NCBI GenBank assembly: GCA_964344415.1 | Contig: CAYFMS010000002.1 | Coordinates: forward strand, 64,142-128,141 | Length of the DNA stretch: 64,000 nucleotides | Source: an uncultured Gammaproteobacteria bacterium | GTDB lineage: Bacteria; Patescibacteriota; Patescibacteriia; UBA9934 | Direction of reading: 5' to 3' | Part shown: piece by piece, positions 1 through 64,000 of the stretch | Numbering within the stretch: position 1 is the stretch's first letter | Layout of the letters: every line of letters begins with the position of its first letter | The notes under the pieces: generated by a model | The model's database searches: none | The model's input: the letters and a program-made list of their open reading frames with translations, nothing else | What the model was told of the DNA's origin: nothing | Translations under genes and position numbers: made by a program

Positions 1-222
1 TCCATTGTGTCTAATTTGCCAGGGGTTAGAACATTAGTTCAGGATGGTGTAACGGGATGGATTGTTGAGCCAGGGTCCATGTCTGATCTCGAGCGATGCA
101 TCGAAGTGGCATTATCGTCAGATCTTAAAAAAATGGGGGAAGCAGCTCGCAGGCGAGCGGTGGATGTATATAGCGAAAGCGATTTAGGAAAAAAACTCAC
201 AAAAATCTACGAATCGCTTTAG
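1..222 (+). CDS. glycosyltransferase family 1 (GT4-type), C-terminal fragment; 5' end lies outside the window
   Basis: ORF runs off the window start. C-terminal GT1-type region ('GVTGWIVEPGS', acidic/Lys-rich tail). Confidence 0.55.
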   Translation, partial: SIVSNLPGVRTLVQDGVTGWIVEPGSMSDLERCIEVALSSDLKKMGEAARRRAVDVYSESDLGKKLTKIYESL

Positions 223-268
223 ACGGCATCCTTGTTGCGTATCTATTCGTCATGTTAAGCTACATTCG

Positions 269-1474
269 ATGAAAATTGGAATCATTACAAATTTATATCC
301 ACCATATGCCCGTGGAGGTGCGGAGAATGTTGTTGTTCGCACTATTGAAGAATTGACGCAGCGTGGTCATGACGTTTTTGTAATTACGGCTATGCCGGCC
401 AGAAAAAAGCGACGCATTGTTCTTTACACGAATGCTGTTGAGCGTATTTATCAATTCTCACCAGGAAACATTTACTTCACGCTTGATGATCATAAATATC
501 ATGCCTTCATCAGATTCTTTTGGCATGTGATTGATGCATTTTCCTTTAAGACACCTTCATATATTCGTGAAATTTTACAAGATGAGCGACCTGATGTGGT
601 TATCACGCATAATTTGAAAGGTATCGGACTTCGCGCAGCTCGAGCCGTTCAATCGCTCGATATTCCGCATGCGCATGTTGTTCATGATTTGCAGCTTATT
701 ATTCCATCAGGGCTAAAATTTGCTGGCCGCGAGCAACCGAATATATTTGTTCGGGCATCTCACAGCGTATACCGATTCTTTACTCGCCATTTAATCGGTA
801 AACCAAATCTCGTGATTTTCCCCTCAAATTATTTGAAAAAAGAATACACGGATTTTGGATTTTTTAAGGAGAGTGATATTCAAATGATGCCAAACCCGGC
901 TCCAGATTTTGCCGTACTGTCTCACAAACAAAGAGGGGATGGACCTTTGAATCTTCTATTCGTTGGACAGCTCGAGGATCATAAAGGGATCAATTTCCTC
1001 CTAGATAGTTTTCAAAATGGTGACTTAAATGCAAATCTGATTATCGCCGGTGAAGGGGCATTAGTTCGCAAGGTAAAGAAAGCAGCGGACAATGATAAAC
1101 GTATTACCTATCTTGGATTCATTGCAATGGATCAGCTATTGAATTGCTTTGAAATTGCGGATGCTCTTGTTGTTCCATCGCTTTGTTATGAGAATTCTCC
1201 AACGGTTATTTATGAAAGTTTACAGGCGGGCATTCCGGTGCTTGCATCGAATATCGGTGGTGTTGGTGAATTGGTTGAGGACAAAAAGAATGGATTTCTT
1301 TTCAGAGCTGGTTCCAAAAAAGACTTTCTAGCTGCCATTCAGAAATTGAAGCAGAAGCGTGAGTATTTTGCATCAAATAGAGATGAGATTCGAAACACGG
1401 TTAATAAACATGCACTTGCAGGTTATACAAGTCGACTTGTTCGCATGCTGCAAGAAATTACGGATAGTAAATAA
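269..1474 (+). CDS. glycosyltransferase family 1 (GT4)
   Basis: 401-aa ORF with a typical GT-B C-terminal donor-binding motif 'ENSPTVIYESLQAGIPVLASNIGGVGELVEDKKNGFLF'. Confidence 0.8.
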   Translation: MKIGIITNLYPPYARGGAENVVVRTIEELTQRGHDVFVITAMPARKKRRIVLYTNAVERIYQFSPGNIYFTLDDHKYHAFIRFFWHVIDAFSFKTPSYIREILQDERPDVVITHNLKGIGLRAARAVQSLDIPHAHVVHDLQLIIPSGLKFAGREQPNIFVRASHSVYRFFTRHLIGKPNLVIFPSNYLKKEYTDFGFFKESDIQMMPNPAPDFAVLSHKQRGDGPLNLLFVGQLEDHKGINFLLDSFQNGDLNANLIIAGEGALVRKVKKAADNDKRITYLGFIAMDQLLNCFEIADALVVPSLCYENSPTVIYESLQAGIPVLASNIGGVGELVEDKKNGFLFRAGSKKDFLAAIQKLKQKREYFASNRDEIRNTVNKHALAGYTSRLVRMLQEITDSK

Positions 1475-3455
1475 ATATTGTGACAGATTCGTCATGCACG
1501 GCAAACCAATCATCGGCATTTTGTTTTGCATCTTCAAAGATTTTATCCGAATTCCACCAATAGTCATTCAAAACAAAGTACAGAGTTTCTGCTCCGGTTA
1601 ATGCATGCGCCTCGTCTATAACTGCCCGACTCGGCGCCTCGTCCACCATACGCAAATACAAATGATACAGTTCACCACCCGTCGGGATAGGGTAGTAAAA
1701 TATATCTCCTGAATAGTATTTTTTAAATCCAAATTCCTGAAGAGCAGCCGCCGAAACAGCCTGGTTCGCAAGAACGGCAATATCGGCATCACCAGCATGC
1801 TCATGAATGGCCCAAACAGCATCAATATCAGCCATGCTCACATTAAAACCGCGCTCGCGCACAAAGCCGTCATCACGAGGATACGCCGTATATGCATTGC
1901 CGGAAAAGAAAATCATGATAAGCAGTAGTATTGGGATCCCGGCTCGATTGATATATTTGGCCGAAAAAAGCTGCGCAATAACTGGAAGGGCAAAGATATG
2001 CATTAAAATAAGCAATCGATTTGTATAATTTAATCGCTCATACTCAACAAGAAAACTGAACTCAATGCTCGTAGACAGTATGTGATAATTCACGGTAAGA
2101 ATTCCAATAAAAATGGCATAGATCATCCAAGTTCTCTTCCTTGTTCGTATGATATGTATGCATCCACAAATGAAGAGGGCTGCAAGAATGAACCATAGAT
2201 TATTTTGGAAGAAGTAAAAAAGGTCGAGCCAAGCATCAAAATGATTTTTGAAATCAATTTGTGCATTTGGGAGCATGAAAAGCTGTTTGAAATTTGTATG
2301 TATTTCCAAATGCGAAAGAGATGCTTGTAATAAGAAAATGGTAGGTATTGATACAGCGCCGGCAAGCGATGTTAATGTGATGAGCGCCGTTGATGCAGCA
2401 TTGCTTTGCAGGCTCGCGAAGCTCAGAAGTGTTAAGAAAATAAGAGCTGGAATACCAGATAGAGGATGGATGATTGCCGAAGTGATGGCTAGCATCCATA
2501 AAATCCAGAGCGGTATATCGCGATGTTCAATGTAGCGGAATGATAAAAATGCTATCGACGCTGCGAAGGCGTAGGAAAGAGCTTGTGGTGTTGTGCTGAT
2601 AAAGGCTCCGATGGGTAGAAGAAATAAAATGAGTAATTTTGCTGAATGTTTGAAGCTCAAAAATACCGACGCAGTCATAATCATCATTCCAAGAATCGGT
2701 ACAAATACTGTGTTAAAAGCCTGAATTGAAATGCCAAAATTGAGTCGAGCAATAAGTTCAATGGCATAATCGCCAATATAATAAAATGGCTTCGGGTCAA
2801 TACTTCCAAAATTCACAATATGTTCCAACGTCGCCTTGTGAATGAATGGATCGAATCCATACCCAATGCTGTATGCTGCCCAAGCAAGTCCTGCTGCAGA
2901 AATGACGGTCAGCCCAGTTAATATGCCCCCAAGAGGACTTTTCTTATAAAGAAGTAATGTACTTGCGCCGGCAGCGAGAGCGATTCCAAGCAAAATGATA
3001 GGGTCAATAAATGACCATGGAGATCTAACCGCATCAGTAATATCAACTTGTAAAATCGTCGCCCACCATGCAGTCAATCCAATAATTCCTACAAGAAATA
3101 CTGCCCAATGCTTTATAACTATGCGTGGAATAGAGAATTTGATAGATGGGGCTTCAAAAAAGAGTGCGGGTAATAGAAGTCCTGCAATAATTAAAAGCAA
3201 TGTCCACGTCGTTACAGGTAGAGTGTAATAGATGATGCTTCCAGCGACAGAAAATGTGCAGACGGTGAACAAAAATCCCAAAATAAGATGATACTTCTTG
3301 AAAAGGGTATGTCCATATGCATATGACATGATGAGCGTGAAAAGGGCAAAAACAAAAAATCCAATCATGTTTATTTGGAAAAATAGAGCATTCGCCAAAC
3401 CGACAAGCGCAGAAAAGACAGCTAATTGTTTTATAAATAATGGTTGAATTCTCAT
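1458..3455 (-). CDS. multi-pass membrane protein, GT-C-fold glycosyltransferase-like (family unassigned), with a C-terminal soluble domain
   Basis: 665 aa with about 12-14 hydrophobic helices over 500 aa, then a roughly 150-aa soluble C-terminal domain ('DYWW' region). Sits in the glycosylation gene neighbourhood. Confidence 0.5.
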   Translation of the reverse strand: MRIQPLFIKQLAVFSALVGLANALFFQINMIGFFVFALFTLIMSYAYGHTLFKKYHLILGFLFTVCTFSVAGSIIYYTLPVTTWTLLLIIAGLLLPALFFEAPSIKFSIPRIVIKHWAVFLVGIIGLTAWWATILQVDITDAVRSPWSFIDPIILLGIALAAGASTLLLYKKSPLGGILTGLTVISAAGLAWAAYSIGYGFDPFIHKATLEHIVNFGSIDPKPFYYIGDYAIELIARLNFGISIQAFNTVFVPILGMMIMTASVFLSFKHSAKLLILFLLPIGAFISTTPQALSYAFAASIAFLSFRYIEHRDIPLWILWMLAITSAIIHPLSGIPALIFLTLLSFASLQSNAASTALITLTSLAGAVSIPTIFLLQASLSHLEIHTNFKQLFMLPNAQIDFKNHFDAWLDLFYFFQNNLWFILAALFICGCIHIIRTRKRTWMIYAIFIGILTVNYHILSTSIEFSFLVEYERLNYTNRLLILMHIFALPVIAQLFSAKYINRAGIPILLLIMIFFSGNAYTAYPRDDGFVRERGFNVSMADIDAVWAIHEHAGDADIAVLANQAVSAAALQEFGFKKYYSGDIFYYPIPTGGELYHLYLRMVDEAPSRAVIDEAHALTGAETLYFVLNDYWWNSDKIFEDAKQNADDWFAVHDESVTIFIYYP

Positions 3456-3479
3456 GTTTTTTGCTATGATATCTACATT

Positions 3480-4052
3480 ATGTCATATAAGCATCTTGAA
3501 AAGCTATTGCCGCATGATTATCTTGTTAGGCCTTTTCTTTTCTTTATTCCAAAATGGGTCAGGCCGAATCATCTTACTGTACTTCGCTTTCTTTTGACAC
3601 CAGTTTGTATTTGGCTATTTGTAATAGGGAATTACAAAGTGGGAATTCCGGTTTTTATTTTTGCATCGCTGACAGATTTGCTCGATGGTTCACTCGCGCG
3701 CATACGCAAACAGGTAACGGCTTGGGGGGTTTTCTATGATCCGGTCGCGGATAAATTACTTATCGCATCGGTTCTGATTGTGGCAGCTATTCAATATTTG
3801 AATATTTGGGTATTACTCGGGCTTATTGTCATGGAGCTTTCAATTTTGATTGGGGGACTTATGCGGAATAAAAAAGAGTTGCCAGCAGCGAATTTATGGG
3901 GTAAATGGAAGATGGTAATGGAATTCGTTGCATTAACCATACTGCTTATTGCAATCGCGACTCAGTTCTTAGCTCTTATTCCTGTCGCGACGGCGCTATT
4001 TATCATCGCCATTCTTCTTGGTGTGATTTCTCTGTTAACATATAGCTTGTGA
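3480..4052 (+). CDS. CDP-alcohol phosphatidyltransferase family protein
   Basis: Motif D-x2-D-G-x2-A-R-x8-G-x3-D-x3-D is present ('DLLDGSLARIRKQVTAWGVFYDPVADKLL'). The protein is multi-TM. The ORF track starts at TTG 3444; the ATG at 3480 is preferred. Confidence 0.75.
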   Translation: MSYKHLEKLLPHDYLVRPFLFFIPKWVRPNHLTVLRFLLTPVCIWLFVIGNYKVGIPVFIFASLTDLLDGSLARIRKQVTAWGVFYDPVADKLLIASVLIVAAIQYLNIWVLLGLIVMELSILIGGLMRNKKELPAANLWGKWKMVMEFVALTILLIAIATQFLALIPVATALFIIAILLGVISLLTYSL

Positions 4053-5632
4053 AAAAGCTTTCAATTTTTCTTCTGATCATCGGGGTGCTCATTTATTTTA
4101 TCTCCACATTGTGGCTTTCTTTTGATGTTCCACTTTTTAATTCTCCCGATGAGAATGCAGCATTTTTTGCAGCGTATTCATTTGCAGAAGGTGATTTGCC
4201 GAGGGTGAAGGAAATGGCGAATTGGGCAGTTGGTGGTGCTATTCATCCACGCAGTATGATTGCGGTAGAGGATTATATTGTGCCGGGGAGTTTCCTTGGT
4301 TTACCGATTTATTTTGGGGCGCTTGGGTCTATATTCGGCGCTTGGGTTCTGAAAATATTGACGCCTCTTCTCTTTATTCTATCCGGTTTAGCATTTTATA
4401 AACTTGTAAGAGTATTCGCCGGATCGAAAGAAATAGCGCTCTATTCGACGATTTTCTATATATGCCATCCGGCCATGTGGTATTACGCTGGCAGGACAAT
4501 GATGCATAATGTTCCATTTATTTCTTTTGCCGTTTTCAGTGCATTCTTTCTCTATGTGAAGCCTATATCGCGCAGATGGATGAATTGGCTTGCGGCCGGG
4601 TGCTTTTTAGGAATATCAATCAGCATGCGCAGTTCTGAAATTATCTGGCTCATTCCTCTCTTCGCCGCTTTTGTGGGTATGCTGATGTGGAGAGATGGAT
4701 GGAGGCATGCGCCAATATTTCTGTTCGGAATTATTCTCGCAATCATCCCAATACTCCTTCACAATCAATCATTGTACGGATCGGTACTTGAAACGGGCTA
4801 TACAATTGACTTCAATTATCCAAGGTTGAACCTTGATGTGGATAACCCCGACTCAAGGTTAAACCTTGATGTGGATAAATCGAGCTTTTTGCCATTTGGA
4901 TTCCATGAAAAGGCAATTCTGCGTCATATTTGGCAATATGGATTTCTGCTTTATCCTTGGATGACCGTCTTTGGTGCAGCTGGGATAGTGATTGCCCTAT
5001 TTAGGCCCAAGAATAAAAAATGGTTTTACTTAGCAATTGCGACACTTTTCGTATCAGCTTGGCTCGCCATTCTCTACGGTAGCTGGGTTATACATGACAA
5101 TCCGGATCCAAATGCGATTACAATAGGAAATTCATACGCGAGATATTGGATTCCAATTTTTACACTTCTTGCGCCATTTGCTGGACTCGCCATTTCCATC
5201 ATGCTCAACCATCTAAAAAAATGGAAGTTATGGGCCGCGTCTGCATGTATGGCATGTATCATTCTTTTATCCAGCTTTGTTGTTTTTGGCGGGGAGGATG
5301 GATTCATTCAAACACGCCAGCGGCTTCTTGCTGAGCAGGAAATGATTGATTCAATTCTTGAAAAAACAGAATCTGATAGCATTATTATCACGGATTTTTC
5401 AGATAAACATCTTTTCCCAGCAAGGCGCATCGTTCATCCACTTCGCGACGAGCATGTTTATGAGAATCTAGGTAATCTATTTAATCAAGCGCCACTTTAT
5501 TATATTGGAATCACATTCCCTGATAGCGATCTAGATTTTTTGAGAGAGAATAGACTGACGCCTCATGGAATAGATATTGAACTTATTGAGCAGTATCATC
5601 ATCAATCTTTATATAAATTCATTGAACAATGA
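4049..5632 (+). CDS. GT-C-fold membrane glycosyltransferase (PMT/ArnT-like, GT39/GT83-type)
   Basis: 527 aa, multi-TM, with a 'SPDENA' acidic motif in the first extracytoplasmic loop after TM1 and a C-terminal soluble domain. Contains the in-frame 33-bp tandem repeat listed below. Confidence 0.6.
   Translation: MKKLSIFLLIIGVLIYFISTLWLSFDVPLFNSPDENAAFFAAYSFAEGDLPRVKEMANWAVGGAIHPRSMIAVEDYIVPGSFLGLPIYFGALGSIFGAWVLKILTPLLFILSGLAFYKLVRVFAGSKEIALYSTIFYICHPAMWYYAGRTMMHNVPFISFAVFSAFFLYVKPISRRWMNWLAAGCFLGISISMRSSEIIWLIPLFAAFVGMLMWRDGWRHAPIFLFGIILAIIPILLHNQSLYGSVLETGYTIDFNYPRLNLDVDNPDSRLNLDVDKSSFLPFGFHEKAILRHIWQYGFLLYPWMTVFGAAGIVIALFRPKNKKWFYLAIATLFVSAWLAILYGSWVIHDNPDPNAITIGNSYARYWIPIFTLLAPFAGLAISIMLNHLKKWKLWAASACMACIILLSSFVVFGGEDGFIQTRQRLLAEQEMIDSILEKTESDSIIITDFSDKHLFPARRIVHPLRDEHVYENLGNLFNQAPLYYIGITFPDSDLDFLRENRLTPHGIDIELIEQYHHQSLYKFIEQ
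4823..4886 (+). repeat. in-frame tandem repeat (about 1.8 copies of a 33-bp unit) inside the GT-C gene, encoding 'RLNLDVDNPDS RLNLDVDKSS'
   Basis: 'aaggttgaaccttgatgtggataaccccgactc' is followed by 'aaggttaaaccttgatgtggataaa'. Each unit carries a 13-bp odd-centred palindrome AAGGTT(G/A)AACCTT. Confidence 0.85.
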
Positions 5633-7059
5633 AAAAGATAGCCATCATTTTGATATACCTGATTCCGATCGCCATACTTTCGTGGTTGTTATTTCTTGAT
5701 ATTCGTCCGGCGGGAATCCTCGAATCTGCAATCAAGCCTGGAGATATATCACCATTCATAGAAACACCTTTACCAAGTAGTCGAGTTGACATGACTGATG
5801 AATTCTTCAGCATCCATGGCGATCCGGTTTATTTTGCAGTTCACAAACCTCAAACGGAATTTGAAACGGTTGAAGTGGAGGTGAAATTTGCAATTGAGAA
5901 CCAGCCCATTTTTGAAATTGGTCCTCAAATGGACATATTTACGGGCGCGGCAGATTTAAAGCCACTATATTTTGAAGGACTGGGCGAGGGGATGTTTGCT
6001 ATTAAAGTGCGAGGAAAAACGCTTTTTACGGATAATCAATATGAATCCATTGATGATTTTCTTGCCGAAAATCCGGATAGGAACGACATCGGTCTTTATA
6101 AAGCGGATTTAAATAATTCTTATCGGGATGAACAGTATCGGTCATTGTCAGGCATAAAAACATATGAAACGGATTTGCGCGGTTCATATAAAATTGCAAC
6201 ATATATCAAAAATGAAGATCTCGATTTTCGATTTGTACTAACGGATATGAATCGAACGATTGGGGTCGATGATATTACGGCGCGACTCTTCGATGAAAAT
6301 GCGCAGCTTCTCGACGAATTTTTCATCGCTGATGATGAAAATGATCGTCAAGATCAAAAAATGTCTCGGCATGATCTTCATATACAAAAGAGTCATTTGC
6401 CGGAGGGGGTTTACTATATTGAACTTATTGTGACGAGTGATATTTTCACTCGTCAAATCGAGACAGCTCAGCGATATATGAGCTTTGTAAATGGATTCAC
6501 GGTTGGGGATACGGTTGGGTATCGTGACGGCGCGAAGCCTGCTCGGCTCTACACGAATTCACATATTTTTACATTTGAAACACTGCATTCCGAGGCTCTA
6601 CAAACCATATCGGTGGATGGTGATACGGTGGACATTGATGCAACGCATGAAAAAATACATCATATCTCGACCTCGAATGACATAAAAAGAGTTGATATTC
6701 CGCTTGGCGACATGAAAGTAACGGTGAATGGAAAAGTATCATTTGATCGGGATTCTTTCTTCGAACCAGATCCTGTGAAATTGGATGCGTATACAAATTG
6801 GAAGAATCTCGCTGGTATTATCACGAGCTATGAAATTCCCAAATCTAACGGAAATTATTTTGTCGCAAGTCAGAAATTTGATTTGGATACGATTCCGTCT
6901 GATGGCGAAGCGATTCGCTTTGTTATATCTGCACCATTTATTGAGAGCTTTGATGGCCGAGTTGATATTCGTCGAATTACGGTGCGCTTTGAAAAAGATA
7001 AGTTGCAATTTGTGGACTTTTGGCGAGAAGTATTACATCGATTACCATTTGGATTATGA
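5629..7059 (+). CDS. hypothetical membrane-anchored extracytoplasmic protein
   Basis: 476 aa with an N-terminal TM helix followed by a large acidic soluble domain. Start overlaps the upstream stop (ATGA); no recognisable domain. Confidence 0.55.
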   Translation: MKKIAIILIYLIPIAILSWLLFLDIRPAGILESAIKPGDISPFIETPLPSSRVDMTDEFFSIHGDPVYFAVHKPQTEFETVEVEVKFAIENQPIFEIGPQMDIFTGAADLKPLYFEGLGEGMFAIKVRGKTLFTDNQYESIDDFLAENPDRNDIGLYKADLNNSYRDEQYRSLSGIKTYETDLRGSYKIATYIKNEDLDFRFVLTDMNRTIGVDDITARLFDENAQLLDEFFIADDENDRQDQKMSRHDLHIQKSHLPEGVYYIELIVTSDIFTRQIETAQRYMSFVNGFTVGDTVGYRDGAKPARLYTNSHIFTFETLHSEALQTISVDGDTVDIDATHEKIHHISTSNDIKRVDIPLGDMKVTVNGKVSFDRDSFFEPDPVKLDAYTNWKNLAGIITSYEIPKSNGNYFVASQKFDLDTIPSDGEAIRFVISAPFIESFDGRVDIRRITVRFEKDKLQFVDFWREVLHRLPFGL

Positions 7060-7382
7060 TATTCAGACATGCAAAACATGCGACGATTCTTCTCTTTTTT
7101 CTGCTTATGACGGCAGAGTTTATGAGGTCGGGATTCGTCGGGAATTATCTTTTATTCGCTCCAATTCTTATCCTCGCATTGATTTTTGGATTGCTAGATC
7201 ATTCAAAAAGCAAGAATATTGCTACTTGGATTAGTGTTTTCTGGCGATGCATTCTTATTTTCTTAGTGATATATGTTTCCCTTGAATTGTCTGACAGGCT
7301 TGGAATTTGGGCTGAGCTACTCGGATTTTCTTCGGCTGCATTGATTTGGTTCACGCCTTCTTTCTTGAAAGAAGATGCATGA
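7056..7382 (+). CDS. small membrane protein (about 3 TM), hypothetical
   Basis: ATGA overlap with the upstream stop, consistent with translational coupling; hydrophobic throughout. Confidence 0.45.
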   Translation: MIFRHAKHATILLFFLLMTAEFMRSGFVGNYLLFAPILILALIFGLLDHSKSKNIATWISVFWRCILIFLVIYVSLELSDRLGIWAELLGFSSAALIWFTPSFLKEDA

Positions 7383-7391
7383 TATAGCAAG

Positions 7392-7805
7392 ATGGTTCAT
7401 ATGGAAGATTGTCTTTTTTGTAAAATAATTCAGGGTGAAGTTCCTTCGCATGCTTTATATGAAGATGAACATACATTTGTATTCCTCGATATCTTCCCGG
7501 TATCGCGGGGCCATATGCTAGTGGTGCCGAGAGAGCATTCGAGGGATTTGACGCATGCATCGCATGAAGCGGCGGGCGCGATAATGGCGACCGTGCACCA
7601 TATTGCTCCAAAAATCATGAAAGCGCTTGGCGCGAGCGGATATAATCTTGGAATGAATCACGGGGAAGACGCTGGGCAAATCATTTGGCATACGCATATG
7701 CATATTATGCCTCGCTATGCAGGCGAGCCTCGAAATTTTGAAAAAACAAAGCCGAGTGATGAAGAGTTGAAAGAAATTGCAGACATTATTCGGCAAGGAT
7801 TATGA
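7392..7805 (+). CDS. HIT (histidine triad) family hydrolase
   Basis: Histidine triad 'HTHMHIMPR' and N-terminal 'CLFCKI' zinc-ribbon-like motif. Confidence 0.85.
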   Translation: MVHMEDCLFCKIIQGEVPSHALYEDEHTFVFLDIFPVSRGHMLVVPREHSRDLTHASHEAAGAIMATVHHIAPKIMKALGASGYNLGMNHGEDAGQIIWHTHMHIMPRYAGEPRNFEKTKPSDEELKEIADIIRQGL

Positions 7806-8344
7806 ATATTATTGAAACGGGAATTGAAGGGCTTTTAGTAATTGAGCTACGTATTTTTGAAGATGATCGAGGCCTCTTTTTTGAAAGTTATAATCAGAAA
7901 CAATTTGAAGAAGCTGGGATTCAAACGAATTTTGTTCAAGATAATCATTCTCAGTCGAAGGCTGGTGTATTACGCGGCTTGCATTATCAATTACCGCCGC
8001 ATGGACTCGTGAAATTAGTACGATGCACGCGCGGACGGATTCTAGATGTCGCTGTTGATGTGCGAAAAGAATCGCCAACATATTTAAAGTGGTTTTCACT
8101 TGAATTATCAGCCGATAATAAAAAACAGCTTTATATTCCCGAAGGATTTCTGCACGGGTTTTATACAATCGAGGATGCTGATGTTCAGTACAAGGTTTCC
8201 GATTTTTATTATCCCGAACTCGACGGGTCAATCCGATTCGACGATGAGCAAATATCCGTAGATTGGGGATATGACGACAAACCCGTACTTTCGGATAAAG
8301 ATACAGCAGCGCCAAATTTAAAAGACGCAAATCTTCCATTTTGA
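7802..8344 (+). CDS. rmlC: dTDP-4-dehydrorhamnose 3,5-epimerase
   Basis: RmlC cupin signature 'DDRGLFFESY...LHYQ...GFLHGFYT'; about 180 aa; 4-nt overlap with rmlD. Confidence 0.9.
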   Translation: MNIIETGIEGLLVIELRIFEDDRGLFFESYNQKQFEEAGIQTNFVQDNHSQSKAGVLRGLHYQLPPHGLVKLVRCTRGRILDVAVDVRKESPTYLKWFSLELSADNKKQLYIPEGFLHGFYTIEDADVQYKVSDFYYPELDGSIRFDDEQISVDWGYDDKPVLSDKDTAAPNLKDANLPF

Positions 8345-8345
8345 T

Positions 8346-9191
8346 ATGAAGGTATTAATTACGGGCGCCCATGGAAATCTCGGGCAGGATTTGATGCAGG
8401 TTTTTGAGCAGGCTGGTCATGAAGTGCTTGCGACAGATAAAGCGGATCTTGACATCACAAATCTTGTGGCAGTTCTCGATTATGTCCAGAATCAGAAGCC
8501 AGACCTGATTATAAATTCGGCTGCATATAATGCTGTCGATAATGTTGAGGATGATGAATACTATCCTCTTGCTTTCTCAATCAATGCTGGTGGGCCGAGG
8601 AATTTAGCAAATGCCGCGAAGCAGGAGAATATTCCTATCATTCATTTCAGCACGGATTATGTTTTTGACGGGGCGAAGAAGGAGGGGTATGCCGAGGATG
8701 ATGCCATGCATCCGATTTCAAAATATGGCCAGACAAAGGCGGCGGGTGAGCGTTTTGTTCGTGAAAGTGGCGCAAAGTACTATATTTGCCGGCTTTCAAA
8801 GATTTTTGGAAAACCCGGTAAGAGCGAGGTGTCTAAAAAGAGCTTTGTTCAGGTGATGCTCGATCTTGCTAAGGAAAAAGAGTATTTGGAAGTCGTTGAT
8901 GAAGAAATTGGAATGCCGACATATACGGCAGACATTGCCGCGGCGGTTTTGAAGCTTACGAGAGGGGATTTCGAGGCAGGTGTATATCATTTGGTAAATG
9001 AAGGTCCGGGAGTAACTTGGTTTGAATTTGCCAAGGAGATTTTTGAAATTGCGCAGGTAGATATTGAAATAAGGCCTGTACCTTCCTATGATCGGCCGGC
9101 TGATCGGCCAAAATTCGCCGAGCTGAAAAATACAAAATTCCCAAAATTACGCTCGCGCAAAGATGCACTGCGAGATTTCCTAAGCTCCTAA
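8346..9191 (+). CDS. rmlD: dTDP-4-dehydrorhamnose reductase
   Basis: N-terminal Rossmann 'MKVLITGAHGNLG', SDR fold, 281 aa, immediately after rmlC. Confidence 0.85.
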   Translation: MKVLITGAHGNLGQDLMQVFEQAGHEVLATDKADLDITNLVAVLDYVQNQKPDLIINSAAYNAVDNVEDDEYYPLAFSINAGGPRNLANAAKQENIPIIHFSTDYVFDGAKKEGYAEDDAMHPISKYGQTKAAGERFVRESGAKYYICRLSKIFGKPGKSEVSKKSFVQVMLDLAKEKEYLEVVDEEIGMPTYTADIAAAVLKLTRGDFEAGVYHLVNEGPGVTWFEFAKEIFEIAQVDIEIRPVPSYDRPADRPKFAELKNTKFPKLRSRKDALRDFLSS

Positions 9192-9225
9192 GTCCGACTT
9201 AAATCAATGGTTTTAAGTCCGATTT
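9189..9225. repeat. pair of AAGTC(C)GACTT palindromes (13-bp TAAGTCCGACTTA and degenerate AAGTCCGATTT), centres 25 bp apart
   Basis: Read directly; same motif and spacing as the pair at 9583-9620. Confidence 0.7.
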
Positions 9226-9235
9226 AGATCATAAA

Positions 9236-9262
9236 TAAAAAAAACTCCCGACGGGCGGGAGT
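9236..9262 (-). terminator. rho-independent terminator for the small minus-strand gene
   Basis: On the minus strand: CTCCCG-CCCGT-CGGGAG hairpin followed by T8. Confidence 0.6.
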
Positions 9263-9286
9263 GTTGAGGGCGATTCGTGTCGAGGA

Positions 9287-9502
9287 CTAGGTTTGTGTCT
9301 TAGCAGGTCCGCATTTGATGACCAGAAGCATGGCGCCGCTCATTGCGTATGCGGAGAGCGCCATGTAAATCAGCGGCATATGCGCAGTAGAGCTTCCGTT
9401 CAGAAAAAAGATGATTGTGAGTAGTTTTCCGACTGCATACAATGCTGCGGCAAATGCGAGGGCGGCGGTTTCCTGCTTTATCACTTCTTCTGGTGTATTC
9501 AT
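9287..9502 (-). CDS. small membrane protein (72 aa, 2 TM), hypothetical
   Basis: Strong RBS AAGGAG 6 nt before the ATG (complement of 9500-9502). Own sigma70-like promoter and own terminator. Flanked on both sides by palindrome pairs. Confidence 0.55.
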   Translation of the reverse strand: MNTPEEVIKQETAALAFAAALYAVGKLLTIIFFLNGSSTAHMPLIYMALSAYAMSGAMLLVIKCGPAKTQT

Positions 9503-9533
9503 GCACGACTCCTTAGCTAAATGTGCTCGATGG

Positions 9534-9562
9534 ATACTAAGACATTTTAACGAAAATGTCAA
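9534..9562 (-). promoter_or_regulatory. sigma70-like promoter TTGACA-N17-TAGTAT for the small membrane protein gene
   Basis: Read on the minus strand; spacing is 17 nt. Confidence 0.45.
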
Positions 9563-9582
9563 TGCTTCGTGCTTGGTAAAAA

Positions 9583-9620
9583 TTAAGTCCGACTTAAAAC
9601 AGCAGATTAAAGTCGGACTT
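9583..9620. promoter_or_regulatory. pair of palindromes TTAAGTCCGACTTAA and AAGTCGGACTT, centres 25 bp apart, just upstream of the -35
   Basis: 15-bp perfect odd-centred palindrome plus an 11-bp palindrome; the position suggests an operator or activator site. Confidence 0.5.
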
Positions 9621-9631
9621 AATTTGTGGAT

Positions 9632-9658
9632 AAAAAAACCGCGCTTTGTTCAGCGCGG
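9632..9658 (-). terminator. rho-independent terminator for the 9685..10269 gene
   Basis: On the minus strand: CCGCGCT-GAACAA-AGCGCGG hairpin followed by T7. Confidence 0.55.
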
Positions 9659-9684
9659 TGTACGTACGAGATGGGTCTGTGAGA

Positions 9685-10269
9685 TCACTTTTCGGGAAGT
9701 GACCTACCCTGATTCGTGATCTGTGGCCTGGGCACTTCCGATACCAGCCCCTCTTTCGACGGATCGAGCTGCGATGTGTCGATTTCGAGCTTCAGCCCGC
9801 CGCGGATGACTTCGAATCTCACTTGCTCGGATTCCGCATGGGTGTCCGAGGCTGATTCGAGAGAAAGCGCGCGTAGCCCATTCGCTTCGATGTATGTGGT
9901 GATGAACCACTCAATCATTTTCTTGTCTGCATCGATTGGAAAGCATTTGAGGAATACTCTGCCATGACCCTGTCGAATGACTTCGATAGTCCAGCTTGCG
10001 GCCTCGATCTCCGCCTCCACGATATCACCATCGATGGGGATGAACTCATGTACCGGCCTTGCAGAGCGCAATGTTTTTTCGGCAATCCCTCCGAACAGGA
10101 TGGGCAGGGTCATGATCAAGATGTCCCTGATTGATACGGTGCCTCCGGACATGATGAGTCTGGTAAGCAAAGCGCCGAAAAGTACAGAATAGATGCCAAT
10201 CTGTGCAAGTAACAGACACCAAAGCATTACCAACCTAGACTCTTCAATAAGTCGCATTTTCACCTCCAA
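9685..10269 (-). CDS. membrane protein, hypothetical (N-terminal 2-3 TM plus a soluble C-terminal domain; possibly DUF421/YetF-like); GC-rich relative to its neighbours
   Basis: 194 aa with a GC-rich third codon position, unlike the flanking genes. Confidence 0.45.
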   Translation of the reverse strand: MEVKMRLIEESRLVMLWCLLLAQIGIYSVLFGALLTRLIMSGGTVSIRDILIMTLPILFGGIAEKTLRSARPVHEFIPIDGDIVEAEIEAASWTIEVIRQGHGRVFLKCFPIDADKKMIEWFITTYIEANGLRALSLESASDTHAESEQVRFEVIRGGLKLEIDTSQLDPSKEGLVSEVPRPQITNQGRSLPEK

Positions 10270-10317
10270 AAGTTAGCGACGATTCAATGTATGTCGAAAA
10301 TGTGCAAAAGTCAATAC

Positions 10318-11634
10318 CTATTTTGTAATTTCGATGGAGAAAATGCCATAAGCTTCACCGCGATTTCCAAGGAAATAAAGCGTTTTTCCAGATGCAGAAA
10401 CCCACATATCCTCGACAGATACATTTTCCACAATGGTGTCAGTGTCTCGATCTTCAGCGAGTAGGAATGTATCAAATGCTTCAATGCTATTCTCGTCGGC
10501 AATAAAGAACCTTGCACCGCTTGGGTGGAATGCAACATCATGAATACGATCAGATTGCCGTGTTAAAAACTCGATGGTATTGGTCGACCGGTTGTAGAGA
10601 TTTAATTCGATCTCATCCGAATACAAAATCAGCTCACCGCGGGAAAGTATGTCAAAATCTGTGGCATCGGCTTTAAATCGAATAGGAGTTTCGGCACGTA
10701 AGTCGATTGTGTAGAGCTGACCATGATTATTTGAAAGCAAAATAAAGTTGTTAATGAGCGCCTCGATCTGATAGTCACCGCGCGGCAAAATCGTAATAAA
10801 ATTAGACCCATCATTTGTATCTCTAATAAGCGTCAAATTTCCGCCCTGTATTTCTGTACGCAACAATTCACTGTCGTTTAGGCGCAATAGAACATCGTCG
10901 GCCAGGGTCTCGATAGTGCGGTCGTCAATATTCATTTCACTGGTAGAATCCTCGTCATCAAGGTAGAGAAAATGATCAATGCTTGGATGCCAGCTTGCAG
11001 ATATGATTTGATCCGGCATTTCTTCAGGGAGTACTAACTCTTTCCCGTCATCGGTGTAGACGGCAATAGTATTCGATCCCAGAACAGATATATGATTTCC
11101 ATCCGCGGACCAGTCGATAGCGATATCTTCTGGCGCCATTGCCAGTCTGCCGATATTCTTCACATCTTGATTTTTCAATTTCATGAGCCAGACATCGGTC
11201 CAGCCGGCCTCTTGTGTGCTGTAAACAATATGCGTTCCCTTCGGGTGTACGGAGAGGGCGCCCGGCGGAGTCGTTATGAGTTCGGGTTCATTGTCGAGTA
11301 GAAGAAGCGCGTCTTGAATATATGTTGTGATGCCTTCTTGAATATCGACCTTGCCCGTCCAAGGATGATAATTGTCTTTTGCTAGCTCGACGATATATTC
11401 GCCGGACGCGAGCCGCTTAAACACTTGCTGTGTCTGTTCATCTGTATAGCTTCCATTCAAAAAAATCATTGCATTTCTTGGTGCAGAAGTGATGGAGAGG
11501 CCGCCAGATCGAATGACTTGCCCCGCTTTTAAATTGTATCGATAGCCAGCCGTGTATAAAACAAGGAGTGGCGCTGCGATAAAAAAGAAAAGGGAAAAGA
11601 TAATAAAAAGCGCCGTGCGAAATCGTAAACTCAT
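10318..11634 (-). CDS. membrane-anchored periplasmic protein with a PEGA-like domain and a TolB-like beta-propeller
   Basis: N-terminal TM, PEGA-type motif 'YIVELAKDNYHPWTGKV', and repeated propeller-like 'DWSADGNHISV' and 'SWHPSIDHFLY' blades. Start taken at the internal ATG 'MSLRF' (complement of 11632-11634). Confidence 0.5.
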   Translation of the reverse strand: MSLRFRTALFIIFSLFFFIAAPLLVLYTAGYRYNLKAGQVIRSGGLSITSAPRNAMIFLNGSYTDEQTQQVFKRLASGEYIVELAKDNYHPWTGKVDIQEGITTYIQDALLLLDNEPELITTPPGALSVHPKGTHIVYSTQEAGWTDVWLMKLKNQDVKNIGRLAMAPEDIAIDWSADGNHISVLGSNTIAVYTDDGKELVLPEEMPDQIISASWHPSIDHFLYLDDEDSTSEMNIDDRTIETLADDVLLRLNDSELLRTEIQGGNLTLIRDTNDGSNFITILPRGDYQIEALINNFILLSNNHGQLYTIDLRAETPIRFKADATDFDILSRGELILYSDEIELNLYNRSTNTIEFLTRQSDRIHDVAFHPSGARFFIADENSIEAFDTFLLAEDRDTDTIVENVSVEDMWVSASGKTLYFLGNRGEAYGIFSIEITK

Positions 11635-11701
11635 ATTGCTGTTATGATACCAAGGTTTGATGATGTTGTGGATAAGCGGCACTGTGATAGAATGGGCGGG
11701 T

Positions 11702-12937
11702 ATGAAGGAGTTTTTAAAGCGGATAAAGGAAAAAATTTCGCCAAGTATACTCATTTTCGTTATCACATTGATGGTGGCAGTCTTTTATGTTGGATTTGCA
11801 GCGGGTGCAATGGTCGAATCAAATACGAACGGGCAGGTGTCGATTGGAGATTTAGTAAATCGAGATAATCGTGATTTTTATTCTGAAGACGTAGATTTTA
11901 ATCTCTTTTGGCAGGTTTGGGATGTGGTAAAGGAATCATATCTTGAACAGCCAGTTCCGGACCTCGATCTATTTTATGGATCGCTTCATGGAATGGTTGA
12001 GGGGTTAAATGATCCGTATTCTGTTTTCTTTGATCCTGAAGAAACCGAGGAATTTAATCAGGATCTTGATGGAACATTCTTTGGAATTGGTGCGGAAATC
12101 GGCATGCGGGACGATGTGGTTGTCGTTGAAGCTCCACTTCCGAATAGTCCGGCGAGCCAGGCGGGCGTGCTCGCCGGCGACATCATCCTTGCGGTTGATG
12201 GCGAAGATACATTCGGTTGGTCCGTCTACGATGCTGTGCAGAATATCCGCGGTGAACGCGGCGTTCCTGTGACATTGACTTTGCTTGCAGAATCAGATGA
12301 TCAACCGCGAGACATTGTTATCGTTCGTGACGAGATCGTGATCGACAGCGTTGAATGGGAAATCCGTGATGATGAAATAGCAATTGTCAGCGTATCCATG
12401 TTCAATTCGGACACCAATCGATTATTCAATCAGGCTGTTCAGGACATCTTGCGCGAGAATCCACAAGGGCTTATTATCGATGTAAGAAATAATCGCGGAG
12501 GATTGCTAGACGCAGTGATTCGCATGGCCGACTTCTGGATTGACGACGATGTTGTTGTCGTTGAACGTATGAAGGATTCAGAATTCACATTGCAAACAAA
12601 TCCCGGTTCCGTGCTTGCCGATATCCCAACCGTTGTTTTGATTAATGGCGGAAGTGCATCTGCGTCAGAAATTCTGGCGGGAGCTTTGCAGGATTATGGC
12701 CTCGCAACACTCATTGGCCAAACAAGCTTCGGAAAAGGAGTCGTTCAAGAGTATCAAGAGTTCTCGAATGGATCAGCTGTTAAAATAACAGTGGCGGAAT
12801 GGCTTACTCCAAAAGGACGAGCAATTAATGAAGTAGGAATTGAACCAGATATTCAGGTTGAATTCACAGTAGACGATTTCAATGAAGGAAAAACACCACA
12901 ACTCGACGCGGCGATTGATTACCTCACGGGGCGGTAA
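11702..12937 (+). CDS. ctpA: carboxyl-terminal processing protease (S41) with a PDZ domain
   Basis: S41 signatures 'NGGSASASEILAGALQD' and 'TLIGQTSFGKG', a PDZ region and an N-terminal TM. Confidence 0.8.
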   Translation: MKEFLKRIKEKISPSILIFVITLMVAVFYVGFAAGAMVESNTNGQVSIGDLVNRDNRDFYSEDVDFNLFWQVWDVVKESYLEQPVPDLDLFYGSLHGMVEGLNDPYSVFFDPEETEEFNQDLDGTFFGIGAEIGMRDDVVVVEAPLPNSPASQAGVLAGDIILAVDGEDTFGWSVYDAVQNIRGERGVPVTLTLLAESDDQPRDIVIVRDEIVIDSVEWEIRDDEIAIVSVSMFNSDTNRLFNQAVQDILRENPQGLIIDVRNNRGGLLDAVIRMADFWIDDDVVVVERMKDSEFTLQTNPGSVLADIPTVVLINGGSASASEILAGALQDYGLATLIGQTSFGKGVVQEYQEFSNGSAVKITVAEWLTPKGRAINEVGIEPDIQVEFTVDDFNEGKTPQLDAAIDYLTGR

Positions 12938-13427
12938 AAAACGCGAGCATTCTCGAATAGAGGTTTCCGCCGGCGGTATTGTGTTTAAAAAAACTCGGCG
13001 GGGGATCTTTTTTGCAATGCTTAAGGACTCTTATGGAAAATGGACATTTCCAAAAGGGCATGTCAGGCGCGGCGAATCGCATGAAAAAGCTGCCGAGAGA
13101 GAAGTTGGCGAGGAAATGGGTATTCATAATATGCATCGCATAAAAAAACTCGGCACCATCGATATTTGGTTCCGTGATCGTTTTGTTTTCAAAGGAAAGC
13201 TTATTCACAAATATATTCACTATTTTCTTTTTGAGGTGACAGATAATATTCGGCTTCGACCGCCCAAGCCTAAAAAAGGTGGCGAGAAGATTCAGGGCGT
13301 TGCCTGGGTCCCGGCGCAAGATGTCATGAATCGCTCCAATTATAAAGACATGAAAACAATTATCCACCGAGCATTCGACCACTTAAACTTAGAAGTGAAG
13401 GAAAAAAAGCGAAAGATTTTTAAATAA
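12882..13427 (+). CDS. NUDIX hydrolase
   Basis: Nudix box 'GHVRRGESHEKAAEREVGEEMGI'. The 5' end is uncertain: the ATG at 12882 overlaps ctpA by 56 nt. Confidence 0.7.
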   Translation: MKEKHHNSTRRLITSRGGKKREHSRIEVSAGGIVFKKTRRGIFFAMLKDSYGKWTFPKGHVRRGESHEKAAEREVGEEMGIHNMHRIKKLGTIDIWFRDRFVFKGKLIHKYIHYFLFEVTDNIRLRPPKPKKGGEKIQGVAWVPAQDVMNRSNYKDMKTIIHRAFDHLNLEVKEKKRKIFK

Positions 13428-13496
13428 GTTTTCTTACATTCATATTTTTGCTAAGCTGATGCGAGTACACAGAAAAACCAAATGATTGAGTGAAGT

Positions 13497-13934
13497 ATGA
13501 AAGTCATTTTACTGGAAGATGTAAAACAACTTGGATTGAAGGGAGACGTTGTCACTGTGGCCGAAGGGTATGCTCGGAATTTTTTGTTTCCGCAGCATTT
13601 GGCGGTCGAAGCGACGGAAGGAAAGGTGAGGCAAATGAAAGAAAAAGAAGAAGCGGAAAATCGTCGTAAGAAAAAGGAAAAGAAAGGCGAGCGGCAGCTT
13701 GCGGCAAATTTGGATGGACAGGAAGTGATCATTCAAGCGAAAGCGGACGGTATCACGCTATACGCAGCTATTTCTCCAAAAGATGTCGCAAAACAGCTCA
13801 AAAATCTCGGATTTTCTGTAAAATCGGACCTTATAAAAATGGATGTTATAAAAGAAACGGGGGAATATGAAGCGTCAATTCAATTCTCATCAGGTTTCGA
13901 ATCTCATATTCAAATAATTGTTGAAGCAGCATAA
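13497..13934 (+). CDS. rplI: 50S ribosomal protein L9
   Basis: '[37 protein letters not shown]' matches the L9 N-terminal domain; 145 aa. Confidence 0.9.
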
Positions 13935-13938
13935 AACT

Positions 13939-15564
13939 ATGGATCATAAATTTGTCTTTATTGTAGGAGGGGTAATGAGTGGAGTTGGAAAAGGGACGTC
14001 GACGGCGGCGCTGGCCCTAACGCTAAAGTCAAAAGGGGTGAATGTAACGGCGATAAAGATTGATCCATATGTGAATGTCGATGCCGGAACAATGAATCCG
14101 GTGGAGCATGGTGAAGTATTTGTGACGGTTGATGGCGATGAGACAGATCAGGATATTGGTACATATGAACGATATTTGAATGTCGACATTACGCGAACGA
14201 ATTACATGACAACAGGGCGTGTTTATCAATCTGTGATTGAGCGCGAGCGTAATTTGGAATATGGCGGTAAATGCGTGGAGGTTGTCCCGCATGTCCCGCA
14301 AGAAGTGATTCGACGTATTGAAACAGCGGCACATGATGCAAATGCAGATATCACACTTATCGAGGTCGGTGGTACGGTTGGTGAGTATCAGAATATTCTT
14401 TTTCTTGAAGCTGCGAGAATGATGGCGATGCGCTATCCGGGAAAGGTTGGTTTTGTTCTTGTGAGTTATTTACCAATTCCTCCGTCCATCGGTGAAATGA
14501 AAACAAAACCGACGCAATATGCGGTGCGGACACTTAATAGTGCTGGTATTCAGCCTGATTTTATTATTGCGCGTAGTGTTCGAGCTCTTGACGAACCTCG
14601 GCAGGAAAAAATCGCCCAGTTCTGTGGCGTGCCAAAAAATCGAGTGATTGCAGCACCGGATGCTCGCAGTGTCTATGATATTCCAGAAGAATTTGAAAGG
14701 CAGCATTTTGCTGATTCTGTTCTTGATTTATTTGATATGAATCCTGAGGGGGGCGAGGGGCTTGAAAAATGGCGTGATTTCACTCGTCGCGCAACGGAAG
14801 CGACAGATGAGGTGCAGATTGGCGTTATCGGAAAGTATTTTTCAACAGGAGATTTTACACTTTCAGACGTATATATTTCAGTTCTTGAAGCGATTAAACA
14901 TGCTGCAGCTTCTCACAATGTAAAGGCTAAAATTGCGTGGCTTAATAGTGAGGAATATGAAAAGAATCCTGAGAAGCTTGAAGAATTAAAAAATTATCAG
15001 GGCATTTTGATTCCTGGGGGGTTTGGCTCGCGTGGAATCGAGGGGAAGATTGCAGCCATAGAATATGTGAGAAAAAATAAGATCCCGTATCTTGGGCTTT
15101 GTTATGGTATGCAATGCGCGGTTATTGAATATGCTCGTAATGTAGCGGGGCTTGCCGATGCGAATACGACGGAAATCAATGAACAAACACCGCATCCGGT
15201 TATTCATTTGCAAGAAGGGCAGGAAGACAATGTGGATGGTGGAAAAATGGGTGGAACAATGCGACTGGGGTCCTATCCTTGTGCACTGGCGCCAGATACG
15301 GTTGCGCGACGCGTGTATGGAAGTGAGGAAATTTCAGAACGTCATCGGCATCGATATGAATTTAATAATGCATATCGTGATCAATTGAAGGAAGCGGGCC
15401 TCGTTATTTCAGGTAGCTCGCCAGATAATCATTTTGTAGAAATTGTAGAAATAAAGGATCATCCATTTTTTGTAGGTGTTCAATTCCACCCAGAATTTCA
15501 ATCAAGGCCCTTGTCCGCTCATCCGCTCTTCGCAGGATTTATCAAGGCTGCAAAAGAATTATGA
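13939..15564 (+). CDS. pyrG: CTP synthase
   Basis: 'KFVFIVGGVMSGVGKGTSTAALALTLK' N-terminus and a C-terminal glutamine amidotransferase region ('GLCYGMQCAVIEYARN'); about 540 aa. Confidence 0.95.
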   Translation: MDHKFVFIVGGVMSGVGKGTSTAALALTLKSKGVNVTAIKIDPYVNVDAGTMNPVEHGEVFVTVDGDETDQDIGTYERYLNVDITRTNYMTTGRVYQSVIERERNLEYGGKCVEVVPHVPQEVIRRIETAAHDANADITLIEVGGTVGEYQNILFLEAARMMAMRYPGKVGFVLVSYLPIPPSIGEMKTKPTQYAVRTLNSAGIQPDFIIARSVRALDEPRQEKIAQFCGVPKNRVIAAPDARSVYDIPEEFERQHFADSVLDLFDMNPEGGEGLEKWRDFTRRATEATDEVQIGVIGKYFSTGDFTLSDVYISVLEAIKHAAASHNVKAKIAWLNSEEYEKNPEKLEELKNYQGILIPGGFGSRGIEGKIAAIEYVRKNKIPYLGLCYGMQCAVIEYARNVAGLADANTTEINEQTPHPVIHLQEGQEDNVDGGKMGGTMRLGSYPCALAPDTVARRVYGSEEISERHRHRYEFNNAYRDQLKEAGLVISGSSPDNHFVEIVEIKDHPFFVGVQFHPEFQSRPLSAHPLFAGFIKAAKEL

Positions 15565-16910
15565 ATATAATACTTGGTATTTTATCCGGAGGATCGGGTA
15601 CCAGACTTTGGCCGCTTTCTCGAAAGAGATTCCCGAAACAATTTCATGATTTGGCAGGAACCGGCAATCCCTTGCTTGTTGATACCATTGATCGATTGAT
15701 GCCACTTGGAAAGCCGGTTATTTTGACGGGCGAACATTTACGGGCGCCGACAATGACAATGCTGCATCGTATGGGGCGATCGGACCTTGATTTGGTAATT
15801 GAACCAGCTGCAAAGGATACGGCTCCCGCTATTGCTCTTTTGACAAAGCAAGCTCTTGATGAAGATGCGGATGCGATTGTGGGTATTTTTCCTGCCGACC
15901 ATGCAATTACGGATGTGGAAGGATTCCGTAAAACAATTCAGAAGGCAATTGATGTAGCGGGTCGAAATCGGGCCATTGTAACCGTTGGAATTAAGCCAAA
16001 TCATCCGGCGACGAATTATGGATATATAAAAACGAATGGTGACGGCGATGCTTTGCAAGTCAAATCGTTTATTGAAAAACCCGATCTTGCAAAGGCAGAG
16101 GATTTGATCAGAGATGAACATGTTTTTTGGAATGCTGGGATATTTATTTTCCCCGCGAAGAAAATGGCAGACCTTTTCAAAGAGCATGCGCCAGAAATCT
16201 GGAATGGCATCGAGGCAGGACAAAATTGGGATGAAATGCCGAGCATTAGCATTGATTATGCTGTTATGGAAAAGGCGAATGATTTGCTTTGCGTTCCAGC
16301 TGAATTCGATTGGACGGATCTTGGTAGTTGGGAAGAGATTGCTTTGCGGCGCGGAAGTTCAGACACGCTCATAGGAATCGAATCGAAAGGGGCTGTTTTC
16401 CGGCATCTGCATCCAATGCAGAAAACGGCTGTGATTGTCGGTGTGGATGATGTGATTGTCATTGATACGCCAGACGCTCTTCTTGTTATGAAGTCTGGTG
16501 AAGGACAGACATTGAAAAAGGCGGGCGCTGAGCTGAAAGAAAAATCAGATGCGCAATTGCATGAACATCGTTTTGAAGAACGTCCATGGGGCCGATTCGA
16601 GGTTCTGCTTGATACAGATAATTTTAAAAGTAAACGTCTTGTTCTCTTTCCCGAGAAACAGTTTTCTTATCAGAGGCATGCTCGGCGTAAAGAGCATTGG
16701 ACGATTGTAAAAGGGTCGGCGCGTGTTCGGCTCGATGATGAATGGACAGATTTGAATGCTGGAGATTCCGTTACGATCGAGAAAGGTCAGAAACATCAGC
16801 TTTATAATCCATCTAAAACAGAAATGCTCGAAGTGATCGAGGTTCAGACAGGCGATTATTTTGGCGAGGATGACATCGAACGCTTCGAGGACGACTTCGG
16901 CCGCGCTTAG
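15561..16910 (+). CDS. manC: mannose-1-phosphate guanylyltransferase / mannose-6-phosphate isomerase (bifunctional ManC/CpsB-type)
   Basis: N-terminal nucleotidyltransferase 'ILSGGSGTRLWPLSRKRFPKQF' and a C-terminal cupin; ATGA overlap with pyrG. Confidence 0.85.
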   Translation: MNIILGILSGGSGTRLWPLSRKRFPKQFHDLAGTGNPLLVDTIDRLMPLGKPVILTGEHLRAPTMTMLHRMGRSDLDLVIEPAAKDTAPAIALLTKQALDEDADAIVGIFPADHAITDVEGFRKTIQKAIDVAGRNRAIVTVGIKPNHPATNYGYIKTNGDGDALQVKSFIEKPDLAKAEDLIRDEHVFWNAGIFIFPAKKMADLFKEHAPEIWNGIEAGQNWDEMPSISIDYAVMEKANDLLCVPAEFDWTDLGSWEEIALRRGSSDTLIGIESKGAVFRHLHPMQKTAVIVGVDDVIVIDTPDALLVMKSGEGQTLKKAGAELKEKSDAQLHEHRFEERPWGRFEVLLDTDNFKSKRLVLFPEKQFSYQRHARRKEHWTIVKGSARVRLDDEWTDLNAGDSVTIEKGQKHQLYNPSKTEMLEVIEVQTGDYFGEDDIERFEDDFGRA

Positions 16911-17488
16911 TGTCGACGAAGCTCATTTAGAAAATTTTCAAATTTATTATCGAAGCTGGTACCGCTTATTTCAACAAGGTTTGGATGCGCGCTCCAGATT
17001 TCTTTCGTGTGTAGGCTGCGCGCGAGGGCCGTTTCATAATCTTCATAGCGCACGGGATTATTCATGACTTTTTCCTCATAAATAGTGCGCGGGGGAAGAT
17101 CGAACCAGAATACTTTGTCATAACGAAGAACATCTTTTTTAATATCGATTCCAGTGAGTGATTCGTATTCTTCATCTCCACCAGGAAGATATGCGATGCC
17201 GTCGAGAATACCTCTATCTGCAATAACATACTGTTTATTCATCTGCTCAGCTCGAATCAATGCAAGGTCTTCTGAAAGCATTTGCTGTTTTGCGAGTAAA
17301 TGCTGAAAACGTCTTTGAATTTCAATATTCACAAATTCCGATCCCTGTATTTCATGCTCTTTTAATATGATCGTTGCAGCTTCGGGAATGAGGAAATAAT
17401 CAGAAAAGTGCTCACGAAGACGACGAATTGTTTTTGTCTTTCCGCTGCAAGGACCTCCGGTAATGACGAATAATTTTGGAATACTCAT
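16907..17488 (-). CDS. P-loop NTPase, AAA_28 / NadR-like kinase-family ATPase
   Basis: Walker A 'ITGGPCSGKTKT'. Start taken at the internal ATG 'MSIPKLF' (complement of 17486-17488). Confidence 0.55.
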   Translation of the reverse strand: MSIPKLFVITGGPCSGKTKTIRRLREHFSDYFLIPEAATIILKEHEIQGSEFVNIEIQRRFQHLLAKQQMLSEDLALIRAEQMNKQYVIADRGILDGIAYLPGGDEEYESLTGIDIKKDVLRYDKVFWFDLPPRTIYEEKVMNNPVRYEDYETALARSLHTKEIWSAHPNLVEISGTSFDNKFENFLNELRRH

Positions 17489-17556
17489 GTGATCATTGTA
17501 CATGAAAGCAAGTATGGATCCTGCTGTGGATATTGGGAATAACATACCAACTTGGA

Positions 17557-17585
17557 TTGACAATGAGGGAAATTGCTGCTAGTCT
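17557..17585 (+). promoter_or_regulatory. promoter TTGACA-N17-TAGTCT, followed by RBS AGGAGG at 17599-17604
   Basis: Consensus -35 and 17-nt spacing; the RBS lies 5 nt before the TTG start at 17610. Confidence 0.4.
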
Positions 17586-17609
17586 GCTCATACCAAATAG
17601 GAGGTCGTT

Positions 17610-17993
17610 TTGCGTGTACATCAGGATTGTATCGACAAAGAAGGTGATGCGTTGGAACGGGATCGTGCAAAGATCGATGTGGGCTACGATAGAGCTCATG
17701 TGATGGGAAAAATCGGAAAATCCACCTTCAATTTCGGCATTGTACTCATCGCGAGCGGTGCAGTTGTGTTCTTTGCTCAGCCATACGTCCCAGAAATGGT
17801 TGCTGCGAATATGGAGACTGCGCGTCAGATTCTCTTCATCAGCATTGTCGTGAACTTTGCTATTGCAGCGCTTTGCTACGTATGCGGCCAGAAGATGTAT
17901 GACAATCTGAGGGTGCGTCGAGAGAGGCATGAGAGGCAGGTGAAGATTTTCGAGGCATACTGCACGGCACGTGATCGTCGTTACGCCTCCTAG
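17610..17993 (+). CDS. small membrane protein (127 aa), hypothetical; GC-rich relative to its neighbours
   Basis: TTG start with a strong AGGAGG RBS; own promoter and own terminator. Confidence 0.45.
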   Translation: MRVHQDCIDKEGDALERDRAKIDVGYDRAHVMGKIGKSTFNFGIVLIASGAVVFFAQPYVPEMVAANMETARQILFISIVVNFAIAALCYVCGQKMYDNLRVRRERHERQVKIFEAYCTARDRRYAS

Positions 17994-18017
17994 GCGTTAC
18001 CCGCCTCACTCAAGCTA

Positions 18018-18052
18018 CTGTCTTATGACAAGTAGTTTTTTATTTTTTAACA
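18018..18052 (+). terminator. rho-independent terminator
   Basis: 'ctactgtcttatgacaagtag' hairpin followed by T6AT6. Confidence 0.6.
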
Positions 18053-18135
18053 AATTAAAGCCCATGACTGCATGTGTGCTTGGGCATTAATGAATACATA
18101 GATGATGTTTTTGCTCGATGTCAAGAAAAATACGG

Positions 18136-18164
18136 TTGACATTCACGTCTAAATCCATCATAAT
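18136..18164 (+). promoter_or_regulatory. atp operon promoter TTGACA-N17-CATAAT
   Basis: Lies about 12 nt upstream of the atpZ-like start. Confidence 0.5.
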
Positions 18165-18175
18165 GCTCGCGATTT

Positions 18176-18409
18176 ATGAAAATGTTTACTTGGCAGCAGA
18201 GAATGGTGATTTGGACGACTGCGATCGGGTCTCTCCTTGTATTTGGAGCAATGGGGTATGGGCTTGATGCCCTTTTTGGAACATGGCCAATTATCTTTGT
18301 TATCGCACTTCTCTTGTCTTTCCCGGTAGCAATAGCGGTTGTTATCAAGCGTCTTCAACCTATTATTAAAAAGGACCTTGCGCGCCTTGAAAAAGAAATC
18401 AAAGAATAG
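18176..18409 (+). CDS. AtpZ/AtpI-like small membrane protein (putative ATP synthase protein I)
   Basis: 77 aa, 2 TM, immediately upstream of atpB; 'GxxLDxxFGTxP' type motif. Confidence 0.55.
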   Translation: MKMFTWQQRMVIWTTAIGSLLVFGAMGYGLDALFGTWPIIFVIALLLSFPVAIAVVIKRLQPIIKKDLARLEKEIKE

Positions 18410-18411
18410 AT

Positions 18412-19218
18412 ATGGCATTTCCAACAGCTGAACTTCCAGAAATTACTCTCGCAGCGCGACCACTTTTTCATATTGGTCCCGTGCCAATTACAGATGCTTT
18501 TTTTGGAGCGGTCCTCGTTTCATTGACGCTTATATTCTTTTCCATTGCGGCAGCACGAAAATTTAGCATTATTCCAACGCGCATTCAGGCACTTTTTGAA
18601 ATGATTGCTGAATATCTTCTCGAACAGCTCGAGGGCGCATTCGGTTCAAAAACAGAGGCTCGAAAATTCTTCCCGCTTGTATTTACACTACTTCTCTTTA
18701 TCGTCGTTGCGAATCAGTTCACGCTTATTCCTCTTATTTTCGAGGTAACACAAGGCGGTCTCGATGTTCTTCGTCAGCCAACATCTGATTTAGCTGGAAC
18801 GATTGCATTGTCTCTCATGGTTATTGTCATTGCGAATATTCTTGCGCTCCGTATCTCACCAATTGGTCATTTGAAAAACTTCTTCCCAATTCACAAAATC
18901 TTTCAAGCTCGCAGTATCGGGGAGCTTTTTAATGCCGGGATTGATATGTTTATTGGTGTTCTAAACATCATCGGTGAATTTGCAAAAATTGTATCGCTTG
19001 CAGCTCGTCTTTTTGGAAATATCTTTGCTGGAAATGTCATGGTCGCGGTTATTGCAAGCCTTGCGGCATTCACGCAATTTATTGTTCCAATTCCATTTAT
19101 TGCCTTGAGCGTATTTTCTGGATTCATTCAGGCATTTGTCTTTATGCTTCTCTCTATGCAATTCATTGCAATGAGCATTGAAGGGGCGAAGCCTGAAATG
19201 GAAGAGGCAATTGCATAG
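18412..19218 (+). CDS. atpB: ATP synthase F0 subunit a
   Basis: 'ARLFGNIFAGNVMV' subunit-a signature with the conserved Arg. Confidence 0.9.
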   Translation: MAFPTAELPEITLAARPLFHIGPVPITDAFFGAVLVSLTLIFFSIAAARKFSIIPTRIQALFEMIAEYLLEQLEGAFGSKTEARKFFPLVFTLLLFIVVANQFTLIPLIFEVTQGGLDVLRQPTSDLAGTIALSLMVIVIANILALRISPIGHLKNFFPIHKIFQARSIGELFNAGIDMFIGVLNIIGEFAKIVSLAARLFGNIFAGNVMVAVIASLAAFTQFIVPIPFIALSVFSGFIQAFVFMLLSMQFIAMSIEGAKPEMEEAIA

Positions 19219-19326
19219 CAGATTGCTATCTCATTCAATGTGTGGATCACATATTGAGCGAGATGTCAATCTCTACAGACTTGACAGGGTGGAATGCTTT
19301 ACTATCATTCCGCGCGTAACATTTAA

Positions 19327-19590
<264 letters not shown>

Positions 19591-19594
19591 ATCT

Positions 19595-20092
19595 ATGGAA
19601 GCACTACAAAATCTCGGACTCGATCTCTGGGGCATTATTTTGTACCTTGTAAATTTCGGGGTGATTTTATATGTGCTTCATCGATGGGTGTATAAGCCGC
19701 TTTTGAAGCATATCGACGAACGTCGTGAAGTCATTCGTAAGAATGTGAAAGAAGCGGAAATGCTTCGAAAGAATTTTGAGTCAGAGGCGAAAAAGCAAAA
19801 GGCTGAAAATGAAGCATATATCACAGATGCTCGTGCAAAAATAGCCGAGGCAACAAAGTTTGCTAAGCGCGGAGCGAAAGAAATCATTGCTGACGCCGAC
19901 GAACGTCGTGAAGCAATGCTTGCGGAAGCAGCGGAGCAGATCGAATCAATGAAATCAGGCATTGTAAAAGCATCAGAGTCTGAAATGAAGCAGCGCATTG
20001 AGCGTATTGTTTTGCATGTTCTTCAGAATTCAGTTCCTGAAAAGGCAGTAAAGCAAAGCGTTGATGACGCTGTGAAGGCAGTGCTGAAATAA
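19595..20092 (+). CDS. atpF: ATP synthase F0 subunit b
   Basis: N-terminal TM followed by a long charged coiled coil. Confidence 0.85.
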   Translation: MEALQNLGLDLWGIILYLVNFGVILYVLHRWVYKPLLKHIDERREVIRKNVKEAEMLRKNFESEAKKQKAENEAYITDARAKIAEATKFAKRGAKEIIADADERREAMLAEAAEQIESMKSGIVKASESEMKQRIERIVLHVLQNSVPEKAVKQSVDDAVKAVLK

Positions 20093-20094
20093 AT

Positions 20095-20682
20095 ATGATT
20101 ACTGATTTGCTTGCAAAAACGGTATTTCATGCCCTTCAAACTACGCAGCAAAAAGACTTCTTTCAAAAGAAGGCTGGCGCGCGCAGCAAAATAATGAAAG
20201 AGGCATTGCCGAATGACTATCCAAAGCCACTTCTTGCATATCTTGAAACAATTTCTGAAGAAGGATTTGTTAAAGATATGGATGAGCTTTTGCCTATGCT
20301 CGGAAAGAAACGATCTATTCTATCGATGGGTTCAGCAAAACAGAATGGATTTGTTGCAGCATTTGCAGCGGGGCTTAAAGAACAAATACAGTCAGATACC
20401 GATGATGCGTCTGCAAAAAAACGCTCAAACCGAATCTTGAGGCGTGAAGCACAAATGCTTCTTATGCAAGTAAAAGGTGAAGAGTCTGCACTTGTGCAGC
20501 TCGCAACGGATCCGGATAAGGCCACCAAGGAAAAACTAGAAGAGGCATTTGCAGAAAAAGGAGGAATCCCTCAATTCATTGTCAGTCAGGAATTGATTGG
20601 CGGCCTCAGGCTTTTCTCGGGCGGAAAACTTACAGATGCCAGCTGGCGTGCAAAGGTTAATCAGATATTTTCAAAACTTTAA
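20095..20682 (+). CDS. atpH: ATP synthase F1 subunit delta (OSCP)
   Basis: Position in the operon and C-terminal 'ELIGGLRLFSGGKLTDASWRAKV'. Confidence 0.8.
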   Translation: MITDLLAKTVFHALQTTQQKDFFQKKAGARSKIMKEALPNDYPKPLLAYLETISEEGFVKDMDELLPMLGKKRSILSMGSAKQNGFVAAFAAGLKEQIQSDTDDASAKKRSNRILRREAQMLLMQVKGEESALVQLATDPDKATKEKLEEAFAEKGGIPQFIVSQELIGGLRLFSGGKLTDASWRAKVNQIFSKL

Positions 20683-20684
20683 TT

Positions 20685-22205
20685 ATGGAAACCAAGGAAT
20701 TACGAAAATTTTTCAATGCTGTCGATACCGCAATCGGTTCACTTGACGGTGGTGAAGTAAAGGAAAAAAATGCGGGTATCATTCGCAGTGTTAAAGATGG
20801 CGTTCTGCATATTGACGGACTCACTGGACTAAAAATGGGTGAAGTTGTGACGGTTGAGGGCAGTGATGTTTCGGCTGTAGTGATGGAACTTGATGGCCGC
20901 AGCGCCTATGCGGTTATGCTTGTGAATGATCTAACGGTAAAGGAAGGGCAGGCCGTTTTTGCGAGTGGAAATTTCCTTGGTATTTCTGCAAGCGAAGATA
21001 TGCTTGGTCGTGTTGTGGATCCACTTGGTGTAGCTATCGACGGCGCAGGTGAAATCAAGAAAGGTGAATTCATGCCAATGGAGCGCATTGCTCCGGGTGT
21101 GATTACGCGTGAACCGGTGAGTGAACCGGTACAAACGGGTATTGTTGGAATTGATTCAATGATTCCAATTGGGCGCGGGCAGCGTGAACTTATCATTGGA
21201 GATCGTCAAACAGGAAAAACAACGGTTGCGATCGACACGATTCTGAATCAGAAAGGGCAGGACATGATTTGTGTTTATGTTGCGATTGGACAGCGCGAAT
21301 CAAGTACAGCTGCTGTATTTGAAACATTACGTGAAGGCGGAGCGCTTGATTATACGGTTATTGTGAATGCGGGTGCATCGAAAGCGGCGGTATCGCAATT
21401 CCTTGCCCCATATGCAGGAACAGCGATTGCGGAATATTTCCTTGGTAAAGGAAAGGACGTACTTGTGATTTATGATGATCTTTCAAAGCATGCGGTAGCG
21501 TACCGAGAATTGTCACTTCTTCTTCGTCGTCCACCAGGACGTGAAGCGTATCCGGGAGATGTATTCTATCTTCACTCTCGACTTCTTGAGCGTGCTGTTC
21601 GATTGAATGCAGATTATGGCGGGGGAAGTATTACGGCTCTTCCAATTATTGAAACACAGGCGGGAGATGTTTCGGCATATATTCCAACAAATGTTATTTC
21701 GATTACTGACGGTCAGATTTTCCTCGAATCTGGATTATTTGCTAGCGGAATTCGCCCAGCGATCAATATCGGTATTTCGGTATCTCGTGTAGGTGGAAGC
21801 GCACAAACGCATGTGATGAAAAAAGTAGCTGGAACAGCGAAGCTCGACCTTGCGCAGTATTATGAACTCGCAGCCTTCTCTCAATTTGCTTCTGAACTTG
21901 ATGATGCGACAAAGCAGCAATTGACGAGAGGTGAGCGTGTGCAGGAAGCGATGAAGCAGCGACAAAATGCGCCATATGAATTATGGCAGGAAATTGTTGT
22001 TCTTCGCGCCGCAACATCAGGATTCCTCGACGCTGTGGAAGTGAAAGATGTTCAACCGCTTCTCGGTCAGCTTCTAAACCATATTGAGGCAAATGAACAG
22101 GATCTCGTTTCTGGAATCATGAATGAGAAGAAGCTTACGGATGAAATCAAGGAAACGCTAGATAAGGCAATCGAAAGTGGCGTGAAGGCGCTAACTAATA
22201 AATAA
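20685..22205 (+). CDS. atpA: ATP synthase F1 subunit alpha
   Basis: Walker A 'GDRQTGKTTVAIDTI'; 506 aa. Confidence 0.95.
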   Translation: METKELRKFFNAVDTAIGSLDGGEVKEKNAGIIRSVKDGVLHIDGLTGLKMGEVVTVEGSDVSAVVMELDGRSAYAVMLVNDLTVKEGQAVFASGNFLGISASEDMLGRVVDPLGVAIDGAGEIKKGEFMPMERIAPGVITREPVSEPVQTGIVGIDSMIPIGRGQRELIIGDRQTGKTTVAIDTILNQKGQDMICVYVAIGQRESSTAAVFETLREGGALDYTVIVNAGASKAAVSQFLAPYAGTAIAEYFLGKGKDVLVIYDDLSKHAVAYRELSLLLRRPPGREAYPGDVFYLHSRLLERAVRLNADYGGGSITALPIIETQAGDVSAYIPTNVISITDGQIFLESGLFASGIRPAINIGISVSRVGGSAQTHVMKKVAGTAKLDLAQYYELAAFSQFASELDDATKQQLTRGERVQEAMKQRQNAPYELWQEIVVLRAATSGFLDAVEVKDVQPLLGQLLNHIEANEQDLVSGIMNEKKLTDEIKETLDKAIESGVKALTNK

Positions 22206-22340
22206 AAACTTTGTCCGTGAAGAATACTGAATGATATTTGCTTGAAGTTCAAGGACCGGAGCGGAGTGTACTGATGGGTACATGAAGCGAGGACCAAAGA
22301 ACTGAGGGCAAAGATCGTCAGTAGACAAGCGGATGACCGT

Positions 22341-24651
<2,311 letters not shown>

Positions 24652-24654
24652 TCT

Positions 24655-25074
24655 ATGTCGAGTGATGTGTTTCATTTTCGATTACTTGCGCCGACGAAAG
24701 ACTGGTTTTCTGGGCCGGTTGACTCGGTTCATTTTGCGACAAAATCTGGGGAAATGGAAATTCTCCCAGGTCATGTGTCACTTGTAGGTATTATCGATTT
24801 TTCTCTTGTAAAGATTCGAAAGAATGGACATATCGATGAATTTCTCATTCGGCATGGTGCCGTTTCCATTGATCCAGAAGGAGAGGGCGCTCGCATCATG
24901 GCCCAGGATGTGCAAGATAGAAAGCATCTCGATAAGAAGAGCTTGAAAGAATACCTAGATTTCGTTACGGAGAAATTGAAAAAGCCGGATGAATTGTCAA
25001 AATTCCAAATTGATTTCCTTGAAGAGCAAAAAGGCTCACTCGAAAAATCCTTCCAAATCCTTGAACAGAAATAA
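24655..25074 (+). CDS. atpC: ATP synthase F1 subunit epsilon
   Basis: Last gene of the atp operon; 139 aa. Confidence 0.85.
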   Translation: MSSDVFHFRLLAPTKDWFSGPVDSVHFATKSGEMEILPGHVSLVGIIDFSLVKIRKNGHIDEFLIRHGAVSIDPEGEGARIMAQDVQDRKHLDKKSLKEYLDFVTEKLKKPDELSKFQIDFLEEQKGSLEKSFQILEQK

Positions 25075-25100
25075 AAAAAACAGCCAGATGGCTGTTTTTT
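25075..25100. terminator. bidirectional rho-independent terminator between atpC and rpmA
   Basis: A8-cagcca-ga-tggctg-T6: a hairpin with an A-run on one side and a T-run on the other. Confidence 0.7.
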
Positions 25101-25374
25101 ACTTATCAATTCGGACAAATGTTTTCATTTTGAGTGCACCGTGGAAATTTGGAACCTTCTTTTTGAAGAATTTCACTTTTCCAGCTACGAGTGCAAACAA
25201 TGTGTCATCAGATCCTTTTCCTACATTCGCTCCGGGACGATATTTTGTTCCGCGCTGTCGGATAAGGATTTGACCAGCTTTCACTGCTTGTCCATCTGTC
25301 TTTTTCAGTCCGAGTCGTTTTGCTTTCGAGTCTCGGTTGTTTTGGGTAGAACCCTGTGCCTTTTTCTTTGCCAT
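25099..25374 (-). CDS. rpmA: 50S ribosomal protein L27
   Basis: '[26 protein letters not shown]' matches L27. Confidence 0.9.
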
Positions 25375-25531
25375 AAGTTCATTTCACAGCCGACTTAATC
25401 GCATCTCCCTTCGGGATGACCGAAATCCTCGACTCGTATTGAATTACGGCGAAATATTACAAAAATAGGCAAGAAATGTCAAGTATATGAACACTTCCAT
25501 GTTGATGAATGCTAGGATATACTATGACTGT

Positions 25532-25759
25532 ATGGAAAAGCGTATAGAAGAATTACTGGAAATGGTTCGGCCTCGGCTGGCAATGCATGGTGGAAATGTA
25601 AGCTTGATTGGCTATGATGAGAAGAGTGGCGTCGTTCAAGTAAAAATGGAGGGGGCATGCAGTGGATGCCCATTGTCGCAAATGACGCTAAAAGGTGGCA
25701 TTGAGGCGCTTATCGTGTCAGAGCTCCCGCAGGTAAAAGAAGTGATAGCAATTTCATGA
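25532..25759 (+). CDS. NifU-like (Nfu) Fe-S cluster domain protein
   Basis: 'GGNVSLIGYDEKSGVVQVKMEGACSGCPLS' matches the NifU C-terminal domain. The ORF could start at 25487. Confidence 0.75.
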   Translation: MEKRIEELLEMVRPRLAMHGGNVSLIGYDEKSGVVQVKMEGACSGCPLSQMTLKGGIEALIVSELPQVKEVIAIS

Positions 25760-26148
25760 ATATTTTAGACCGAATAAAGGGCGGTAAGCGCATTGGAATA
25801 GATGCAAAAATGAAGCAAATAACGGTCATTGTTTCTTTTTTGTTTGTCACATTGTCTCTTGTGATTTTGTATTGGCAACTATTTCCAGAATTGAGTCAGC
25901 AGATTGCAATTCCTCTGCATTACAATATTCATTCGGGCGTTGATCAATTCGGCCCATGGTGGAAAATTTTCACCATCCCAGCCGTCGCTCTTGGTATACT
26001 GACTCTGAACCTTGTTCTCGCAAAATTATTCGCTAAAAAAGATGAAATCTTGCCCGTATTCTTTTATGCAGTGACATTGATGGCACAAGTGATTCTTTTC
26101 TTGGCGATGATATTCGTTATCCTTCTCAATATTTCATATTATGGTTGA
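25756..26148 (+). CDS. small membrane protein, hypothetical
   Basis: 130 aa with 3-4 TM helices. Confidence 0.45.
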   Translation: MNILDRIKGGKRIGIDAKMKQITVIVSFLFVTLSLVILYWQLFPELSQQIAIPLHYNIHSGVDQFGPWWKIFTIPAVALGILTLNLVLAKLFAKKDEILPVFFYAVTLMAQVILFLAMIFVILLNISYYG

Positions 26149-27193
26149 TACATTCGTGATTGCAAAAATTCTTACGCTGACGACAATTGCTTTTATTTTG
26201 ACAATTCTCTGGACGCCAGTATGGACTCAGCTTCTGTATGAGTATCGAATGGGGAAGTCTCTGCGGAGTTCGAAGCAGGCGCCTATTTTTAACAAAATGC
26301 ATAAAAAGAAGGCTGGCACCCCAACAATGGGAGGTGTTCTGATTTGGGGGACAGTCCTTTTTATGGCAGTTGTTTTCTTTTCAATTGCGAATCTGGCGCC
26401 GGAATCATTTATTGGTAGGCTCGAGTTTTTGACGCGCGGACAAACACTTCTTCCTCTGGCTTCTTTGGTGGCGGCTGGACTTGTTGGGCTTATTGATGAT
26501 TATTTCAATGTACGCGGGATTGGAAAAAACGGAGGTGGGGTCGAGGTTCAGCATCGGATGATTCTGTACACCTTGATCGCTATTGTCGGCGCATGGTGGT
26601 TTTTCTTTAAGCTCGATTGGGATTTATTGCATATCCCATTCTTTGGAGATTTTAATATTGGTCTTTGGTATATTCCATTATTCATTCTTGTCATTGTCGC
26701 GACATCTTTTTCGGTTAATCAGACAGATGGACTTGATGGATTAGCTGGCGGAACGCTTTTGTCGGCTTATGCCGCCTATGCTGTTATTTCGCTTCTGCAG
26801 GGGCGATTTGAATTAGCGGCTTTTTGCGGAGTTGTGGCGGGCGCCTTGCTGGCATTTTTATGGTTTAACATTTATCCGGCTCGATTTTTCATGGGTGACA
26901 CAGGCGCCATGTCTCTTGGTGTAACGCTCGGAATTGTCGCCATGCTGACAAATACGGCATTAGTACTGCCAATTATTGGAATTGTTTTTGTTATTGAAGC
27001 ACTTACAACAATCATACAATTAGCATCGAAAAAGATCAGAGGGAAAAAGGTATTTCAAGTTGCGCCAATTCATCATCATTTCGAAGCACTTGGCTGGCCA
27101 GAGCCAAAGGTTGTGATGCGTTTCTGGGTCATTTCTTGGATTGCGGCCGCTATTGGAATTGTTATTGTCATTCTAGATTTATCGCTTGCATAA
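26141..27193 (+). CDS. mraY: phospho-N-acetylmuramoyl-pentapeptide transferase
   Basis: 'VNQTDGLDGLAGG' and 'NIYPARFFMGDTGAMSLG'. Confidence 0.95.
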   Translation: MVDTFVIAKILTLTTIAFILTILWTPVWTQLLYEYRMGKSLRSSKQAPIFNKMHKKKAGTPTMGGVLIWGTVLFMAVVFFSIANLAPESFIGRLEFLTRGQTLLPLASLVAAGLVGLIDDYFNVRGIGKNGGGVEVQHRMILYTLIAIVGAWWFFFKLDWDLLHIPFFGDFNIGLWYIPLFILVIVATSFSVNQTDGLDGLAGGTLLSAYAAYAVISLLQGRFELAAFCGVVAGALLAFLWFNIYPARFFMGDTGAMSLGVTLGIVAMLTNTALVLPIIGIVFVIEALTTIIQLASKKIRGKKVFQVAPIHHHFEALGWPEPKVVMRFWVISWIAAAIGIVIVILDLSLA

Positions 27194-28306
27194 ATGCGCG
27201 AATTACTTCGAAAAATCGATCTTCCATTTGCACTCATATTCCTGGGACTTCTTTTTTTTGGTCTTATTATGCTTTCATCGGCATCGGGGCCGATTGGCTT
27301 TGAACGATTCGGTGATAGTTTTTATTTCATAAAGCATCAATTATTGCAGGGACTATTACCCGGGGCTCTTGCATTCTTCATTGGATTTACAATTCCGTAT
27401 AAAACATGGAAGCGCTATGCATTTCCTATGCTCCTCTTATCTATCATTCTTCTGATTTTGGTGTATATACCTGGAATTGGGACGGATTTTGGAACTTTTG
27501 CGCGTAGCTGGGTAAGTGTTGGTGCCTTTTCATTTCAACCATCAGAGATTGTAAAACTGACATTCCTATTCTATTTAGCAGCTTGGATGGAGAAACAGGG
27601 TGGGGGATTGAAATCATTTCAAGATGGCCTCGTTCCTTTCTTGGTTATTTTGGCTTTCGTTGGAGGCCTGATCTTTTTTCAGCCGGACCTTGGAACATTG
27701 TCCATTATTCTTGCCATGTCACTTGTCGTCTTCTTTGTAGCTGGGGGTTCTGTGGCACATTTAATTGGACTTGGCGCTGTCGGTCTTGTTTTCTTTGGGC
27801 TCGCAATCCGATTATCGCCGTATCGAGCAGCACGATTGATGACATTCCTCCATCCGGAACTAGACCCTCAGGGAATCGGTTATCAAATCAATCAAGCATT
27901 GCTTGCGGTCGGATCGGGAGGTTTATTCGGCAGAGGCTACGGACATTCCTTACAGAAATTTCAATATTTACCTGAAGTGATCGGTGATTCTATTTTCGCC
28001 GTACTTGCGGAAGAGCTGGGATTCATCTTTACGGCGGCATTCATTATCCTCTTTCTAGTATTTGTACTTCGCGGCATAAGAATTGGACATTTAGCAAAGG
28101 ATGCATTCGGAAAATATGTCGCCATTGGCGTGATGACTTGGTTTGGAGTTCAGGCATTTGTAAATATCGGAGCCATGCTCGGCATCCTCCCTTTAACGGG
28201 CGTACCGCTCCCATTTTTGAGCTATGGTGGAACATCTCTTATTATTTCAATGATGGCTGTTGGCGTTGTATTAAATATTTCGAGATCTTCAAATGGGTAT
28301 GCGTAA
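27194..28306 (+). CDS. ftsW: SEDS-family peptidoglycan glycosyltransferase FtsW/RodA
   Basis: 'GYQINQALLAVGSGGLFGRGYG' and 'PEVIGDSIFAVLAEELGF'. Confidence 0.9.
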   Translation: MRELLRKIDLPFALIFLGLLFFGLIMLSSASGPIGFERFGDSFYFIKHQLLQGLLPGALAFFIGFTIPYKTWKRYAFPMLLLSIILLILVYIPGIGTDFGTFARSWVSVGAFSFQPSEIVKLTFLFYLAAWMEKQGGGLKSFQDGLVPFLVILAFVGGLIFFQPDLGTLSIILAMSLVVFFVAGGSVAHLIGLGAVGLVFFGLAIRLSPYRAARLMTFLHPELDPQGIGYQINQALLAVGSGGLFGRGYGHSLQKFQYLPEVIGDSIFAVLAEELGFIFTAAFIILFLVFVLRGIRIGHLAKDAFGKYVAIGVMTWFGVQAFVNIGAMLGILPLTGVPLPFLSYGGTSLIISMMAVGVVLNISRSSNGYA

Positions 28307-29384
28307 AATGAAACATCATCACATATTGATGACAGGAGGAGGTACATTGGGACCTGTGACTCCGCTGCTTGGAATTATTGATGTATGGAAGGAGATGGAC
28401 GAACAAACGGAGTTTTCTTGGATTGTGACGCCTCGTGGAGTCGAGAAAGATCTCTTGCGATCGGAAGGAATGAGATTCCAAACGCTTTATGCTCCAAAAT
28501 TATCAAGGCATAAAAAATGGCAATGGATTGCTACGCCTTTTTTACTAACCGCGAGCGTGATGAGAGCGATGCAGATCTTGAGAAAAATACGGCCAAGCAT
28601 GGTATTTACGGCAGGGGGGTATGTAAGCGTACCTGTCGTGATTGCGGCGAAAATGCAAGGCATTCCCATTTGGGTGCATCAATTAGACTATCTTCCGGGG
28701 ATTGCAAATAAGGTGATGGCGCCATTTGCTACGCGTATTACAACGACATTTGAAAAGTCCGCTGAGAAATTTCCTGAATCTAAAACGGAAACGGTTGGCG
28801 CAGTGCTTCGTGCACGGCTGCGCATTTCGTCAAAGGAAACATTATTGCAAAAGTATGGCCTCGATCCTCAAAAAATGACGATACTGATTACTGGTGGGGG
28901 AACTGGCGCTGTGCAAATTAATGATGCGATGGAGGTGATAGCGAAAGAATTATCCCTGAAGGCAAATATTATTCACTTGACTGGGAAGGGAAAAATGACA
29001 AATGAATTGCAAGAAATAGCCCCGAATTATTGCGCGATTGAAATGGTGACGCATGAAATGCATGAATTATATTCATTGGCGGATATAGTTGTTTCGCGGG
29101 CTGGGCTCGGTACAATGATGGAGCTTGTTTCATATAAAAAGCCTGCTATTATCATTCCAATCAAGAATTCTCATCAGGAATTGAATGCAGCGGTTCTCGC
29201 CGAGGCGGGGGCGGCTCATGTCATTTGGGATATGAATCCACAGGTTTTAAAGCAGGCAATCTCGAAAATGATCGATGATGACGATCGTCGCAATGCATAT
29301 GCGCGGGCGATTGGCGAAGTTATGGATCGGTCCGGTGCAGAGAAAATCGCGAAAGAAGCGATTGATGTTTTGGGTGGGGGGTAG
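28293..29384 (+). CDS. murG: undecaprenyldiphospho-muramoylpentapeptide beta-N-acetylglucosaminyltransferase
   Basis: 'MTGGGTLGPVTP' and 'ILITGGGTGA'; GT28 fold. Confidence 0.9.
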   Translation: MGMRKMKHHHILMTGGGTLGPVTPLLGIIDVWKEMDEQTEFSWIVTPRGVEKDLLRSEGMRFQTLYAPKLSRHKKWQWIATPFLLTASVMRAMQILRKIRPSMVFTAGGYVSVPVVIAAKMQGIPIWVHQLDYLPGIANKVMAPFATRITTTFEKSAEKFPESKTETVGAVLRARLRISSKETLLQKYGLDPQKMTILITGGGTGAVQINDAMEVIAKELSLKANIIHLTGKGKMTNELQEIAPNYCAIEMVTHEMHELYSLADIVVSRAGLGTMMELVSYKKPAIIIPIKNSHQELNAAVLAEAGAAHVIWDMNPQVLKQAISKMIDDDDRRNAYARAIGEVMDRSGAEKIAKEAIDVLGGG

Positions 29385-29394
29385 GTTACCGTTA

Positions 29395-29520
29395 CGAATT
29401 TACGGATAATACTGATATGCGGATTGACGGCTACGAAGTAAGTAGTCGTATTGCTTAGATCCTTCGACAGGCTCAGGATTTCGAATGGGTACACGAAGTC
29501 CGACTTTCTTTTCGTCATAC
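29395..29520. repeat. mosaic intergenic repeat, inverted orientation (modules G, C and D and a single AAGTCCGACTT copy)
   Basis: 'cttagatccttcgacaggctcaggatttcgaa' is the reverse complement of module C at 59085 and 60335. 'cgaagtaagtagtcg' is the reverse complement of module G. Confidence 0.7.
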
Positions 29521-29595
29521 AAAAGTAATCTCTTTAATCTCCTCCATCTCTTTCATGCATCTCAGCCACTAACTTCCCTTACTTTTTACACAATA

Positions 29596-29628
29596 AAAAA
29601 AGAGGCCTCAGTGACCTCTTTTTGGTTT
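29596..29628. terminator. bidirectional terminator
   Basis: A7-GAGGCCTCAGTGACCTC-T5. Confidence 0.5.
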
Positions 29629-29629
29629 A

Positions 29630-29911
29630 TTACATTTCTGATTCACCACCTTCTTCGGATCCGCCTTCATCGCCAGATTCCTCGGCTGCATCGTCCATGC
29701 CTTCGTCACCCCCTTCCATTGGAGCTTCCTCAGCCGGTTCTTCCGCCGGCATCTCTGCTGGAGCCTCCTCCATTGGAGCTGCTTCGGTCATTGGTTCGGC
29801 TGCTGGAGCTTCTTCCATGCCTGTGTCGGCATCATCGGACCCGCCTTGCATTCCCATATTAGCGTCTGCCTGATCATCCATCATGTCGGCATCATTATTC
29901 ATGTATGTCAT
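29630..29911 (-). CDS. highly acidic low-complexity protein (93 aa, E/D/A/P/M-rich), hypothetical
   Basis: The terminator lies directly downstream. The antisense Ser/Pro-rich ORF 29622..29873 would start inside a T-run. No clear SD. Confidence 0.35.
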   Translation of the reverse strand: MTYMNNDADMMDDQADANMGMQGGSDDADTGMEEAPAAEPMTEAAPMEEAPAEMPAEEPAEEAPMEGGDEGMDDAAEESGDEGGSEEGGESEM

Positions 29912-30003
29912 AATTTTATTTTAAGAATTATCAATTCCACTGTAGCAAATTGACAGATCTTAAAAAGGTTTAATGTGGAAAGTTGATTTTTGGGTATGGG
30001 GCT

Positions 30004-30032
30004 TGATTTTTTTACTAAAAAATGATATAAAT
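30004..30032 (+). promoter_or_regulatory. promoter TTGATT-N17-TATAAA upstream of tRNA-Lys
   Basis: Read directly; about 50 nt upstream of the tRNA. Confidence 0.4.
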
Positions 30033-30083
30033 GCGTCACCAATGAGCAAATGTAACAAGTGGCAAGACTTAAATTGCAAGCAT

Positions 30084-30159
30084 ACGCCGGTAGCTCAGTT
30101 GGTAGAGCGAGGGCCTTTTAAGCCCGAGGTCGTGGGTTCGAGCCCCACTCGGCGTACCA
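30084..30159 (+). tRNA. tRNA-Lys (anticodon UUU), CCA encoded
   Basis: Cloverleaf folded by hand: acceptor ACGCCGG/TCGGCGT, 'GCTCAGTTGGTAGAGC' D-arm, anticodon loop CTTTTAA, T-arm GTGGGTTCGAGCCCCAC. Confidence 0.85.
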
Positions 30160-30162
30160 AAA

Positions 30163-30190
30163 AATAGTCAGTTTTCTGGCTATTTTTTCT
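30163..30190 (+). terminator. terminator after tRNA-Lys
   Basis: 'tagtcagttttctggcta' hairpin followed by T6. Confidence 0.5.
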
Positions 30191-30257
30191 TGTTGAAGTG
30201 ATTATTATGTTGAATGCATGATTTTATCCACAGATATTTGACAAAAAAATGTGTTCA

Positions 30258-30374
30258 ATGCAAAGTGTAAAGAGTATGCAAAACATTGCACGCCTCATTA
30301 CAAAGAATATTGCGATGGCAATTGTCTGCCTCGTGGTTGGCTTTGTGCTCATTATTGGATTGAGCGGCGTGTAA
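30258..30374 (+). CDS. 38-aa hydrophobic peptide (type I toxin-like), speculative
   Basis: 'MQSVKSMQNIARLITKNIAMAIVCLVVGFVLIIGLSGV'; own terminator at 30400-30430; not in the ORF track because it is under 60 aa. Confidence 0.25.
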   Translation: MQSVKSMQNIARLITKNIAMAIVCLVVGFVLIIGLSGV

Positions 30375-30399
30375 GATTTTGTTAAAACATCAAACAAAA

Positions 30400-30430
30400 C
30401 AACGCTGCTCAGTGATGAGTGGCGTTTTTT
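30400..30430 (+). terminator. rho-independent terminator
   Basis: 'cgctgctcagtgatgagtggcg' followed by T6. Confidence 0.5.
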
Positions 30431-30475
30431 CTTGAGCTGAAGAAGGAAAGGAGTAGCATCTTCTTCAGCTCAAGA
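30428..30475 (+). repeat. hairpin repeat copy 1 (15-bp perfect stem, 14-nt loop 'gaaaggagtagcat')
   Basis: 'cttgagctgaagaag-gaaaggagtagcat-cttcttcagctcaag'. Confidence 0.8.
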
Positions 30476-30730
30476 AGCTGAGGCTCAAAGGGGGAAGCAT
30501 GTCCAAAGTGACTCTCGGAAAGGATACTGTGAATAGTGGTGTAACTACTATTCGTGGTAGTAACCGGTCCAAGCGGCGCAATGACTCGATCGATCAGGTT
30601 GATGTTCCGCGCCCGTCTCTGCAAATCGTACCTCGCGCTGATTGCGACAAAAACAATCGGCATCCTTGGTGGCGATAGCAGAACATCCCGTCCGACTGCA
30701 TTCATCTGTAGTCGGACGGAGAAATGTTTT

Positions 30731-30770
30731 CTAGATTGAAGAAGGAAAGGAGTAGCATCTTCTTCAGTCT
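30731..30770 (+). repeat. hairpin repeat copy 2 (13-bp stem with one G·U, identical loop)
   Basis: 'tagattgaagaag-gaaaggagtagcat-cttcttcagtcta'; shares a 31-bp identical core with copy 1. Confidence 0.8.
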
Positions 30771-30820
30771 ATGAAGACTGAAAAACGAAAATTCTGCCCG
30801 AAAAGGGCTTTGGAGGAATC

Positions 30821-31273
30821 ATGTGTGAAGGAAGGAATGAAGGTTATGCATCTGCGATCGATACGTTGAATCGGAGGCGGCTTCTGCCGGATTCTACTAT
30901 GGAATCTGAGCTGAGCCCCGACGAGGACACGGCGGAGCTCGAGCGAAGCATGCAGAGGGCACGCGATGTGGTTCGGGAAGCGAACCTCGACGACACGGGT
31001 CCGGAGATCGGAACGGATGCATGGCGTCTGCAGATGATGCGGAATCAAGAGCGCGCTCTCGACTGCCGTGTGGACGTCGACGATGCCGACGATGTCATCG
31101 TCCGAAGGACGGTGCCTGACGGTTCCGTGCAGGACATCGATCCACAAGTCGTCGCTGAAGATGCGGGAGTCATGTCTGATGAGCTCACCGACTTCGAGGA
31201 GGAACCTGAGTGGACAGACAACTTCGGTCGTCCGATGGGCGACGCTTCGATGTGGAGTAGTTTCCTGTCGTAA
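30821..31273 (+). CDS. acidic hypothetical protein (150 aa) in a GC-rich insert next to tRNA-Lys
   Basis: RBS GGAGGA; strongly GC-rich third codon positions unlike the host genes; terminator downstream. The antisense ORF 30764..31318 is rejected. Confidence 0.55.
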   Translation: MCEGRNEGYASAIDTLNRRRLLPDSTMESELSPDEDTAELERSMQRARDVVREANLDDTGPEIGTDAWRLQMMRNQERALDCRVDVDDADDVIVRRTVPDGSVQDIDPQVVAEDAGVMSDELTDFEEEPEWTDNFGRPMGDASMWSSFLS

Positions 31274-31295
31274 TTCGCTGAGCACCGACGCCGAT

Positions 31296-31330
31296 ACGCG
31301 CCCGCAATGCAAGAGCATCGCGGGCTTTTT
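31296..31330 (+). terminator. rho-independent terminator
   Basis: GCCCGC-aatgcaagagcatc-GCGGGC followed by T6. Confidence 0.6.
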
Positions 31331-31335
31331 TATTT

Positions 31336-33873
31336 ATGCGTTATAATAGTGCCATGCGAGGGGAATTGATTCATGCCCATGATGTGCCAAAAAAGGAATT
31401 GATTGAGGTGCTCGATGCCTCACTTTTAGGATTGTCTCCCGAACAAGTTGGCCATCAAAGAGAAAAATTTGGATCAAATAAGAAGCGTGAAAAGAAAAGG
31501 GTGACATGGTTGGCAATATTGGCGCGTCAACTCATGGGCCCATTTATTATCATTCTCATCATCGCTGCAGGTATCAGCATTGTACTTCAGGAATTTTTTG
31601 ACGCTTTTGTGATTGGTATCGCCGTCCTTATCAATACGGCACTTGGATTCATCGAGGAATTCAAAGCTGATAGATCACTTGCGAAACTTGAAACATATTT
31701 GCCAGTTCAGGCGCGGGTTCTGCGTGATGGCAAGCAAAAAATGATATCTGCAGAGGAGATTGTTGTTGGTGATATTCTTCTTCTACGTAGCGGGGATAAA
31801 ATTATTGCCGATGCACGCATATTGAATCACGCCAATCTTGAAATTGACGAATCCACATTAACGGGAGAATCGAATCCTGTAATCAAAAAAGATGATGTTC
31901 TTGATAGAGAGGTGTCCGTTCCAAATCGGAAAAATATGGTTTTTGCTGGAACGGCTGTTGTTGCTGGTGAAGCAAAATGTCTTGTAACGGCAGTTGGTGA
32001 CCAAACACAGATCGGCCAAATTGCAGCATTGGTTCAAGATGTAAAGGATGAATCAACGCCACTTCAAAATCAATTGAAAACCCTTGCGAAATGGATCGGT
32101 ATTGCCGTCCTTATTTTGGGAGGAATCATATTTCTTATCGGTGTTCTACGTGGGCGCGCTGCCCTTGAAATGCTTTATATTTCCGTCGCACTTGCCGTTG
32201 CAGCAGTTCCTGAGGGGCTTATTGTTGCTTTGACCGTCATTTTGGCAATCGGAATGCAGAGAATTTTGAAGAAAAAAGCATTGGTTCGAAAATTGGTTGC
32301 AGCAGAAACGCTCGGGGGCGTTTCGGTTATTTGCATGGATAAAACAGGGACGATCACAACGGGTGAAATGACAGTCACGGGAATTACACAAAAGGAAGGA
32401 GAGGATTATGAAGATGTCATGCGGGCGATTGCGGCATCTTCAAAAAATGGAAACTCTCCAACCGATAAAGCGATTACCTCCTTTGTCGATCATCAAAAGG
32501 GGCATGAAATAACTGATCTGCATGTCGTGAAATATCTTCCATTTGATTCACGATATAAATTTTCAGCAAGCATTTTGAATCGTGATTCGGAAAAAGTTTT
32601 ATTTGCTGTTGGAGCTCCTGAAATTCTCTTTGATCGATCAGACATGAATGAGGAAGATGAGATTTGGTATCGAAATCATGCGGAGACGCTTGCAAAAAGC
32701 GGGCGGGTTATTGCGGTCGCACGGGGAAATGCGGTTTCTGATTTATCTCCCGATCATGTACGCGGTCTAAGCATCATTGGCCTACTATTTATTGAAGATC
32801 CTGTTCGGCCGGATGCGAAAGAATCAGTTCGCATTGCTCGCGAAGCGGGACTGCACCCAGTCATTATTACGGGTGATCATCCGCATACAGCGTCTTATAT
32901 TGCTAAAAAAATTGAATTAGATCATGGTCAAATCATCACAGGCAGAGATCTCCAGAATATGAGCGATGCTGATTTGCGCCAAGAAATCAAAACAACAAAT
33001 GTATTTGCGCGTGTACTTCCGCGTGATAAATATCGCATTGTGAAGGCTTGGCATGAACAGGGTGAATCGGTTGCTATGACGGGAGATGGGGTGAATGATG
33101 CACCTGCTATTAAGGCAGCAGATATAGGAATTGCTGTTGTGAGCGGGACGGAAGTTGCAAAAGAAACGGCGGATATGGTTCTGCTCGACAATAGTTTTAA
33201 AACGATCATTTCTGCCATTCGTGAAGGTAGAATCATTTTCGATAATATTCGAAAAGTCGTGGTGTATTTGCTTATTGATAGTTTTAGTGAGATGGTTCTT
33301 GTTTTTGGCGCCCTCATTTTTAATACACCACTCCCGATTTTGCCGGCTCAGATTCTCTGGATTAATCTGATTACAGATGGGCTTCCAAGCCTCGCTCTTA
33401 CCATGGAGCCGGGTGAAGACGGAATTATGAAAGAGGGGCCGCGCCGAAGAAATGAACCAATACTTTCGGGGGAAATGAAGGCACTGATTTTCGGTATAGG
33501 TACACTCACAGCTTTTACACTTTTTGTCATGTATCTCTATCTCATCGGGCAAAAACTTGATATTGACCATATTCGTACATTTATTTTCTTCGCGCTTGGA
33601 ATCGATTCGCTCGTATATGTATTTGCAACGCGCACATTCAGAAAAAGCATTTTCCGAAGTAATCCGTTCAAAAATCGATATCTTATCGGTGCCGTTTTTG
33701 CGGGGCTGCTCATTCAATTTATTCCATATGTCATCCCAAGTCTGCGCGCGGCATTCCGATTAACAAATCTTTCAACGATTGAATGGGTGATTATCGGCAT
33801 TGTTGCTGTATCTCAATTGCTACTTATCGAGATAGTAAAGGAAATATTCAATCATAGAAAAAACAGAAAATGA
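31336..33873 (+). CDS. cation-transporting P-type ATPase (type II, PMCA/SERCA-like Ca2+/Mg2+ pump)
   Basis: 'ICMDKTGTITTG' phosphorylation motif, 'MTGDGVNDAPAIKAADIGIAV', 10 TM, 845 aa. Confidence 0.9.
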   Translation: MRYNSAMRGELIHAHDVPKKELIEVLDASLLGLSPEQVGHQREKFGSNKKREKKRVTWLAILARQLMGPFIIILIIAAGISIVLQEFFDAFVIGIAVLINTALGFIEEFKADRSLAKLETYLPVQARVLRDGKQKMISAEEIVVGDILLLRSGDKIIADARILNHANLEIDESTLTGESNPVIKKDDVLDREVSVPNRKNMVFAGTAVVAGEAKCLVTAVGDQTQIGQIAALVQDVKDESTPLQNQLKTLAKWIGIAVLILGGIIFLIGVLRGRAALEMLYISVALAVAAVPEGLIVALTVILAIGMQRILKKKALVRKLVAAETLGGVSVICMDKTGTITTGEMTVTGITQKEGEDYEDVMRAIAASSKNGNSPTDKAITSFVDHQKGHEITDLHVVKYLPFDSRYKFSASILNRDSEKVLFAVGAPEILFDRSDMNEEDEIWYRNHAETLAKSGRVIAVARGNAVSDLSPDHVRGLSIIGLLFIEDPVRPDAKESVRIAREAGLHPVIITGDHPHTASYIAKKIELDHGQIITGRDLQNMSDADLRQEIKTTNVFARVLPRDKYRIVKAWHEQGESVAMTGDGVNDAPAIKAADIGIAVVSGTEVAKETADMVLLDNSFKTIISAIREGRIIFDNIRKVVVYLLIDSFSEMVLVFGALIFNTPLPILPAQILWINLITDGLPSLALTMEPGEDGIMKEGPRRRNEPILSGEMKALIFGIGTLTAFTLFVMYLYLIGQKLDIDHIRTFIFFALGIDSLVYVFATRTFRKSIFRSNPFKNRYLIGAVFAGLLIQFIPYVIPSLRAAFRLTNLSTIEWVIIGIVAVSQLLLIEIVKEIFNHRKNRK

Positions 33874-33888
33874 TATACTAGATACACT

Positions 33889-35346
33889 ATGGATTTGAGC
33901 AAAATAGATAATTTTCAAGATGCCGTTGTTACGGTGATGGGGCTTGGGAGGTATAAGCAGGGAAGTGGACTTGGTGCAGCAAAATGGTTAATCCGTCATG
34001 GAGCGCAAACAATTATTACGGATTTGAAGGATGAAGAAGAGCTTGAAGAATCGATGGATCTTGTCATGCATTGGTATGAGGAGTACCGCAAACAAATGCC
34101 AGACAGGACAATATATCAACCCATTTTTGTTTTGGGAGAGCATAGAAAATCTGACTTCATTGACGTTGATGTTGTTGTGCAGAATCCGGGCGTTCCAAGT
34201 GAAAGTGAATTTATTCAAGAAGCGAAAAAGAATAATGTTGCGATTGAATCTGATGTAAGCCTCTTTTTCCGCTATTGTCCATATCCGATTATCGCTGTTA
34301 CGGGAACGAAGGGAAAGACGACAACGACGAAGCTTATTGGTGAGATTTTGAAGGAAGTAGACGAAAAAGCGGTCATTGCAGGAAATATTAATGTATCGCC
34401 ACTTGAGCATATCGATGAAATATTGAAGCGAGGCGAGCCGACGCCGATTGTCCTTGAATTATCATCATGGATGCTTGAATCTCTGCCAGGTGCTTTTCAG
34501 GAAATGGGCAAGGGTCCCGATATCTCGGTGCTGACAAATATCTATCCCGACCATTTGAATCGTTATCATTCTTTTGGAGATTATATTCATTCAAAAGAAA
34601 TTATTTTTGAGTGGCAGAGTAAGGATCAGTATACGGTTTTGAATTATGATCATCCAATTGTTCAGGAAATGGAGAATGGAGTGGATGGTAGGCTGTTTTG
34701 GTTTTCACGAACCGATATGGAGCATGACGGTTGTTTTGTTCAAGGTGAGAAGATCGTTTACAAAAATGCCCAGTCTACCGAGGAAATCATTGCTGTGAAT
34801 GATCTTGGGTTGAAAGGGGAGCATAATCTCGAAAATATTCTATCTGCAGTTTGCGCAGCGCGACTTGCGAATGTGCCCGTACAGTCAATTGCAAAGGTTC
34901 TGCGTGAATTTAAGGGTGTATCAGATAGGCAGGAATTGGTTCGAGAAGTAGATGAGATTACATATATCAATGACACGACTGCGACGAATCCAGATGCTGT
35001 TATTGCGGCGCTGAAACATTTCGGGGCTGATAGTGATGTCATTCTTATTGCAGGTGGACAGGATAAGAAAATGGAATATGAGAAATTGGCAGAAGAAATC
35101 GTTAAGACCTGCAAACATGTCATTTTATTTGAGGGTGATGCTTCGAAAATGATTGAGGATCTTATCGCGGGACGTGTTCCGGTTGAATCAAATGTGTCGA
35201 GCATGGAAATGGCGGTGAATAAAGCAAAGGCGGTAAGCGCCGTTGGAGACATTGTCATATTGTCTCCGGGGGCGGCAAGTTTCAATATGTTTAAGAATGA
35301 ATTCGATCGAGGTGAGCAATTCCGCGAAGCAGTTAGAAATCTATAA
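33889..35346 (+). CDS. murD: UDP-N-acetylmuramoylalanine--D-glutamate ligase
   Basis: 'VTGTKGKTTTTKLIGEIL' P-loop; Mur ligase architecture. Confidence 0.85.
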   Translation: MDLSKIDNFQDAVVTVMGLGRYKQGSGLGAAKWLIRHGAQTIITDLKDEEELEESMDLVMHWYEEYRKQMPDRTIYQPIFVLGEHRKSDFIDVDVVVQNPGVPSESEFIQEAKKNNVAIESDVSLFFRYCPYPIIAVTGTKGKTTTTKLIGEILKEVDEKAVIAGNINVSPLEHIDEILKRGEPTPIVLELSSWMLESLPGAFQEMGKGPDISVLTNIYPDHLNRYHSFGDYIHSKEIIFEWQSKDQYTVLNYDHPIVQEMENGVDGRLFWFSRTDMEHDGCFVQGEKIVYKNAQSTEEIIAVNDLGLKGEHNLENILSAVCAARLANVPVQSIAKVLREFKGVSDRQELVREVDEITYINDTTATNPDAVIAALKHFGADSDVILIAGGQDKKMEYEKLAEEIVKTCKHVILFEGDASKMIEDLIAGRVPVESNVSSMEMAVNKAKAVSAVGDIVILSPGAASFNMFKNEFDRGEQFREAVRNL

Positions 35347-35354
35347 TCATTTTC

Positions 35355-35915
35355 ATGCAGCTTGGTCATGTAAAATTGGATATTGATGAAGAAGTGCTCG
35401 GCATGATTCATCGAAGTAAAATGGTGCTCATCCCGCGGCTGATTCTTGGTTTTTTCTGGGTTCTTCTCCCATTCTTCTTCTTTTTTCAACTGCTTGCAGG
35501 AGGGATATTGGGTGTATTTTTCTTCGCTCTTATTCTCTGCACGGGGATTTGGTATACATGGATTTCATTCAAAAAATGGCAGGGAACAATGTGGCTTCTG
35601 ACAGAAAGACGCATATTGGACATTGATCAGCAGAATTTGCGCCGCCGTCTAATATCTGAAATTAATTATGACGATATTGATGATATTCAGGTGTCTCAGG
35701 GGCGATTATTCGAAAGAATATTTTCACTACGTACCATTGTGATCAAAACAAAAAAGCGAGAGCATTTTGATTTGGAGCTCGACATGGTACCTCGAGCAAC
35801 GGACATCGCGAATCTTATTCATGATGTACAATACTTAAACGCGGATGCTGGTACGGCATCTGATTATCATAAACAATTCCATGAAACGGGATCGAAGACT
35901 CATAAAAAAGCCTAG
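35355..35915 (+). CDS. membrane protein with a bacterial PH (bPH_2/YdbS-like) domain
   Basis: Two N-terminal TM helices followed by a PH-like domain. Confidence 0.45.
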   Translation: MQLGHVKLDIDEEVLGMIHRSKMVLIPRLILGFFWVLLPFFFFFQLLAGGILGVFFFALILCTGIWYTWISFKKWQGTMWLLTERRILDIDQQNLRRRLISEINYDDIDDIQVSQGRLFERIFSLRTIVIKTKKREHFDLELDMVPRATDIANLIHDVQYLNADAGTASDYHKQFHETGSKTHKKA

Positions 35916-35925
35916 GAAGGTACGC

Positions 35926-36312
35926 ATGATTTTGCTTGCAAATGCTTTGCTTCTCTTTTTTTTGCTACTAGCATTTGGTCGCGAATATGCACGGAATATT
36001 CAGGTGAATCAGGAAATAGCTGCGCTTGAGCGCCAAAAAGCATCTTTAGAATCGCAGAATTTGGAAACACTCGATCTCATAGAAGAATTATCGAGCGAAT
36101 ATTATCTTGAAAAGCAGGCACGTGAAAAACATGGATTAGCTCGCGCGGGTGAAACATTGATTTTGGTAAAGGATGATTTATTCTCGCCTCGAGACGGGGA
36201 TGAGGGGGCAGAAGTTTTGATTGAGAATGTCAGCAATCCAGAAGCTTGGTTTTATTTTTTCTTCATGCATGATCGCTTTGAAGAATTGAGGATATATGCC
36301 GAGAGTGAATAA
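35926..36312 (+). CDS. septum formation initiator FtsB/DivIC-like protein
   Basis: N-terminal TM followed by a coiled coil ('EIAALERQKASLESQNLETLDLIEELSSEYYLEKQAREKHGLARAGE'); RBS GGAAGG. Confidence 0.6.
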   Translation: MILLANALLLFFLLLAFGREYARNIQVNQEIAALERQKASLESQNLETLDLIEELSSEYYLEKQAREKHGLARAGETLILVKDDLFSPRDGDEGAEVLIENVSNPEAWFYFFFMHDRFEELRIYAESE

Positions 36313-37111
36313 TGGGCATCGCGATGTAATTGGAAAATTATTTGTATGCATCTCGATACTCCTTTTTTTATTTGTCGCCATTCGGACAATGGCTCTTCGT
36401 TTGAAGCCAATTCATGGTCCAATTGCCGGCATGGCATCTCTTCTGCCAATTTACCCGATGAGCATTGACGGTTTAGGGCGCATTTCTTATGGCCGCATTG
36501 TAAAACTTGCGCATGTATATGAGCAGCTTGATGTAGAAAATGCATTTGATTACGCACGTTATTTTCTGGCAGTAGGGGAATTGTCGATGGGGCTGTCGAA
36601 TGAATTGGACATCGTAATAGATGAGAGTGATGTTGACGCTTGGATATCTAATCAGCCCGATTCTGATGTCTCTCAGCGACAGCTCGAATATATTGCTCAT
36701 CTGCATTTAGAGCTAAATGCCATTGAAGATAAGGCGCGGCGCGAGGGTTTGTATCAGGATGATGAATGGAGTCGCGTGATGGGCATACAGTCATTCCTCG
36801 ATCTTGGAATTTCATTTGCGGATCTAGCACGTCAATATAGCGAATTTGAAACATCGGCATCTGGCGGGTATATCGGATATGTAGAAAAAAATGATATCGA
36901 TGAAGTGTATTGGGAGTTATTTGAAACTGAAGACGAGATTAGTGTTGTCGAATCAGATCAGGCATATATTATTGCTCGTATTTCTGATCGTATTCTTGAT
37001 GCAGACGATGAAGTTTCAAAAATAGAATTATCGGTTATTGGAATATATAAATCCGGCATCGAGGGCATGCTTGAATCCTATGCTAAGGAGCATGCTGTGA
37101 GGTTTAATTAA
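36296..37111 (+). CDS. membrane-anchored parvulin-like (PpiC/SurA/PrsA-type) peptidyl-prolyl isomerase domain protein
   Basis: N-terminal TM; C-terminal 'FADLARQYSEFETSASGGYIGYVEKND' resembles a rotamase domain. Confidence 0.4.
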   Translation: MPRVNNGHRDVIGKLFVCISILLFLFVAIRTMALRLKPIHGPIAGMASLLPIYPMSIDGLGRISYGRIVKLAHVYEQLDVENAFDYARYFLAVGELSMGLSNELDIVIDESDVDAWISNQPDSDVSQRQLEYIAHLHLELNAIEDKARREGLYQDDEWSRVMGIQSFLDLGISFADLARQYSEFETSASGGYIGYVEKNDIDEVYWELFETEDEISVVESDQAYIIARISDRILDADDEVSKIELSVIGIYKSGIEGMLESYAKEHAVRFN

Positions 37112-37227
37112 GATGAAACAGTAATGCATTTTTCCGACTTATGAAGCGATCGACTCATAAGTCAGAAAAACGGTTTGGCAATGTTTGTGCTTTGAAAGGC
37201 GGTATGCTATAAATTTGCAACAAATAT

Positions 37228-37303
37228 GCCACCTTAGCTCAGTTGGTAGAGCAATACTTTCGTAAAGTAGAGGTCGGCGGTTCAAATCCGCCAGGTGGCT
37301 CCA
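37228..37303 (+). tRNA. tRNA-Thr (anticodon CGU), CCA encoded
   Basis: Acceptor GCCACCT/AGGTGGC, anticodon loop TTCGTAA, T-arm GGCGGTTCAAATCCGCC. Confidence 0.8.
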
Positions 37304-37310
37304 TGAAAAA

Positions 37311-37335
37311 TTCTCAGCTCAGTCTGAGTTTTTTA
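37311..37335 (+). terminator. terminator after tRNA-Thr
   Basis: 'ctcagctcagtctgag' followed by T6. Confidence 0.5.
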
Positions 37336-37374
37336 TTTGAAAAATGAATGCCTGCCTGTGATATAATTTGAATC

Positions 37375-38058
37375 ATGATTAAGCTTAAGGGCGTATCAAA
37401 AACCTATAAGCCCGATGTCCACGCACTCAAATCTGTTACGGTTCATATAGAACCGGGGGAGTTTGTTTCTATTGTCGGTCAAAGTGGGTCGGGGAAATCT
37501 ACATTTGCCAAGCTTTTATTTGCAGAGGAGCGTCCAAGTCGCGGCAAGGTTATCGTCGGTGATTGGGATATTAGCGATATAAAACGCTCAGAAATTCCAA
37601 CATTGCGCAGGCAAATCGGTGTTGTATTCCAAGATTTCAAACTTCTGCCTCGGAAAACGGTATTTGAGAATATCGCCTTTGCTCTTGAAGTGGCGGGCGA
37701 AGCAAAGAAAAATATTCAAAATATTGTGCCTCAAGTGCTTAAAATTGTTGGCCTTGCTGATAAAGCGGGGCGATACCCTCGTCAGCTGTCGGGTGGTGAG
37801 CAGCAGCGTGTGTCTATTGCGCGCTCTCTTGTACATCGTCCAAAAATACTTGTCGCGGACGAACCGACGGGTAATTTGGATGCAATTCATTCTCGGGACA
37901 TTCTCGAACTTCTGAAACGAATCAATAAAATTGGTACGACCATTGTTTTGGTGACGCATGATCGTGATGTTGTGAATGCGCTAAAACGCCGCGTAATCAC
38001 AATTGAGGATGGTGAAATTGCGAGCGATGTTAAGCACGGTAAATACGTTTTGTCATGA
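37375..38058 (+). CDS. ftsE: cell division ABC transporter ATP-binding protein
   Basis: Walker A 'GQSGSGKST', signature '[15 protein letters not shown]', Walker B '[12 protein letters not shown]'; followed by ftsX. Confidence 0.9.
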
Positions 38059-38966
38059 GTACACTGATTTCATCATTCCGTATCGTCAAATTTGCATTGC
38101 AGAATATTTTCCGCAATATTTGGCTTTCACTCGCAACAATTACCATTTTTGTCCTGACACTTATTACGGTGAATGCGGTACTTTTCGTATCCACGGTTGC
38201 AAATTCGGCGGTGAAATCCGTTGAAGAAAAAGTGTCGGTGACTGTTTATTTCAAGCCCGAAGTATCTGATGAAATTGTAAAATCAGCTCAGGAATATGTG
38301 CAGGGACTTGTTCAGGTTCGGTCCGTTCAATTTAAGAGTGCTGAAGATAATCTCATTGATTTCAAGCAAAATTTTGCCGGAGATGCACTTGTTCTTGAAT
38401 CACTGGAAGAAATCGATGAAAACCCTCTTGGCGCATCTCTCATAATTTCGGCTGATGATTCAGAAGACTTTGCATTCATCCTAGAATCACTCGAAACGCC
38501 GGAATTTGCGGACAGTATTCGATCGCGAGACCTCGACGATAATGCGGGAATTATTCAGACAATTCAGGATGTTAGCAAGCGAATTCGGCTAGGCGGACTT
38601 GTGCTTGCACTCTTCTTCGCCATCGTCGCATCTCTCATTATCTTCAATACTGTTCGTGTGGCTATTTATGTGCATAGAGATGAAATTACCATCATGAAAT
38701 TGGTGGGCGCGAGTGATTCATTTGTGCGCGGTCCATTCCTTATTGAAGCAATTATTTATAGTCTCGTTGCGACATTAATCGCTTGCGTGCTGGTTTTGAT
38801 GGTCATGTTCGCCCTTCAATCAACGCCAGATTGGTATATTGATCCGAGCGTTCCTGAATTTTTCTTGCAAAATGCATTTACGGTATTTGGATTGCAGGCG
38901 CTCGGACTCTCATTGCTTAGCGTCATTACCACGATACTCGCAACGTATCGCTATTTACGAGTCTAG
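38055..38966 (+). CDS. ftsX: cell division permease
   Basis: N-terminal TM, periplasmic domain, three C-terminal TM helices; 4-nt overlap with ftsE. Confidence 0.85.
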   Translation: MSTLISSFRIVKFALQNIFRNIWLSLATITIFVLTLITVNAVLFVSTVANSAVKSVEEKVSVTVYFKPEVSDEIVKSAQEYVQGLVQVRSVQFKSAEDNLIDFKQNFAGDALVLESLEEIDENPLGASLIISADDSEDFAFILESLETPEFADSIRSRDLDDNAGIIQTIQDVSKRIRLGGLVLALFFAIVASLIIFNTVRVAIYVHRDEITIMKLVGASDSFVRGPFLIEAIIYSLVATLIACVLVLMVMFALQSTPDWYIDPSVPEFFLQNAFTVFGLQALGLSLLSVITTILATYRYLRV

Positions 38967-38968
38967 TT

Positions 38969-40453
38969 ATGGCAGATCGCATGGGACAATATGGCCAAAA
39001 TCGTTTTTGGGAAATTCTGCCTGCCGTACTTGCATGGATCACATTTGCATTCGCAATACTTTCATCTTTTTTTGCCCCAACGGTTGCTGTCATTTTTATT
39101 ATCATCTTTGATTTGTACTGGACACTTCGGGTTTTGTACTTCCTGATTCATGTTGCGGCATCCTATCGTCAATATCGGCAAACCATGCATGTGAATTGGT
39201 ATGAGAAAGTGCGGGAAATCGAGGGTTGGCGCGGTGTGTATCATGTTGTTTTGCTGCCAACATATAAAGAGGAGATCAATATTTTGCGAGATGCACTCAA
39301 TGCATTAGTTCGCGGCGCCTATGATAATGATCGATTCATCGTTGTTGTTGGCGGGGAAGAGGGCGACAAGAAAAACTTTTCAAAATATGTAAAAATTCTT
39401 CAGAAGGAATTTGGGGGGCATTTTAATCATTTAATGTTCACGGTTCATCCAAGGGGGCTCGAGGGAGAGATCCCGGGAAAGGGATCGAATTTGAAATGGA
39501 TGGCAGAAAAAGTGCGAACGGTTATTGATAGAAAAAAAATCCCTTATGAAAATATTGTGGTGTCAGCATTTGATGTGGACACGATTGCTGATGATCAGTA
39601 TTTCGCGCGTCTTACTTATTTATTTAAAACGGTAGAAGATCCGCTGCATACCAGTTATCAGCCGTTGACACTCTTTTCAAATAATATTTGGTATTCGAAT
39701 CCAGTCATACGTGTTACATCATTTGGAACAACATTTTGGCTGCTATCGGAACTTATTCGAAGTGAGCGCATGTGGACATTTTCGTCTCACTCTATGCCTT
39801 GGCAAATGCTCGTCGATGTTGGTTATCATGAGCCGGATTTAGTTTCCGAAGATTCACGCATTTTTATGCAAGGATTTCTACATTACAATGGTCGGTACCG
39901 CGTAACGCCGATGTTTATTCCTGTTCATATGGATGCTGTGACAGGCGATGGGTTCTTTTCAAGTGTTAAGGCGCTTTATAAACAGCAGCGTCGTTGGGCT
40001 TGGGGGGTCGAGCATCTGCCGTATATGTTCAGAAAGTTTAAGGAGAATAAGAAAATACCTCGCAGCCAGAAATGGAAATTCATGTTTAATCACATCGAGG
40101 GGATGTATACATGGTCAACGGCTCCGGTGCTTATTTTTATGCTTGGATATTTGCCATTTGCGGTTGCGGGGGATGCGGCAAGCACTTTGGTTGCGAATAG
40201 TCCATTCACGCTTGAGCGCATGATGCAGGTCGCGACTATTGGTGTATTTGCGACAGGAATTATGAGTTTTCTCTTTCTCCCAAAACGTCCAGAAAAAATC
40301 TCAACGCATAATTGGATTATCATGATTTTTCAATGGGCATTACTGCCGATCACATTTACATTACTTGGCGCATTGCCAGCTATTGATGCACAGACGCGCT
40401 TTGCGCTCGGGAAATATCTTGGTTTCAATGTAACCGAGAAAAAACGGAGGTAG
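38969..40453 (+). CDS. processive family-2 glycosyltransferase (membrane-integrated; cellulose/chitin/PNAG-synthase-like)
   Basis: 'QQRRWAWG' QxxRW motif and 'SAFDVDT' D,D motifs, with N- and C-terminal TM bundles. Confidence 0.7.
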   Translation: MADRMGQYGQNRFWEILPAVLAWITFAFAILSSFFAPTVAVIFIIIFDLYWTLRVLYFLIHVAASYRQYRQTMHVNWYEKVREIEGWRGVYHVVLLPTYKEEINILRDALNALVRGAYDNDRFIVVVGGEEGDKKNFSKYVKILQKEFGGHFNHLMFTVHPRGLEGEIPGKGSNLKWMAEKVRTVIDRKKIPYENIVVSAFDVDTIADDQYFARLTYLFKTVEDPLHTSYQPLTLFSNNIWYSNPVIRVTSFGTTFWLLSELIRSERMWTFSSHSMPWQMLVDVGYHEPDLVSEDSRIFMQGFLHYNGRYRVTPMFIPVHMDAVTGDGFFSSVKALYKQQRRWAWGVEHLPYMFRKFKENKKIPRSQKWKFMFNHIEGMYTWSTAPVLIFMLGYLPFAVAGDAASTLVANSPFTLERMMQVATIGVFATGIMSFLFLPKRPEKISTHNWIIMIFQWALLPITFTLLGALPAIDAQTRFALGKYLGFNVTEKKRR

Positions 40454-40477
40454 ACAAGAGGGCTGACTCTCGCTAAA

Positions 40478-41524
40478 GTGCTCTATATGCGTGTATATGT
40501 CCATCTACTTACTTGGAATGGATACCGGTATTTGCCGGACTTTTTTGAATCGCTTAGTTTGCAAACATATCAAGATATCACGCTTCGTATTCTCGATAAT
40601 GGAAGTACGGATGGCACGATCGAATATATCAGACAGCATTATCCGAAGGCTCTGGTAGGGCATAATGTGCGTAATCTTGGTTTTGCGAAAGGGCATAATC
40701 AATTGATGGATTTCACAATGTCTCGGTTAGGTCCGGATGAAGATGCAGCTATTTTGTATGTGAATCAGGATTTGATGCTTGAACCAGATGCTATTGAGAA
40801 TATGGTCGAGGCACTTGAATTAAATCCGGCCATTTCGGCGATTCAGCCGAAACTATATCGAGCATTTGGCGAGGTGAGTATTGAAGATGAACTAGTTAAT
40901 GCGACAAAATCGGATATTTTAGATACGACGGGACTGCTTGTGAAAAAAGGTTGGCGAATGGTTGATCGCGGTGCAGGTGCTTTAGACAAGGGGCAATATG
41001 ACCATGATGTCGATATTATTGCACCGACAGGGACAATTGGGCTATTCCGTGCCTCGGCGGTGAAGGATTTGATAGATGCAGAATCTTTCTTCGACGAAGC
41101 ATATTTTTCATATAAGGAAGATTGCGATTTAGCCTTGCGTTTTGCAAAGCTTGGCTTGAAGGCATTATTCGTCCCAAATGCTATCGCGTACCATCATCGT
41201 GGTGTTTATGGTCCAGAAGAATCTGGCTTAATGAAAAGAATGAAAAATCATCGCTCGCAAAATGCTTTCTTGGCAGCACTTTCTACGCGAAATCATTTTT
41301 ATACACTCATTAAGCATCTGGATATTTTAGATATCATTCTCTATTCTCCATGGCTTTTTGTGGATGTGATTTTGAGGGCTATCTATGTGATTATGTTCGA
41401 GCCTCAGGGGCGCCGCATGCTTTTTTCCCTTCCAGCTTCAATGAGATCACTTTTTGACAAGCGTCGAAGAATCAAAGAGCACACCTTTATAAAAGGGTCA
41501 GAATTACGACAATGGGTGATATGA
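40478..41524 (+). CDS. glycosyltransferase family 2
   Basis: 'ITLRILDNGSTDGT' and DxD regions. Confidence 0.75.
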   Translation: MLYMRVYVHLLTWNGYRYLPDFFESLSLQTYQDITLRILDNGSTDGTIEYIRQHYPKALVGHNVRNLGFAKGHNQLMDFTMSRLGPDEDAAILYVNQDLMLEPDAIENMVEALELNPAISAIQPKLYRAFGEVSIEDELVNATKSDILDTTGLLVKKGWRMVDRGAGALDKGQYDHDVDIIAPTGTIGLFRASAVKDLIDAESFFDEAYFSYKEDCDLALRFAKLGLKALFVPNAIAYHHRGVYGPEESGLMKRMKNHRSQNAFLAALSTRNHFYTLIKHLDILDIILYSPWLFVDVILRAIYVIMFEPQGRRMLFSLPASMRSLFDKRRRIKEHTFIKGSELRQWVI

Positions 41525-42387
41525 TAGATGTTTCGATTATCATTGTTCATGCTTTTGCACGAGAGAAACTGCGTCAAACACTGCGGGGTATTCGTCGTGC
41601 AGCTCCGCAGATGAAATATGAAATTATCATTGTCGACAATACACCAGAAGAGGGGTTTGTTGAGGTAATCGATAATGAATTTTCGGAAATCAAATACATT
41701 TCTATGCCAAAAAATGTCGGTTTTGGCGCAGGGATGAATCGCGGTATTCAAGAGTCGAGTGGTCGCTATATCTTCATTTTCAATCCAGATATCATTGTGA
41801 AGCCAGGATCTATTGAAGGGTTAATGAAATTCATGGATGAAAATACAGATATCGGTATTTGTGGTCCAAAACTTGTTAATCCAGATGGGACATTACAATA
41901 TTCTTGTTATCGATTGCCGACATGGCTATTGCCGGTATACAGACGAACTCCTCTTGGTCGATTGCCGGCAGGTAAGCGCGCTGTGAGTAATTATTTGATG
42001 ATGCATGAGTCGCATGATGAAATGATGGATGTCGATTCGCTTATTGGAGGGGCTTTATTTACGCGCCGAAAAGCGCTCAACGACGTTGGATTATTTGATG
42101 AACAATTCTTCATTTATTACGAAGATAATGATTTATGCAGGCGATTTTGGGAATCAGGCCATCGCATTGTGTATTATCCGCACAGCGAAATGATGCATTA
42201 TCATCGCAGGCAAACGGCGGATGGTAATCTATTCAGGCAATTAACATCTAAAATAACCTGGATACAAATAAGTAGTTTTATAAAATACATGCGCAAATAT
42301 CATAAAAAGCCTAATCCGCGCATTATTTTGAGTGATGATCAGGAGAGGAATGCTGTGATTGGCGCGACAATGAATCGAGAGGTATGA
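41512..42387 (+). CDS. glycosyltransferase family 2
   Basis: 'IIIVDNTPEEGF' and 'IFNPDIIV'. Confidence 0.75.
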   Translation: MGDMIDVSIIIVHAFAREKLRQTLRGIRRAAPQMKYEIIIVDNTPEEGFVEVIDNEFSEIKYISMPKNVGFGAGMNRGIQESSGRYIFIFNPDIIVKPGSIEGLMKFMDENTDIGICGPKLVNPDGTLQYSCYRLPTWLLPVYRRTPLGRLPAGKRAVSNYLMMHESHDEMMDVDSLIGGALFTRRKALNDVGLFDEQFFIYYEDNDLCRRFWESGHRIVYYPHSEMMHYHRRQTADGNLFRQLTSKITWIQISSFIKYMRKYHKKPNPRIILSDDQERNAVIGATMNREV

Positions 42388-43394
42388 GTATGTGGTCAAG
42401 GAAGATAGGTATTGATTTGGGGACGACGAGTGTTTTGGTGTATGTGCCAAAGCGCGGGATTATTATTAATGAACCGTCCGTTGTTGCGATTTCCAAAATT
42501 GACAAGACAGTGCTTGCGGTTGGAAAAGAGGCAAAGGACATGCTTGGGCGAACTCCTGACACAATTGTCGCTAAGCGTCCGCTTAAAGACGGCGTCATTG
42601 CAGATTATAAAACGACAGAAGCCATGCTTCGGTATTTTATTAATAAAGCGCTTGGCGGTATTCGTCTTTTTCGGCCGGAAGTGATGGTGGCGGTTCCGGG
42701 TGGGATTACTTCGACAGAGCGGCGCGCCGTTATCGATGCTGCAATTACGGCCGGCGCAAAATCAGCTTTCATTATTAAGCAGCCCGTTGTTGCGGCAATT
42801 GGAGCAAATATTCCTATTGGGTCCCCATCTGGTCATATGATTGTCGAGATTGGCGGAGGGACGACAGAAATGGCTGTGATTTCTCTTGGTGGAATTGTGT
42901 CATCGGACTCGGTGCGTATTGGCGGAGTGAAATTTGATCATGCAATTACAGAACATATTCGCAAGAAATATAATTTGGCCATCGGTGAGAGGACGGCCGA
43001 GGATATTAAAATCACAGTTGGATCTGCGATGTATTTAGAGGATGCACTTTCTATGGAAGTGAAGGGGCGCGATATGATTACAGGACTTCCAAAAATTGTC
43101 GAGGTTACTTCTGATGATGTTACGGAAGCGATTCAGCCGCTTCTTGAGGGAGTTCTTCAAACATTGAAAGATGTTCTGTATAAAACACCGCCAGAGCTTT
43201 CGGCCGATGTTATGGATAAAGGAATTGTTATTTCAGGTGGATCGTCGCAGCTTCGAAATCTTGATAGATTGATTTCAGAATCGACGGGTGTGCCAACCTA
43301 TGTTGCAGAAGAGCCGCAAATGGCTGTTGCTAGAGGAACGGGAATTGCGCTCGAAAATCTCGACGCATATAAACGCAGCGTCTTCACCAATTAA
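42384..43394 (+). CDS. mreB: rod shape-determining actin homolog
   Basis: 'IGIDLGTTSVLVY' and 'MIVEIGGGTTEMAVIS' actin-fold motifs. Confidence 0.9.
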   Translation: MSMWSRKIGIDLGTTSVLVYVPKRGIIINEPSVVAISKIDKTVLAVGKEAKDMLGRTPDTIVAKRPLKDGVIADYKTTEAMLRYFINKALGGIRLFRPEVMVAVPGGITSTERRAVIDAAITAGAKSAFIIKQPVVAAIGANIPIGSPSGHMIVEIGGGTTEMAVISLGGIVSSDSVRIGGVKFDHAITEHIRKKYNLAIGERTAEDIKITVGSAMYLEDALSMEVKGRDMITGLPKIVEVTSDDVTEAIQPLLEGVLQTLKDVLYKTPPELSADVMDKGIVISGGSSQLRNLDRLISESTGVPTYVAEEPQMAVARGTGIALENLDAYKRSVFTN

Positions 43395-43444
43395 CCCGTG
43401 AACCCACGAGATCTGATCTACTTATCCACAGACAACGTCCGACT

Positions 43445-44563
43445 TTGAATTATATGCTAACAATAGGGATCGATGTACATCCACTTCTGCGCAAGCAATA
43501 TACCGGCACAGAACGGTACCTTTTCGAGTTGATTAATGCGATGATGGCTGATAGTTATCCACAGTCAACGTCCGACGTTGAATTTGTTTTATATGCATCG
43601 AGTCCGGTGGATTCACTTAGGGAATTGCCAAAAAACTGGAGTTGGGAAATTGTAAAATGGAAAGGTCCTGGATACACTCATCTCGGACTTTCAAGGCATT
43701 TTATGCAAAATCCGCCGGATATTCTTTTTGTGCCGGCTCATGAAATCCCACTATTTACCGGAAAAGTTAAAATCGTGACGACAATTCATGACCTGGCTTT
43801 TTATCATATTCCGCAGGCATACTCTTGGTTCAATGTGCTGCGGCAAAAATGGTCTCTTCATCGTAGTGTGCGAAAAGCAGATCGTATTATCGCGATTTCT
43901 CAAAAAACAAAGAATGACATCCTAAAACATACAAAATGTGATGACTACAAAATAGATATTGTACATTTGGGAAACTCAATTCAAAAACCTACCGATAATT
44001 CTATTCAAAATACATTGAACCATTATCATCTCGATGAGCAGGGCTATTTTTTCTATATTGGAAGACTTGAAGCAAAGAAGAATATCGCTATGCTTCTGGA
44101 TGCATTTGAAATATATGCGAAGAATGGCGGGGAAAAGGATTTAGTGCTGGCTGGAAAATGGGGGTATGGATCCGAGAATATAAAACAAAAAATTGAAGTG
44201 TCTAAATTCAAGAATAAAATACGAGTTCTGGGATTTATTCCGCAAGAAGAATTATCGGCGCTCTATGCTGGATCGGAAGCATTTGTATTTCCATCTCTTT
44301 ATGAGGGATTTGGCATGCCAATTCTTGAGGCACTCGCATGCGGGACGAATGTTTTAGCATCGGATATAGCTATTCACAGAGAAATCGGTGGCGATATAAT
44401 ACAATATGCAAAGGTGGATGATGCGGGCGAATGGGCCGTGAAGATGGCTGCAATGAAAAGGGACGTATCAAATACAGAGACGGCGGGTCATTTGAAGAAA
44501 TTTACATGGGATGCGGCTGCGAATAAGACGATGAGCATTCTTCGAGAAACATGGACGAATTAA
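43445..44563 (+). CDS. glycosyltransferase family 1 (GT4)
   Basis: 'EGFGMPILEALACGTNVLASD'. The real start is probably the ATG at 43454. Confidence 0.8.
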   Translation: MNYMLTIGIDVHPLLRKQYTGTERYLFELINAMMADSYPQSTSDVEFVLYASSPVDSLRELPKNWSWEIVKWKGPGYTHLGLSRHFMQNPPDILFVPAHEIPLFTGKVKIVTTIHDLAFYHIPQAYSWFNVLRQKWSLHRSVRKADRIIAISQKTKNDILKHTKCDDYKIDIVHLGNSIQKPTDNSIQNTLNHYHLDEQGYFFYIGRLEAKKNIAMLLDAFEIYAKNGGEKDLVLAGKWGYGSENIKQKIEVSKFKNKIRVLGFIPQEELSALYAGSEAFVFPSLYEGFGMPILEALACGTNVLASDIAIHREIGGDIIQYAKVDDAGEWAVKMAAMKRDVSNTETAGHLKKFTWDAAANKTMSILRETWTN

Positions 44564-45330
44564 TACATCAATTAACAAAGATTGGTTTCGGTGAGAGCGA
44601 GGGGAAATGCTATCTTGCTCTTCTTCAATTTGGATCAGCGACCGTGAGGCAGGTTTCACTTACGACGGGACTTTCTCGGTCAACAGTGCATAGAAAATTC
44701 GAGGATTTAATGCGCAAAGGCGTCATCATGAAGCAAGGGGAGGGCGAAGATGAACAGCGATTCATTGCCGAGCCTCCGGAGCGGTTGCAGTCGCTGATTC
44801 ATCATCAGATTCAGGAGCTTGAATCGCGCAGGCGCATGGTTGACCGCATTCTTGGACGATTGCGAGCTATGCATAATACGGCTTCGGCAAGGCCAAAAGT
44901 TCGGTATATCGAAACGATTGAGGGACTGCGCATGGTGCAGAGACAATTCGAAGAAATGAAAGATGACATGATTCAATTAGTCGGCTATGACACCTTTCTT
45001 GAATTGCATCAAGCTCCCTATGCAGATGAGCATCAGGGGGAATTGGCGCAATCTGTAAGGAAGATTCGGTCTATTTTGATTACAGATAAAGATATTTCTT
45101 TTCCAAGTACGCTTAATATCGAATATGTCATTTTGAGCCCAGAATCTATGCCGGCAACCGGTGAAATGTCTGTTTGCGGAAATCGATTATTGCTCTTTTC
45201 ATATATTTCAGGACTTGCAGCTGTTGAAATTACATCTGCGTCTATTGCTGAAACAGCTCGATTGACGCTCGAGCTTGCTTGGCAGAGAGCAAAAGAGTTG
45301 GGAGAGTATAAGAAAAATCGGCCCAGCTAG
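44551..45330 (+). CDS. TrmB-family transcriptional regulator
   Basis: N-terminal wHTH 'FGESEGKCYLALLQFGSATVRQVSLTTGLSRSTVHRKFEDLMRKG'. Confidence 0.65.
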   Translation: MDELIHQLTKIGFGESEGKCYLALLQFGSATVRQVSLTTGLSRSTVHRKFEDLMRKGVIMKQGEGEDEQRFIAEPPERLQSLIHHQIQELESRRRMVDRILGRLRAMHNTASARPKVRYIETIEGLRMVQRQFEEMKDDMIQLVGYDTFLELHQAPYADEHQGELAQSVRKIRSILITDKDISFPSTLNIEYVILSPESMPATGEMSVCGNRLLLFSYISGLAAVEITSASIAETARLTLELAWQRAKELGEYKKNRPS

Positions 45331-45361
45331 GTAGCGGGGCCGATTTAGTCGGCGATGAGTT

Positions 45362-45937
45362 CTAGGATTCGACGTTGAAGCTGTCTTCTTCGTCGACGTC
45401 CATGCCCCAGTACTTGCAACTGGGGCGGAAATTCACACCGCGCTTGTGCTTGGCCCACTGGGGGCCACGGAAGTCGCGGGTGCGGTCACGTCGGCGAGCG
45501 CGCAGCTTCTCGGCAGGGACCAAGTCCCAGCCGAGCCACAGGGTCCCGTCGAACTGCCGGAAGGCGGCTCGAGTGACACCGTAGTCTCCGTAGAGACGTG
45601 CCTCTCGGACGAGGGAATGGATCTTCGGATGCTTCGCAGCCTCCAGCTCCATGCGCTCCTGCAACGCGTACGGATCATACGCCTCGCCGTCGACCTCGAC
45701 GACCGTCACGGACTCGCTGTCCGTATCGCTGAGGTCCGCCGGGAGCAGGTCGTCGGAATCCTCGACCTCATCGGTCTCCCACGGATTGACCGTGGCGAGC
45801 TCCTCGACATCTCGCCAGTCGCTCTTGTCGGCGAAGGCGACGCCCATGTTCTCGAGGACAAAATCCTCGTGACCCATGGGATTGATGGTCGTAACCGAGC
45901 CAGCCATGACGCTGGCAACAAAAGTGCACAAGTCCAA
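45362..45937 (-). CDS. acidic hypothetical protein (about 190 aa) in a GC-rich insert
   Basis: GC-rich third codon positions; TTG start with RBS AAGGAG; preceded (minus-sense upstream) by copy 1 of the 42-bp element. Confidence 0.5.
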   Translation of the reverse strand: MDLCTFVASVMAGSVTTINPMGHEDFVLENMGVAFADKSDWRDVEELATVNPWETDEVEDSDDLLPADLSDTDSESVTVVEVDGEAYDPYALQERMELEAAKHPKIHSLVREARLYGDYGVTRAAFRQFDGTLWLGWDLVPAEKLRARRRDRTRDFRGPQWAKHKRGVNFRPSCKYWGMDVDEEDSFNVES

Positions 45938-45974
45938 TTCGCTCTCCTTGATTGAATGCGGCCTTTGGCCGCGG

Positions 45975-46016
45975 GTTGAAGTTTCATCTCAGCGCACAGA
46001 ATGCGCTAGGAGAAAC
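45975..46016. repeat. 42-bp element copy 1 ('gttgaagtttcatctcagcgcacagaatgcgctaggagaaac')
   Basis: Identical to 46721-46762. Contains the hairpin AGCGCA-cagaa-TGCGCT and, on the minus strand, 'ATGAAACTTCAAC'. Confidence 0.9.
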
Positions 46017-46067
46017 CCCGGACATGCACCATGTGATGCAGTCCGGGAAGTTCGGCATCGAAGTCGT

Positions 46068-46703
46068 CTACTTCTTTGCCTGTTCGATGCGCCGCTGTTC
46101 TTGTGAGACTGCGGCATGGATCCTGCCGTCACCCAAGGACTTGTGCACATTCTTCGCTGCCATCAGCTGTGCGAATGTGAGTCCATTGAGTCCTTTTAGA
46201 CGCGCACCCTCCAGATTTGCATCCTTCAGATTCGCACCCTCCAGATCCGCACCAAACAGATTTGCGCCCTCAAGATTTGCACCTTTCAGATTCGTACCCT
46301 CCAGAACCGCACCGTCGAGATTTGCACCCATCAGATTCGTACCCTCCAGATCCGCACCAAGCAGAAACACACCGCTCAGTTCCGTACCCGCCAGAATTGT
46401 ATACGCCAGATTTGCATCCTCCAGATTCGCACAAAGCAGAAACGCACCCTCGAGATTTGCATCCTTCAGATTCGCATCCTTCAGACGCGCAGCCATCAGA
46501 CCCGCACCCATCAGATTCGCGCCCATCAGATTTGCGCCCATCAGATTTGCGCACCTCAGATGCGCACCCTCCAGATTCGCACCCATCAGATTCGCATCCG
46601 CCAGATTGATCACTGCAGATGGGTGTTCTTCTCGCCACGCATTGAAGGATTTGACCCCTTCTTCACCTTCACGCAACATCTCCAGCAATTCTTCCTTGGT
46701 CAT
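46068..46703 (-). CDS. pentapeptide-repeat protein
   Basis: About 30 tandem A(D/N)LxG-type pentapeptides ('ANLMGANLEGAHLRCANLMGANL...'); start 'MTKEEL' with RBS GGAGGAGG; GC-rich. Confidence 0.8.
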   Translation of the reverse strand: MTKEELLEMLREGEEGVKSFNAWREEHPSAVINLADANLMGANLEGAHLRCANLMGANLMGANLMGAGLMAARLKDANLKDANLEGAFLLCANLEDANLAYTILAGTELSGVFLLGADLEGTNLMGANLDGAVLEGTNLKGANLEGANLFGADLEGANLKDANLEGARLKGLNGLTFAQLMAAKNVHKSLGDGRIHAAVSQEQRRIEQAKK

Positions 46704-46720
46704 TAAGACCTCCTCCGTAT

Positions 46721-46762
46721 GTTGAAGTTTCATCTCAGCGCACAGAATGCGCTAGGAGAAAC
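46721..46762. repeat. 42-bp element copy 2
   Basis: Identical to 45975-46016; lies immediately upstream (minus sense) of the pentapeptide-repeat gene. Confidence 0.9.
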
Positions 46763-47385
46763 TCCAATCTATAACATCATCTGAGGGTGAGCTTGTATGC
46801 TCGTATGCATACGGCTAGCAGTGACGTAGATACGTATGCCAGCAAGAATCCCTGGCATGTGCCGCCAGTCAGCCGGAGCCGAGTGATGGCACTTGGAATT
46901 CAATAAGCTTATATCACCCAAAAGCGATATATCCTCCATACCTCCCGAGAGGGCTGCATGGAAACTCTCTCCCCCAGATGATGTAATAGATCAGCTGCTT
47001 TTAGCAGACGTACAAATGTAGCAAAAAATGGGCCTTTTGTCAAGGTGTCGTGAAGATTTTTTGGCTAATATTGGGGAATTTATAAAAGTAAGTAAAGCGA
47101 GTAAAGTTAGAAAAGTGAGTAAATAGGGCAGGTAAATCCAGTTTGGGATTACCCTTGTTTGAAATCCCAGCCTACGAGCTGGGATCCACTCGACAAACAG
47201 GGGATTCTCCGCCTTCGCTCGGCAGAGCTACGTCGGGCAAGCAAGGCCGGAATGACGGAAGACAAACTCCTTAAACTCTGTAAACTCATTTAAACTCTGA
47301 GCGAGTGCGCCCTCCTAACCTCCCTAACTTTACTCGCTTTTCTAACTTTTCCACCCCCTAAACCCTATTTTGCTATAATCCTCAT
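46763..47385. repeat. 623-bp non-coding region, GC-rich then mosaic repeat modules (long imperfect inverted repeat around a nested hairpin; modules E, D and F)
   Basis: 'gtaaagcgagtaaagttagaaaag' at 47097 pairs with 'cttttctaactttactcgctt' at 47325. Nested hairpin 'cccttgtttg-aaa-tcccagc-ctacga-gctggga-...-caaacagggg' at 47150-47215. Confidence 0.7.
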
Positions 47386-48207
47386 ATGAAAATTATTGGT
47401 CACAAAAAGCAGCGAATGTATCTTGAGAATGTCATGGACAATGATGCTCTTCATCATGCCTATCTTTTTTCTGGGCCATCTGAGACTGGCAAGAAAACGA
47501 TTGCCTTGGAAATATCTGCAAAATTATTAGGTGTTGATCACCCGAATCAAAGCGTGAATTTCCGCATGATTCAACCTGAAATTGATAAAAAAACAGGACA
47601 GAAAAAATCGTCAATTACTATTTCGCAGATTCAGGATATTCAAACGCTCACATCATCGGGTGGAATTGGATCGGGAAAAAGGATCGTCATTATCGATGAT
47701 GCGCATACAATGACGACGGCCGCGCAGAATGCTCTATTGAAAACGCTCGAAGAGCCATCGGCGAATACACATTTCTTTCTTATTGTGATTGATGATTCAA
47801 AATTGTTACCAACCATACATTCTCGTGCAATGAATTTGCATTTTGGTCTTGTCCCGCACAGCGAATACCCAGATGATTTGAAAGAAGTGTTTACAAAGCA
47901 ATCAGATGAACTGCGCGCGATTATTCATGGTCGCCCAGGAATGGTCATCGATCTGCAGTCAGGACATGATATGATGATTGAGAATGTACAGCGCATTGTT
48001 GATATTCGGTCAGCAAGGCCACATGAGCGAATGATGGCAGCGGAAAAAATGGCAAAAAGCTCCGCTGTAGAAATCGAACATTTCCTTCTAGACTACCTGT
48101 CAATCGCACGGTCAAAAGGGGAAGATATTGAACATGTTCTTACAGCGATGCAGTTACTTAAAATGAATGTAAATAAAACATTAGTCCTTGAAAAAGCAAT
48201 TTTATGA
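47386..48207 (+). CDS. holB: DNA polymerase III subunit delta'
   Basis: 'HAYLFSGPSETGKKTIA' AAA+ clamp-loader Walker A; 273 aa. Confidence 0.8.
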   Translation: MKIIGHKKQRMYLENVMDNDALHHAYLFSGPSETGKKTIALEISAKLLGVDHPNQSVNFRMIQPEIDKKTGQKKSSITISQIQDIQTLTSSGGIGSGKRIVIIDDAHTMTTAAQNALLKTLEEPSANTHFFLIVIDDSKLLPTIHSRAMNLHFGLVPHSEYPDDLKEVFTKQSDELRAIIHGRPGMVIDLQSGHDMMIENVQRIVDIRSARPHERMMAAEKMAKSSAVEIEHFLLDYLSIARSKGEDIEHVLTAMQLLKMNVNKTLVLEKAIL

Positions 48208-49253
48208 AATCAATATTGAAGCCATTTATTATTGTTGCGGGATTGCTCCTGATTGGGCAGGGGTGTTTTGGCGGCACGAGTCGAGCAAATGATGGCGGAC
48301 TATGGCAGTCTGGCGATGCAGGAGAGTCATGGGAGCAGCTTTCAAATTTGCCGCAATTGAGCGGTGTTGCGTCCATTGGTGGCGTAAATGTTCTTGATCT
48401 AGCGATTGATCCGAATGATGATGCTGTTTATTACCTCGGAACAGCTCAAAATGGATTATTCTATACACTTGACAATGCAAAGACATGGCAGCGACCGCGA
48501 CAGAAAGAATTTCAAAGCGGGCAAATATCAAATCTTGTGGTCCATCCAAAAAATAGCTGTATCGTGTATGGATTACGTGGCACAGAAATCATTCAAACCA
48601 TTGATTGCGCTCGAAGTTTTAAAGTTCTTTATCAGCAAACGGGCGGAGATTCTCTTACCGGTCTCGCCGTCGATTGGTTCAATCCAGACATTATCTGGGC
48701 GGGTACGAGCGACGGAGATGTGATTAAAAGTGTTGATGGTGGCCAAACATGGAGCGCGAGCTTGCGAGTCGGTGATGCAATTACGGCGATTGAATTAAGT
48801 AATGCCGACAGTCGAATTGTCATGGTTGGTACCGAAGACAAGGGATACTATTATTCCCAAGATGCTGGTGAAAGTTGGTTTGAATATGAGGACGAATTAA
48901 GTGACTATCGTGGTTCTGATGAAGTCTTTGACTTTTCTCAAACAGAAGATGGATCGCTCGTGGTCATGCTGACTTCTTATGGTTTGCTCGGGTCTCTTGA
49001 TGCCGGTGAGTCATGGGAGGCATTCTCACTTGTTACAGCGCCAGGTGAAATTGTGATCTATGATGTCGAGGTTGATCCAAATGATGCAAGCACCATTTAT
49101 TATGCAACTGACGGGACATTATATATATCGACTGATCAAGGTCGATCCTGGAATACGCAGTCATTACCATCCAGCCGCGCTCTGCTTGATCTGGAAATGC
49201 ATGATCACATCGACGGGCTGCTCCTTGGAGGATTTGCAGCGATTGACGATTGA
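48204..49253 (+). CDS. secreted BNR/Asp-box repeat (sialidase-like or Ycf48-like beta-propeller) protein
   Basis: Signal peptide followed by repeated S-x-D-x-G-x-(T/S)-W boxes ('SGDAGESWE', 'SVDGGQTWS', 'SQDAGESWF', 'SLDAGESWE', 'STDQGRSWN'). Confidence 0.7.
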   Translation: MKSILKPFIIVAGLLLIGQGCFGGTSRANDGGLWQSGDAGESWEQLSNLPQLSGVASIGGVNVLDLAIDPNDDAVYYLGTAQNGLFYTLDNAKTWQRPRQKEFQSGQISNLVVHPKNSCIVYGLRGTEIIQTIDCARSFKVLYQQTGGDSLTGLAVDWFNPDIIWAGTSDGDVIKSVDGGQTWSASLRVGDAITAIELSNADSRIVMVGTEDKGYYYSQDAGESWFEYEDELSDYRGSDEVFDFSQTEDGSLVVMLTSYGLLGSLDAGESWEAFSLVTAPGEIVIYDVEVDPNDASTIYYATDGTLYISTDQGRSWNTQSLPSSRALLDLEMHDHIDGLLLGGFAAIDD

Positions 49254-49427
49254 TAAGATGGATACGCAGAGTTTAAAGGAGTTTAGAAGAGTTTTATAGG
49301 AAATCTATTGCTCATCGACTACTTACTATTTACTACGAACTACTTACTCCTGTCATAATAATTAAAACATTGCAAAAAACATGGCTTTATCATAATCTGG
49401 CGGTACACATAAAGATGCAAAGAACAT

Positions 49428-49970
49428 ATGTCAATAGTAAATGAAGCAGGGCCACAATTTGATAAATCAATAGATCACCTCGCGCAGGAATTGCGAGGAT
49501 TGCGTACCGGAAGGGCGACTCCGACACTTGTCGAAGATCTTCAAATTGAATTATACGGTGCAATGCAGCCACTGAAGGCAGCGGCATCTATTTCAACTCC
49601 CGATGCCAGAACTATTCAGATCGAGCCATGGGATGCGAGTGCTGTTAAGGCAATTGAATCTGCCATTATGAAATCTGATATTGGAATTAATCCGAATGTT
49701 GATGGAAAGACGATTCGTTTGAACATGCCAATGATGACCGATGAAATGCGTCAAGAAATGGTAAAAAAATTAAAGGCTAAGATGGAAGATGCTCGCGTTT
49801 CAATCCGTCGTGTACGTGAGGACGTGAAGAAAAAGATTGAGGGACAAGATGGAATAGGAGATGATGATAAGCATGCTCAATTAGATGAGCTTGAAAAGAC
49901 TGTTAAGCAGTACAATGAACAAATTGATGGGTTGGGCAAAAAGAAAGAAGAAGAGATCACAACTATTTAG
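49428..49970 (+). CDS. frr: ribosome recycling factor
   Basis: 'LRTGRATPTLVEDLQIELYG' and 'AIMKSDIGINPNVDGKTIRLNMP'; 180 aa. Confidence 0.9.
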   Translation: MSIVNEAGPQFDKSIDHLAQELRGLRTGRATPTLVEDLQIELYGAMQPLKAAASISTPDARTIQIEPWDASAVKAIESAIMKSDIGINPNVDGKTIRLNMPMMTDEMRQEMVKKLKAKMEDARVSIRRVREDVKKKIEGQDGIGDDDKHAQLDELEKTVKQYNEQIDGLGKKKEEEITTI

Positions 49971-50088
49971 TCGCTTGTGAGTTAGCGATCTTTGTCCTCG
50001 GTTCTCCGGTCCTCGACACCGTACCTTTCAGTACGGCTTACTCCGGTCCTCGTACCTCGAACAAATCTCATCTAACTCACTGCGCGAC
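49970..50088. repeat. 119-bp TIR-bounded intergenic element, copy A1
   Basis: Left end 'gtcgcttgtgagttag', right end 'ctaactcactgcgcgac' (inverted), internal hairpin 'ccgtacctttcagtacgg'. It starts at the G of the frr TAG stop. Confidence 0.85.
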
Positions 50089-50285
50089 CGAGGTTCGTCA
50101 AAAACCATCCAGCATCCTGTGCGACTACGATTCTCCCATTTTGTCATCTCGAGCGAATGCGAGAGATCTCCTGCATATTGATTAGATTTCTCCATGCGGC
50201 CTTCGGCCTTAGTCGAAATGACGGATGGGAGCAATCTAACCCCTACACCCTAACCCCTACACCCTAAAACCCGTAACTACTCACT
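50089..50285. repeat. mosaic repeat modules (B, E and telomere-like 'cccctacaccctaacccctacaccctaaaaccc') running up to the glyQS start
   Basis: Shared modules with 51660-51903, 58930-59170 and 60208-60485. Confidence 0.7.
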
Positions 50286-51659
50286 ATGCCCGAAATTTCA
50301 ATGGAAAAAATCATGCGACTTTCTAAAGAACGGGGATTCATTTTCCCCGGTTCTGATATTTATGGAGGTCTTGCAAATTCATGGGATTATGGCCCGCTTG
50401 GGTCGCAAATGCGCATGAATGTAAAGAAAGATTGGTGGAAAAAAGTCGTTGAACAGCGGCGCGACATGTATGGACTCGACGGTGCGATCATGATGAATCC
50501 ACGCGTATGGGAAGCATCGGGGCATACATCATCATTTACTGATCCACTTGTCGAGGACAAGGTAACGCATAAGCGTTATCGTGCTGATCATCTCATCGAA
50601 GCAGCACTCCCAGATGTAAATGCTGATGGACTTTCTGTTGCTGAGCTCGATCGTTTGATTACAGAAAACAACATTAAAAGTCCAGATGGAAATGAATTGA
50701 CACCGGTCAAGACATTCAACTTAATGTTTGAAACAGGAATTGGAAAAACCGAGGGTGAAAAAGAGGCTGTGTATTTACGGCCTGAAACAGCGCAGGCCAT
50801 TTTTGTAAACTTCCAAAATGTGTTGAATGCGTCACGTGCACGGCTTCCATTTGGGGTTGCTCAGATTGGAAAGGCATTCCGCAATGAAATCACGCCGGGA
50901 AACTTCACATATCGCACGCTTGAATTCGAACAAATGGAAATTGAATATTTCTGTGAGGAATCAGAGTGGGAACAACATTTTGATGCATGGCAGAAATGGA
51001 TGGCTGATTGGGGTGAGAGCATTGGAATTGATGCTTCAAAACTGCATCCGGAAGACATTGATCCAGAAAAATTGGCGCATTATTCAAAACGCACCGTTGA
51101 CTTTGAATTTGAATATCCATTTGGAAAAAAGGAATTATGGGGTCTTGCATATCGTACGGATCATGATTTGAAAAATCATATGGAGGCGAGCGGAAAATCG
51201 CTTGAATATACAGATCCAAATGACAATGCTCGCAAAATCATTCCACATGTCATTGAACCATCGATGGGAGTTGATCGAACAATTCTTGCAATCATGCTCA
51301 GTGCATATGATGAGGAAGAAGTCGATGGCGATACTCGGGTTGTGATGCGATTTAAGCCTCATATTGCTCCATATCAAGTAGCGGTGCTTCCACTTTCAAA
51401 AAAGCCGGAATTGCAAAAGATCGCTCAGAAATTGAGTGATGATCTGTCTTCGGTGGCGAGAGTGACATATGATGAGACGCAATCCATCGGTAGGCGCTAT
51501 CGTCGTCAGGATGAAATTGGAACACCGTATTGTGTGACAATTGATTTTGACACCATCGATGACCAAGCGGTGACTATTCGTGACCGAGACACGATGCAGC
51601 AAGACCGCGTCAAAATCGATGAATTATCAGCGTATCTTGCACAGAAGTTATCAGGTTAG
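50286..51659 (+). CDS. glyQS: glycine--tRNA ligase (alpha2 dimeric GlyQS type)
   Basis: 'RGFIFPGSDIYGGLANSWDYGPLGSQMRMNVKKDWWKKVV' and class II motifs; 457 aa. Confidence 0.9.
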   Translation: MPEISMEKIMRLSKERGFIFPGSDIYGGLANSWDYGPLGSQMRMNVKKDWWKKVVEQRRDMYGLDGAIMMNPRVWEASGHTSSFTDPLVEDKVTHKRYRADHLIEAALPDVNADGLSVAELDRLITENNIKSPDGNELTPVKTFNLMFETGIGKTEGEKEAVYLRPETAQAIFVNFQNVLNASRARLPFGVAQIGKAFRNEITPGNFTYRTLEFEQMEIEYFCEESEWEQHFDAWQKWMADWGESIGIDASKLHPEDIDPEKLAHYSKRTVDFEFEYPFGKKELWGLAYRTDHDLKNHMEASGKSLEYTDPNDNARKIIPHVIEPSMGVDRTILAIMLSAYDEEEVDGDTRVVMRFKPHIAPYQVAVLPLSKKPELQKIAQKLSDDLSSVARVTYDETQSIGRRYRRQDEIGTPYCVTIDFDTIDDQAVTIRDRDTMQQDRVKIDELSAYLAQKLSG

Positions 51660-51903
51660 GACGGTATAAGTTTCATCTCTAATACTTATGGATCCCCTGC
51701 CTACCGGCAGGCAGGGATCCATCGCTGTCGTATTACGATGGATTCCGGCTCGGAGGCCGGAATGACGCGAAGCTCCTAAATCTCCTCGATCTCTTTTATC
51801 TCCTTCGCACCTAAATCCGTATATCTGTATTATCAGTACATCCGTAACGGTAACCCACTTACTATTTTCTACTAACTACTGACTGTTTATTATCGATTCA
51901 TGT
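51660..51903. repeat. mosaic intergenic repeat (hairpin 'ggatcccctgcctaccggcaggcagggatcc', modules E, D and G)
   Basis: 'cctaaatctcctcgatctcttttatctccttcgcacctaaatccgta' matches 60409-60450. Confidence 0.7.
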
Positions 51904-53181
51904 ATGAAAGTAATGAAATTAAATAACGGCATGCGTGTCCATGTAATCTCCATGCCATCAACATCAGCAATTACGGTACTCGTTCACACAAAGGTCGGTT
52001 CTCGTTATGAACCGAATCATCTATGGGGAGCCTCGCATTTTATTGAGCATCTCATGTTCAAGGGAACGGATCGGCGCCCTTCTACTGTTGATATTTCGCG
52101 TGAACTCGATCAATACGGAGCTCAATTCAATGCCTACACAGGCAAGGATAAGACGGGTTATTATGTAAAAATCGATTCAAAACATGCTGCGCTTGCGGTT
52201 GATTTGCTGCATGACATGATTTTCCATTCTAAGTATGATCCGGTGGAAATCGACAAAGAACGTCGTGTCATTATCGAAGAAATCAAAATGTATGAGGAAA
52301 ATCCAATCATGCATATTCATGATTTAATCGAGGAAGCAATGTTTGATGGCAGTACGCTTGGGAAAAATATTGCAGGAGATGCTGCGTCGATGCTGGCCAT
52401 GAAGCGAGAGGATATTATCGATTTTCGGGATAGAAATTACAATCCAAATCGCATGATTGTGACCCTCGCTGGGAATATTCCAGACAATATTATGGATGTT
52501 CTAGAATCTACATTTGGGACAGTGCCGCAGCGTGACGATGGATCGGACGGGTATTCAGATTTTTCACCCTCGGTCATTGCGAATGCTCCGAACATTTCTT
52601 ATCAACAAAAACCGCTCGAGCAGGTTCAACTTTCTATTGGATTTTATGCACCGGGGCGTCAGGATAAAGACATCTATGCGTCCAAGGTATTATCAACAAT
52701 TCTGGGCGGAACAATGAGTTCTCGATTGTTTATTGAAGTCCGTGAAAGGAGAGGGCTTTGCTATTCGGTTCGGTCCTCTGCAGATGGATATGACGATATC
52801 GGTGGATTTTTGATTAATGCGGGGCTTGATGCAGGTCGACTCGATGAAGCGGCTGAGGCAATCTTTAATGAGGTGCAAAAGGCAAAAAGTGGTGATATCA
52901 AACAAAAAGAGCTCGATTATGTGAAAGACAATATCGAGGGATCATTAAAACTCAGATTGGAAAATTCAACACAAATGGCTGAATTCGTCGGAAAACAAGA
53001 ATTGTGGTTCGATGAAGTTGAATCTCCTGAACAGGTGATCGACCATTATCGCTCCGTAACTCTTGAAGATGTACATAAGGCAGCTGAGCGCATATTCGAT
53101 ATGAATAATGTGTCTATCGCAGCCATTGGCCCTTATGCAAACGAAAATGATTTGATTGAGCATTTCAAGATGGTAAAGTAG
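51904..53181 (+). CDS. M16-family zinc metallopeptidase (insulinase-like)
   Basis: Inverted zincin motif 'HFIEHLMFKGT' (HxxEH); 425 aa. Confidence 0.85.
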   Translation: MKVMKLNNGMRVHVISMPSTSAITVLVHTKVGSRYEPNHLWGASHFIEHLMFKGTDRRPSTVDISRELDQYGAQFNAYTGKDKTGYYVKIDSKHAALAVDLLHDMIFHSKYDPVEIDKERRVIIEEIKMYEENPIMHIHDLIEEAMFDGSTLGKNIAGDAASMLAMKREDIIDFRDRNYNPNRMIVTLAGNIPDNIMDVLESTFGTVPQRDDGSDGYSDFSPSVIANAPNISYQQKPLEQVQLSIGFYAPGRQDKDIYASKVLSTILGGTMSSRLFIEVRERRGLCYSVRSSADGYDDIGGFLINAGLDAGRLDEAAEAIFNEVQKAKSGDIKQKELDYVKDNIEGSLKLRLENSTQMAEFVGKQELWFDEVESPEQVIDHYRSVTLEDVHKAAERIFDMNNVSIAAIGPYANENDLIEHFKMVK

Positions 53182-53186
53182 AGAGT

Positions 53187-53963
53187 ATGAAATACATTAT
53201 CGCTAATTGGAAAATGAATTTGGGTGTGCGTGAAAGTGTTGCGCTTGCACGGGGGATTTTGCGGTATATGCGTGGAAAAGATTCTCTTCCTGATCTTATT
53301 CTATGTCCATCATTTACGGCGCTTAGTGAGGTGTATAAGGCAACGGCTCGCAGTCGCAGTCAATTATGCGCGCAAAATTGTGGTCCTGAATATCGCAATG
53401 GAGCATATACAGGCGAAATTTCGCCATCACAGCTTGAAGATGTTCATGCGTCTTATGTGCTTATTGGCCATTCAGAACGCCGGCAGTTTTTTGGCGAAGA
53501 AGACGATATTATTGTGCAACGATACTGCGCAGCCAATGATTCAAAGCTCATTCCTATTCTTTGTGTAGGGGAAACAAAAGAGGAGCATGGAGATGGAAAG
53601 GCGCAAAATGTAGTCATCGATCAAGTAGCAGCGGTATTAAAGCATGTTGATATTTCTTCAAATAAACCCGTATTTATTGCCTATGAGCCTGTTTGGGCGA
53701 TTGGTAGTGGGTCATTGCCTGCTGCAAGTGAAATTGTCGCGATGCATCAATTGATTCGGCAAAAAGTTGCCATACTTCTTGATAGGGGCGAGGACACAGT
53801 CAAAGTTTTATACGGAGGATCTGTTACAGATGAAAATGCATATACACTTCTTCGAGAGCGTGAAATTGATGGTTTACTGATTGGCGGAGCGAGCCTTCGA
53901 TTACAGTCATTTACCGGCATTATTGATGCAGCTCAAGAAGTGATTACAGCACAGGAAAAATAA
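53187..53963 (+). CDS. tpiA: triosephosphate isomerase
   Basis: 'IIANWKMN', 'GHSERR', 'AYEPVWAIGSG'. Confidence 0.9.
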   Translation: MKYIIANWKMNLGVRESVALARGILRYMRGKDSLPDLILCPSFTALSEVYKATARSRSQLCAQNCGPEYRNGAYTGEISPSQLEDVHASYVLIGHSERRQFFGEEDDIIVQRYCAANDSKLIPILCVGETKEEHGDGKAQNVVIDQVAAVLKHVDISSNKPVFIAYEPVWAIGSGSLPAASEIVAMHQLIRQKVAILLDRGEDTVKVLYGGSVTDENAYTLLREREIDGLLIGGASLRLQSFTGIIDAAQEVITAQEK

Positions 53964-53964
53964 T

Positions 53965-54771
53965 ATGTTTTTTACGATTTTGTTGATTATTCTGACAATA
54001 GGAGGTCTTGCAGCAATTATTTGGCTCGTGTGGAAAAAGTTACCGCAGCTGAGAGTGGTGAATCCAGACACATCTCGTGAATCGCGCGCGCGGCGCAAGA
54101 AAAATGAAATACTGCGTAATCGCATTGAAAGAACGGGCGGAAAAGTTGCGCGTTCAATCAATACTCGCGCAGTGAATCCGACGCTGAAATCCATGCAAAA
54201 CATTATCCGAACCGTTGCAGGGAAATTAACAGCCGTCGAGAGATCATATAAAGAAAAGCAAAAAATCGCTGGGCGCAGCATGACAGATCCATCCGTGATT
54301 CAAGAATTTATCGATGAAGCGGAATTGTATTTAAAGAATGAAGAGTTTGAACGCGCAGAGAAGAAACTGATCGATATTATTGGTCTTGATCAAAAAAATG
54401 CGCATGCATATGAATTGCTCGGGCGTCTGTATTTGCAGCGGCGGGACATTCAATTAGCTGAGGAAACATTCAGATTTTTAACAAAGCTTGCGAAAAATGA
54501 TGCGAGTGCACATGCTTATCTTGGCGAGGTTTTGAGTGATCAAGGTAAGGATACTGAAGCATATACGTATTTCGAACGGGCGATGAAATTAAGTCCAAAA
54601 AATCCGAAATATCTAGATTTTTATATTGATTCTGCCATTCGGCAAATGAAAAAACATGAGGCAATTGTTGCACTCGAACGTTTGCGGCAGGTGAATCCAG
54701 ACAATAAAAAGATTGAGGGGTTTGAGAAAGAGATTGAAGCGTTGCCAAGCTACAAAAAGCACAAAAAATAA
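53965..54771 (+). CDS. TPR-repeat protein with an N-terminal TM anchor
   Basis: TM helix followed by TPR-like repeats ('AHAYELLGRLYLQRRDIQLAEETF'). Confidence 0.6.
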   Translation: MFFTILLIILTIGGLAAIIWLVWKKLPQLRVVNPDTSRESRARRKKNEILRNRIERTGGKVARSINTRAVNPTLKSMQNIIRTVAGKLTAVERSYKEKQKIAGRSMTDPSVIQEFIDEAELYLKNEEFERAEKKLIDIIGLDQKNAHAYELLGRLYLQRRDIQLAEETFRFLTKLAKNDASAHAYLGEVLSDQGKDTEAYTYFERAMKLSPKNPKYLDFYIDSAIRQMKKHEAIVALERLRQVNPDNKKIEGFEKEIEALPSYKKHKK

Positions 54772-54773
54772 TA

Positions 54774-55060
54774 GTCGCTTGTCTGCTGGCGCACTTTGAA
54801 CTCCAATCATCGAATCTATCCTCATCGTACGTTTCAGTACGCCTGCGGTAGATTCTCGATTGTCATCCAAATTGCATCCAGCATCCTTCGCGACCTCGAC
54901 ACTGTGCCTTTCAGTTCGGCTTACTCCGGTTCCAAGTTAAGGTTGAACCTTGACTGCGACTCGGAATAGGTTCAACCTTTCTATGCTCACTGCGCGACCG
55001 AGGTTCATCCAATATCCTGCGCGACTTATCGACTACTACTCACTACTATATAAAGTGCAC
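54774..55060. repeat. composite intergenic element A4 (two degenerate TIR units plus module B and a 'aaggttgaacctt...aggttcaacctt' palindrome pair)
   Basis: Starts 2 nt after the TAA stop with 'tagtcgcttgt'. Contains 'cgtacgtttcagtacg' and 'tgcctttcagttcggcttactccgg'. Ends with 'ctcactgcgcgac'. Confidence 0.75.
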
Positions 55061-55339
55061 TCGCGAATCTGCCGCCACCTGCGAGACTGTCACACTGCAT
55101 GCGGCAGGAGCGAGGAATTGCAAAACAGCCGATAGGAATGAACAGATCAATGTATTAAGAAAAATAAAGACATTCCTACTCTCTGTTTTGCCCGAGCGAT
55201 GACGCTTTATGCATGTGACAAAGCGAGCACTGGCGGCGTTCTTTTGCTTACTTTTCTTTAAAGAAAAGTAAGAAGAAAACAAGAGATCCCTCCCGCCTTC
55301 GCTCGGAATGACGCTTGGCGATGGATACCGTGTCAAAAT

Positions 55340-55372
55340 AAAAAACCGCCGTATTAACGGCGGAACGATCGA
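55340..55372 (-). terminator. rho-independent terminator for the 55391..55897 gene
   Basis: On the minus strand: CCGCCG-ttaata-CGGCGG followed by T8. Confidence 0.6.
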
Positions 55373-55390
55373 CCATGCCGAAGTGACTTC

Positions 55391-55897
55391 TCAATGAACC
55401 GTATGCTGATCAGGAAAGTAGATGCATTCCTTGGGCACGGCGATGATGAAGTGGTCTAGGACATCGATAAAAAGAACATGGAATTCTCGAGAGTGCTCTC
55501 GATTGCCCAAATCGACAATCATTCGATTTGTCAGTGTCCAGTCTTCATAGTTTGCGGGCCTTTCCTCGTGGCAGTAGTCATCATGGATCTCTTTATAGGT
55601 ATGTGGATCAATGATGATATGCTTTACATCCGAATTGCTTCTGCTGATGAAAAACAGCGGCAGGTCGAGGCGGTGGTGAAGCCATTCATGTTCGAACATG
55701 TCGTTCTCGACAAGGAACTCGTCCATCACTGCTGCGAGCTGCTTCTGAGACCAGATGTCGCCCTCACCCAATTCATCAAGGAAAAGTTCAGGAAATCCCT
55801 TCTGCAATCCGCGGACAATGTACGGATCTGTTCCAAGTACGATGATGGTCTGGAGCGGCGACGGCTTCGATTGTAACTCCTTCCAATTGATATGCAT
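55391..55897 (-). CDS. hypothetical protein (168 aa)
   Basis: RBS GGAGGTG 5 nt before the ATG 'MHINWKEL'; own terminator; divergent from nrdA. Confidence 0.5.
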   Translation of the reverse strand: MHINWKELQSKPSPLQTIIVLGTDPYIVRGLQKGFPELFLDELGEGDIWSQKQLAAVMDEFLVENDMFEHEWLHHRLDLPLFFISRSNSDVKHIIIDPHTYKEIHDDYCHEERPANYEDWTLTNRMIVDLGNREHSREFHVLFIDVLDHFIIAVPKECIYFPDQHTVH

Positions 55898-55992
55898 ACG
55901 CACACCTCCTTTCAAGTGGACATACAAGGGTAGCATGGCAGATTCCAAGCGTCAATCATTTTATAAATAAATACACAAAAAATACCACAACC

Positions 55993-56038
55993 ACAATATA
56001 TAGTGTTATCAACAGTTTAACCCCACAATATATTGGGT
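55993..56038 (+). promoter_or_regulatory. tandem NrdR boxes (ACAATATATAGTGT and ACAATATATTGGGT), centres about 32 bp apart; box 2 overlaps the -35
   Basis: Near-palindromic 14-mers matching the NrdR operator consensus acaCwAtATaTwGtgt, upstream of nrdAB. Confidence 0.6.
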
Positions 56039-56056
56039 CATTCAAAAAATATTTAC

Positions 56057-56062
56057 TATAAT
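56057..56062 (+). promoter_or_regulatory. -10 TATAAT of the nrdAB promoter (putative -35 TTGGGT, 18-nt spacing)
   Basis: Followed by a leader of about 130 nt before the nrdA ATG. Confidence 0.4.
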
Positions 56063-56193
56063 GTTCATCGAGCCTGAGACATAATTTTCGCAGACGGTTC
56101 GTCGCCTCTGCTGGTGAACTCGCAGGTGATTAGCATCCCCCGCTAAGCATAAATGGATCCCATTTTGCCGAGCGGTTTTAATTTTCTATTTTT

Positions 56194-58929
56194 ATGAGTA
56201 ATCCTACGATGAATTCCATTTTTGTGACCAATAGACATGGTCAGCGTGTTCCATTTGATCCGGCTCGTATTCGCAAGGCGCTTGAAGCGGCAGCGCGTGG
56301 TTATGAAGGGTATATTAGCCTCGACACAATCATGGAAGATTTTGACATCAATATCTATGATGGGATGTCGACAACGCAGATCAACAAAACGCTTACAATG
56401 GTGCTTGCGTCACGAATCGAACAGGTGCCTGAATATGGAAATATTGCAGCGCGCGTTATCTTGAATGATTTATCAAAAGATATCTTTGAGCGCATTAGTA
56501 GTGACCCGGATTATGAACAGCGTTATCGGGATGCATTCCGGAAGCAGCTATACCGCGCGGTAGAAGAAGAAAGACTCGACCCGCGACTTCTCATGTTTGA
56601 CATCGACCGTTTGTCGCAAGCGCTAAAACCGGAACGCGATAGTTATCTGACATATTTGAGTGTTTCAACATTGAAGGGACGGTATTTGTTGCATACGGCT
56701 GAAAAGGAAATTTTAGAGCTTCCACAATATTTTTGGATGCGTGTTGCCATGGGACTCTCTCTTGATGAGAAAGATCGGAATGAAAAAGCGATTGAGTTTT
56801 ATAATCTCATTTCAGAGCTTCGCTATGTGCCGTCTACTCCAACACTCTTACATTCTGGGACAACGCATCCGCAAATGAGCTCTTGCTACATTATGACAGT
56901 GAGTGACCGCTTGAATAATATTTTCAAGACCTTTGCTGATCAGGCTCAATTGTCAAAATGGTCTGGAGGTGTTGGTAGTGACTGGTCAAGCATTCGAGCG
57001 ACCGGCGCGCATATTCACACCATTAATACGCATAGTCAGGGCGTTATTCCATTCCTTAAGATTGTTGATTCCACAACGGCGGCAATTAATCGTAGTGGAA
57101 AGCGGCGTGGCGCAACATGCGTTTACCTTGAAGCTTGGCATCATGACATCGAAGATTTCTTAGAGCTGCGAAAGAATACGGGTGATGAACGTCGACGTAC
57201 GCATGACATCAGCACAGCGAACTGGATTCCTGACCTTTTCATGAAGCGTGTCATTGCGAATCAAGAATGGACATTATTCTCTCCAGATGAAGCGCCTGAT
57301 TTGCATGAATTGTACGGGCAAGAATTTGAAAAGCGATACGAGGAATATGAACAGAAGGCAGATCGCGGTGAAATCCGATTGTTCAAGCGCATGCCCGCAA
57401 TGGATTTATGGCGCAAAATGCTCACCATGATTTTCTCAACGGGGCATCCTTGGATCACATTCAAAGATCCTTGCAATGTGCGATCGCCTCAGGATCATGT
57501 TGGCGTTGTACGTAGTTCAAATCTCTGCACGGAAATCACATTGAATACTTCAGAAGATGAAACAGCGGTTTGTAATCTTGGTTCTGTAAATCTTTCTCGC
57601 CATGTCGTGAATGGGAAGGTTGATCGCGATATGCTGCGTCAAACGGTGCTCATTGCTATGCGAGCTCTCGATAATGTGATTGATTTGAATTTCTACCCAA
57701 CGGCGGAAGCGAAAAATTCGAATATGCGTCATCGTCCAGTCGGACTTGGAATCATGGGTGTTCAGGATGCGCTGATTAAGCTCGGTATGCACTTTGATAG
57801 CGATGTTGCTGTTCAATTCTCTGATGAGCTGCAGGAATACATTTCTTATTATGCAATTATGGGTTCATCTATGCTTGCACGTGAAAAGGGGACATATTCT
57901 AGCTATCGAGGTTCAAAGTGGGATCGGGGCATTTTCCCAGTAGACACACTTACGCTTCTTGAGCAGGAGCGAGGTGAGGAAATTCAGGTTCCAAAAACGC
58001 AGTCTCTCGATTGGTCTGAAGTTCGTGATCATGTGAAGCGTTATGGAATACGAAACTCGAATACGATGGCGATTGCTCCAACGGCGACGATTGCAAATAT
58101 TTCGGGTTGCTTCCCAACGACAGAACCGATGTACAAGAATATGTATGTAAAGTCGAATCAGGCCGGGGAGTACACGATTATCAATACCTATCTTGTCGAT
58201 GATTTACGAGCGGTGAATAAGTGGAATATCGACATTATCAATAAAATCAAAATTAATGACGGAAATGTTCAGGGTATAGCGGATATTCCGGAAGAAATTC
58301 AGCAAAAATATAAAGGAGTATTCGAAATTGATCCAATATGGGTGATTCGTCACGCTTCGCGCCGTGGAAAATGGATTGATCAGAGTCAGTCAATTAACTT
58401 GTTCTCGACGAGTACTTCAGGAAAATTTTTCAGCGAGATGTACATTAATGCATGGAAACATGGATTGAAGACGACATACTATCTGCGAACGCTTGCTGCA
58501 TCACAGGTTGATCGCGCAACAGTTGATACAACAAGTGAAGGACAGAAATCAGATGCTACTTCGCAGCAGGCTGCTCAGCAGGTCCAACCGGAAACGATTC
58601 CAGTGACACTTCCAAATGTCCAAGTCCCTGAGCCGGTTCCTGCGAGTGCCATTCCTGCCGCATCGAGTCCTGCTCCGACAGTGGCGCAGCCAACTCCCGC
58701 CGCTCCACCGGTTGCTCCTCCAGTAGCTCCGCCTTCATTTGCTGCAGCGCCTCCACTTGCAGCGCAAGCAATGCATACCGCTCCTACATCTTCATCGAGT
58801 CCAATGTCGGTGACAATGCAGGGGGCGGGTCCAGGTGCAATGCATGTCGATGAAAAGGTTGAGGTGGAAGCGGTGAGTGTGCCGAAGTTGTGCAAGATTG
58901 AAGACCCAACCTGCGAAAGCTGTCAGTAG
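56194..58929 (+). CDS. nrdA: ribonucleoside-diphosphate reductase class Ia alpha subunit, with an unusual Pro/Ala-rich C-terminal extension
   Basis: N-terminal ATP-cone, catalytic 'SSNLCTEITL'. A tail of about 110 aa ('PVPASAIPAASSPAPTVAQPTPAAPPVAPPVAPPSFAAAPPLAAQ') ends in 'CKIEDPTCESCQ'. Confidence 0.9.
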   Translation: MSNPTMNSIFVTNRHGQRVPFDPARIRKALEAAARGYEGYISLDTIMEDFDINIYDGMSTTQINKTLTMVLASRIEQVPEYGNIAARVILNDLSKDIFERISSDPDYEQRYRDAFRKQLYRAVEEERLDPRLLMFDIDRLSQALKPERDSYLTYLSVSTLKGRYLLHTAEKEILELPQYFWMRVAMGLSLDEKDRNEKAIEFYNLISELRYVPSTPTLLHSGTTHPQMSSCYIMTVSDRLNNIFKTFADQAQLSKWSGGVGSDWSSIRATGAHIHTINTHSQGVIPFLKIVDSTTAAINRSGKRRGATCVYLEAWHHDIEDFLELRKNTGDERRRTHDISTANWIPDLFMKRVIANQEWTLFSPDEAPDLHELYGQEFEKRYEEYEQKADRGEIRLFKRMPAMDLWRKMLTMIFSTGHPWITFKDPCNVRSPQDHVGVVRSSNLCTEITLNTSEDETAVCNLGSVNLSRHVVNGKVDRDMLRQTVLIAMRALDNVIDLNFYPTAEAKNSNMRHRPVGLGIMGVQDALIKLGMHFDSDVAVQFSDELQEYISYYAIMGSSMLAREKGTYSSYRGSKWDRGIFPVDTLTLLEQERGEEIQVPKTQSLDWSEVRDHVKRYGIRNSNTMAIAPTATIANISGCFPTTEPMYKNMYVKSNQAGEYTIINTYLVDDLRAVNKWNIDIINKIKINDGNVQGIADIPEEIQQKYKGVFEIDPIWVIRHASRRGKWIDQSQSINLFSTSTSGKFFSEMYINAWKHGLKTTYYLRTLAASQVDRATVDTTSEGQKSDATSQQAAQQVQPETIPVTLPNVQVPEPVPASAIPAASSPAPTVAQPTPAAPPVAPPVAPPSFAAAPPLAAQAMHTAPTSSSSPMSVTMQGAGPGAMHVDEKVEVEAVSVPKLCKIEDPTCESCQ

Positions 58930-59047
58930 TTGCTTGTGAGTTAGCGATCTTTGTCCTCAGTTCTCTGGTCCTCGACACCGTACCTTTCAGTACGGCTTAC
59001 TCCGGTCCTCGAACTTCGAACAAATCTCATCTAACTCACTGCACAAC
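58929..59047. repeat. 119-bp TIR element, copy A2
   Basis: 'gttgcttgtgagttag ... ctaactcactgcacaac'. About 90% identical to A1 and begins 0 nt after the nrdA TAG. Confidence 0.85.
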
Positions 59048-59170
59048 TAAATCTCGTCCAAATTGCATCCAGTATCCGTTGTGAATATTCGAAATCCTGA
59101 GCCTGTCGAAGGATCTAAGTGATAAGACTACACCCTATCCCCTAAACCCTACACCCTAATAACCCATGCT
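59048..59170. repeat. mosaic modules B, C and F ('ccctatcccctaaaccctacaccctaataaccc') up to the nrdB start
   Basis: Module C 'ttcgaaatcctgagcctgtcgaaggatctaag' is shared with 60333 and, inverted, with 29455. Confidence 0.7.
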
Positions 59171-60205
59171 ATGCCAATCCAAAAAACAACAGAACGTCCA
59201 AATATCAATCAACGTCGAATTATAAACGGTGAAGATGCTGACGTGATTCAGCTTTTCCCGCTCAAGCATCACTTTGCTTGGGATGCATATCACACTGGGA
59301 ATGCGAATCACTGGCTCCCAACTGAAATCAACATGCAACAGGATGTCGAACAGTGGCGACATCCAACGCTGATTACGCCAGATGAACGACATGCATTCAA
59401 AACGGTTCTTGGATTCTTCACAACGGCTGATTCTATTGCGGCGAATAATATTGTTATTGCGATGTATCCTCACATCACATCACCGGAGGTGCGCATGTTC
59501 CTCCTTCGGCAAGGGTATGAAGAGGCGATTCACACGCAGTCATATCAGCATATTGTGCAAACGCTTGCACTTGATGAGGGTGAAATTTTTAACATGTATC
59601 GCGAGGTAGATGCGATTTACAACAAGGACGCATTCATTCTGAGTTTTAATGAGGGAATTTTTGATAAGAATTTCAAAACAGGGACGCTCGAAAGTGATCA
59701 GCTATTCCTTGAAAATATGATTATTTTCTCGCTGATCATGGAAGGTATTTTCTTCTATTCTTCTTTTGCGGTCATTCTTGGATTCCAGCGGCAGAATAAA
59801 TTGGTTGGTTCTGCTGAGCAGATTCAGTACATTATGCGAGATGAATCAGCGCATCTGAATTTCGGAATCAATTTGATCAATGCAATGAAGGAAGAAAATC
59901 CTGCGCTTTGGACGCCGGCATTCCAGCAGCGTGCAATTGATTTGGTAAAGCAAGGGGTTGAGCTTGAATACACATTTGCCGCTTCAGTATTCCCGAAAGG
60001 AATATTCGGACTAACAGCGGATGGCTTCCGTCAATACATTCAATATATCGCTGATAAGCGATTGAAGGCCATCGGTTTGCCAGCGCAGTACAATAATCAG
60101 AATCCATTCCCATGGATGAGCGAAGCGATTGACCTGCGAAAGGAAAAGAATTTCTTCGAAACGCGAGTTTTGGAATATCAAACTGGCGGAAACCTCGAGT
60201 GGTAG
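59171..60205 (+). CDS. nrdB: ribonucleoside-diphosphate reductase class Ia beta subunit
   Basis: Di-iron ligand region ('EEAIHTQSYQHI', 'DESAHLNF') and the ferritin-like R2 fold; 344 aa. Confidence 0.9.
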   Translation: MPIQKTTERPNINQRRIINGEDADVIQLFPLKHHFAWDAYHTGNANHWLPTEINMQQDVEQWRHPTLITPDERHAFKTVLGFFTTADSIAANNIVIAMYPHITSPEVRMFLLRQGYEEAIHTQSYQHIVQTLALDEGEIFNMYREVDAIYNKDAFILSFNEGIFDKNFKTGTLESDQLFLENMIIFSLIMEGIFFYSSFAVILGFQRQNKLVGSAEQIQYIMRDESAHLNFGINLINAMKEENPALWTPAFQQRAIDLVKQGVELEYTFAASVFPKGIFGLTADGFRQYIQYIADKRLKAIGLPAQYNNQNPFPWMSEAIDLRKEKNFFETRVLEYQTGGNLEW

Positions 60206-60207
60206 GG

Positions 60208-60327
60208 GTCGCTTGTGAGTTGGCGATCTTTCGCTTCAGTTTTCCGTTGCTCATTCACCGTACGTTCCAGTACGCCTCATTCCGCTACTCAAACTTCAAC
60301 GAAATATCATCCAACTCACTGCGCGAC
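60208..60327. repeat. 120-bp TIR element, copy A3 (more diverged)
   Basis: 'gtcgcttgtgagttgg ... ccaactcactgcgcgac', internal 'ccgtacgttccagtacg'; begins 2 nt after the nrdB TAG. Confidence 0.8.
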
Positions 60328-60485
60328 CTTGATCGAAATCCTGAGCCTGTCGAAGGATCTAAGCGACTTCGCTCGGGATGACGACCTACAACCTCACACA
60401 TCTCTCCAACCTCCTAAATCTCCGTTATCTCCTTCGCGCCTAAATCCGTAACGGCAACCCTAAACCCTAATAGCTAACTGTATCT
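60328..60485. repeat. mosaic modules C, E, D and F ('caaccctaaaccctaatagc') up to the xth start
   Basis: Modules shared with 51740-51860 and 59085. Confidence 0.7.
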
Positions 60486-61247
60486 ATGAAACTCATATCT
60501 TGGAATGTAAATGGCGTGCGTGCGGCGGTTCGAAAGGGTTTTCTTGATTGGCTTGAAAATGAGAATCCGGACATTTGTTGCCTTCAAGAAACAAAGGCAC
60601 ATGTCGAACAATTGACGCCCGATGTCGTGCATCCAAATGGGTATATGGGGATTTGGTCGGAAGCCCAGAGGAAGGGGTATAGCGGCACAGCGACATTCAC
60701 AAAAGATAAGCCTCTATTTACACAGTCGAATTTTGATGAGAATTGGCTCGATGAAGAGGGGCGTGTTGTTTTAACGGAACATGAAGATTTTTATCTCTTC
60801 AATGTGTATTTTCCAAATGGCGGCCGCGGCGAAGAGCGCTTAAAATATAAACTTGATTTTTACGATAAATTCTTGGAATACATCGAAAATTATCGAAAGA
60901 AAGGGAAGGGGATTATTGTTTGCGGCGATGTAAATACGGCGCATCATGAAATCGATTTGGCAAGGCCAAAAGAGAATATAAAAACATCTGGATTTATGCC
61001 GATTGAGCGGGAATGGCTTGATAAATTAGTCGATCATAAATATCACGATACGTTCCGCATGTTCAATCAGGAAGGTGAAATGTATAGCTGGTGGGATATG
61101 AAAACACGGGCGCGTGATAGAAATGTTGGATGGCGTATTGATTATTTCTGGGTTTCGGATGAAATAAAAGACCGCGTGAAAAATGCATTTATCATGACTG
61201 AAGTTTTGGGGTCCGATCACGCTCCCGTTGGAATCGAATTCAAATAA
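60486..61247 (+). CDS. xth: exodeoxyribonuclease III (AP endonuclease)
   Basis: 'MKLISWNVNGVRA' and the EEP-family catalytic residues. Confidence 0.85.
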   Translation: MKLISWNVNGVRAAVRKGFLDWLENENPDICCLQETKAHVEQLTPDVVHPNGYMGIWSEAQRKGYSGTATFTKDKPLFTQSNFDENWLDEEGRVVLTEHEDFYLFNVYFPNGGRGEERLKYKLDFYDKFLEYIENYRKKGKGIIVCGDVNTAHHEIDLARPKENIKTSGFMPIEREWLDKLVDHKYHDTFRMFNQEGEMYSWWDMKTRARDRNVGWRIDYFWVSDEIKDRVKNAFIMTEVLGSDHAPVGIEFK

Positions 61248-61272
61248 AAAAATCCGCCAGCTTTGCTGGCGG
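61245..61272 (-). terminator. terminator (functional on the minus strand) for the 61303..61653 gene
   Basis: CCGCCAGC-ttt-GCTGGCGG hairpin; the T7 run lies on the minus strand only. Confidence 0.5.
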
Positions 61273-61302
61273 AAGACGAGTCGAGTTCAACCCACGAAAT
61301 CC

Positions 61303-61653
61303 TCAGTGCCGGTGTGGCATGAAGACATCCCATTCCGTGTCTCTGAAGAACTCTGAAATAGCATGAACGACAATGCTCTTGGCAGCAACAATCTGTTCCG
61401 GTGCGGCGTGTGCAGAAGCGTTGTCGACATACGCCATGACTTTTTTGGGATTGTCCTCCTGGTATTCGGTCACGAATGTGATCACCAGTCCGCGCGATAG
61501 TCCACGTGCTCCGAGATCGCGTTGCAGCACGGTTGTGAGAGCATTCTTCCAGTCTGGATTGACCAATGTGTTGTCCACATTGCCTTGCCCGTCCCGAAGA
61601 TTGACAGTCAAGTGTTTCTCGCTTGGGTGATTATATACTCTGACATGCAACAT
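61303..61653 (-). CDS. hypothetical protein (117 aa)
   Basis: RBS AAGGTG 6 nt before the ATG 'MLHVRVY'. Confidence 0.45.
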   Translation of the reverse strand: MLHVRVYNHPSEKHLTVNLRDGQGNVDNTLVNPDWKNALTTVLQRDLGARGLSRGLVITFVTEYQEDNPKKVMAYVDNASAHAAPEQIVAAKSIVVHAISEFFRDTEWDVFMPHRH

Positions 61654-61767
61654 TTTGGACACCTTGAAGTTGGGGTTTTGTCGAAGTAACGACAATGCTT
61701 TCTATCACGATTATCAAAAAATGTCAATCAAAAAACCGCCGTTTATAGGCGATTTTTTGTTGAGAGA

Positions 61768-62286
61768 TTATTCAACGGTTACTGCGATCGATTCGAAAAT
61801 ACATGACGCATCACCATCGATACAGATGTCAAAGTCTCCACCATATGTTCCAGAATCACCAGCAATTGCTGTAAAGAGAACATCTACCGACTCTCCAGCG
61901 GGGATCATATATTCAAATTCGTGAATATCTTGGTCTAGTCCTTCCAAATAATATTCCTGCGTTGTCGTAGGTTCGATGTCTATAATCGTCATTCCATCTA
62001 GGAAATCTCGACTAATATCTACACTGCGCAATTCCTTTGTTTCATTCGATGTATTTGAAACCTCAACACCAAAAATGAAAATCTCGCCGCTCACAACGGG
62101 CAAATCCGTTCCATAAATAAGTGTCTCTACACCTTCTACCTCGAACAGCGAGAGAAAGTCTTCATCTGCAAATAGGTCATCGATTGAAGGATCGGTTGCT
62201 GGTTGGAAACATCCAGCACCGGCAAGAATTAATGCGCCGCAAAACAGAGCTAGTTTGAACAAATTATTTTTCATAATTAAACTCAT
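61768..62286 (-). CDS. putative lipoprotein, hypothetical
   Basis: Signal peptide with lipobox 'LAGAGC'; acidic mature domain. Confidence 0.5.
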   Translation of the reverse strand: MSLIMKNNLFKLALFCGALILAGAGCFQPATDPSIDDLFADEDFLSLFEVEGVETLIYGTDLPVVSGEIFIFGVEVSNTSNETKELRSVDISRDFLDGMTIIDIEPTTTQEYYLEGLDQDIHEFEYMIPAGESVDVLFTAIAGDSGTYGGDFDICIDGDASCIFESIAVTVE

Positions 62287-62392
62287 TATTTATGTCCCTA
62301 TCTAATCAAATTTTTGATGTTTTGTACATTATGCTGTCGATTAAAGTTTTCAATTGACTTTTTGGCTAGAGTGAAGTAGAATCCGCGAGTTA

Positions 62393-64000
62393 TGGATTTT
62401 AGGAATATTGCAATTATTGCCCATGTTGACCATGGGAAAACAACACTTGTTGATGCCATGCTAAAACAGTCTGGTACTTTTTCTGAACGGGAAGAGGTAG
62501 CGGAGCGTGTAATGGACAGCAATGATTTAGAGCGTGAGCGTGGAATCACGATTTATGCGAAAAATACGGCGATTCAGCTTGGTGATACGAAAATTAATAT
62601 TGTCGACACTCCGGGGCATGCTGATTTCGGTTCCGAGGTTGAGCGTGTGCTCAGAATGGTGGATAGCGTTTTGCTTTTGGTGGACGCGTATGAGGGGCCG
62701 ATGCCACAAACAAAATTCGTACTGCGTAAGTCGCTCGAAATTGGTTTGAAGCCAATTGTTGTGATTAATAAAATCGACAAGTCATCAGCAAGGCCGGATG
62801 CAGTTCTTGATATGGTATTTGATCTCTTTTCCGAGCTTGGAGCAACAGACGAACAGCTAGATTTTCAATTTATTTACACAAATGCAAAGGACGGATTCGC
62901 GATCACAGACCCATCTGAAGCGGGGGAGAATTTGCAGCCTCTCTTTGATTTGATTCTTGAATCTGTGCCTGCAGCGTCAAATGAGACGGAAAAGCCGATG
63001 CGAATGCAGCCGGTAAACCTCGCTTATGACAAATTCGTCGGACGTATGGCGATTGGCCGCATTATCGAAGGTGTTGCGAAGGTCGGAATGCCTGTAACGG
63101 TTGTGAAGCTCGACGGAAATCGTGAAAATCATCGTATTACTAAACTACTTACCTCTCGAGGGCTTGAGAAAGTTGAAGTCGATGAAGCGGTGGCGGGTGA
63201 TATCATTTCGCTTGCTGGAATCCCAAATATTAATGTTGGAGAAACGGTTGCGGAAGAGAAGGATGCCAATGCTCTGCCAGCGATCACGATTGACGCGCCA
63301 ACACTTACCATGAATTTCTTGGTGAATGACTCTCCATTTGCGGGACGCGAGGGGACATATGTTACATCTCGGCAAATTCGCGAGCGTCTAGAGCAGGAGC
63401 TCGAAACAAATGTTGGATTAAAAGTTGATTTTCCAGACGATGCAAATACATTCCAGGTGAGTGGACGAGGCGAGATGCATCTTTCTGTACTTGCTGAAAC
63501 GATGCGCCGCGAGGGGTATGAATTGCAAATCAGCCAGCCGCAGGTAATTATGAAAGAGATTGATGGCGTGATGCAGGAACCGTATGAACATGTGACGATT
63601 GATGTGCCAGATGATATGGCAGGGACTGTGATTGAGCGTCTTGGTAATCGAAAGGGTGAAATGCTGAATATGCATAGCGAGAATGGTTCGACGCGATTGG
63701 AGTACCGTATTCCAACACGCGGGCTGCTTGGTTTTCGAATGGAATTCATCACAATGACAAAAGGCGAGGGAACGCTCGCACATATTTTCGACTCATATGA
63801 TGTCGTGAAGGGCGACATCGAACGCCGAAGCACCGGGTCAATGATTTCTGGTGTCACGGGGAAGGCGATGGCTTTTTCTCTGATGAATCTTCAAAAGCGC
63901 GGATCATTATTCATTGGTCCGGGAACAGAGGTATATGAAGGAATGGTGATTGGCGCGAGTTCGAAGGAGAATATGACTGTGAATCCTACGAAAGGGAAGC
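62393..64000 (+). CDS. typA: translational GTPase TypA/BipA (3' end outside the window)
   Basis: '[16 protein letters not shown]' G1 and 'DTPGHADF' G3 motifs. Not in the ORF track because no stop occurs before the window end. Confidence 0.9.

Follow-up and report, generated by a model that had tools for sequence, protein, structure and literature searches.

How does a gene of an envelope-glycan cluster come to carry, in frame and within less than 70 nucleotides, almost two copies of a 33-bp unit built around a palindrome? The question arises in a stretch of 64,000 nucleotides (64 kb) of a Patescibacteria genome, hereafter the window, where the repeat lies inside a gene for a GT-C fold glycosyltransferase. 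We consider it probable that a REP-type palindromic element (core AAGGTTNAACCTT), present as a doublet, makes up this repeat, and that the element belongs to a family of the Patescibacteria (CPR) whose palindromes flank a Y1/HUH transposase of the RAYT kind. The features of the host locus are the following.

4049-5632, plus strand: host gene, part of an envelope-glycan gene cluster and coding for a PMT_2/ArnT-like glycosyltransferase of 527 aa with a GT-C fold, assigned with Pfam, AlphaFold and Foldseek
4805-4888, plus strand: DNA encoding residues 253-280, a hypervariable loop lying between two conserved motifs, TGYT and LPFGxHE
4816-4878, no strand: imperfect hairpin of 63 nt (21 codons), outer stem TTATCC/GGATAA, in which both cores pair mutually
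4821-4845, plus strand: repeat unit 1, CAAGGTTGAACCTTGATGTGGATAA, made of the palindrome CAAGGTTGAACCTTG (15 nt) and ATGTGGATAA
4822-4834, no strand: odd-centred REP-type core palindrome of the first unit, AAGGTTGAACCTT
4854-4878, plus strand: repeat unit 2, CAAGGTTAAACCTTGATGTGGATAA, made of the palindrome TCAAGGTTAAACCTTGA (17 nt, from 4853) and TGTGGATAA
4855-4867, no strand: odd-centred REP-type core palindrome of the second unit, AAGGTTAAACCTT

The host protein matches Pfam PF13231 (PMT_2, E 3.6e-9), and its AlphaFold model (pLDDT 93.6) finds as best Foldseek matches ArnT (5ezm, E 2.5e-6, TM 0.56), ALG9 and STT3/PglB. Besides the GT-C fold it has an acidic motif (D34, E35) in its first external loop: within the SPDE motif S32, P33 and D34 are invariant in 120 homologues, and E35 nearly so. 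Neighbouring genes code for GT2, GT4, CDP-alcohol phosphatidyltransferase, RmlC-like and RmlD-like proteins. The only stretch of the model with a pLDDT below 50 comprises residues 269-274 and 276-278, while the blocks covering 261-280 average 50-52; on this low pLDDT the loop carrying the repeat is predicted to be disordered. It is probably extracytoplasmic, as suggested by the cytoplasmic segments RPKNKK (319-324) and HLKKWK (388-393). Among the 120 homologues the loop measures 11 to 65 residues, with a median of 29. With 28 residues the host protein is ordinary in this respect, and therefore the repeat adds no extra length. The initial annotation had proposed an insert of about 22 residues: the duplicated segment is absent from all 119 homologues, as is any REP-type peptide in the loop, but the loop is no longer than theirs.

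At the nucleotide level, that annotation had described an in-frame 33-bp tandem repeat in about 1.8 copies, each with an odd-centred palindrome. The description is accurate: a repeat search of the window gives 1.76 copies of the 33-nt unit, as two 25-nt units spaced by 33 nt and identical at 24 of 25 positions (96%), with palindromes at the two places listed above. Their sole difference, TTG to TTA, is synonymous and the reading frame is preserved throughout (codon 259 begins at 4823; translation RLNLDVDNPDSRLNLDVDKSS), so that the repeat encodes RLNLDVDNPDS/RLNLDVDKSS. The final 8 nt of the period differ at five positions (CCCCGACT versus ATCGAGCT). The repeat escaped Tandem Repeats Finder, even at a score of 30, because just 25 of each 33 nt are repeated. 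This uneven divergence bears on plain replication slippage, according to which an ordinary loop segment was duplicated in tandem while the palindrome and its intergenic match are coincidental. We regard that account as unlikely, although it has points in its favour: the repeat takes in 11 nt of non-palindromic flank, and small in-frame tandem duplications recur in this loop, seven of the 120 homologues having internal repeats of their own against 1.5 expected (for example NGELRT twice with a period of 11 aa in P0081, TNDG three times in P0065 and VEPA twice in P0094). However, duplication of 33 nt followed by drift does not predict that mismatches cluster in the spacer (5/8, as against 1/25 in the unit; hypergeometric p about 0.001, our own calculation).

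As single-stranded DNA, the 63-nt segment 4816-4878 folds at -15.1 kcal/mol (z = -5.3), none of 200 shuffles being equally stable, and the extended 30-nt unit has a fold z of -3.0. Could the sequence then be retained because it acts in place as a nucleic acid, either as a hairpin, in mRNA or DNA, that modulates the expression of operon genes lying downstream or as two DnaA boxes (TGTGGATAA) that bind DnaA? Besides the strong hairpin, the perfect DnaA-box 9-mer found in each unit speaks for it, since this 9-mer occurs seven times in the window where 0.56 would be expected. Yet the hairpin is an automatic outcome once the palindrome is duplicated, the loops of the homologues are devoid of REP-type signatures, and there is neither a nearby dnaA gene nor any origin feature; moreover, the GTCGGAC that lies upstream of three other 9-mer sites is absent at the GT-C locus. 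Such a function is improbable, and more so than slippage. The specific reading as DnaA boxes of a replication origin was rejected: the 9-mer is enriched, but dnaA is absent at 10-12 kb and three of the sites have a different upstream motif. An attC-like reading of the motif GTTRRRY/RYYYAAC was discarded as well, integron attC half-sites standing in the reverse order to those of the GT-C locus.

Does the palindrome occur elsewhere in this genome? The same palindrome followed by CGACTC had been noticed in the intergenic element A4, and it is there, together with a second, inverted core.

54939-54979, no strand: second locus of the family, a doublet in inverted orientation, AAGGTTGAACCT...AGGTTCAACCTT, its loop 17 nt long, inside intergenic element A4

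Its parts are AAGGTTGAACCTT at 54939-54951, CGACTC at 54957-54962 and AGGTTCAACCTT at 54968-54979, and as DNA it folds at -10.6 kcal/mol (z = -3.8). The context of the repeat is thus not private to the gene; with the duplicated segment also missing from every homologue compared, both refutations foreseen in the initial annotation fail. Allowing at most one mismatch, AAGGTTRAACCTT is found at four sites in the window, or seven matches when the strands are counted separately, where shuffles lead one to expect 0.18. To be sure, the 15-nt exact match between gene and intergenic site is weak evidence alone, because matches of 15 nt or longer elsewhere are found for 4.8% of 66-nt segments drawn at random from the window; this favours slippage as far as it goes, and as proof of relatedness the match was rejected (p about 0.05 alone). 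What slippage leaves to coincidence is that a core with 12 specified bases occurs exactly three times in 64 kb, where 0.004 would be expected (our arithmetic). A covariance model, R1, built from 78 copies all located in other genomes, finds 4814-4875 (34.9 bits, E 3.4e-10) and 54931-54987 (30.2 bits, E 2e-8), these two loci only, the next score in the window being 9.1 bits; there is some circularity in this match, since the pattern used for the search came from the GT-C locus. Two family loci, with four cores, are counted in the 82 kb examined of the 768-kb contig, and no further copy of the palindrome was found in the 10 kb added upstream of the window or the approximately 8 kb added downstream. 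No Y1 transposase gene was found in the 64-kb window by tblastn, nor is one visible in the 82 kb. Both the small number of loci and the missing transposase in these 82 kb speak against a REP-type element. A search of the window against Rfam returned two tRNAs and nothing else. The palindrome was also considered as a part of the A-family intergenic elements (49970, 54774, 58929, 60208), and this was dismissed: it lies outside the A consensus because only A4 has palindromes, the other three having a TCGAACCTCGAACA-like sequence at the corresponding position.

Nor is the palindrome a peculiarity of this genome. Searching species genomes for the pattern AGGTTRAACCTT-N10-30-AGGTTNAACCT located AGGTTNAACCT cores in pairs at more than 116 loci, where about three would be expected (our arithmetic); these lie mostly in Patescibacteria, in named CPR lineages, and often there are several loci per genome; 857 kb of retrieved loci contain 328 cores, against 0.8 expected. 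The elements are of REP type, 13-35 nt in size. Many lineages have the palindrome's apex, AGG-NN-N-NN-CCT, in common, and this is the conserved portion; outer stems are particular to each lineage. The consensus drawn from 78 copies and their 9-nt flanks retains nothing outside C/AAGGTT...AACCTT/G. The GT-C locus has the marks of this family: it is matched by R1, and it is a genic copy, in frame, stop-free and placed in a low-pLDDT loop. Three peculiarities count against membership. The centre-to-centre spacing is 33 nt instead of the usual 22-25; the central bases are G and A, and not one of 109 foreign pairs combines these two; and each core is followed by a direct repeat of 11 nt (GATGTGGATAA), foreign to inverted REP doublets and missing from the intergenic copy. 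The searchable literature gave no relevant description of the palindrome sequence, or of REP or RAYT in Patescibacteria/CPR.

In 15 of 116 loci chosen for their palindromes, the palindromes flank a gene for a Y1/HUH transposase of 220-245 aa; they are positioned 26-100 nt upstream of the gene and at, or just beyond, its 3' end. The protein belongs to Pfam PF01797 (Y1_Tnp, E 4e-7), and its only NCBIfam match is NF047646, the REP-associated tyrosine transposase, with scores of 46-48 bits that stay below the cut-off of 80. No IS200/IS605 transposase model of NCBIfam matched at E <= 0.01, only the RAYT model, and phmmer with the transposase of locus L047 returned no PDB sequence at E <= 0.01. The reverse test started from 80 metagenome loci selected by transposase homology alone: 23 of them have the identical odd perfect palindrome both upstream and downstream of the gene, the commonest core being AGGTTNAACCT (nine loci). 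That the core of the GT-C repeat is identical to the commonest core beside RAYT-like genes of its phylum is again something that slippage would not explain.

Family members are far from confined to intergenic DNA. Among 109 sampled pairs, 46 (about 42%) lie within stop-free frames of at least 150 codons, the hosts including genes for transketolase, MetRS, IleRS, PheT, Fmt, MnmA, a MurD-like ligase, FtsK and prepilin peptidase, and an insert of 8-20 aa is absent from orthologues at 75-77% identity. The usual genic frame reads RLNL...RFNL; the first core is most often read as RLNL, as it is in the GT-C gene, a further point against slippage, which has no reason to meet the commonest frame of a palindrome family. 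Whether Patescibacteria as a whole carry a REP-RAYT-like system, its palindromes united by the conserved apex (most often AAGGTTNAACCTT), that colonises coding genes in frame at high frequency, the GT-C doublet being one case, is to us an even bet. The inserts would then be segments of 8-20 residues (RLNL...RFNL, KVEP...GSTL) placed in loops, or in linkers between domains, of aminoacyl-tRNA synthetases, transketolase, Fmt, MnmA, FtsK and the transposase itself.

How would such an element have settled in the GT-C gene? A transposase acting upon hairpins of single-stranded DNA would scatter copies, and we infer that those of this genome were mobilised by an enzyme of that sort. In coding DNA, a copy would persist only if it added a multiple of three bases, if its frame was stop-free (AGG TTN AAC CTT gives R-L/F-N-L) and if the site was a tolerant loop or linker. 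That the GT-C loop is tolerant shows in its low pLDDT, in its lengths of 11 to 65 residues among homologues and in the internal repeats that seven of the 120 have of their own. Assuming that the element is translated, it would supply the GT-C loop with 11-21 filler residues (RLNLDVD...), with a presumably neutral effect on the enzyme. As for the order of events, the second unit would most likely stem from local duplication or array formation of the core and its flank, following the first arrival, and not from a second independent insertion, because the repeat spans 11 nt missing from the intergenic copy. The transketolase insert provides a precedent for local expansion, with an extra 24-nt unit in L039 relative to L055. 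A clean insertion into a normal loop does not fit unless it was accompanied by a deletion, because removing one unit leaves a loop of 17 aa, shorter than in all homologues except one.

The initial annotation had put forward another role for the repeat, that of a slipped-strand hotspot varying a surface loop of the envelope glycosyltransferase. Read as a contingency locus, it would gain or lose units by slippage (1, 2 or 3 in number), and the exposed loop would change to the cell's benefit. A unit length divisible by three and a disordered, probably extracytoplasmic loop would suit this purpose, but there are only 1.76 copies, and the conservation of the loop among homologues is too low to suggest a specific function. 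Nor did the expected variation in copy number appear: the identical 527-aa protein is encoded on five assembled contigs, and its 90%-identity cluster holds a single sequence among about 15 billion proteins. We therefore hold this the least credible of the readings considered, and very improbable. Returning to the REP-type doublet, its consequence for the GT-C gene is probably small, as the loop that it fills tolerates nearly any sequence.

The interest of the case lies elsewhere. REP-RAYT systems have been described mainly in Proteobacteria, and REPs are extragenic by definition. If our interpretation is correct, a related system spans the very compact genomes of CPR bacteria, where it routinely sits inside essential genes, and part of the odd short insertions of CPR proteins would be explained. 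It would be a second, independent and far smaller case of the phenomenon represented by the Rickettsia RPEs, this time with a candidate transposase, and its presence or absence at a site could serve CPR population genetics as a natural marker. Its recognition code would also be testable, because two variable bases of the apex appear to differ between transposase lineages.

The closest parallel is with the REP/REPIN-RAYT systems of Proteobacteria: in these, as in the family seen in other Patescibacteria genomes, short hairpin-forming palindromes are present in many copies, as singlets and inverted doublets, and a Y1/HUH transposase gene has palindromes on both sides. The GT-C units, with palindromes of 15 and 17 nt and a hairpin z of -5.3, agree with what is expected of such short palindromes (about 20-40 nt). 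By contrast, classical REPs are extragenic, whereas about 42% of the sampled Patescibacteria pairs are genic; in our genome the 54939-54979 copy is intergenic, while the GT-C doublet lies in frame inside the open reading frame 4049-5632. The Patescibacteria family conserves the apex and leaves the outer stem to each lineage; its transposases are longer (220-245 aa) and remain below the NCBIfam cut-off; and the 78-copy consensus lacks the conserved GTAG or CGTC foot, tetranucleotides by which REP classes are named in PMC3733652.

IS200/IS605 elements and their palindrome-associated miniature derivatives share with the present family the Y1 HUH transposase (Y1_Tnp), hairpins at both ends of the gene and an implied single-stranded DNA mechanism, but they have distinct left and right ends, where Patescibacteria use the same perfect palindrome twice. 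Slipped-strand contingency repeats likewise place in-frame units within envelope-protein genes; here there are fewer than two copies, copy-number variants were not found among the sequences compared, and the unit comes from a dispersed family. To our knowledge, no transposase is known for the Rickettsia RPEs, with which the GT-C repeat had first been compared as a mini-element inserted in frame. In kind the comparison is sound, as the repeat fits a dispersed, REP/RAYT-like family, and both involve palindromic selfish elements that stand in frame in unrelated housekeeping genes, leave these genes intact and add peptide segments at tolerant sites (PMC10969869). In size it fails: RPEs, which encode a conserved peptide, are about 100-150 bp (PMC10969869) against 13-35 nt for the unit elements of Patescibacteria, which altogether cover 13-63 nt or 4-21 residues, come with a candidate transposase and belong to a different host phylum. 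The GT-C element, at 25-63 nt in a Patescibacteria genome, is accordingly REP/RAYT-like and not an RPE.

The 33-bp in-frame repeat described by the initial annotation is indeed present at 4821-4886, with the peptide RLNLDVDNPDS / RLNLDVDKSS. Its two units lie 33 nt apart, differ by one synonymous base (TTG/TTA) and both open with the odd-centred palindrome AAGGTT(G/A)AACCTT.

4049-5632, forward strand: open reading frame of the glycosyltransferase
4821-4845: repeat unit 1, 25 nt, CAAGGTTGAACCTTGATGTGGATAA
4854-4878: repeat unit 2, 25 nt, CAAGGTTAAACCTTGATGTGGATAA

Tandem Repeats Finder did not report the repeat because only 25 nt of each 33 are repeated; the remaining 8 nt of the period, CCCCGACT versus ATCGAGCT, differ at five positions. 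Duplication of 33 nt followed by random drift is therefore unlikely, as it poorly explains a mismatch split of 1/25 in the unit against 5/8 in the remainder (p about 0.001, our own hypergeometric calculation). Folding of 4812-4882 as single-stranded DNA gives -15.1 kcal/mol (z = -5.3) and a hairpin of 63 nt, or 21 codons, where the two cores pair mutually within an outer stem TTATCC (4816-4821) / GGATAA (4873-4878).

Within the window, the palindrome appears again in the intergenic element A4, at 54939-54951, with CGACTC next and AGGTTCAACCTT after it at 54968-54979, in a position where three related elements have a TCGAACCTCGAACA-like sequence. With up to one mismatch allowed, it occupies four sites, and the strand-wise matches number seven where 0.18 would be expected. 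When 78 foreign copies were made into a covariance model, the model matched the window exactly twice: 4814-4875 scored 34.9 bits (E 3.4e-10), 54931-54987 scored 30.2 bits (E 2e-8), and the next-best site 9.1 bits; this significance is partly circular, since the seed pattern was taken from the window locus, and the independent support is the existence of the palindrome family together with its transposase association.

The window holds other repeats. The four related elements at 49970-50286, 54774-55100 (A4), 58929-59170 and 60208-60485 start directly at the end of a coding sequence (frr, a TPR gene, nrdA and nrdB), immediately past its stop codon, and have in common the hairpin-forming blocks GTCGCTTGTGAGTTAGCGAT and CACCGTACCTTTCAGTACGGCT; CTAACCC(C)TACACC repeats end two of the four (50236-50268, 59128-59159), and A4 is in addition partly duplicated internally, over about 79 nt. 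A DnaA-box 9-mer, TTATCCACA/TGTGGATAA, is found seven times against 0.56 expected, at positions including 9608-9633, 43405-43430, 43538-43563, 11667 and 30224, with no dnaA gene near these sites; at three of them GTCGGAC(G/T)T stands 4-5 nt upstream, which suggests a putative bipartite regulatory site. At 46203-46607, 27 tandem copies of the 15-nt unit CGCACCCTCCAGATT (about 70% matches) lie in ORF 45952-46725, which would encode a five-residue repeat protein and is framed by two copies of a 45-nt direct repeat (45975-46019, 46721-46765; 98% identical, 746 nt apart). Intergenic direct repeats further occur at 9189-9243 / 9584-9638 (55 nt, 75% identity) and 30438-30477 / 30737-30776 (40 nt, 90% identity).

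The palindrome belongs to a family widely present in Patescibacteria. Scanning one genome for each species of Bacteria and Archaea with the pattern AGGTTRAACCTT-N10-30-AGGTTNAACCT yielded at least 116 loci, where chance would give about 3 (own arithmetic). Often there are several loci per genome, and named CPR lineages make up about three quarters of the records listed (Taylor-, Kaiser-, Vogel-, Lipton- and Yonathbacteria, Saccharibacteria, Paceibacterota and Minisyncoccia among them). Across 857 kb of locus DNA there are 328 cores, where 0.8 would be expected. Of 109 pairs, 90 have central bases that complement each other (A/T or G/C), and the outer flanks pair in 50-68% of the 78 copies, using every pair type and exceeding 500 of 500 shuffles; genome-specific outer stems extend the core (e.g. 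TCTATCG-core-CGATAGA, CAGACCA-core-TGGTCTG). An inverted-doublet subfamily spanning several CPR classes has the conserved spacer RRATCYGMARA (e.g. GGATCCGAAGA), a possible site of cleavage or recognition; it reads forward at loci L004, L009, L010, L019, L033, L035, L039, L041, L055, L099 and L116, and in reverse orientation at L045, L051, L054, L090, L105, L108 and L117. Some palindrome contigs bear non-CPR labels, uncultured Gammaproteobacteria (L006, L007, L020, L063, L075) or Bathyarchaeia (L034), which may reflect mis-binning or horizontal spread; the L007 transposase and repeats resemble those of L014 (Patescibacteria), and the PheT encoded by L034 is close to that of L008.

A protein of 220-245 aa with an HUH motif (MPNHFHLL) and a tyrosine motif (YIHLNP) is encoded in 15 of the 116 loci listed. 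It matches Pfam Y1_Tnp (E 4e-7). NCBIfam yields a single match, NF047646 (REP-associated tyrosine transposase), below the cut-off of 80 bits: three of four proteins tested score 46-48 bits, the fourth 25. In nearly every case palindromes lie 26-100 nt upstream of this gene and at or just past its 3' end, a layout known for REP-RAYT systems of Proteobacteria (PMC3337134, PMC2817692). In a reverse test, 80 metagenome loci were picked solely by homology to the transposase (the best 80 of at least 556 confirmed relatives among 600 matching stretches listed), and in 23 of them one and the same odd, perfect palindrome of 13-39 nt stands both upstream and downstream. The cores are AGGTTNAACCT (nine loci), AGGACNGTCCT (five), AGGGTNACCCT (three), AGGCGNCGCCT (two) and four others (one locus each); a general apex AGG-NN-N-NN-CCT fits all but the singleton AAGACNGTCTT. 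Palindromes of these transposase-selected loci vary chiefly at two apex positions (AGGTT-N-AACCT, AGGAC-N-GTCCT, AGGGT-N-ACCCT, AGGCG-N-CGCCT and others), which would fit transposase-target co-evolution. Some RAYT-like genes themselves carry cores in frame, within the coding sequence or at the 3' end: L080 (866, 1382 and 1407 on the transposase-oriented strand), L113, L014 and L007 ('KRLNLL'), and L037 (C-terminus).

Residence inside genes is common. Of 109 pairs, 46 are fully contained in frames free of stops for 150 codons or more, in unrelated housekeeping genes such as those of PheT, a MurD-like ligase, the transketolase C-terminal subunit, MetRS, IleRS, MnmA, Fmt, FtsK and prepilin peptidase. 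In all four hosts tested, Pfam domains flank the element on both sides in the same frame; it sits, for example, between Transket_pyr and Transketolase_C, or between the catalytic and anticodon-binding domains of MetRS. Orthologue alignments display clean presence or absence of inserts. As cases in point, among transketolases of 77-82% identity L039 has a 20-aa insert, L055 one of 12 aa and L117 none; an insert of 8 aa is present in L096 and absent from L078 at 75% identity; inserts of 13 aa and 12 aa occur in PheT (L002) and IleRS (L093), and those of Fmt and MnmA occupy different sites in different genomes. Typical peptides are RLNL-x4-5-RFNL or KVEP...GSTL, RLNL being the frame also used in the glycosyltransferase gene. 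Beside the doublet seen in L055, L039 has a further 24-nt unit whose core is degenerate, which sets a precedent for expansion in place and in frame.

The window doublet is atypical for the family in three respects: its 33-nt spacing, its central bases G and A (a combination found in 0 of 109 foreign pairs) and an 11-nt direct repeat, GATGTGGATAA, after each core, which A4 lacks. They point to a local origin of the second unit from the first, and give no hint that a whole standard inverted doublet was inserted. The window contains no transposase, and no further palindrome copies occur in the adjoining sequence on either side (10 kb upstream, about 8 kb downstream); REP-RAYT membership is thus shown in related genomes, and for the present genome we infer it.

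The host protein is a GT-C fold glycosyltransferase. It matches Pfam PMT_2 (E 3.6e-9), and an AlphaFold model built on 120 homologues (mean pLDDT 93.6) finds its best structural matches in ArnT, ALG9, STT3/PglB and DPY19; gene neighbours encode GT2, GT4, CDP-alcohol phosphatidyltransferase and dTDP-sugar functions. The source genome was assembled from a metagenome and belongs to Patescibacteria (CPR), and the closest homologue is just 48% identical, named relatives being Candidatus Uhrbacteria and "Patescibacteria group". The repeat forms residues 259-279, between the conserved motifs TGYT and LPFGxHE, the sole region of the model with pLDDT near 50. The C-terminal domain of GT-C enzymes is usually external; with the positively charged clusters RPKNKK (319-324) and HLKKWK (388-393) as cytoplasmic turns, this would place the loop outside the cell. 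Loop length ranges from 11 to 65 aa (median 29) in the 120 homologues and is 28 aa here, so that the repeat adds no length over the usual; with one unit removed, 17 aa would remain, less than in every homologue but one. Short internal repeats of their own are present in 7 of 120 homologue loops against 1.5 expected, indicating a loop that tolerates and repeatedly gains small in-frame duplications, and none of 119 homologues has a REP-type peptide there. The proposal of a copy-number-variable surface loop is not supported: five contigs encode an identical protein, which is also the single member sequence of its 90% cluster. Most likely, the element is neutral filler of a tolerant loop.

The alternative proposal, a mini-element residing in frame, is supported as to kind, though as a REP/RAYT-like element and not as a Rickettsia palindromic element. 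The searched literature, of incomplete coverage, holds no description of this palindrome or of REP/RAYT in Patescibacteria. The wider pattern is worth pursuing: across Patescibacteria, a REP-like family whose apex is conserved is accompanied by a RAYT-like transposase and often sits in frame inside essential genes. The Rickettsia elements (PMC10969869) are alike in residing in frame within housekeeping genes; by contrast, those of Patescibacteria are far smaller and come with a candidate transposase.

Follow-up and report, generated by a model that had tools for sequence, protein, structure and literature searches.

The two pairs of palindromes that bracket a small membrane-protein gene in the stretch of DNA analyzed here (64 kb, called the window below, to which all positions refer) are, with a probability of roughly 75%, two copies of a REP-doublet element similar to REPINs and BIMEs, and not switches that were built for this gene. 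This reading was chosen because the module occurs in multiple copies across genomes, because its stems covary, and because its hairpin apex recurs directly beside RAYT transposase genes. It would remove a tempting regulatory story for the window: the bracketing palindromes would be repeat copies and not a designed control circuit. The results point to a REP/RAYT-type family with a conserved apex, AAGTCNGACTT, in Patescibacteria-type small genomes. A literature search retrieved nothing relevant on the core sequence, nor on RAYT, REPIN, or MITE in combination with Patescibacteria or CPR.

Two copies of a doublet element

Four palindromes of the form AAGTC(C/G)GA(C/T)TT were located at positions 9190, 9215, 9585, and 9610 by reading the sequence and by a pattern search. 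They form two pairs. The cores of the left pair are AAGTCCGACTT (9190-9200) and AAGTCCGATTT (9215-9225, with one C>T change), and those of the right pair are, on the plus strand, AAGTCCGACTT (9585-9595) and AAGTCGGACTT (9610-9620). The centers of the two palindromes are 25 bp apart in each pair, and the distance from one pair to the other is 395 bp. The positions, the spacing, and the longer palindromes TTAAGTCCGACTTAA (9583-9597) and TAAGTCCGACTTA (9189-9201) were thus found to be as the original prediction had described them. With up to one mismatch, the palindrome was matched seven times in the 64-kb window, compared to 0.73 expected matches, and none of 100 shuffled sequences reached this number.

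The right pair turned out to be a near-perfect inverted repeat, with arms of 19 nt (9580-9598 and 9607-9625) that are 95% complementary and 8 nt apart. The left pair is also an inverted repeat, with 16-nt arms that are 88% complementary. The center bases of the two units are C and G in the right pair, and thus complementary, and C and C in the left pair, which is degenerate. The two pairs are the two copies of a 55-nt direct repeat with 75% identity, which includes a TTATCCACA box. This box is present at 9625-9633 in the right copy, and its left counterpart has decayed to TTATTTATG (9230-9238) by four transitions. The alignments revealed that the box lies on the same side of both elements, and thus their orientation is direct, not inverted. 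Each pair forms a complete element on its own, with a length of about 50 nt and composed of the box and two inverted hairpin units. The right element is intact (9580..9633, minus strand) and consists of the box (9633-9625), a first unit that reads AAGTCCGACTT on this strand (9610-9620 on the plus strand), an 8-nt loop, and the second unit (9585-9595 on the plus strand). The left element (9188..9238) has the same orientation on the minus strand and is decayed, also in its box, which reads from 9238 to 9230. When folded as single-stranded DNA, the right doublet had an energy of -15.5 kcal/mol (z = -8.3) and the left doublet one of -6.7 kcal/mol (z = -3.2). Single units are palindromes of 15-19 nt.

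A lineage-specific block with two ORFans

The small gene (9287..9502, minus strand) is an ORFan from the list of open reading frames and lies outside of the repeat. It had been predicted to encode a protein of 72 amino acids with two transmembrane segments; two hydrophobic segments were indeed recognized by eye, and the length was corrected to 71 amino acids plus the stop codon. It was verified that the gene has a promoter, a ribosome binding site, and a terminator of its own, namely a sigma-70-like promoter TTGACA-N17-TAGTAT (9534..9562, minus strand, 10 of 12 matches), an AAGGAG motif (9514-9509, minus strand, read directly) that is separated by 6 nt from the ATG at 9502, and an intrinsic terminator (9244..9262, minus strand), the T-run of which precedes the left element on the minus strand. 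Upstream, a second ORFan encodes a protein of 190 amino acids with a hydrophobic N-terminal region (9685..10257, minus strand). The T-run of its intrinsic terminator (9638..9659, minus strand) leads straight into the box of the right element, which is thus located between this terminator and the -35 region of the small gene. Both ORFans have promoter-like sites and terminators of their own, and each element occupies non-coding DNA just beyond an intrinsic terminator. At the other end, the block is convergent with rfbD, the gene for dTDP-4-dehydrorhamnose reductase (8346..9191, plus strand; RmlD_sub_bind, 1.6e-82), and the rfbD stop codon TAA (9189-9191) falls within the left element.

The search for homologs of the small protein among 5.8 billion proteins yielded only the protein itself, and the search with the 190-aa protein likewise returned only the query. 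Neither protein matched a Pfam, PHROG, or NCBIfam family. The small gene was found in a single context, and every contig that carries it has identical neighbors. A search of positions 8900-10400 against Rfam with a permissive threshold gave only chance matches below the threshold.

Two orthologous loci in relatives were identified via the PEGA protein that is encoded next to the block, and synteny was found to be retained. In both of them PEGA and rfbD are directly adjacent, and both ORFans are missing, as is the motif. This indicated that the 1.1-kb block with the two ORFans and the two elements is a lineage-specific insertion. The nearest relative with elements of the same TTAAGTCSGACTTAA type was CAYWYQ01, and its copies are located at unrelated intergenic sites.

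The module in other genomes

The GTDB representative genomes were searched for the pair with the pattern AARTCSGAYTT-N14-AARTCSGAYTT, and 97 loci were matched. An initial chance expectation of about four matches was discarded as too low, and the excess is partly spurious, because terminator hairpins and unrelated AAATCSGATTT arrays of Parabeggiatoa also fit the degenerate pattern. Only the AAGTC-type matches were used further. These comprised about 49 distinct elements, about 28 of which were present in MAGs labeled as Patescibacteria, Nomurabacteria, Giovannonibacteria, Saccharibacteria, or Parcubacteria. The two-unit module was found in dozens of Patescibacteria MAGs, with multiple copies per genome, including identical ones (e.g., four in JAHJJO01, three each in JAMCXQ01 and JAHJSY01, and at least five in CAYWYQ01). 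The center bases of the two units were complementary in 39 of the 49 elements, showing that one unit is the inverse of the other. No match to the pair pattern was found in 2.9 million viral contigs, and thus a phage origin is not supported.

In other genomes, in-frame copies were detected within the genes for MurD, ATP synthase gamma (at two different positions), and IscS-like and ComF-like proteins. In these Patescibacteria the doublet adds about 15 in-frame residues to housekeeping proteins, and the AAGTCNGACTT family is thus tolerated in-frame inside essential genes. The core is devoid of stop codons in all six frames, and the TAA-flanked variant of the window lineage has stop codons in two of three frames. 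Several copies in the window lineage and a relative are located in promoter regions (L042, L088, L084), and therefore REP copies may have been put to a secondary regulatory use.

The lower stems are specific for each genome and yet they covary. For 108 distinct units, the Watson-Crick fractions at stem positions 1-4 were 0.82, 0.67, 0.70, and 0.50, compared to 0.44, 0.25, 0.29, and 0.26 in shuffled controls. None of 500 shuffles reached the observed values, and all four pair types were present.

Linkage to RAYT transposase genes

Genes of the Y1_Tnp family adjoin cores at four of the loci (L069, L076, L072, L051) and are found at a distance of 3-5 kb at two further loci (L017, L078), where the RAYT-like gene has no directly flanking core. 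All five proteins tested matched PF01797 above the cutoff. The model for REP-associated tyrosine transposases, NF047646, was matched above the cutoff by two L069 proteins, and the RAYT-like proteins from the Patescibacteria-labeled loci scored 24-32 bits, below the cutoff of 80. The top PDB match of the linked transposases was TnpA-REP of E. coli (4ER8), which fitted better than TnpA of ISDra2 or IS200.

The linkage was also seen with 80 independent metagenomic RAYT genes. Within 250 nt of their ends 35 cores with the apex AAGTCNGACTT were present, compared to an expectation of about 0.04, and the remaining 278 kb of these loci contained the apex only six times. At 14 of the loci cores were found on both sides of the gene. 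RAYT-flanking hairpins of L107, L109 (on both sides), and L110 carry a TTATCC(A/C)CA box in the same orientation.

Searches with tblastn and hmmsearch --max revealed no RAYT gene or remnant in the 64-kb window, including the segment between the two elements, in a 6-kb extension of it, and in 25 kb of CAYWYQ01. Because the approximately 71 kb of the source genome that were covered are devoid of a RAYT, we can only infer mobilization there, and we assume that a RAYT that is now or was formerly present in this genome moved the copies.

A possible mechanism and the relation to known systems

The element is composed of a 5′ TTATCCACA box and two inverted hairpin units with a 25-bp period, and each unit consists of an apex AAGT-CSG-ACTT on top of a short stem. 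In analogy to characterized REP/RAYT systems, the following mechanism is proposed. The elements would be recognized as folded single-stranded hairpins. They would be copied in trans by a RAYT, an IS200-like tyrosine transposase (Y1/HUH) whose gene lies at another site of the genome. The copies would persist where the harm is small. The small gene would be an unrelated, lineage-specific ORFan that came to lie between two copies by chance, and the identical 25-bp spacing would be inherited from the element and would not represent a designed operator geometry.

REP, BIME, and REPIN sequences and their RAYT (TnpA-REP) are known from E. coli and Pseudomonas (PMC3116915, PMC5581495, bioRxiv 10.1101/2021.07.10.451892). 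Like these, the elements described here are short imperfect palindromes with a hairpin fold and are arranged as inverted doublets with a short spacer. In other genomes they are present in several copies and the same hairpins flank a single Y1/HUH transposase gene, and the linked transposases are closest in structure to the E. coli enzyme. The conserved motif 5′ of the hairpin foot is GTAG in E. coli; GTAG is absent here, and TTATCC(A/C)CA occupies the analogous position with a different sequence. There are further differences. The doublet has a length of about 45-55 nt, compared to about 100 nt for Pseudomonas REPINs, and its conserved part is the apex, which is common to many lineages, whereas the lower stems vary by genome. 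The copy numbers observed are low, whereas classical REPs are found in hundreds of copies per genome. Many copies in other Patescibacteria are intragenic and in-frame, whereas classical REPs are extragenic. In addition, the linked proteins from the Patescibacteria-labeled loci fall below the curated RAYT cutoff, and the part of the source genome that was covered is devoid of a RAYT.

The IS200/IS605 family, in which the Y1 transposase TnpA recognizes subterminal hairpins, is similar in that it belongs to the same enzyme superfamily (the PF01797 matches), has same-strand hairpins on either side of the transposase gene, and relies on the recognition of folded single strands with sequence-variable stems. 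However, the elements in the window are doublets without a transposase, and the profile of the linked enzymes fits RAYTs better.

Rickettsia palindromic elements (RPEs) have a length of 100-150 bp and, like similar MITE-like repeats, are inserted in-frame into genes. No transposase partner of RPEs is known. The in-frame doublets in MurD and ATP synthase gamma of other Patescibacteria resemble RPEs, but both copies in the window are intergenic.

The arrangement is also reminiscent of integron gene cassettes, with two ORFans in the same direction and, behind each of them, an imperfect palindrome that would fold as single-stranded DNA, like attC. This candidate was rejected: no integrase was present in the Pfam tables of about 71 kb, and the doublets contain no R''/R' sites (RYYYAAC/GTTRRRY). 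Unlike in integrons, neither ORF lacks a promoter or a terminator of its own, and the same element is also found within genes and around RAYT genes.

Alternative explanations

The main idea of the original prediction was that a dimeric regulator of the small gene binds to the pairs as operators, perhaps with looping between them; a tetrameric regulator was considered as well. The right pair is indeed located just upstream of the -35 region, with its centers near positions -63 and -88 relative to the predicted start, the units have a size that is typical for the binding of dimers, and copies in CAYWYQ01 are present in divergent promoter regions, one of them upstream of another small ORF with two transmembrane segments. 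But the same module occurs at unrelated sites elsewhere, in-frame within housekeeping genes of many genomes and next to transposase genes, and the covariation of its variable stems would be expected of a folded hairpin and not of a site that is recognized as a duplex. The downstream pair is located beyond a terminator and includes the stop codon of rfbD, and with a spacing of 25 bp the two units face different sides of the helix. The Pfam tables, which covered about 10 kb on either side of the locus, contained no regulator gene. Conservation of the operator was not borne out by the comparison with relatives, the orthologous loci of which lack both the gene and the sites. The operator explanation is thus very unlikely, also in the weaker form of co-opted REP copies. 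It is hardly more probable that the elements are structural signals that the host has selected and kept in place, and not copies of a mobile repeat, with possible roles as back-up or bidirectional terminators, stabilizers of mRNA 3′-ends, or sites of DnaA binding via the TTATCCACA box. Both copies directly follow terminators, the right doublet is followed by AATTTTTA on the minus strand, and copies in JAHJJO01 have A-runs and T-runs at their flanks, as bidirectional terminators do. The sequence of the box matches the DnaA box consensus exactly and is about 12-fold enriched in the window, and the repeats might be tied to DnaA binding through this perfect match at the hairpin foot. However, the left copy lacks a following T-run and has a mutated box, and the identical genome-specific copies, the in-frame copies in genes, and the linkage of the apex to RAYT genes would be left unexplained. 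Moreover, REPs are known to take on such roles secondarily, which is compatible with the REP explanation.

A second idea of the original prediction, that the palindromes are the inverted ends of a minimal mobile cassette, was correct with respect to mobile DNA, as hairpins of the repeat family flank RAYT genes, but not with respect to the ends, as each pair is a complete element and their orientation is direct. Terminal inverted repeats of a MITE or a composite cassette were rejected for the same reason, since the 55 nt that are similar, with the box among them, form a direct repeat. An unlikely variant is that the two same-strand elements are the ends of a cassette that can be mobilized by a RAYT, with the small gene in the place of the RAYT gene, resulting in a passenger unit of about 450 bp that could be moved in trans. 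The topology is like that of RAYT loci: in L109 a box-hairpin is present on the coding strand upstream and downstream of the gene, and the arrangement around the small ORF is the same. It also fits that the whole block is a lineage-specific insertion of ORFans. If true, this would offer a tiny, transposon-poor genome a route to gain and shuffle small ORFan genes. On the other hand, the small protein and its context were found only once, the left end is decayed, and the 190-aa ORFan of the same block has no element on its PEGA side. For the bracketed segment no second copy, no empty site, and, by inspection, no target duplication was found, and there was no sign that it ever moved as a cassette. 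The two doublets of L042 are 223 bp apart and do not enclose a gene, and therefore paired copies occur without cargo.

If confirmed genome-wide, the interpretation as REP doublets would mean that the REPIN-RAYT system also exists in very reduced genomes. The family could then be used as a simple marker to type strains and to support annotation, in which it would flag contig breaks, apparent operators, and short insertions that keep the frame.

Further units in the window

Apart from the two doublets, the window contains one solo core and four variant units of a box plus a hairpin, two of which are intragenic. This is a low copy number for 64 kb and a counterpoint to the REP interpretation. The exact solo AAGTCCGACTT at 29496..29506, which had been noted in the original prediction, was confirmed; it is intergenic, has neither a partner 25 bp away nor an extended stem, and is probably a relic unit. 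The TTATCCACA box occurs seven times in the window, compared to 0.56 expected occurrences, and five of the seven boxes directly precede a palindromic hairpin. Two variant units with the same architecture are present on the plus strand, one of which consists of TTATCCACA, GACA, and ACGTCCGACTT (43422..43448), and the other of TTATCCACA, a G, and the perfect 17-nt palindrome TCAACGTCCGACGTTGA (43555..43581). The two further units are located in tandem on the minus strand (4826..4878). Each of them has a length of 33 nt and is composed of TTATCCACA and TCAAGGTT(Y)AACCTTG(A), again a box plus a hairpin, and they are inserted in-frame in a PMT_2 glycosyltransferase gene.

Two Copies of a Box-Plus-Hairpin Repeat

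The four palindromes that had been predicted around a small gene of the window were verified by sequence reading and a pattern search. The left pair consists of the cores AAGTCCGACTT (9190-9200) and AAGTCCGATTT (9215-9225), the right pair of AAGTCCGACTT (9585-9595) and AAGTCGGACTT (9610-9620). The centre-to-centre distance is 25 bp in each pair, one pair is shifted by 395 bp from the other, and the predicted solo exact core is present at 29496-29506. If one mismatch is permitted, the core has seven matches in the window versus 0.73 expected, and none of 100 shuffles reached seven. A repeat analysis revealed that the two halves of each pair form an inverted repeat (right: 19-nt arms, 95% complementary, 8-nt loop; left: 16-nt arms, 88% complementary) and that the two pairs form a 55-nt direct repeat with 75% identity. 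The folding energy as single-stranded DNA is -15.5 kcal/mol for the right pair (z = -8.3) and -6.7 kcal/mol for the left (z = -3.2).

The DnaA-box sequence TTATCCACA occurs seven times in the window versus 0.56 expected, at 4837, 4870, 9625 and 11667 on the minus strand and at 30224, 43422 and 43555 on the plus strand. Five of the seven boxes directly precede a palindromic hairpin, which suggests that the repeat unit includes the box. The box at 9633-9625 adjoins the right doublet of two hairpin units, the boxes at 43422 and 43555 are followed by (A/T)CAACGTCCGAC(T/G)TTGA, and those at 4878-4870 and 4845-4837 by TCAAGGTTYAACCTTG. Binding of DnaA to the box at the hairpin foot is possible. At the left doublet the matching position is occupied by TTATTTATG, which is four transitions away from the box. 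Both elements are therefore box-plus-doublet copies in direct orientation, the left one being older and decayed. Common descent of the two copies accounts for the identical spacing. An earlier proposal, that the pairs are the inverted-repeat ends of a minimal mobile cassette, is ruled out by the direct orientation, with the box on the same side of both copies. An attC/integron reading was also rejected.

The variant units at 43422-43448 and 43555-43581 lie 133 bp apart just past an rsmH-like gene, the second inside a long ORF with a called start at a TTG (43445), although the true start of this ORF may be further downstream. At 4826-4878 a tandem 33-bp box-plus-hairpin repeat (minus strand) lies inside the PMT_2 glycosyltransferase gene 4049-5632. 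Its in-frame translation gives RLNLDVD(N/K) twice, and the region is variable among relatives.

The Module Is Dispersed in Other Genomes

The pattern AARTCSGAYTT-N14-AARTCSGAYTT matched 97 loci in GTDB, searched with one genome per species; a naive estimate by chance, about 4, falls short because hairpins are common. Many A/T-rich matches (AAATCSGATTT followed by a T-run) were ordinary terminators or unrelated repeat arrays. Examples of the latter are four Candidatus Parabeggiatoa contigs (L048, L087, L035, L059) with dense arrays of a different repeat, built on AAATCSGATTT with periods of about 25, 63 and 160 nt, which were caught by the degenerate pattern and rejected as family members. Counts were therefore limited to AAGTC-type matches, which left 49 distinct elements. 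About 28 of these are from MAGs labelled Patescibacteria, Nomurabacteria, Giovannonibacteria, Saccharibacteria, Parcubacteria or Paceibacterota; the remaining labels include "bacterium" MAGs (5/49) and the MAG CAYWYQ01 (5/49).

Within one genome the copies are near-identical, including the spacer (four in JAHJJO01, three each in JAMCXQ01 and JAHJSY01). Different genomes have only the 11-nt core in common, while the flanking 3-5 nt vary and stay complementary. Among 108 distinct units, Watson-Crick pairing at stem positions 1-4 was 0.82, 0.67, 0.70 and 0.50, versus 0.44, 0.25, 0.29 and 0.26 with shuffled partners, and 0 of 500 shuffles reached the observed values. In 39 of the 49 elements the two units have complementary centre bases, showing that they are mutually inverted. 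The window elements thus belong to a dispersed family of hairpin repeats with covarying stems.

In the rsmH-like gene CAYWYQ01 is 80% identical to the window at the nucleotide level, and it also has the TTAAGTCSGACTTAA variant in common with it; it is therefore a relative of the window organism, whose lineage has a small genome and is related to Patescibacteria-type MAGs. For the CAYWYQ01 contigs (L009, L042, L084, L088) the label Gammaproteobacteria looks wrong, or the window lineage was mis-binned. On L084 a methyltransferase-like gene takes its final codons and its TAA stop (...LSPT*) from the element (3312-3347). Some 70 nt downstream of the element follows a small two-TM ORF of about 76 aa (3416-3646) with its own terminator and no visible likeness to the window's small protein. 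Two contigs of one MAG end right after a copy between A9 and T9 runs (L006:3588-3639, L026:2030-2081), which fits a repeat that breaks assemblies and a bidirectional terminator-like hairpin.

About 19 of the 49 elements lie in-frame inside long ORFs, and the core contains a stop codon in no frame. In housekeeping genes of Patescibacteria-type MAGs the module adds about 15 residues. At L047 (6879-6914) the doublet is an exact 15-residue insertion in MurD compared with the window's MurD, and the ATP synthase gamma gene carries it at two different places (L068, 7347-7382; L098, 5975-6010). Further in-frame copies were seen at L004, L010, L013, L017, L023, L024, L040, L064 and L080.

Hairpins with the Same Apex Flank RAYT Genes Elsewhere

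At two loci of one MAG (L069, L076) the gene flanked by cores encodes HUH and catalytic-Tyr motifs. Using tblastn, relatives were found with the stop codon 12 nt before the doublet and three AGGTCSGACCT hairpins upstream (L072), with the start 19 nt from a core (L051), and within 3-5 kb of cores (L017, L078). All five proteins tested passed the Pfam Y1_Tnp cutoff; two L069 proteins also passed the NCBIfam cutoff for REP-associated tyrosine transposases (RAYT), the others scoring below it. A profile of the five ranked E. coli TnpA-REP (4ER8, E = 7.5e-5) above the ISDra2 and IS200 transposases.

The profile also served to retrieve 80 metagenomic RAYT loci, which provided an independent test. AAGTCNGACTT was found 35 times within 250 nt of RAYT gene ends (37.7 kb) versus about 0.04 expected, and six times in the remaining 278 kb. 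It is present on both sides at 14 loci, among which are 11 of the 16 whose proteins are closest to that of L072; centre base and lower stem vary from locus to locus. At L107, at L110 and on both sides at L109, RAYT-flanking hairpins come with TTATCC(A/C)CA, oriented relative to the hairpin as in the window. The apex is thus physically linked to RAYT genes, and so is the box in some lineages. Hairpins flanking a RAYT gene are the defining REP-RAYT arrangement in Proteobacteria (PMC3116915; PMC5581495; bioRxiv 10.1101/2021.07.10.451892), and the core-flanked loci of other genomes and metagenomes show the same arrangement. Cores within the matched RAYT coding region (L117:4559, L119:4187, L120:1216, L166:557, L179:483) share their locus-specific stems with the flanking copies.

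The Small Gene Lies in a Lineage-Specific Block

A consensus scan and direct reading confirmed that the small gene (9287-9502, minus strand) has its own promoter (TTGACA-N17-TAGTAT, 9562-9534), an AAGGAG 6 nt ahead of the ATG at 9502, and a terminator (9262-9244). Two hydrophobic stretches, seen by eye, agree with the predicted two-TM topology; the length is 71 residues, not 72. Neither this protein nor the 190-aa product of the neighbouring gene (9685-10257, minus strand) matched any family, and among 5.8 billion proteins no homologues but themselves were found.

The window stems from a 768-kb metagenomic contig. In the nearest sampled relatives with a conserved gene order around the locus, the PEGA-domain gene and rfbD converge directly, separated by 234 bp in one case (L101:11350-11584) and overlapping in the other (L103:11321-11329). 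Comparison of these orthologous loci, which had been suggested as a check, revealed that both ORFans and the palindromes are missing, with no core-like sequence within 12-21 kb. Judged by this comparison, the 1.1 kb from 9190 to 10318 are therefore an inserted, lineage-specific block. Apart from the two repeat copies it consists solely of the two ORFans with their promoters and terminators, in the order 190-aa gene, terminator (9659-9638, minus strand), element, then promoter, 71-aa gene, terminator, element. The left element overlaps the rfbD stop codon TAA (9189-9191).

Origin of the Pairs

The pairs are largely explained as two copies of a REP doublet of a RAYT-associated family, which flank an unrelated ORFan. 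That they are operator sites for a dimeric regulator, with looping that controls the small gene, is very unlikely: a dispersed, partly intragenic module does not fit the control of one small gene, no regulator was found within about 10 kb, and the sites are not conserved at orthologous loci. It is improbable that the hairpins are a purely host-selected structural signal, which would leave the RAYT linkage and the in-frame copies unexplained. The elements might instead bound the small gene as a mobile unit, as a box-hairpin is present on the coding strand on both sides of it, like around the RAYT gene of L109. Yet this seems unlikely: no copies, empty sites or target duplications speak for it, and L042 has two doublets at a distance of 223 bp that enclose no gene.

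As REP-doublet copies, the units would, by analogy with characterised REP/RAYT and IS200/IS605 systems, fold in single-stranded DNA, be recognised by a Y1/HUH enzyme through hairpin and adjacent motif, and be copied in trans. No RAYT/Y1 gene was found in the about 71 kb of this genome examined. A literature search found no paper linking RAYT/REPIN with these lineages, and the core sequence in no relevant context. The locus itself is of modest interest; of greater interest as leads are the DnaA-box-like motif at the hairpin foot and the spread of in-frame copies through other genomes. Secondary effects of the window copies, such as back-up termination or an influence on the small gene's promoter, are possible.

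Follow-up and report, generated by a model that had tools for sequence, protein, structure and literature searches.

Two long hairpins with an identical core, here called H1 and H2, are located between the gene for tRNA-Lys and the gene for a P-type ATPase in a 64-kb stretch of DNA, which was analysed over its whole length and is referred to as the window. They lie in DNA of foreign composition and each of them precedes an ORF, which raises the question whether they mark the way in which this DNA was inserted, act as signals in the DNA itself, are transcribed and act as RNA, or have no role here at all. The individual features given below are all located on the + strand.

The tRNA-Lys gene (anticodon UUU, 30084-30159) was predicted by ARAGORN and matches the Rfam tRNA model with 67 bits. 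It is followed by an ORF for a hydrophobic peptide (30249-30374 in the ORF list), which has a length of 41 amino acids from the first ATG and 38 amino acids from the ATG at 30258. The intrinsic terminator T1 (30401-30432), identified by the terminator scan and by folding, comprises a stem (30401-30426) and a T run overlapping the base of H1. A previous description of the locus, made from the letters alone (the sequence-only reading), had named the tRNA, the 38-aa ORF and its own terminator, and ARAGORN, Rfam and the terminator scan place all three where it had put them or close by. The hydrophobic-peptide ORF has a GC content of 0.42, a host-like composition and no SD sequence, and a TTGACA hexamer can be read from the sequence 5′ of it (30239-30244). 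No match was found in Pfam or PADLOC and only a weak one in PHROGs (E 0.025). This ORF probably lies outside the foreign block. The block, of about 0.9 kb, would extend from 30428 to 31331 and comprises H1, ORF59, T2, H2, ORF150 and T3, with a GC content of 0.52-0.63 compared to a window mean of 0.44. Since the tRNA is separated from the foreign DNA by an ORF whose composition is host-like, the block starts at about 30428 and not at 30160. The earlier view of an insert directly 3′ of the tRNA thus holds for the foreign composition and for the absence from relatives, but its left limit has to be moved. At the other end, the terminator T3 after ORF150 (31300-31331), as read from the sequence, consists of a stem with one mismatch (31300-31310 with 31315-31325) and a run of TTTTTT. 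Next to it comes the TATAAT (31342-31347) that belongs to the P-type ATPase gene; this gene has its ATG at 31354 and is apparently leaderless.

The locus is not an assembly chimera, since both junctions are spanned by independent assemblies from three samples with 99.9-100% identity, and all three samples carry the same undeleted arrangement with the block intact. No integrase was found within about 10 kb on either side, where the precomputed Pfam hits assign all called genes to housekeeping families. A 24-mer of the tRNA 3′ end, searched with up to three mismatches, matches the tRNA itself only, and the 8-mer GGCGTACC from the same end occurs only in the tRNA and inside murG; there is no repeat at the far boundary. 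The absence of both an integrase and a tRNA-derived repeat, as stated before, is therefore confirmed by the Pfam hits and by the 24-mer and 8-mer searches. The locus shares atypical composition and absence from relatives with integrase-type tRNA islands and lacks their integrase and att repeat, so that an integrase-type insertion at the tRNA is unsupported.

Relatives were reached via protein matches, and a MurG-based retrieval in GTDB representatives gave none. In four distant relatives (L006, L008, L009, and L010) the tRNA-Lys gene is located between murG and the P-type ATPase gene, with a different cargo in each, and the orthologous tRNA-Lys genes show a mean column identity of 93%. Judged by this alignment, tRNA-Lys is a conserved landmark of the murG-to-ATPase interval. 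The different cargo at the same spot in all four points to a lineage-wide variable hotspot. The sequence-only reading would have been refuted by relatives with the same host-like content; what they share is the position of the tRNA-Lys, while the cargo is different. L006 has a RelB/YafQ module between two exact copies of a 34-bp repeat, and 13 nt of the tRNA 3′ end recur there as a direct repeat; in L010 a 65-aa ORF is enclosed by two palindromes related to each other. The hairpins that bracket these cassettes share no sequence relationship and resemble ordinary terminators or palindromes. A GC-rich block at the same hotspot in L009 shows no protein similarity to the ORFs of the window. Upstream of the tRNA in the window, an acidic 93-aa ORF resembles acidic ORFs of the relatives in composition only (E = 0.14), and at this value no homology is claimed.

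The 31-bp core of the hairpins, TGAAGAAGGAAAGGAGTAGCATCTTCTTCAG, was found by the repeat search in two exact copies (30438-30468 and 30737-30767). These are its only two matches in 64 kb, even with three mismatches allowed, and none occurred in 100 shuffles. The 14-nt loop GAAAGGAGTAGCAT is identical in H1 and H2 and is present at these two sites only in the window. H1 (30428-30477) has a perfect stem of 17 bp (30429-30445 with 30460-30476), extended by the pair U30428.G30477, around the loop 30446-30459; its fold has about -30 kcal/mol (z = -4.0), and it was also folded as DNA. H2 (30726-30778) has a 13-bp stem (30732-30744 with 30759-30771), a bulged U30772 and six more pairs, around the loop 30745-30758. 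One G.U pair of H2 lies in the 13-bp stem (U30736.G30767), another among the outer six pairs (U30728.G30776). The z-scores of the hairpin folds range from -4.0 to -6.0. Thus, the two direct-repeat hairpins of the sequence-only reading, with their identical 31-bp core and 14-nt loop, are real and fold into long stems, their extents being slightly wider than had been claimed.

Of the 13 stem pairs shared by both hairpins, nine are invariant, three are changed on both sides (G-C/A-U) and one is changed on one side (C-G to U.G). The three both-sided changes are compensated transitions. In the shared stem columns 100% of the cells are paired, compared to 38-50% when the partner columns are slid. 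It had been argued that the outer stems differ yet still pair, which stands and gains the three compensated pairs; the further step to selection on structure is suggestive only, as a covariation seen in two sequences (n = 2) which the shuffle control cannot discriminate. The non-Watson-Crick pairs, as read from the sequence and the folds, are all G.U on the + strand (three of three), with no A.C, and on the minus strand the long hairpin of H2 is not the minimum-energy fold.

In both units the right arm can also pair with the segment downstream of it. In unit 1 this alternative hairpin has 8 bp (30463-30483, with 30463-30470 of the H1 right arm pairing with 30476-30483) and was obtained by folding with the left arm and the loop blocked. 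In unit 2 (30760-30785) the right arm of H2 and the downstream segment form an inverted repeat of 11 nt with 91% complementarity, which folds into 8 bp. The alternative is thus kept in both units, from different sequences. The region between the two hairpins shows mild RNA structure on the + strand (z = -2.6), a value too small to call a non-coding RNA there.

The similarity of the two units is not limited to the core. The repeat has a length of about 57 nt (30424-30481 compared to 30726-30782), and after a 22-nt insertion in unit 2 the similarity resumes over the block from the SD sequence to the ATG, GGxGGAAxCATGT, in which 12 of 14 positions match. Because of this homology the unit that is repeated resembles a complete 5′ leader and not just a site, and on these sequences a repeated expression leader is favoured over att-like sites. 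The hairpins have the same orientation as the ORFs, and each is located between a preceding hairpin (T1 or T2) and the next SD-ATG, at a distance of 12-34 nt from the SD block; the SD lies 32-55 nt downstream of the GAAAGGAG in the loop. T2 is a GC-rich 13-bp hairpin after ORF59 (30688-30719), detected by the inverted-repeat search and by folding and not called by the terminator scan. Its role as a terminator is doubtful, as it lacks a proper U tract. H1 and H2 themselves were considered as intrinsic terminators and rejected, since they are followed by GCTGAGG and TGAAGAC, respectively, without a U tract, and the scan calls T1 only. A sigma-70-type promoter was not found upstream of H1 or H2 by the promoter scan.

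ORF59 is located between H1 and H2 (30499-30678), follows an SD-like GGGGGAAG (30490-30497) and codes for a basic peptide of 59 amino acids (pI 10.8). Among 5.8e9 proteins it finds itself only, and it is called as a gene in one assembly and not in the main assembly. ORF150 (30821-31273) is preceded by the SD sequence GGAGG (30812-30816) and codes for 150 amino acids including 38 aspartate and glutamate residues (pI 4.05). Its GC content is 0.578, and its GC3 of 0.64 exceeds that of the neighbouring host genes (0.35-0.44). An acidic GC-rich ORF of this length with RBS and terminator had been noted before, and the pI, the GC3, the GGAGG and T3 agree with it. No homologue of ORF150 was found, neither by a word-indexed search nor by an exhaustive phmmer search against 1.84e9 representatives, and no match in Pfam, PHROGs, or PADLOC, in phages and plasmids (tblastn), or in IMG/VR. 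Its single-sequence AlphaFold2 model is of low confidence (pLDDT 59) and gave no Foldseek match with E ≤ 0.001 against PDB and BFVD. With the inconsistent calls of ORF59 and the pLDDT of ORF150, their status as genes is unproven. In the host, an SD core precedes about 6 of 60 ORFs, which is chance level, and a TATAAT lies just 5′ of the ATG in many. The strong SDs of both insert ORFs therefore stand out against SD-poor, often leaderless host genes. ORF59, the repeat of about 57 nt with its SD-ATG homology, the placement of each hairpin between a terminator-like hairpin and an SD-ATG, the G.U bias of the + strand and the SD-poor host were not part of the sequence-only reading.

Further copies of the leader were searched on several levels. 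The 22-mer GAAGGAAAGGAGTAGCATCTTC, which spans the loop, has no match in GTDB representative genomes, IMG/VR, or JGI metagenomes. A 16-mer of the loop has five matches in IMG/VR, none in a hairpin context, and these are regarded as chance matches. The leader and the whole insert gave nothing significant against phage genomes by blastn. A covariance model of H1 and H2 found no third copy in the 64-kb window and in six loci from relatives (64 kb). With two copies in 64 kb by both the mismatch search and this model, the hairpin does not belong to a common family of intergenic repeats; membership of such a family had been named as the observation that would refute the earlier interpretation. At gathering level Rfam matches two tRNAs only in the window and no rRNA gene; at E ≤ 10 the H1 region has sub-threshold chance matches of 17-22 bits, compared to cut-offs of 50-82, and H2 has none.

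Several known element types were rejected. A CRISPR array does not fit two copies 299 bp apart with an ORF and a hairpin between them. A REP/PATE or IS200/IS605 element does not fit a copy number of two in the window and the 64 kb of the relatives' loci, together with insert ORFs without Pfam match, and a DGR or retron was rejected on anatomy. T2 was also considered as a member of a 'TCCGACT' repeat family with hairpins at 9580 and 37129; this motif is not enriched (10 observed compared to 5.5 ± 2.5 expected).

The explanation to which we tentatively lean, giving it somewhat less than an even chance, is an acquired fragment with two paralogous control modules, in which the hairpin acts in cis as a + strand RNA leader. 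The fragment (about 30428-31331) would have been acquired horizontally, probably from a GC-richer, SD-using, unsampled organism or mobile element, and would now occupy a variable spot, specific to the lineage, between the tRNA-Lys gene and that of the P-type ATPase. It would carry two unrelated genes, each preceded by a paralogous module of a hairpin with the identical 31-nt core and a similar SD-spacer-ATG. The hairpin may be transcribed and act on the directly downstream gene as a folded stem-loop of the 5′ leader, either at present or in the donor only. The GAAAGGAG of the loop is complementary to CUCCUUUC, the canonical 3′ tail of the 16S rRNA, the host's own tail lying outside the window, so that the loop could dock the 30S subunit. 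An SD sequence matching this loop motif pairs with the anti-SD CCUCCUUUC (PMC10783764). Displayed in this way to the 30S subunit or to a loop-specific protein, the loop might stabilise the mRNA or tune its translation, like a 5′ stem-loop or a STAB-SD stabiliser. According to PMC4113751, a STAB-SD is an SD-like sequence of the 5′-UTR to which the 30S subunit binds and which blocks RNase J1. Against a + strand RNA leader counts that only two hairpin copies are present, which leaves the covariation anecdotal, and that the canonical terminator T1 abuts H1, so that H1 would be in an RNA only through read-through. Furthermore, an SD-like loop may be meaningless in a host that hardly uses SDs, and the standard layout of terminator, promoter and RBS puts a promoter just where the hairpin sits.

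This last point leads to a promoter or operator at the DNA level, which is rather unlikely and is the best of the alternatives. The 31-bp core would then be a promoter, maybe for a donor-specific sigma factor or RNA polymerase, within a palindromic operator, and one regulator would switch both genes. The element lies between a terminator and an SD sequence, the exact place of a promoter. The TAGCAT in the loop, as read from the sequence, fits TANNNT, a pattern compared with actinobacterial -10 boxes, although such a match is expected by chance in about 14% of 14-nt loops. The identical core ends 8-9 nt past TAGCAT, near the expected transcription start, and in H1 a TTGAGC is located 16 nt upstream of TAGCAT, but in H2 no hexamer of the -35 type stands at a suitable distance and the promoter scan found nothing at either hairpin. 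Identical promoters of 20-30 bp before unrelated genes are usual in phages, which counts for a promoter as well. However, DNA-binding dimers recognise their half-sites by base sequence, which predicts conserved outer arms and not covarying ones, and the wobble bias of the + strand has no explanation in duplex DNA.

H1 and H2 could also be recombination sites, left by a Campbell-type insertion of a 299-bp circle (hairpin, ORF59, and T2) into a resident hairpin site and recognised as folded single-stranded DNA, like an integron cassette or IS200/IS605; this is improbable. Direct repeats do flank a small cassette at a tRNA-linked hotspot, and their fold is strand-specific, as in attC sites and IS200/IS605 ends, but the core motifs of attC are absent or misordered and the stems have no extrahelical bases. 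Repeated hairpins likewise enclose the cassettes that L006 and L010 carry at this hotspot, and L006 has its 13-nt direct repeat of the tRNA 3′ end, yet these hairpins of the relatives are unrelated in sequence and resemble ordinary terminators or palindromes. Genes for an integrase, a transposase, or a HUH protein are lacking over about 10 kb on either side, and the ORFs of the insert have no such domains. The copy number of two, an undeleted arrangement in all three samples and a similarity that reaches the SD-ATG block, which is not predicted for a recombination site, also count against it.

It is also improbable that the block is an inert relic, that is, recently acquired dead DNA in which the hairpins are paralogous intergenic pieces of the donor without a role here and the ORFs are unexpressed. 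The ORFs without known relatives, the low-confidence structure model of ORF150, the inconsistent gene calls of ORF59, the lack of a recognisable host-type promoter and the translation signals foreign to an SD-poor host would all fit. Both ORFs are still open, however, the 31-bp core is identical though its flanks have diverged, and three samples show the block fixed and intact. Moreover, an inert relic concerns the present activity only and leaves the shape of the hairpins in the donor unexplained. Finally, it is very doubtful that the interval from tRNA-Lys to the ATPase gene is an integrase-less cassette-capture site, at which cassettes enter and leave by recombination at strand-specific hairpins with two copies bracketing each, as H1 and H2 around ORF59, the 34-bp repeat around RelB/YafQ in L006 and the palindromes around the 65-aa ORF in L010 might suggest; if true, this would make H1 and H2 structured recombination sites of a new kind.

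If the + strand RNA leader is right, the locus is a small and clean case in which foreign DNA has brought its own expression signals into a reduced, SD-poor genome and kept them. The compensated stems and the wobble bias hint, in a way that can be tested, at a role of such leaders as RNA. With the hairpin present twice in a single genome, the claim is a modest one, and any function of the hairpin is putative.

The insert can be compared with several known systems. In the early transcripts of phage T7, intergenic hairpins with an internal loop and small terminal loops are processed by RNase III. As in T7, related hairpins recur between the genes of a foreign transcription unit, each before an RBS, whereas the stems of the insert have 13-20 bp and a large conserved terminal loop. 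With tRNA-linked islands the insert shares the position 3′ of a tRNA gene, atypical GC content and codon usage, orphan genes, and a content that varies among relatives. It differs from them in its size of about 0.9 kb, in the lack of an integrase and a tRNA 3′-end repeat, and in the host-like gene that separates the tRNA from the block. Integron attC sites and CALIN arrays are similar in that a small cassette, which looks promoterless, has a strand-specific hairpin on either side as a direct repeat, and in CALIN arrays, as here, an integrase is lacking in the vicinity. Compared with the attC core RYYYAAC ... GTTRRRY, H1 has cTTGAGC ... GCTCAAg, in reverse order and with six of seven positions each, and H2 has no GTT/AAC cores. 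In contrast to attC, no base is extrahelical in the perfect stem of H1, each hairpin is followed by an SD block common to both and by an ORF, and there are two sites only.

The STAB-SD of cry3A in Bacillus thuringiensis is a 5′ SD-like sequence apart from the true RBS, with complementarity to the 3′ end of the 16S rRNA (Agaisse and Lereclus, 1996, as cited in PMC4113751). The loop of the insert contains GAAAGGAG, compared to the canonical GAAAGGAGG, with a separate SD 32-55 nt downstream, its placement in a 5′-UTR being putative. The difference is that here the SD-like sequence lies in the loop of a hairpin of 13-17 bp and in an SD-poor host.

The ESAS/SAS elements of Cluster K mycobacteriophages consist of two arms of about 17 bp in inverted orientation around a spacer; just downstream follows a conserved block of about 13 nt, which contains the SD and lies a few nucleotides before the ATG (Pope et al., 2011, PMC3203893; 188-genome survey, PMC12699233). 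They have one orientation, are located before small unrelated non-structural genes with unusually long intergenic regions, and their function is still unverified (PMC3203893; PMC12699233). Membership requires the SAS consensus GGGATAGGAGCCC with at most two mismatches, 3-7 bp before a start codon; between 30160 and 31335 no match within three mismatches was found, and the window as a whole has 6 observed compared to 7.5 expected, which is chance level. The ESAS spacer is variable, mostly 4-13 bp, whereas the loop of the insert has 14 nt and is identical in both copies. ESAS lies directly next to the SD block, the insert hairpin 12-34 nt from it, and ESAS/SAS occur in phage genomes, the two copies of the insert in a bacterial chromosome. 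The likeness is in architecture only, with arms of 17 and 13 bp, the 14-nt spacer and the GGxGGAAxCATGT block in both units. By this comparison ESAS/SAS is the closest analogue in architecture and the insert is not a member of the family. If a + strand RNA leader is right, it would add a second leader, unrelated in sequence, to a type in which an inverted repeat is joined to a conserved RBS block and which has until now been described in Cluster K mycobacteriophages only.

Between the tRNA-Lys and P-type ATPase genes lies a small horizontally acquired block (about 30428-31331), which carries two genes without known relatives and a duplicated hairpin-plus-RBS leader in a variable hotspot adjacent to the tRNA-Lys gene. 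The window, with an overall GC content of 44%, is part of a 768-kb metagenome contig (ENA ERZ930061, project PRJEB17505). The surrounding locus is a compact cell-wall and division cluster with the order mraY, ftsW, murG, a gap, the P-type ATPase gene and murD. Downstream of the tRNA-Lys(UUU) gene (30084-30159), an ORF for a hydrophobic peptide of 41 amino acids, or 38 from the second ATG, is located at 30249-30374. It has a host-like GC content of 0.42, lacks an SD and is closed by T1, a canonical terminator whose stem (30401-30426) is followed by a T run. The atypical block starts directly 3′ of T1. This peptide ORF has its own terminator and is preceded by a perfect TTGACA hexamer (30239-30244). 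Its size and transmembrane character are reminiscent of type I toxins, the only further pointer to this idea being a weak PHROG match of unknown function (E = 0.025). In addition, an exact 10-nt repeat, TTTTTTCTTG, comes after the tRNA-adjacent hairpin (30159-30188) and again after T1 (copies at 30183-30192 and 30425-30434), bracketing the peptide ORF; by our estimate this is about the chance expectation in AT-rich terminator tails.

The block contains two hairpins, H1 (30428-30477) and H2 (30726-30778), with a common 31-bp core. The 31-mer TGAAGAAGGAAAGGAGTAGCATCTTCTTCAG occurs exactly twice (30438-30468 and 30737-30767); a third copy is absent from the 64 kb even at 3 mismatches, and shuffled sequences gave zero. 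The 14-nt loop sequence is found in these two places only. That the copies are identical in core and loop agrees with the sequence-only reading. The feature is real and not a product of chance. The stem of H1 comprises 17 uninterrupted base pairs and an additional G.U pair. In H2, a stem of 13 bp that includes one G.U is continued, past a bulged U, by six more pairs. Both hairpins are far more stable than shuffled sequence (z -4 to -6). The two have 13 stem pairs in common, of which nine are identical; in three, both bases have changed (G-C vs A-U), and in one a single base has (C-G vs U.G). All common stem cells pair (100%), and sliding the partner columns lowers this to 38-50%. The compensated differences noted earlier are thus present, but with n=2 sequences the covariation is suggestive, not proof, of selection on structure. 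All three non-Watson-Crick pairs (30428.30477, 30736.30767 and 30728.30776) are G.U on the plus strand. Read on the minus strand they are A.C mismatches, and accordingly folding of that strand did not give the long hairpin for H2. The right arm of each hairpin also has an alternative partner just downstream, with sequences that differ between the two leader copies.

No Rfam family was matched by the hairpin. An inverted-repeat survey of the window and a covariance-model search of the window and six loci of relatives showed that it is not a member of a dispersed family, and two copies in 64 kb do not make a common intergenic repeat. A kinship of T2 (30688-30719), a GC-rich hairpin without a proper U tract, with the long AT-rich intergenic hairpins at 9580-9625 and 37129-37170 via the motif TCCGACT was rejected, since the 10 occurrences of this motif in the window do not amount to an enrichment over the expected 5.5 ± 2.5.

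The similarity of the two copies extends beyond the hairpins. About 57 nt are homologous (30424-30481 vs 30726-30782), followed by a second stretch, the SD-to-start block GGxGGAAxCATGT, in which 12 of 14 positions are identical; a 22-nt insertion in the second copy parts the two. Because homology covers both hairpin and SD-to-start block, the repeated unit looks like a complete gene-upstream leader. Each unit reads, from 5′ to 3′, preceding hairpin, H1 or H2, SD, ATG, ORF and next hairpin. The first unit leads to ORF59 (30499-30678; 59 amino acids, basic, SD-like GGGGGAAG), which lies between the hairpins and is followed by T2; the second leads to ORF150. Among long host ORFs (at least 120 amino acids), an SD core of 4 nt between -18 and -4 is present in only about 6 of 60, as many as expected by chance, in contrast to the strong SDs on both ORFs of the block. 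In several host genes a TATAAT-like box ends about 7 nt 5′ of the ATG (window examples 31342-31354, 33889 and 37375), as in the ATPase gene (TATAAT 31342-31347, ATG 31354), which suggests that leaderless mRNAs may be widespread in this host. The sequence-only reading had recognized the hairpins and the acidic ORF, and had missed ORF59, the leader-wide homology, the plus-strand G.U bias, the alternative right-arm pairings and the scarce SD usage of the host.

ORF150 (30821-31273, plus strand) was confirmed as a GC-rich ORF for an acidic protein of 150 amino acids (pI 4.05, 38 acidic residues), with a GC3 of 0.64 compared to 0.35-0.44 in neighbouring genes. An antisense ORF of 184 codons resembles it in GC pattern; SD and terminator speak for the plus-strand ORF, which public annotation also calls. 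No relative of ORF150 was found among 5.8 billion clustered proteins, and an exhaustive phmmer search of 1.84 billion representatives returned only a low-complexity artefact. Pfam, PHROGs and PADLOC as well as phage, plasmid and IMG/VR DNA gave no match, nor did the poor single-sequence structure model (pLDDT 59) match any fold. For ORF59, too, no known relative was found. An assembly chimera is excluded, as independent contigs from three samples cross both junctions at 99.9-100% identity. Two contigs of the same population start inside the hairpins, at 30738 (H2) and 30448 (H1 loop); these ends probably reflect assembly breaking off at the 31-bp repeat or palindrome, not biological variation. 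SNPs between samples across the locus are limited to 31299, just 5′ of the stem of T3, the terminator hairpin ending the block, and to 30190, 30229 and 28317, leaving the hairpins free of SNPs.

The closest MurG proteins are only 50-58% identical, so that a near-isogenic empty site is unavailable for comparison. In three distant relatives (L006, L009 and L010) tRNA-Lys(UUU) comes after murG, as it also does, on the opposite strand, in a truncated locus (L008). The murG ... ATPase-murD frame is present in the same three loci and, from the gene table alone, in a 617-kb JGI contig. The content after the tRNA differs in every relative. L006 (GCA_043818555.1) carries an exact 34-bp direct repeat (8749-8782 and 9378-9411) that includes a terminator hairpin and brackets a RelB/YafQ toxin-antitoxin module, with a glycosyltransferase gene next. 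Its tRNA-Lys 3′ end recurs as a 13-nt direct repeat 186 bp downstream (8547-8559 and 8733-8745), which resembles an att remnant. The interval in L009 holds a 1.8-kb block (9560-11340; 55-66% GC) with four minus-strand ORFs (69, 146, 143 and 145 amino acids), which matched no Pfam family and showed no similarity to window ORFs. In L010, a 65-aa ORF after tRNA-Lys is bracketed by two related palindromes with compensated differences, TCAGTATCACCCGGTGATACTGA (9871-9893) and TCCGTGTCACCCGGTGACACGGA (10276-10298), and a third inverted repeat containing GTCACC (11584-11647) lies 5′ of the ATPase gene. Since the tRNA-Lys position is kept and the content differs each time, the tRNA-Lys-to-ATPase interval is a lineage-wide variable hotspot. 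Of the two outcomes that would have counted against the sequence-only reading, identical content of host-like composition in relatives and a hairpin from a common intergenic repeat family, neither was observed. Acidic low-complexity ORFs (rich in E, A, P and M) adjoin tRNA-Lys in the window (29630-29911, minus strand; 93 amino acids, pI 4.05, zero K or R), in L006 (8139-8309) and in L009 (9285-9509); they are alike in composition only (E = 0.14), and homology is not established.

Where the repeat lies, how it is oriented and how far it extends suggest an upstream control module shared by both imported genes, and the compensated stems together with the wobble bias favour a structure acting on the plus strand, most simply as RNA in a 5′ leader. 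The loop displays GAAAGGAG, which is complementary to the canonical 16S tail CUCCUUUC (PMC10783764), and in cry3A of Bacillus thuringiensis an SD-like 5′ UTR sequence binds the 30S subunit and blocks RNase J1 (PMC4113751). Based on this complementarity and precedent, the 5′ stem-loop might serve as a docking site for a ribosomal subunit, or for a protein specific to the loop, and so stabilise or tune the mRNA. This proposal is tentative, as the good terminator T1 abuts H1, no upstream promoter was detected in a scan, the host is SD-poor and only two copies exist. A promoter or operator at H1/H2 would fit the terminator-X-RBS layout and the TANNNT hexamer within the loop, but it is unlikely, leaving covariation and strand bias unexplained. 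A structured recombination site or cassette boundary, to which the position of ORF59 between two copies and the similar arrangements at this hotspot in relatives could point, is more doubtful still: no recombinase lies nearby, attC cores are absent, the SD block is common to both units and a deletion variant was not seen. That the block is an inert relic in its present host is equally doubtful.

Compared with known systems, H1/H2 lack the features that define attC sites, IS200/IS605 ends, intrinsic terminators and CRISPR repeats. As a tRNA-linked island, the insert agrees in composition and variability only. The earlier observation that integrase (within about 10 kb either side) and a copy of the tRNA-Lys end are absent was upheld; as a host-like gene also intervenes, the suggested integrase-type insertion at the tRNA is unsupported. 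In the ESAS/SAS elements of Cluster K mycobacteriophages, imperfect inverted repeats of 17 bp, separated by a short spacer, lie just 5′ of a conserved 13-bp block containing the SD, a few bases 5′ of the ATG of small, unrelated, non-structural genes (PMC3203893); as of 2025, their function had yet to be verified (PMC12699233). Although its unlike sequence places the H1/H2 leader outside that family, the shared architecture makes ESAS/SAS its nearest analogue.
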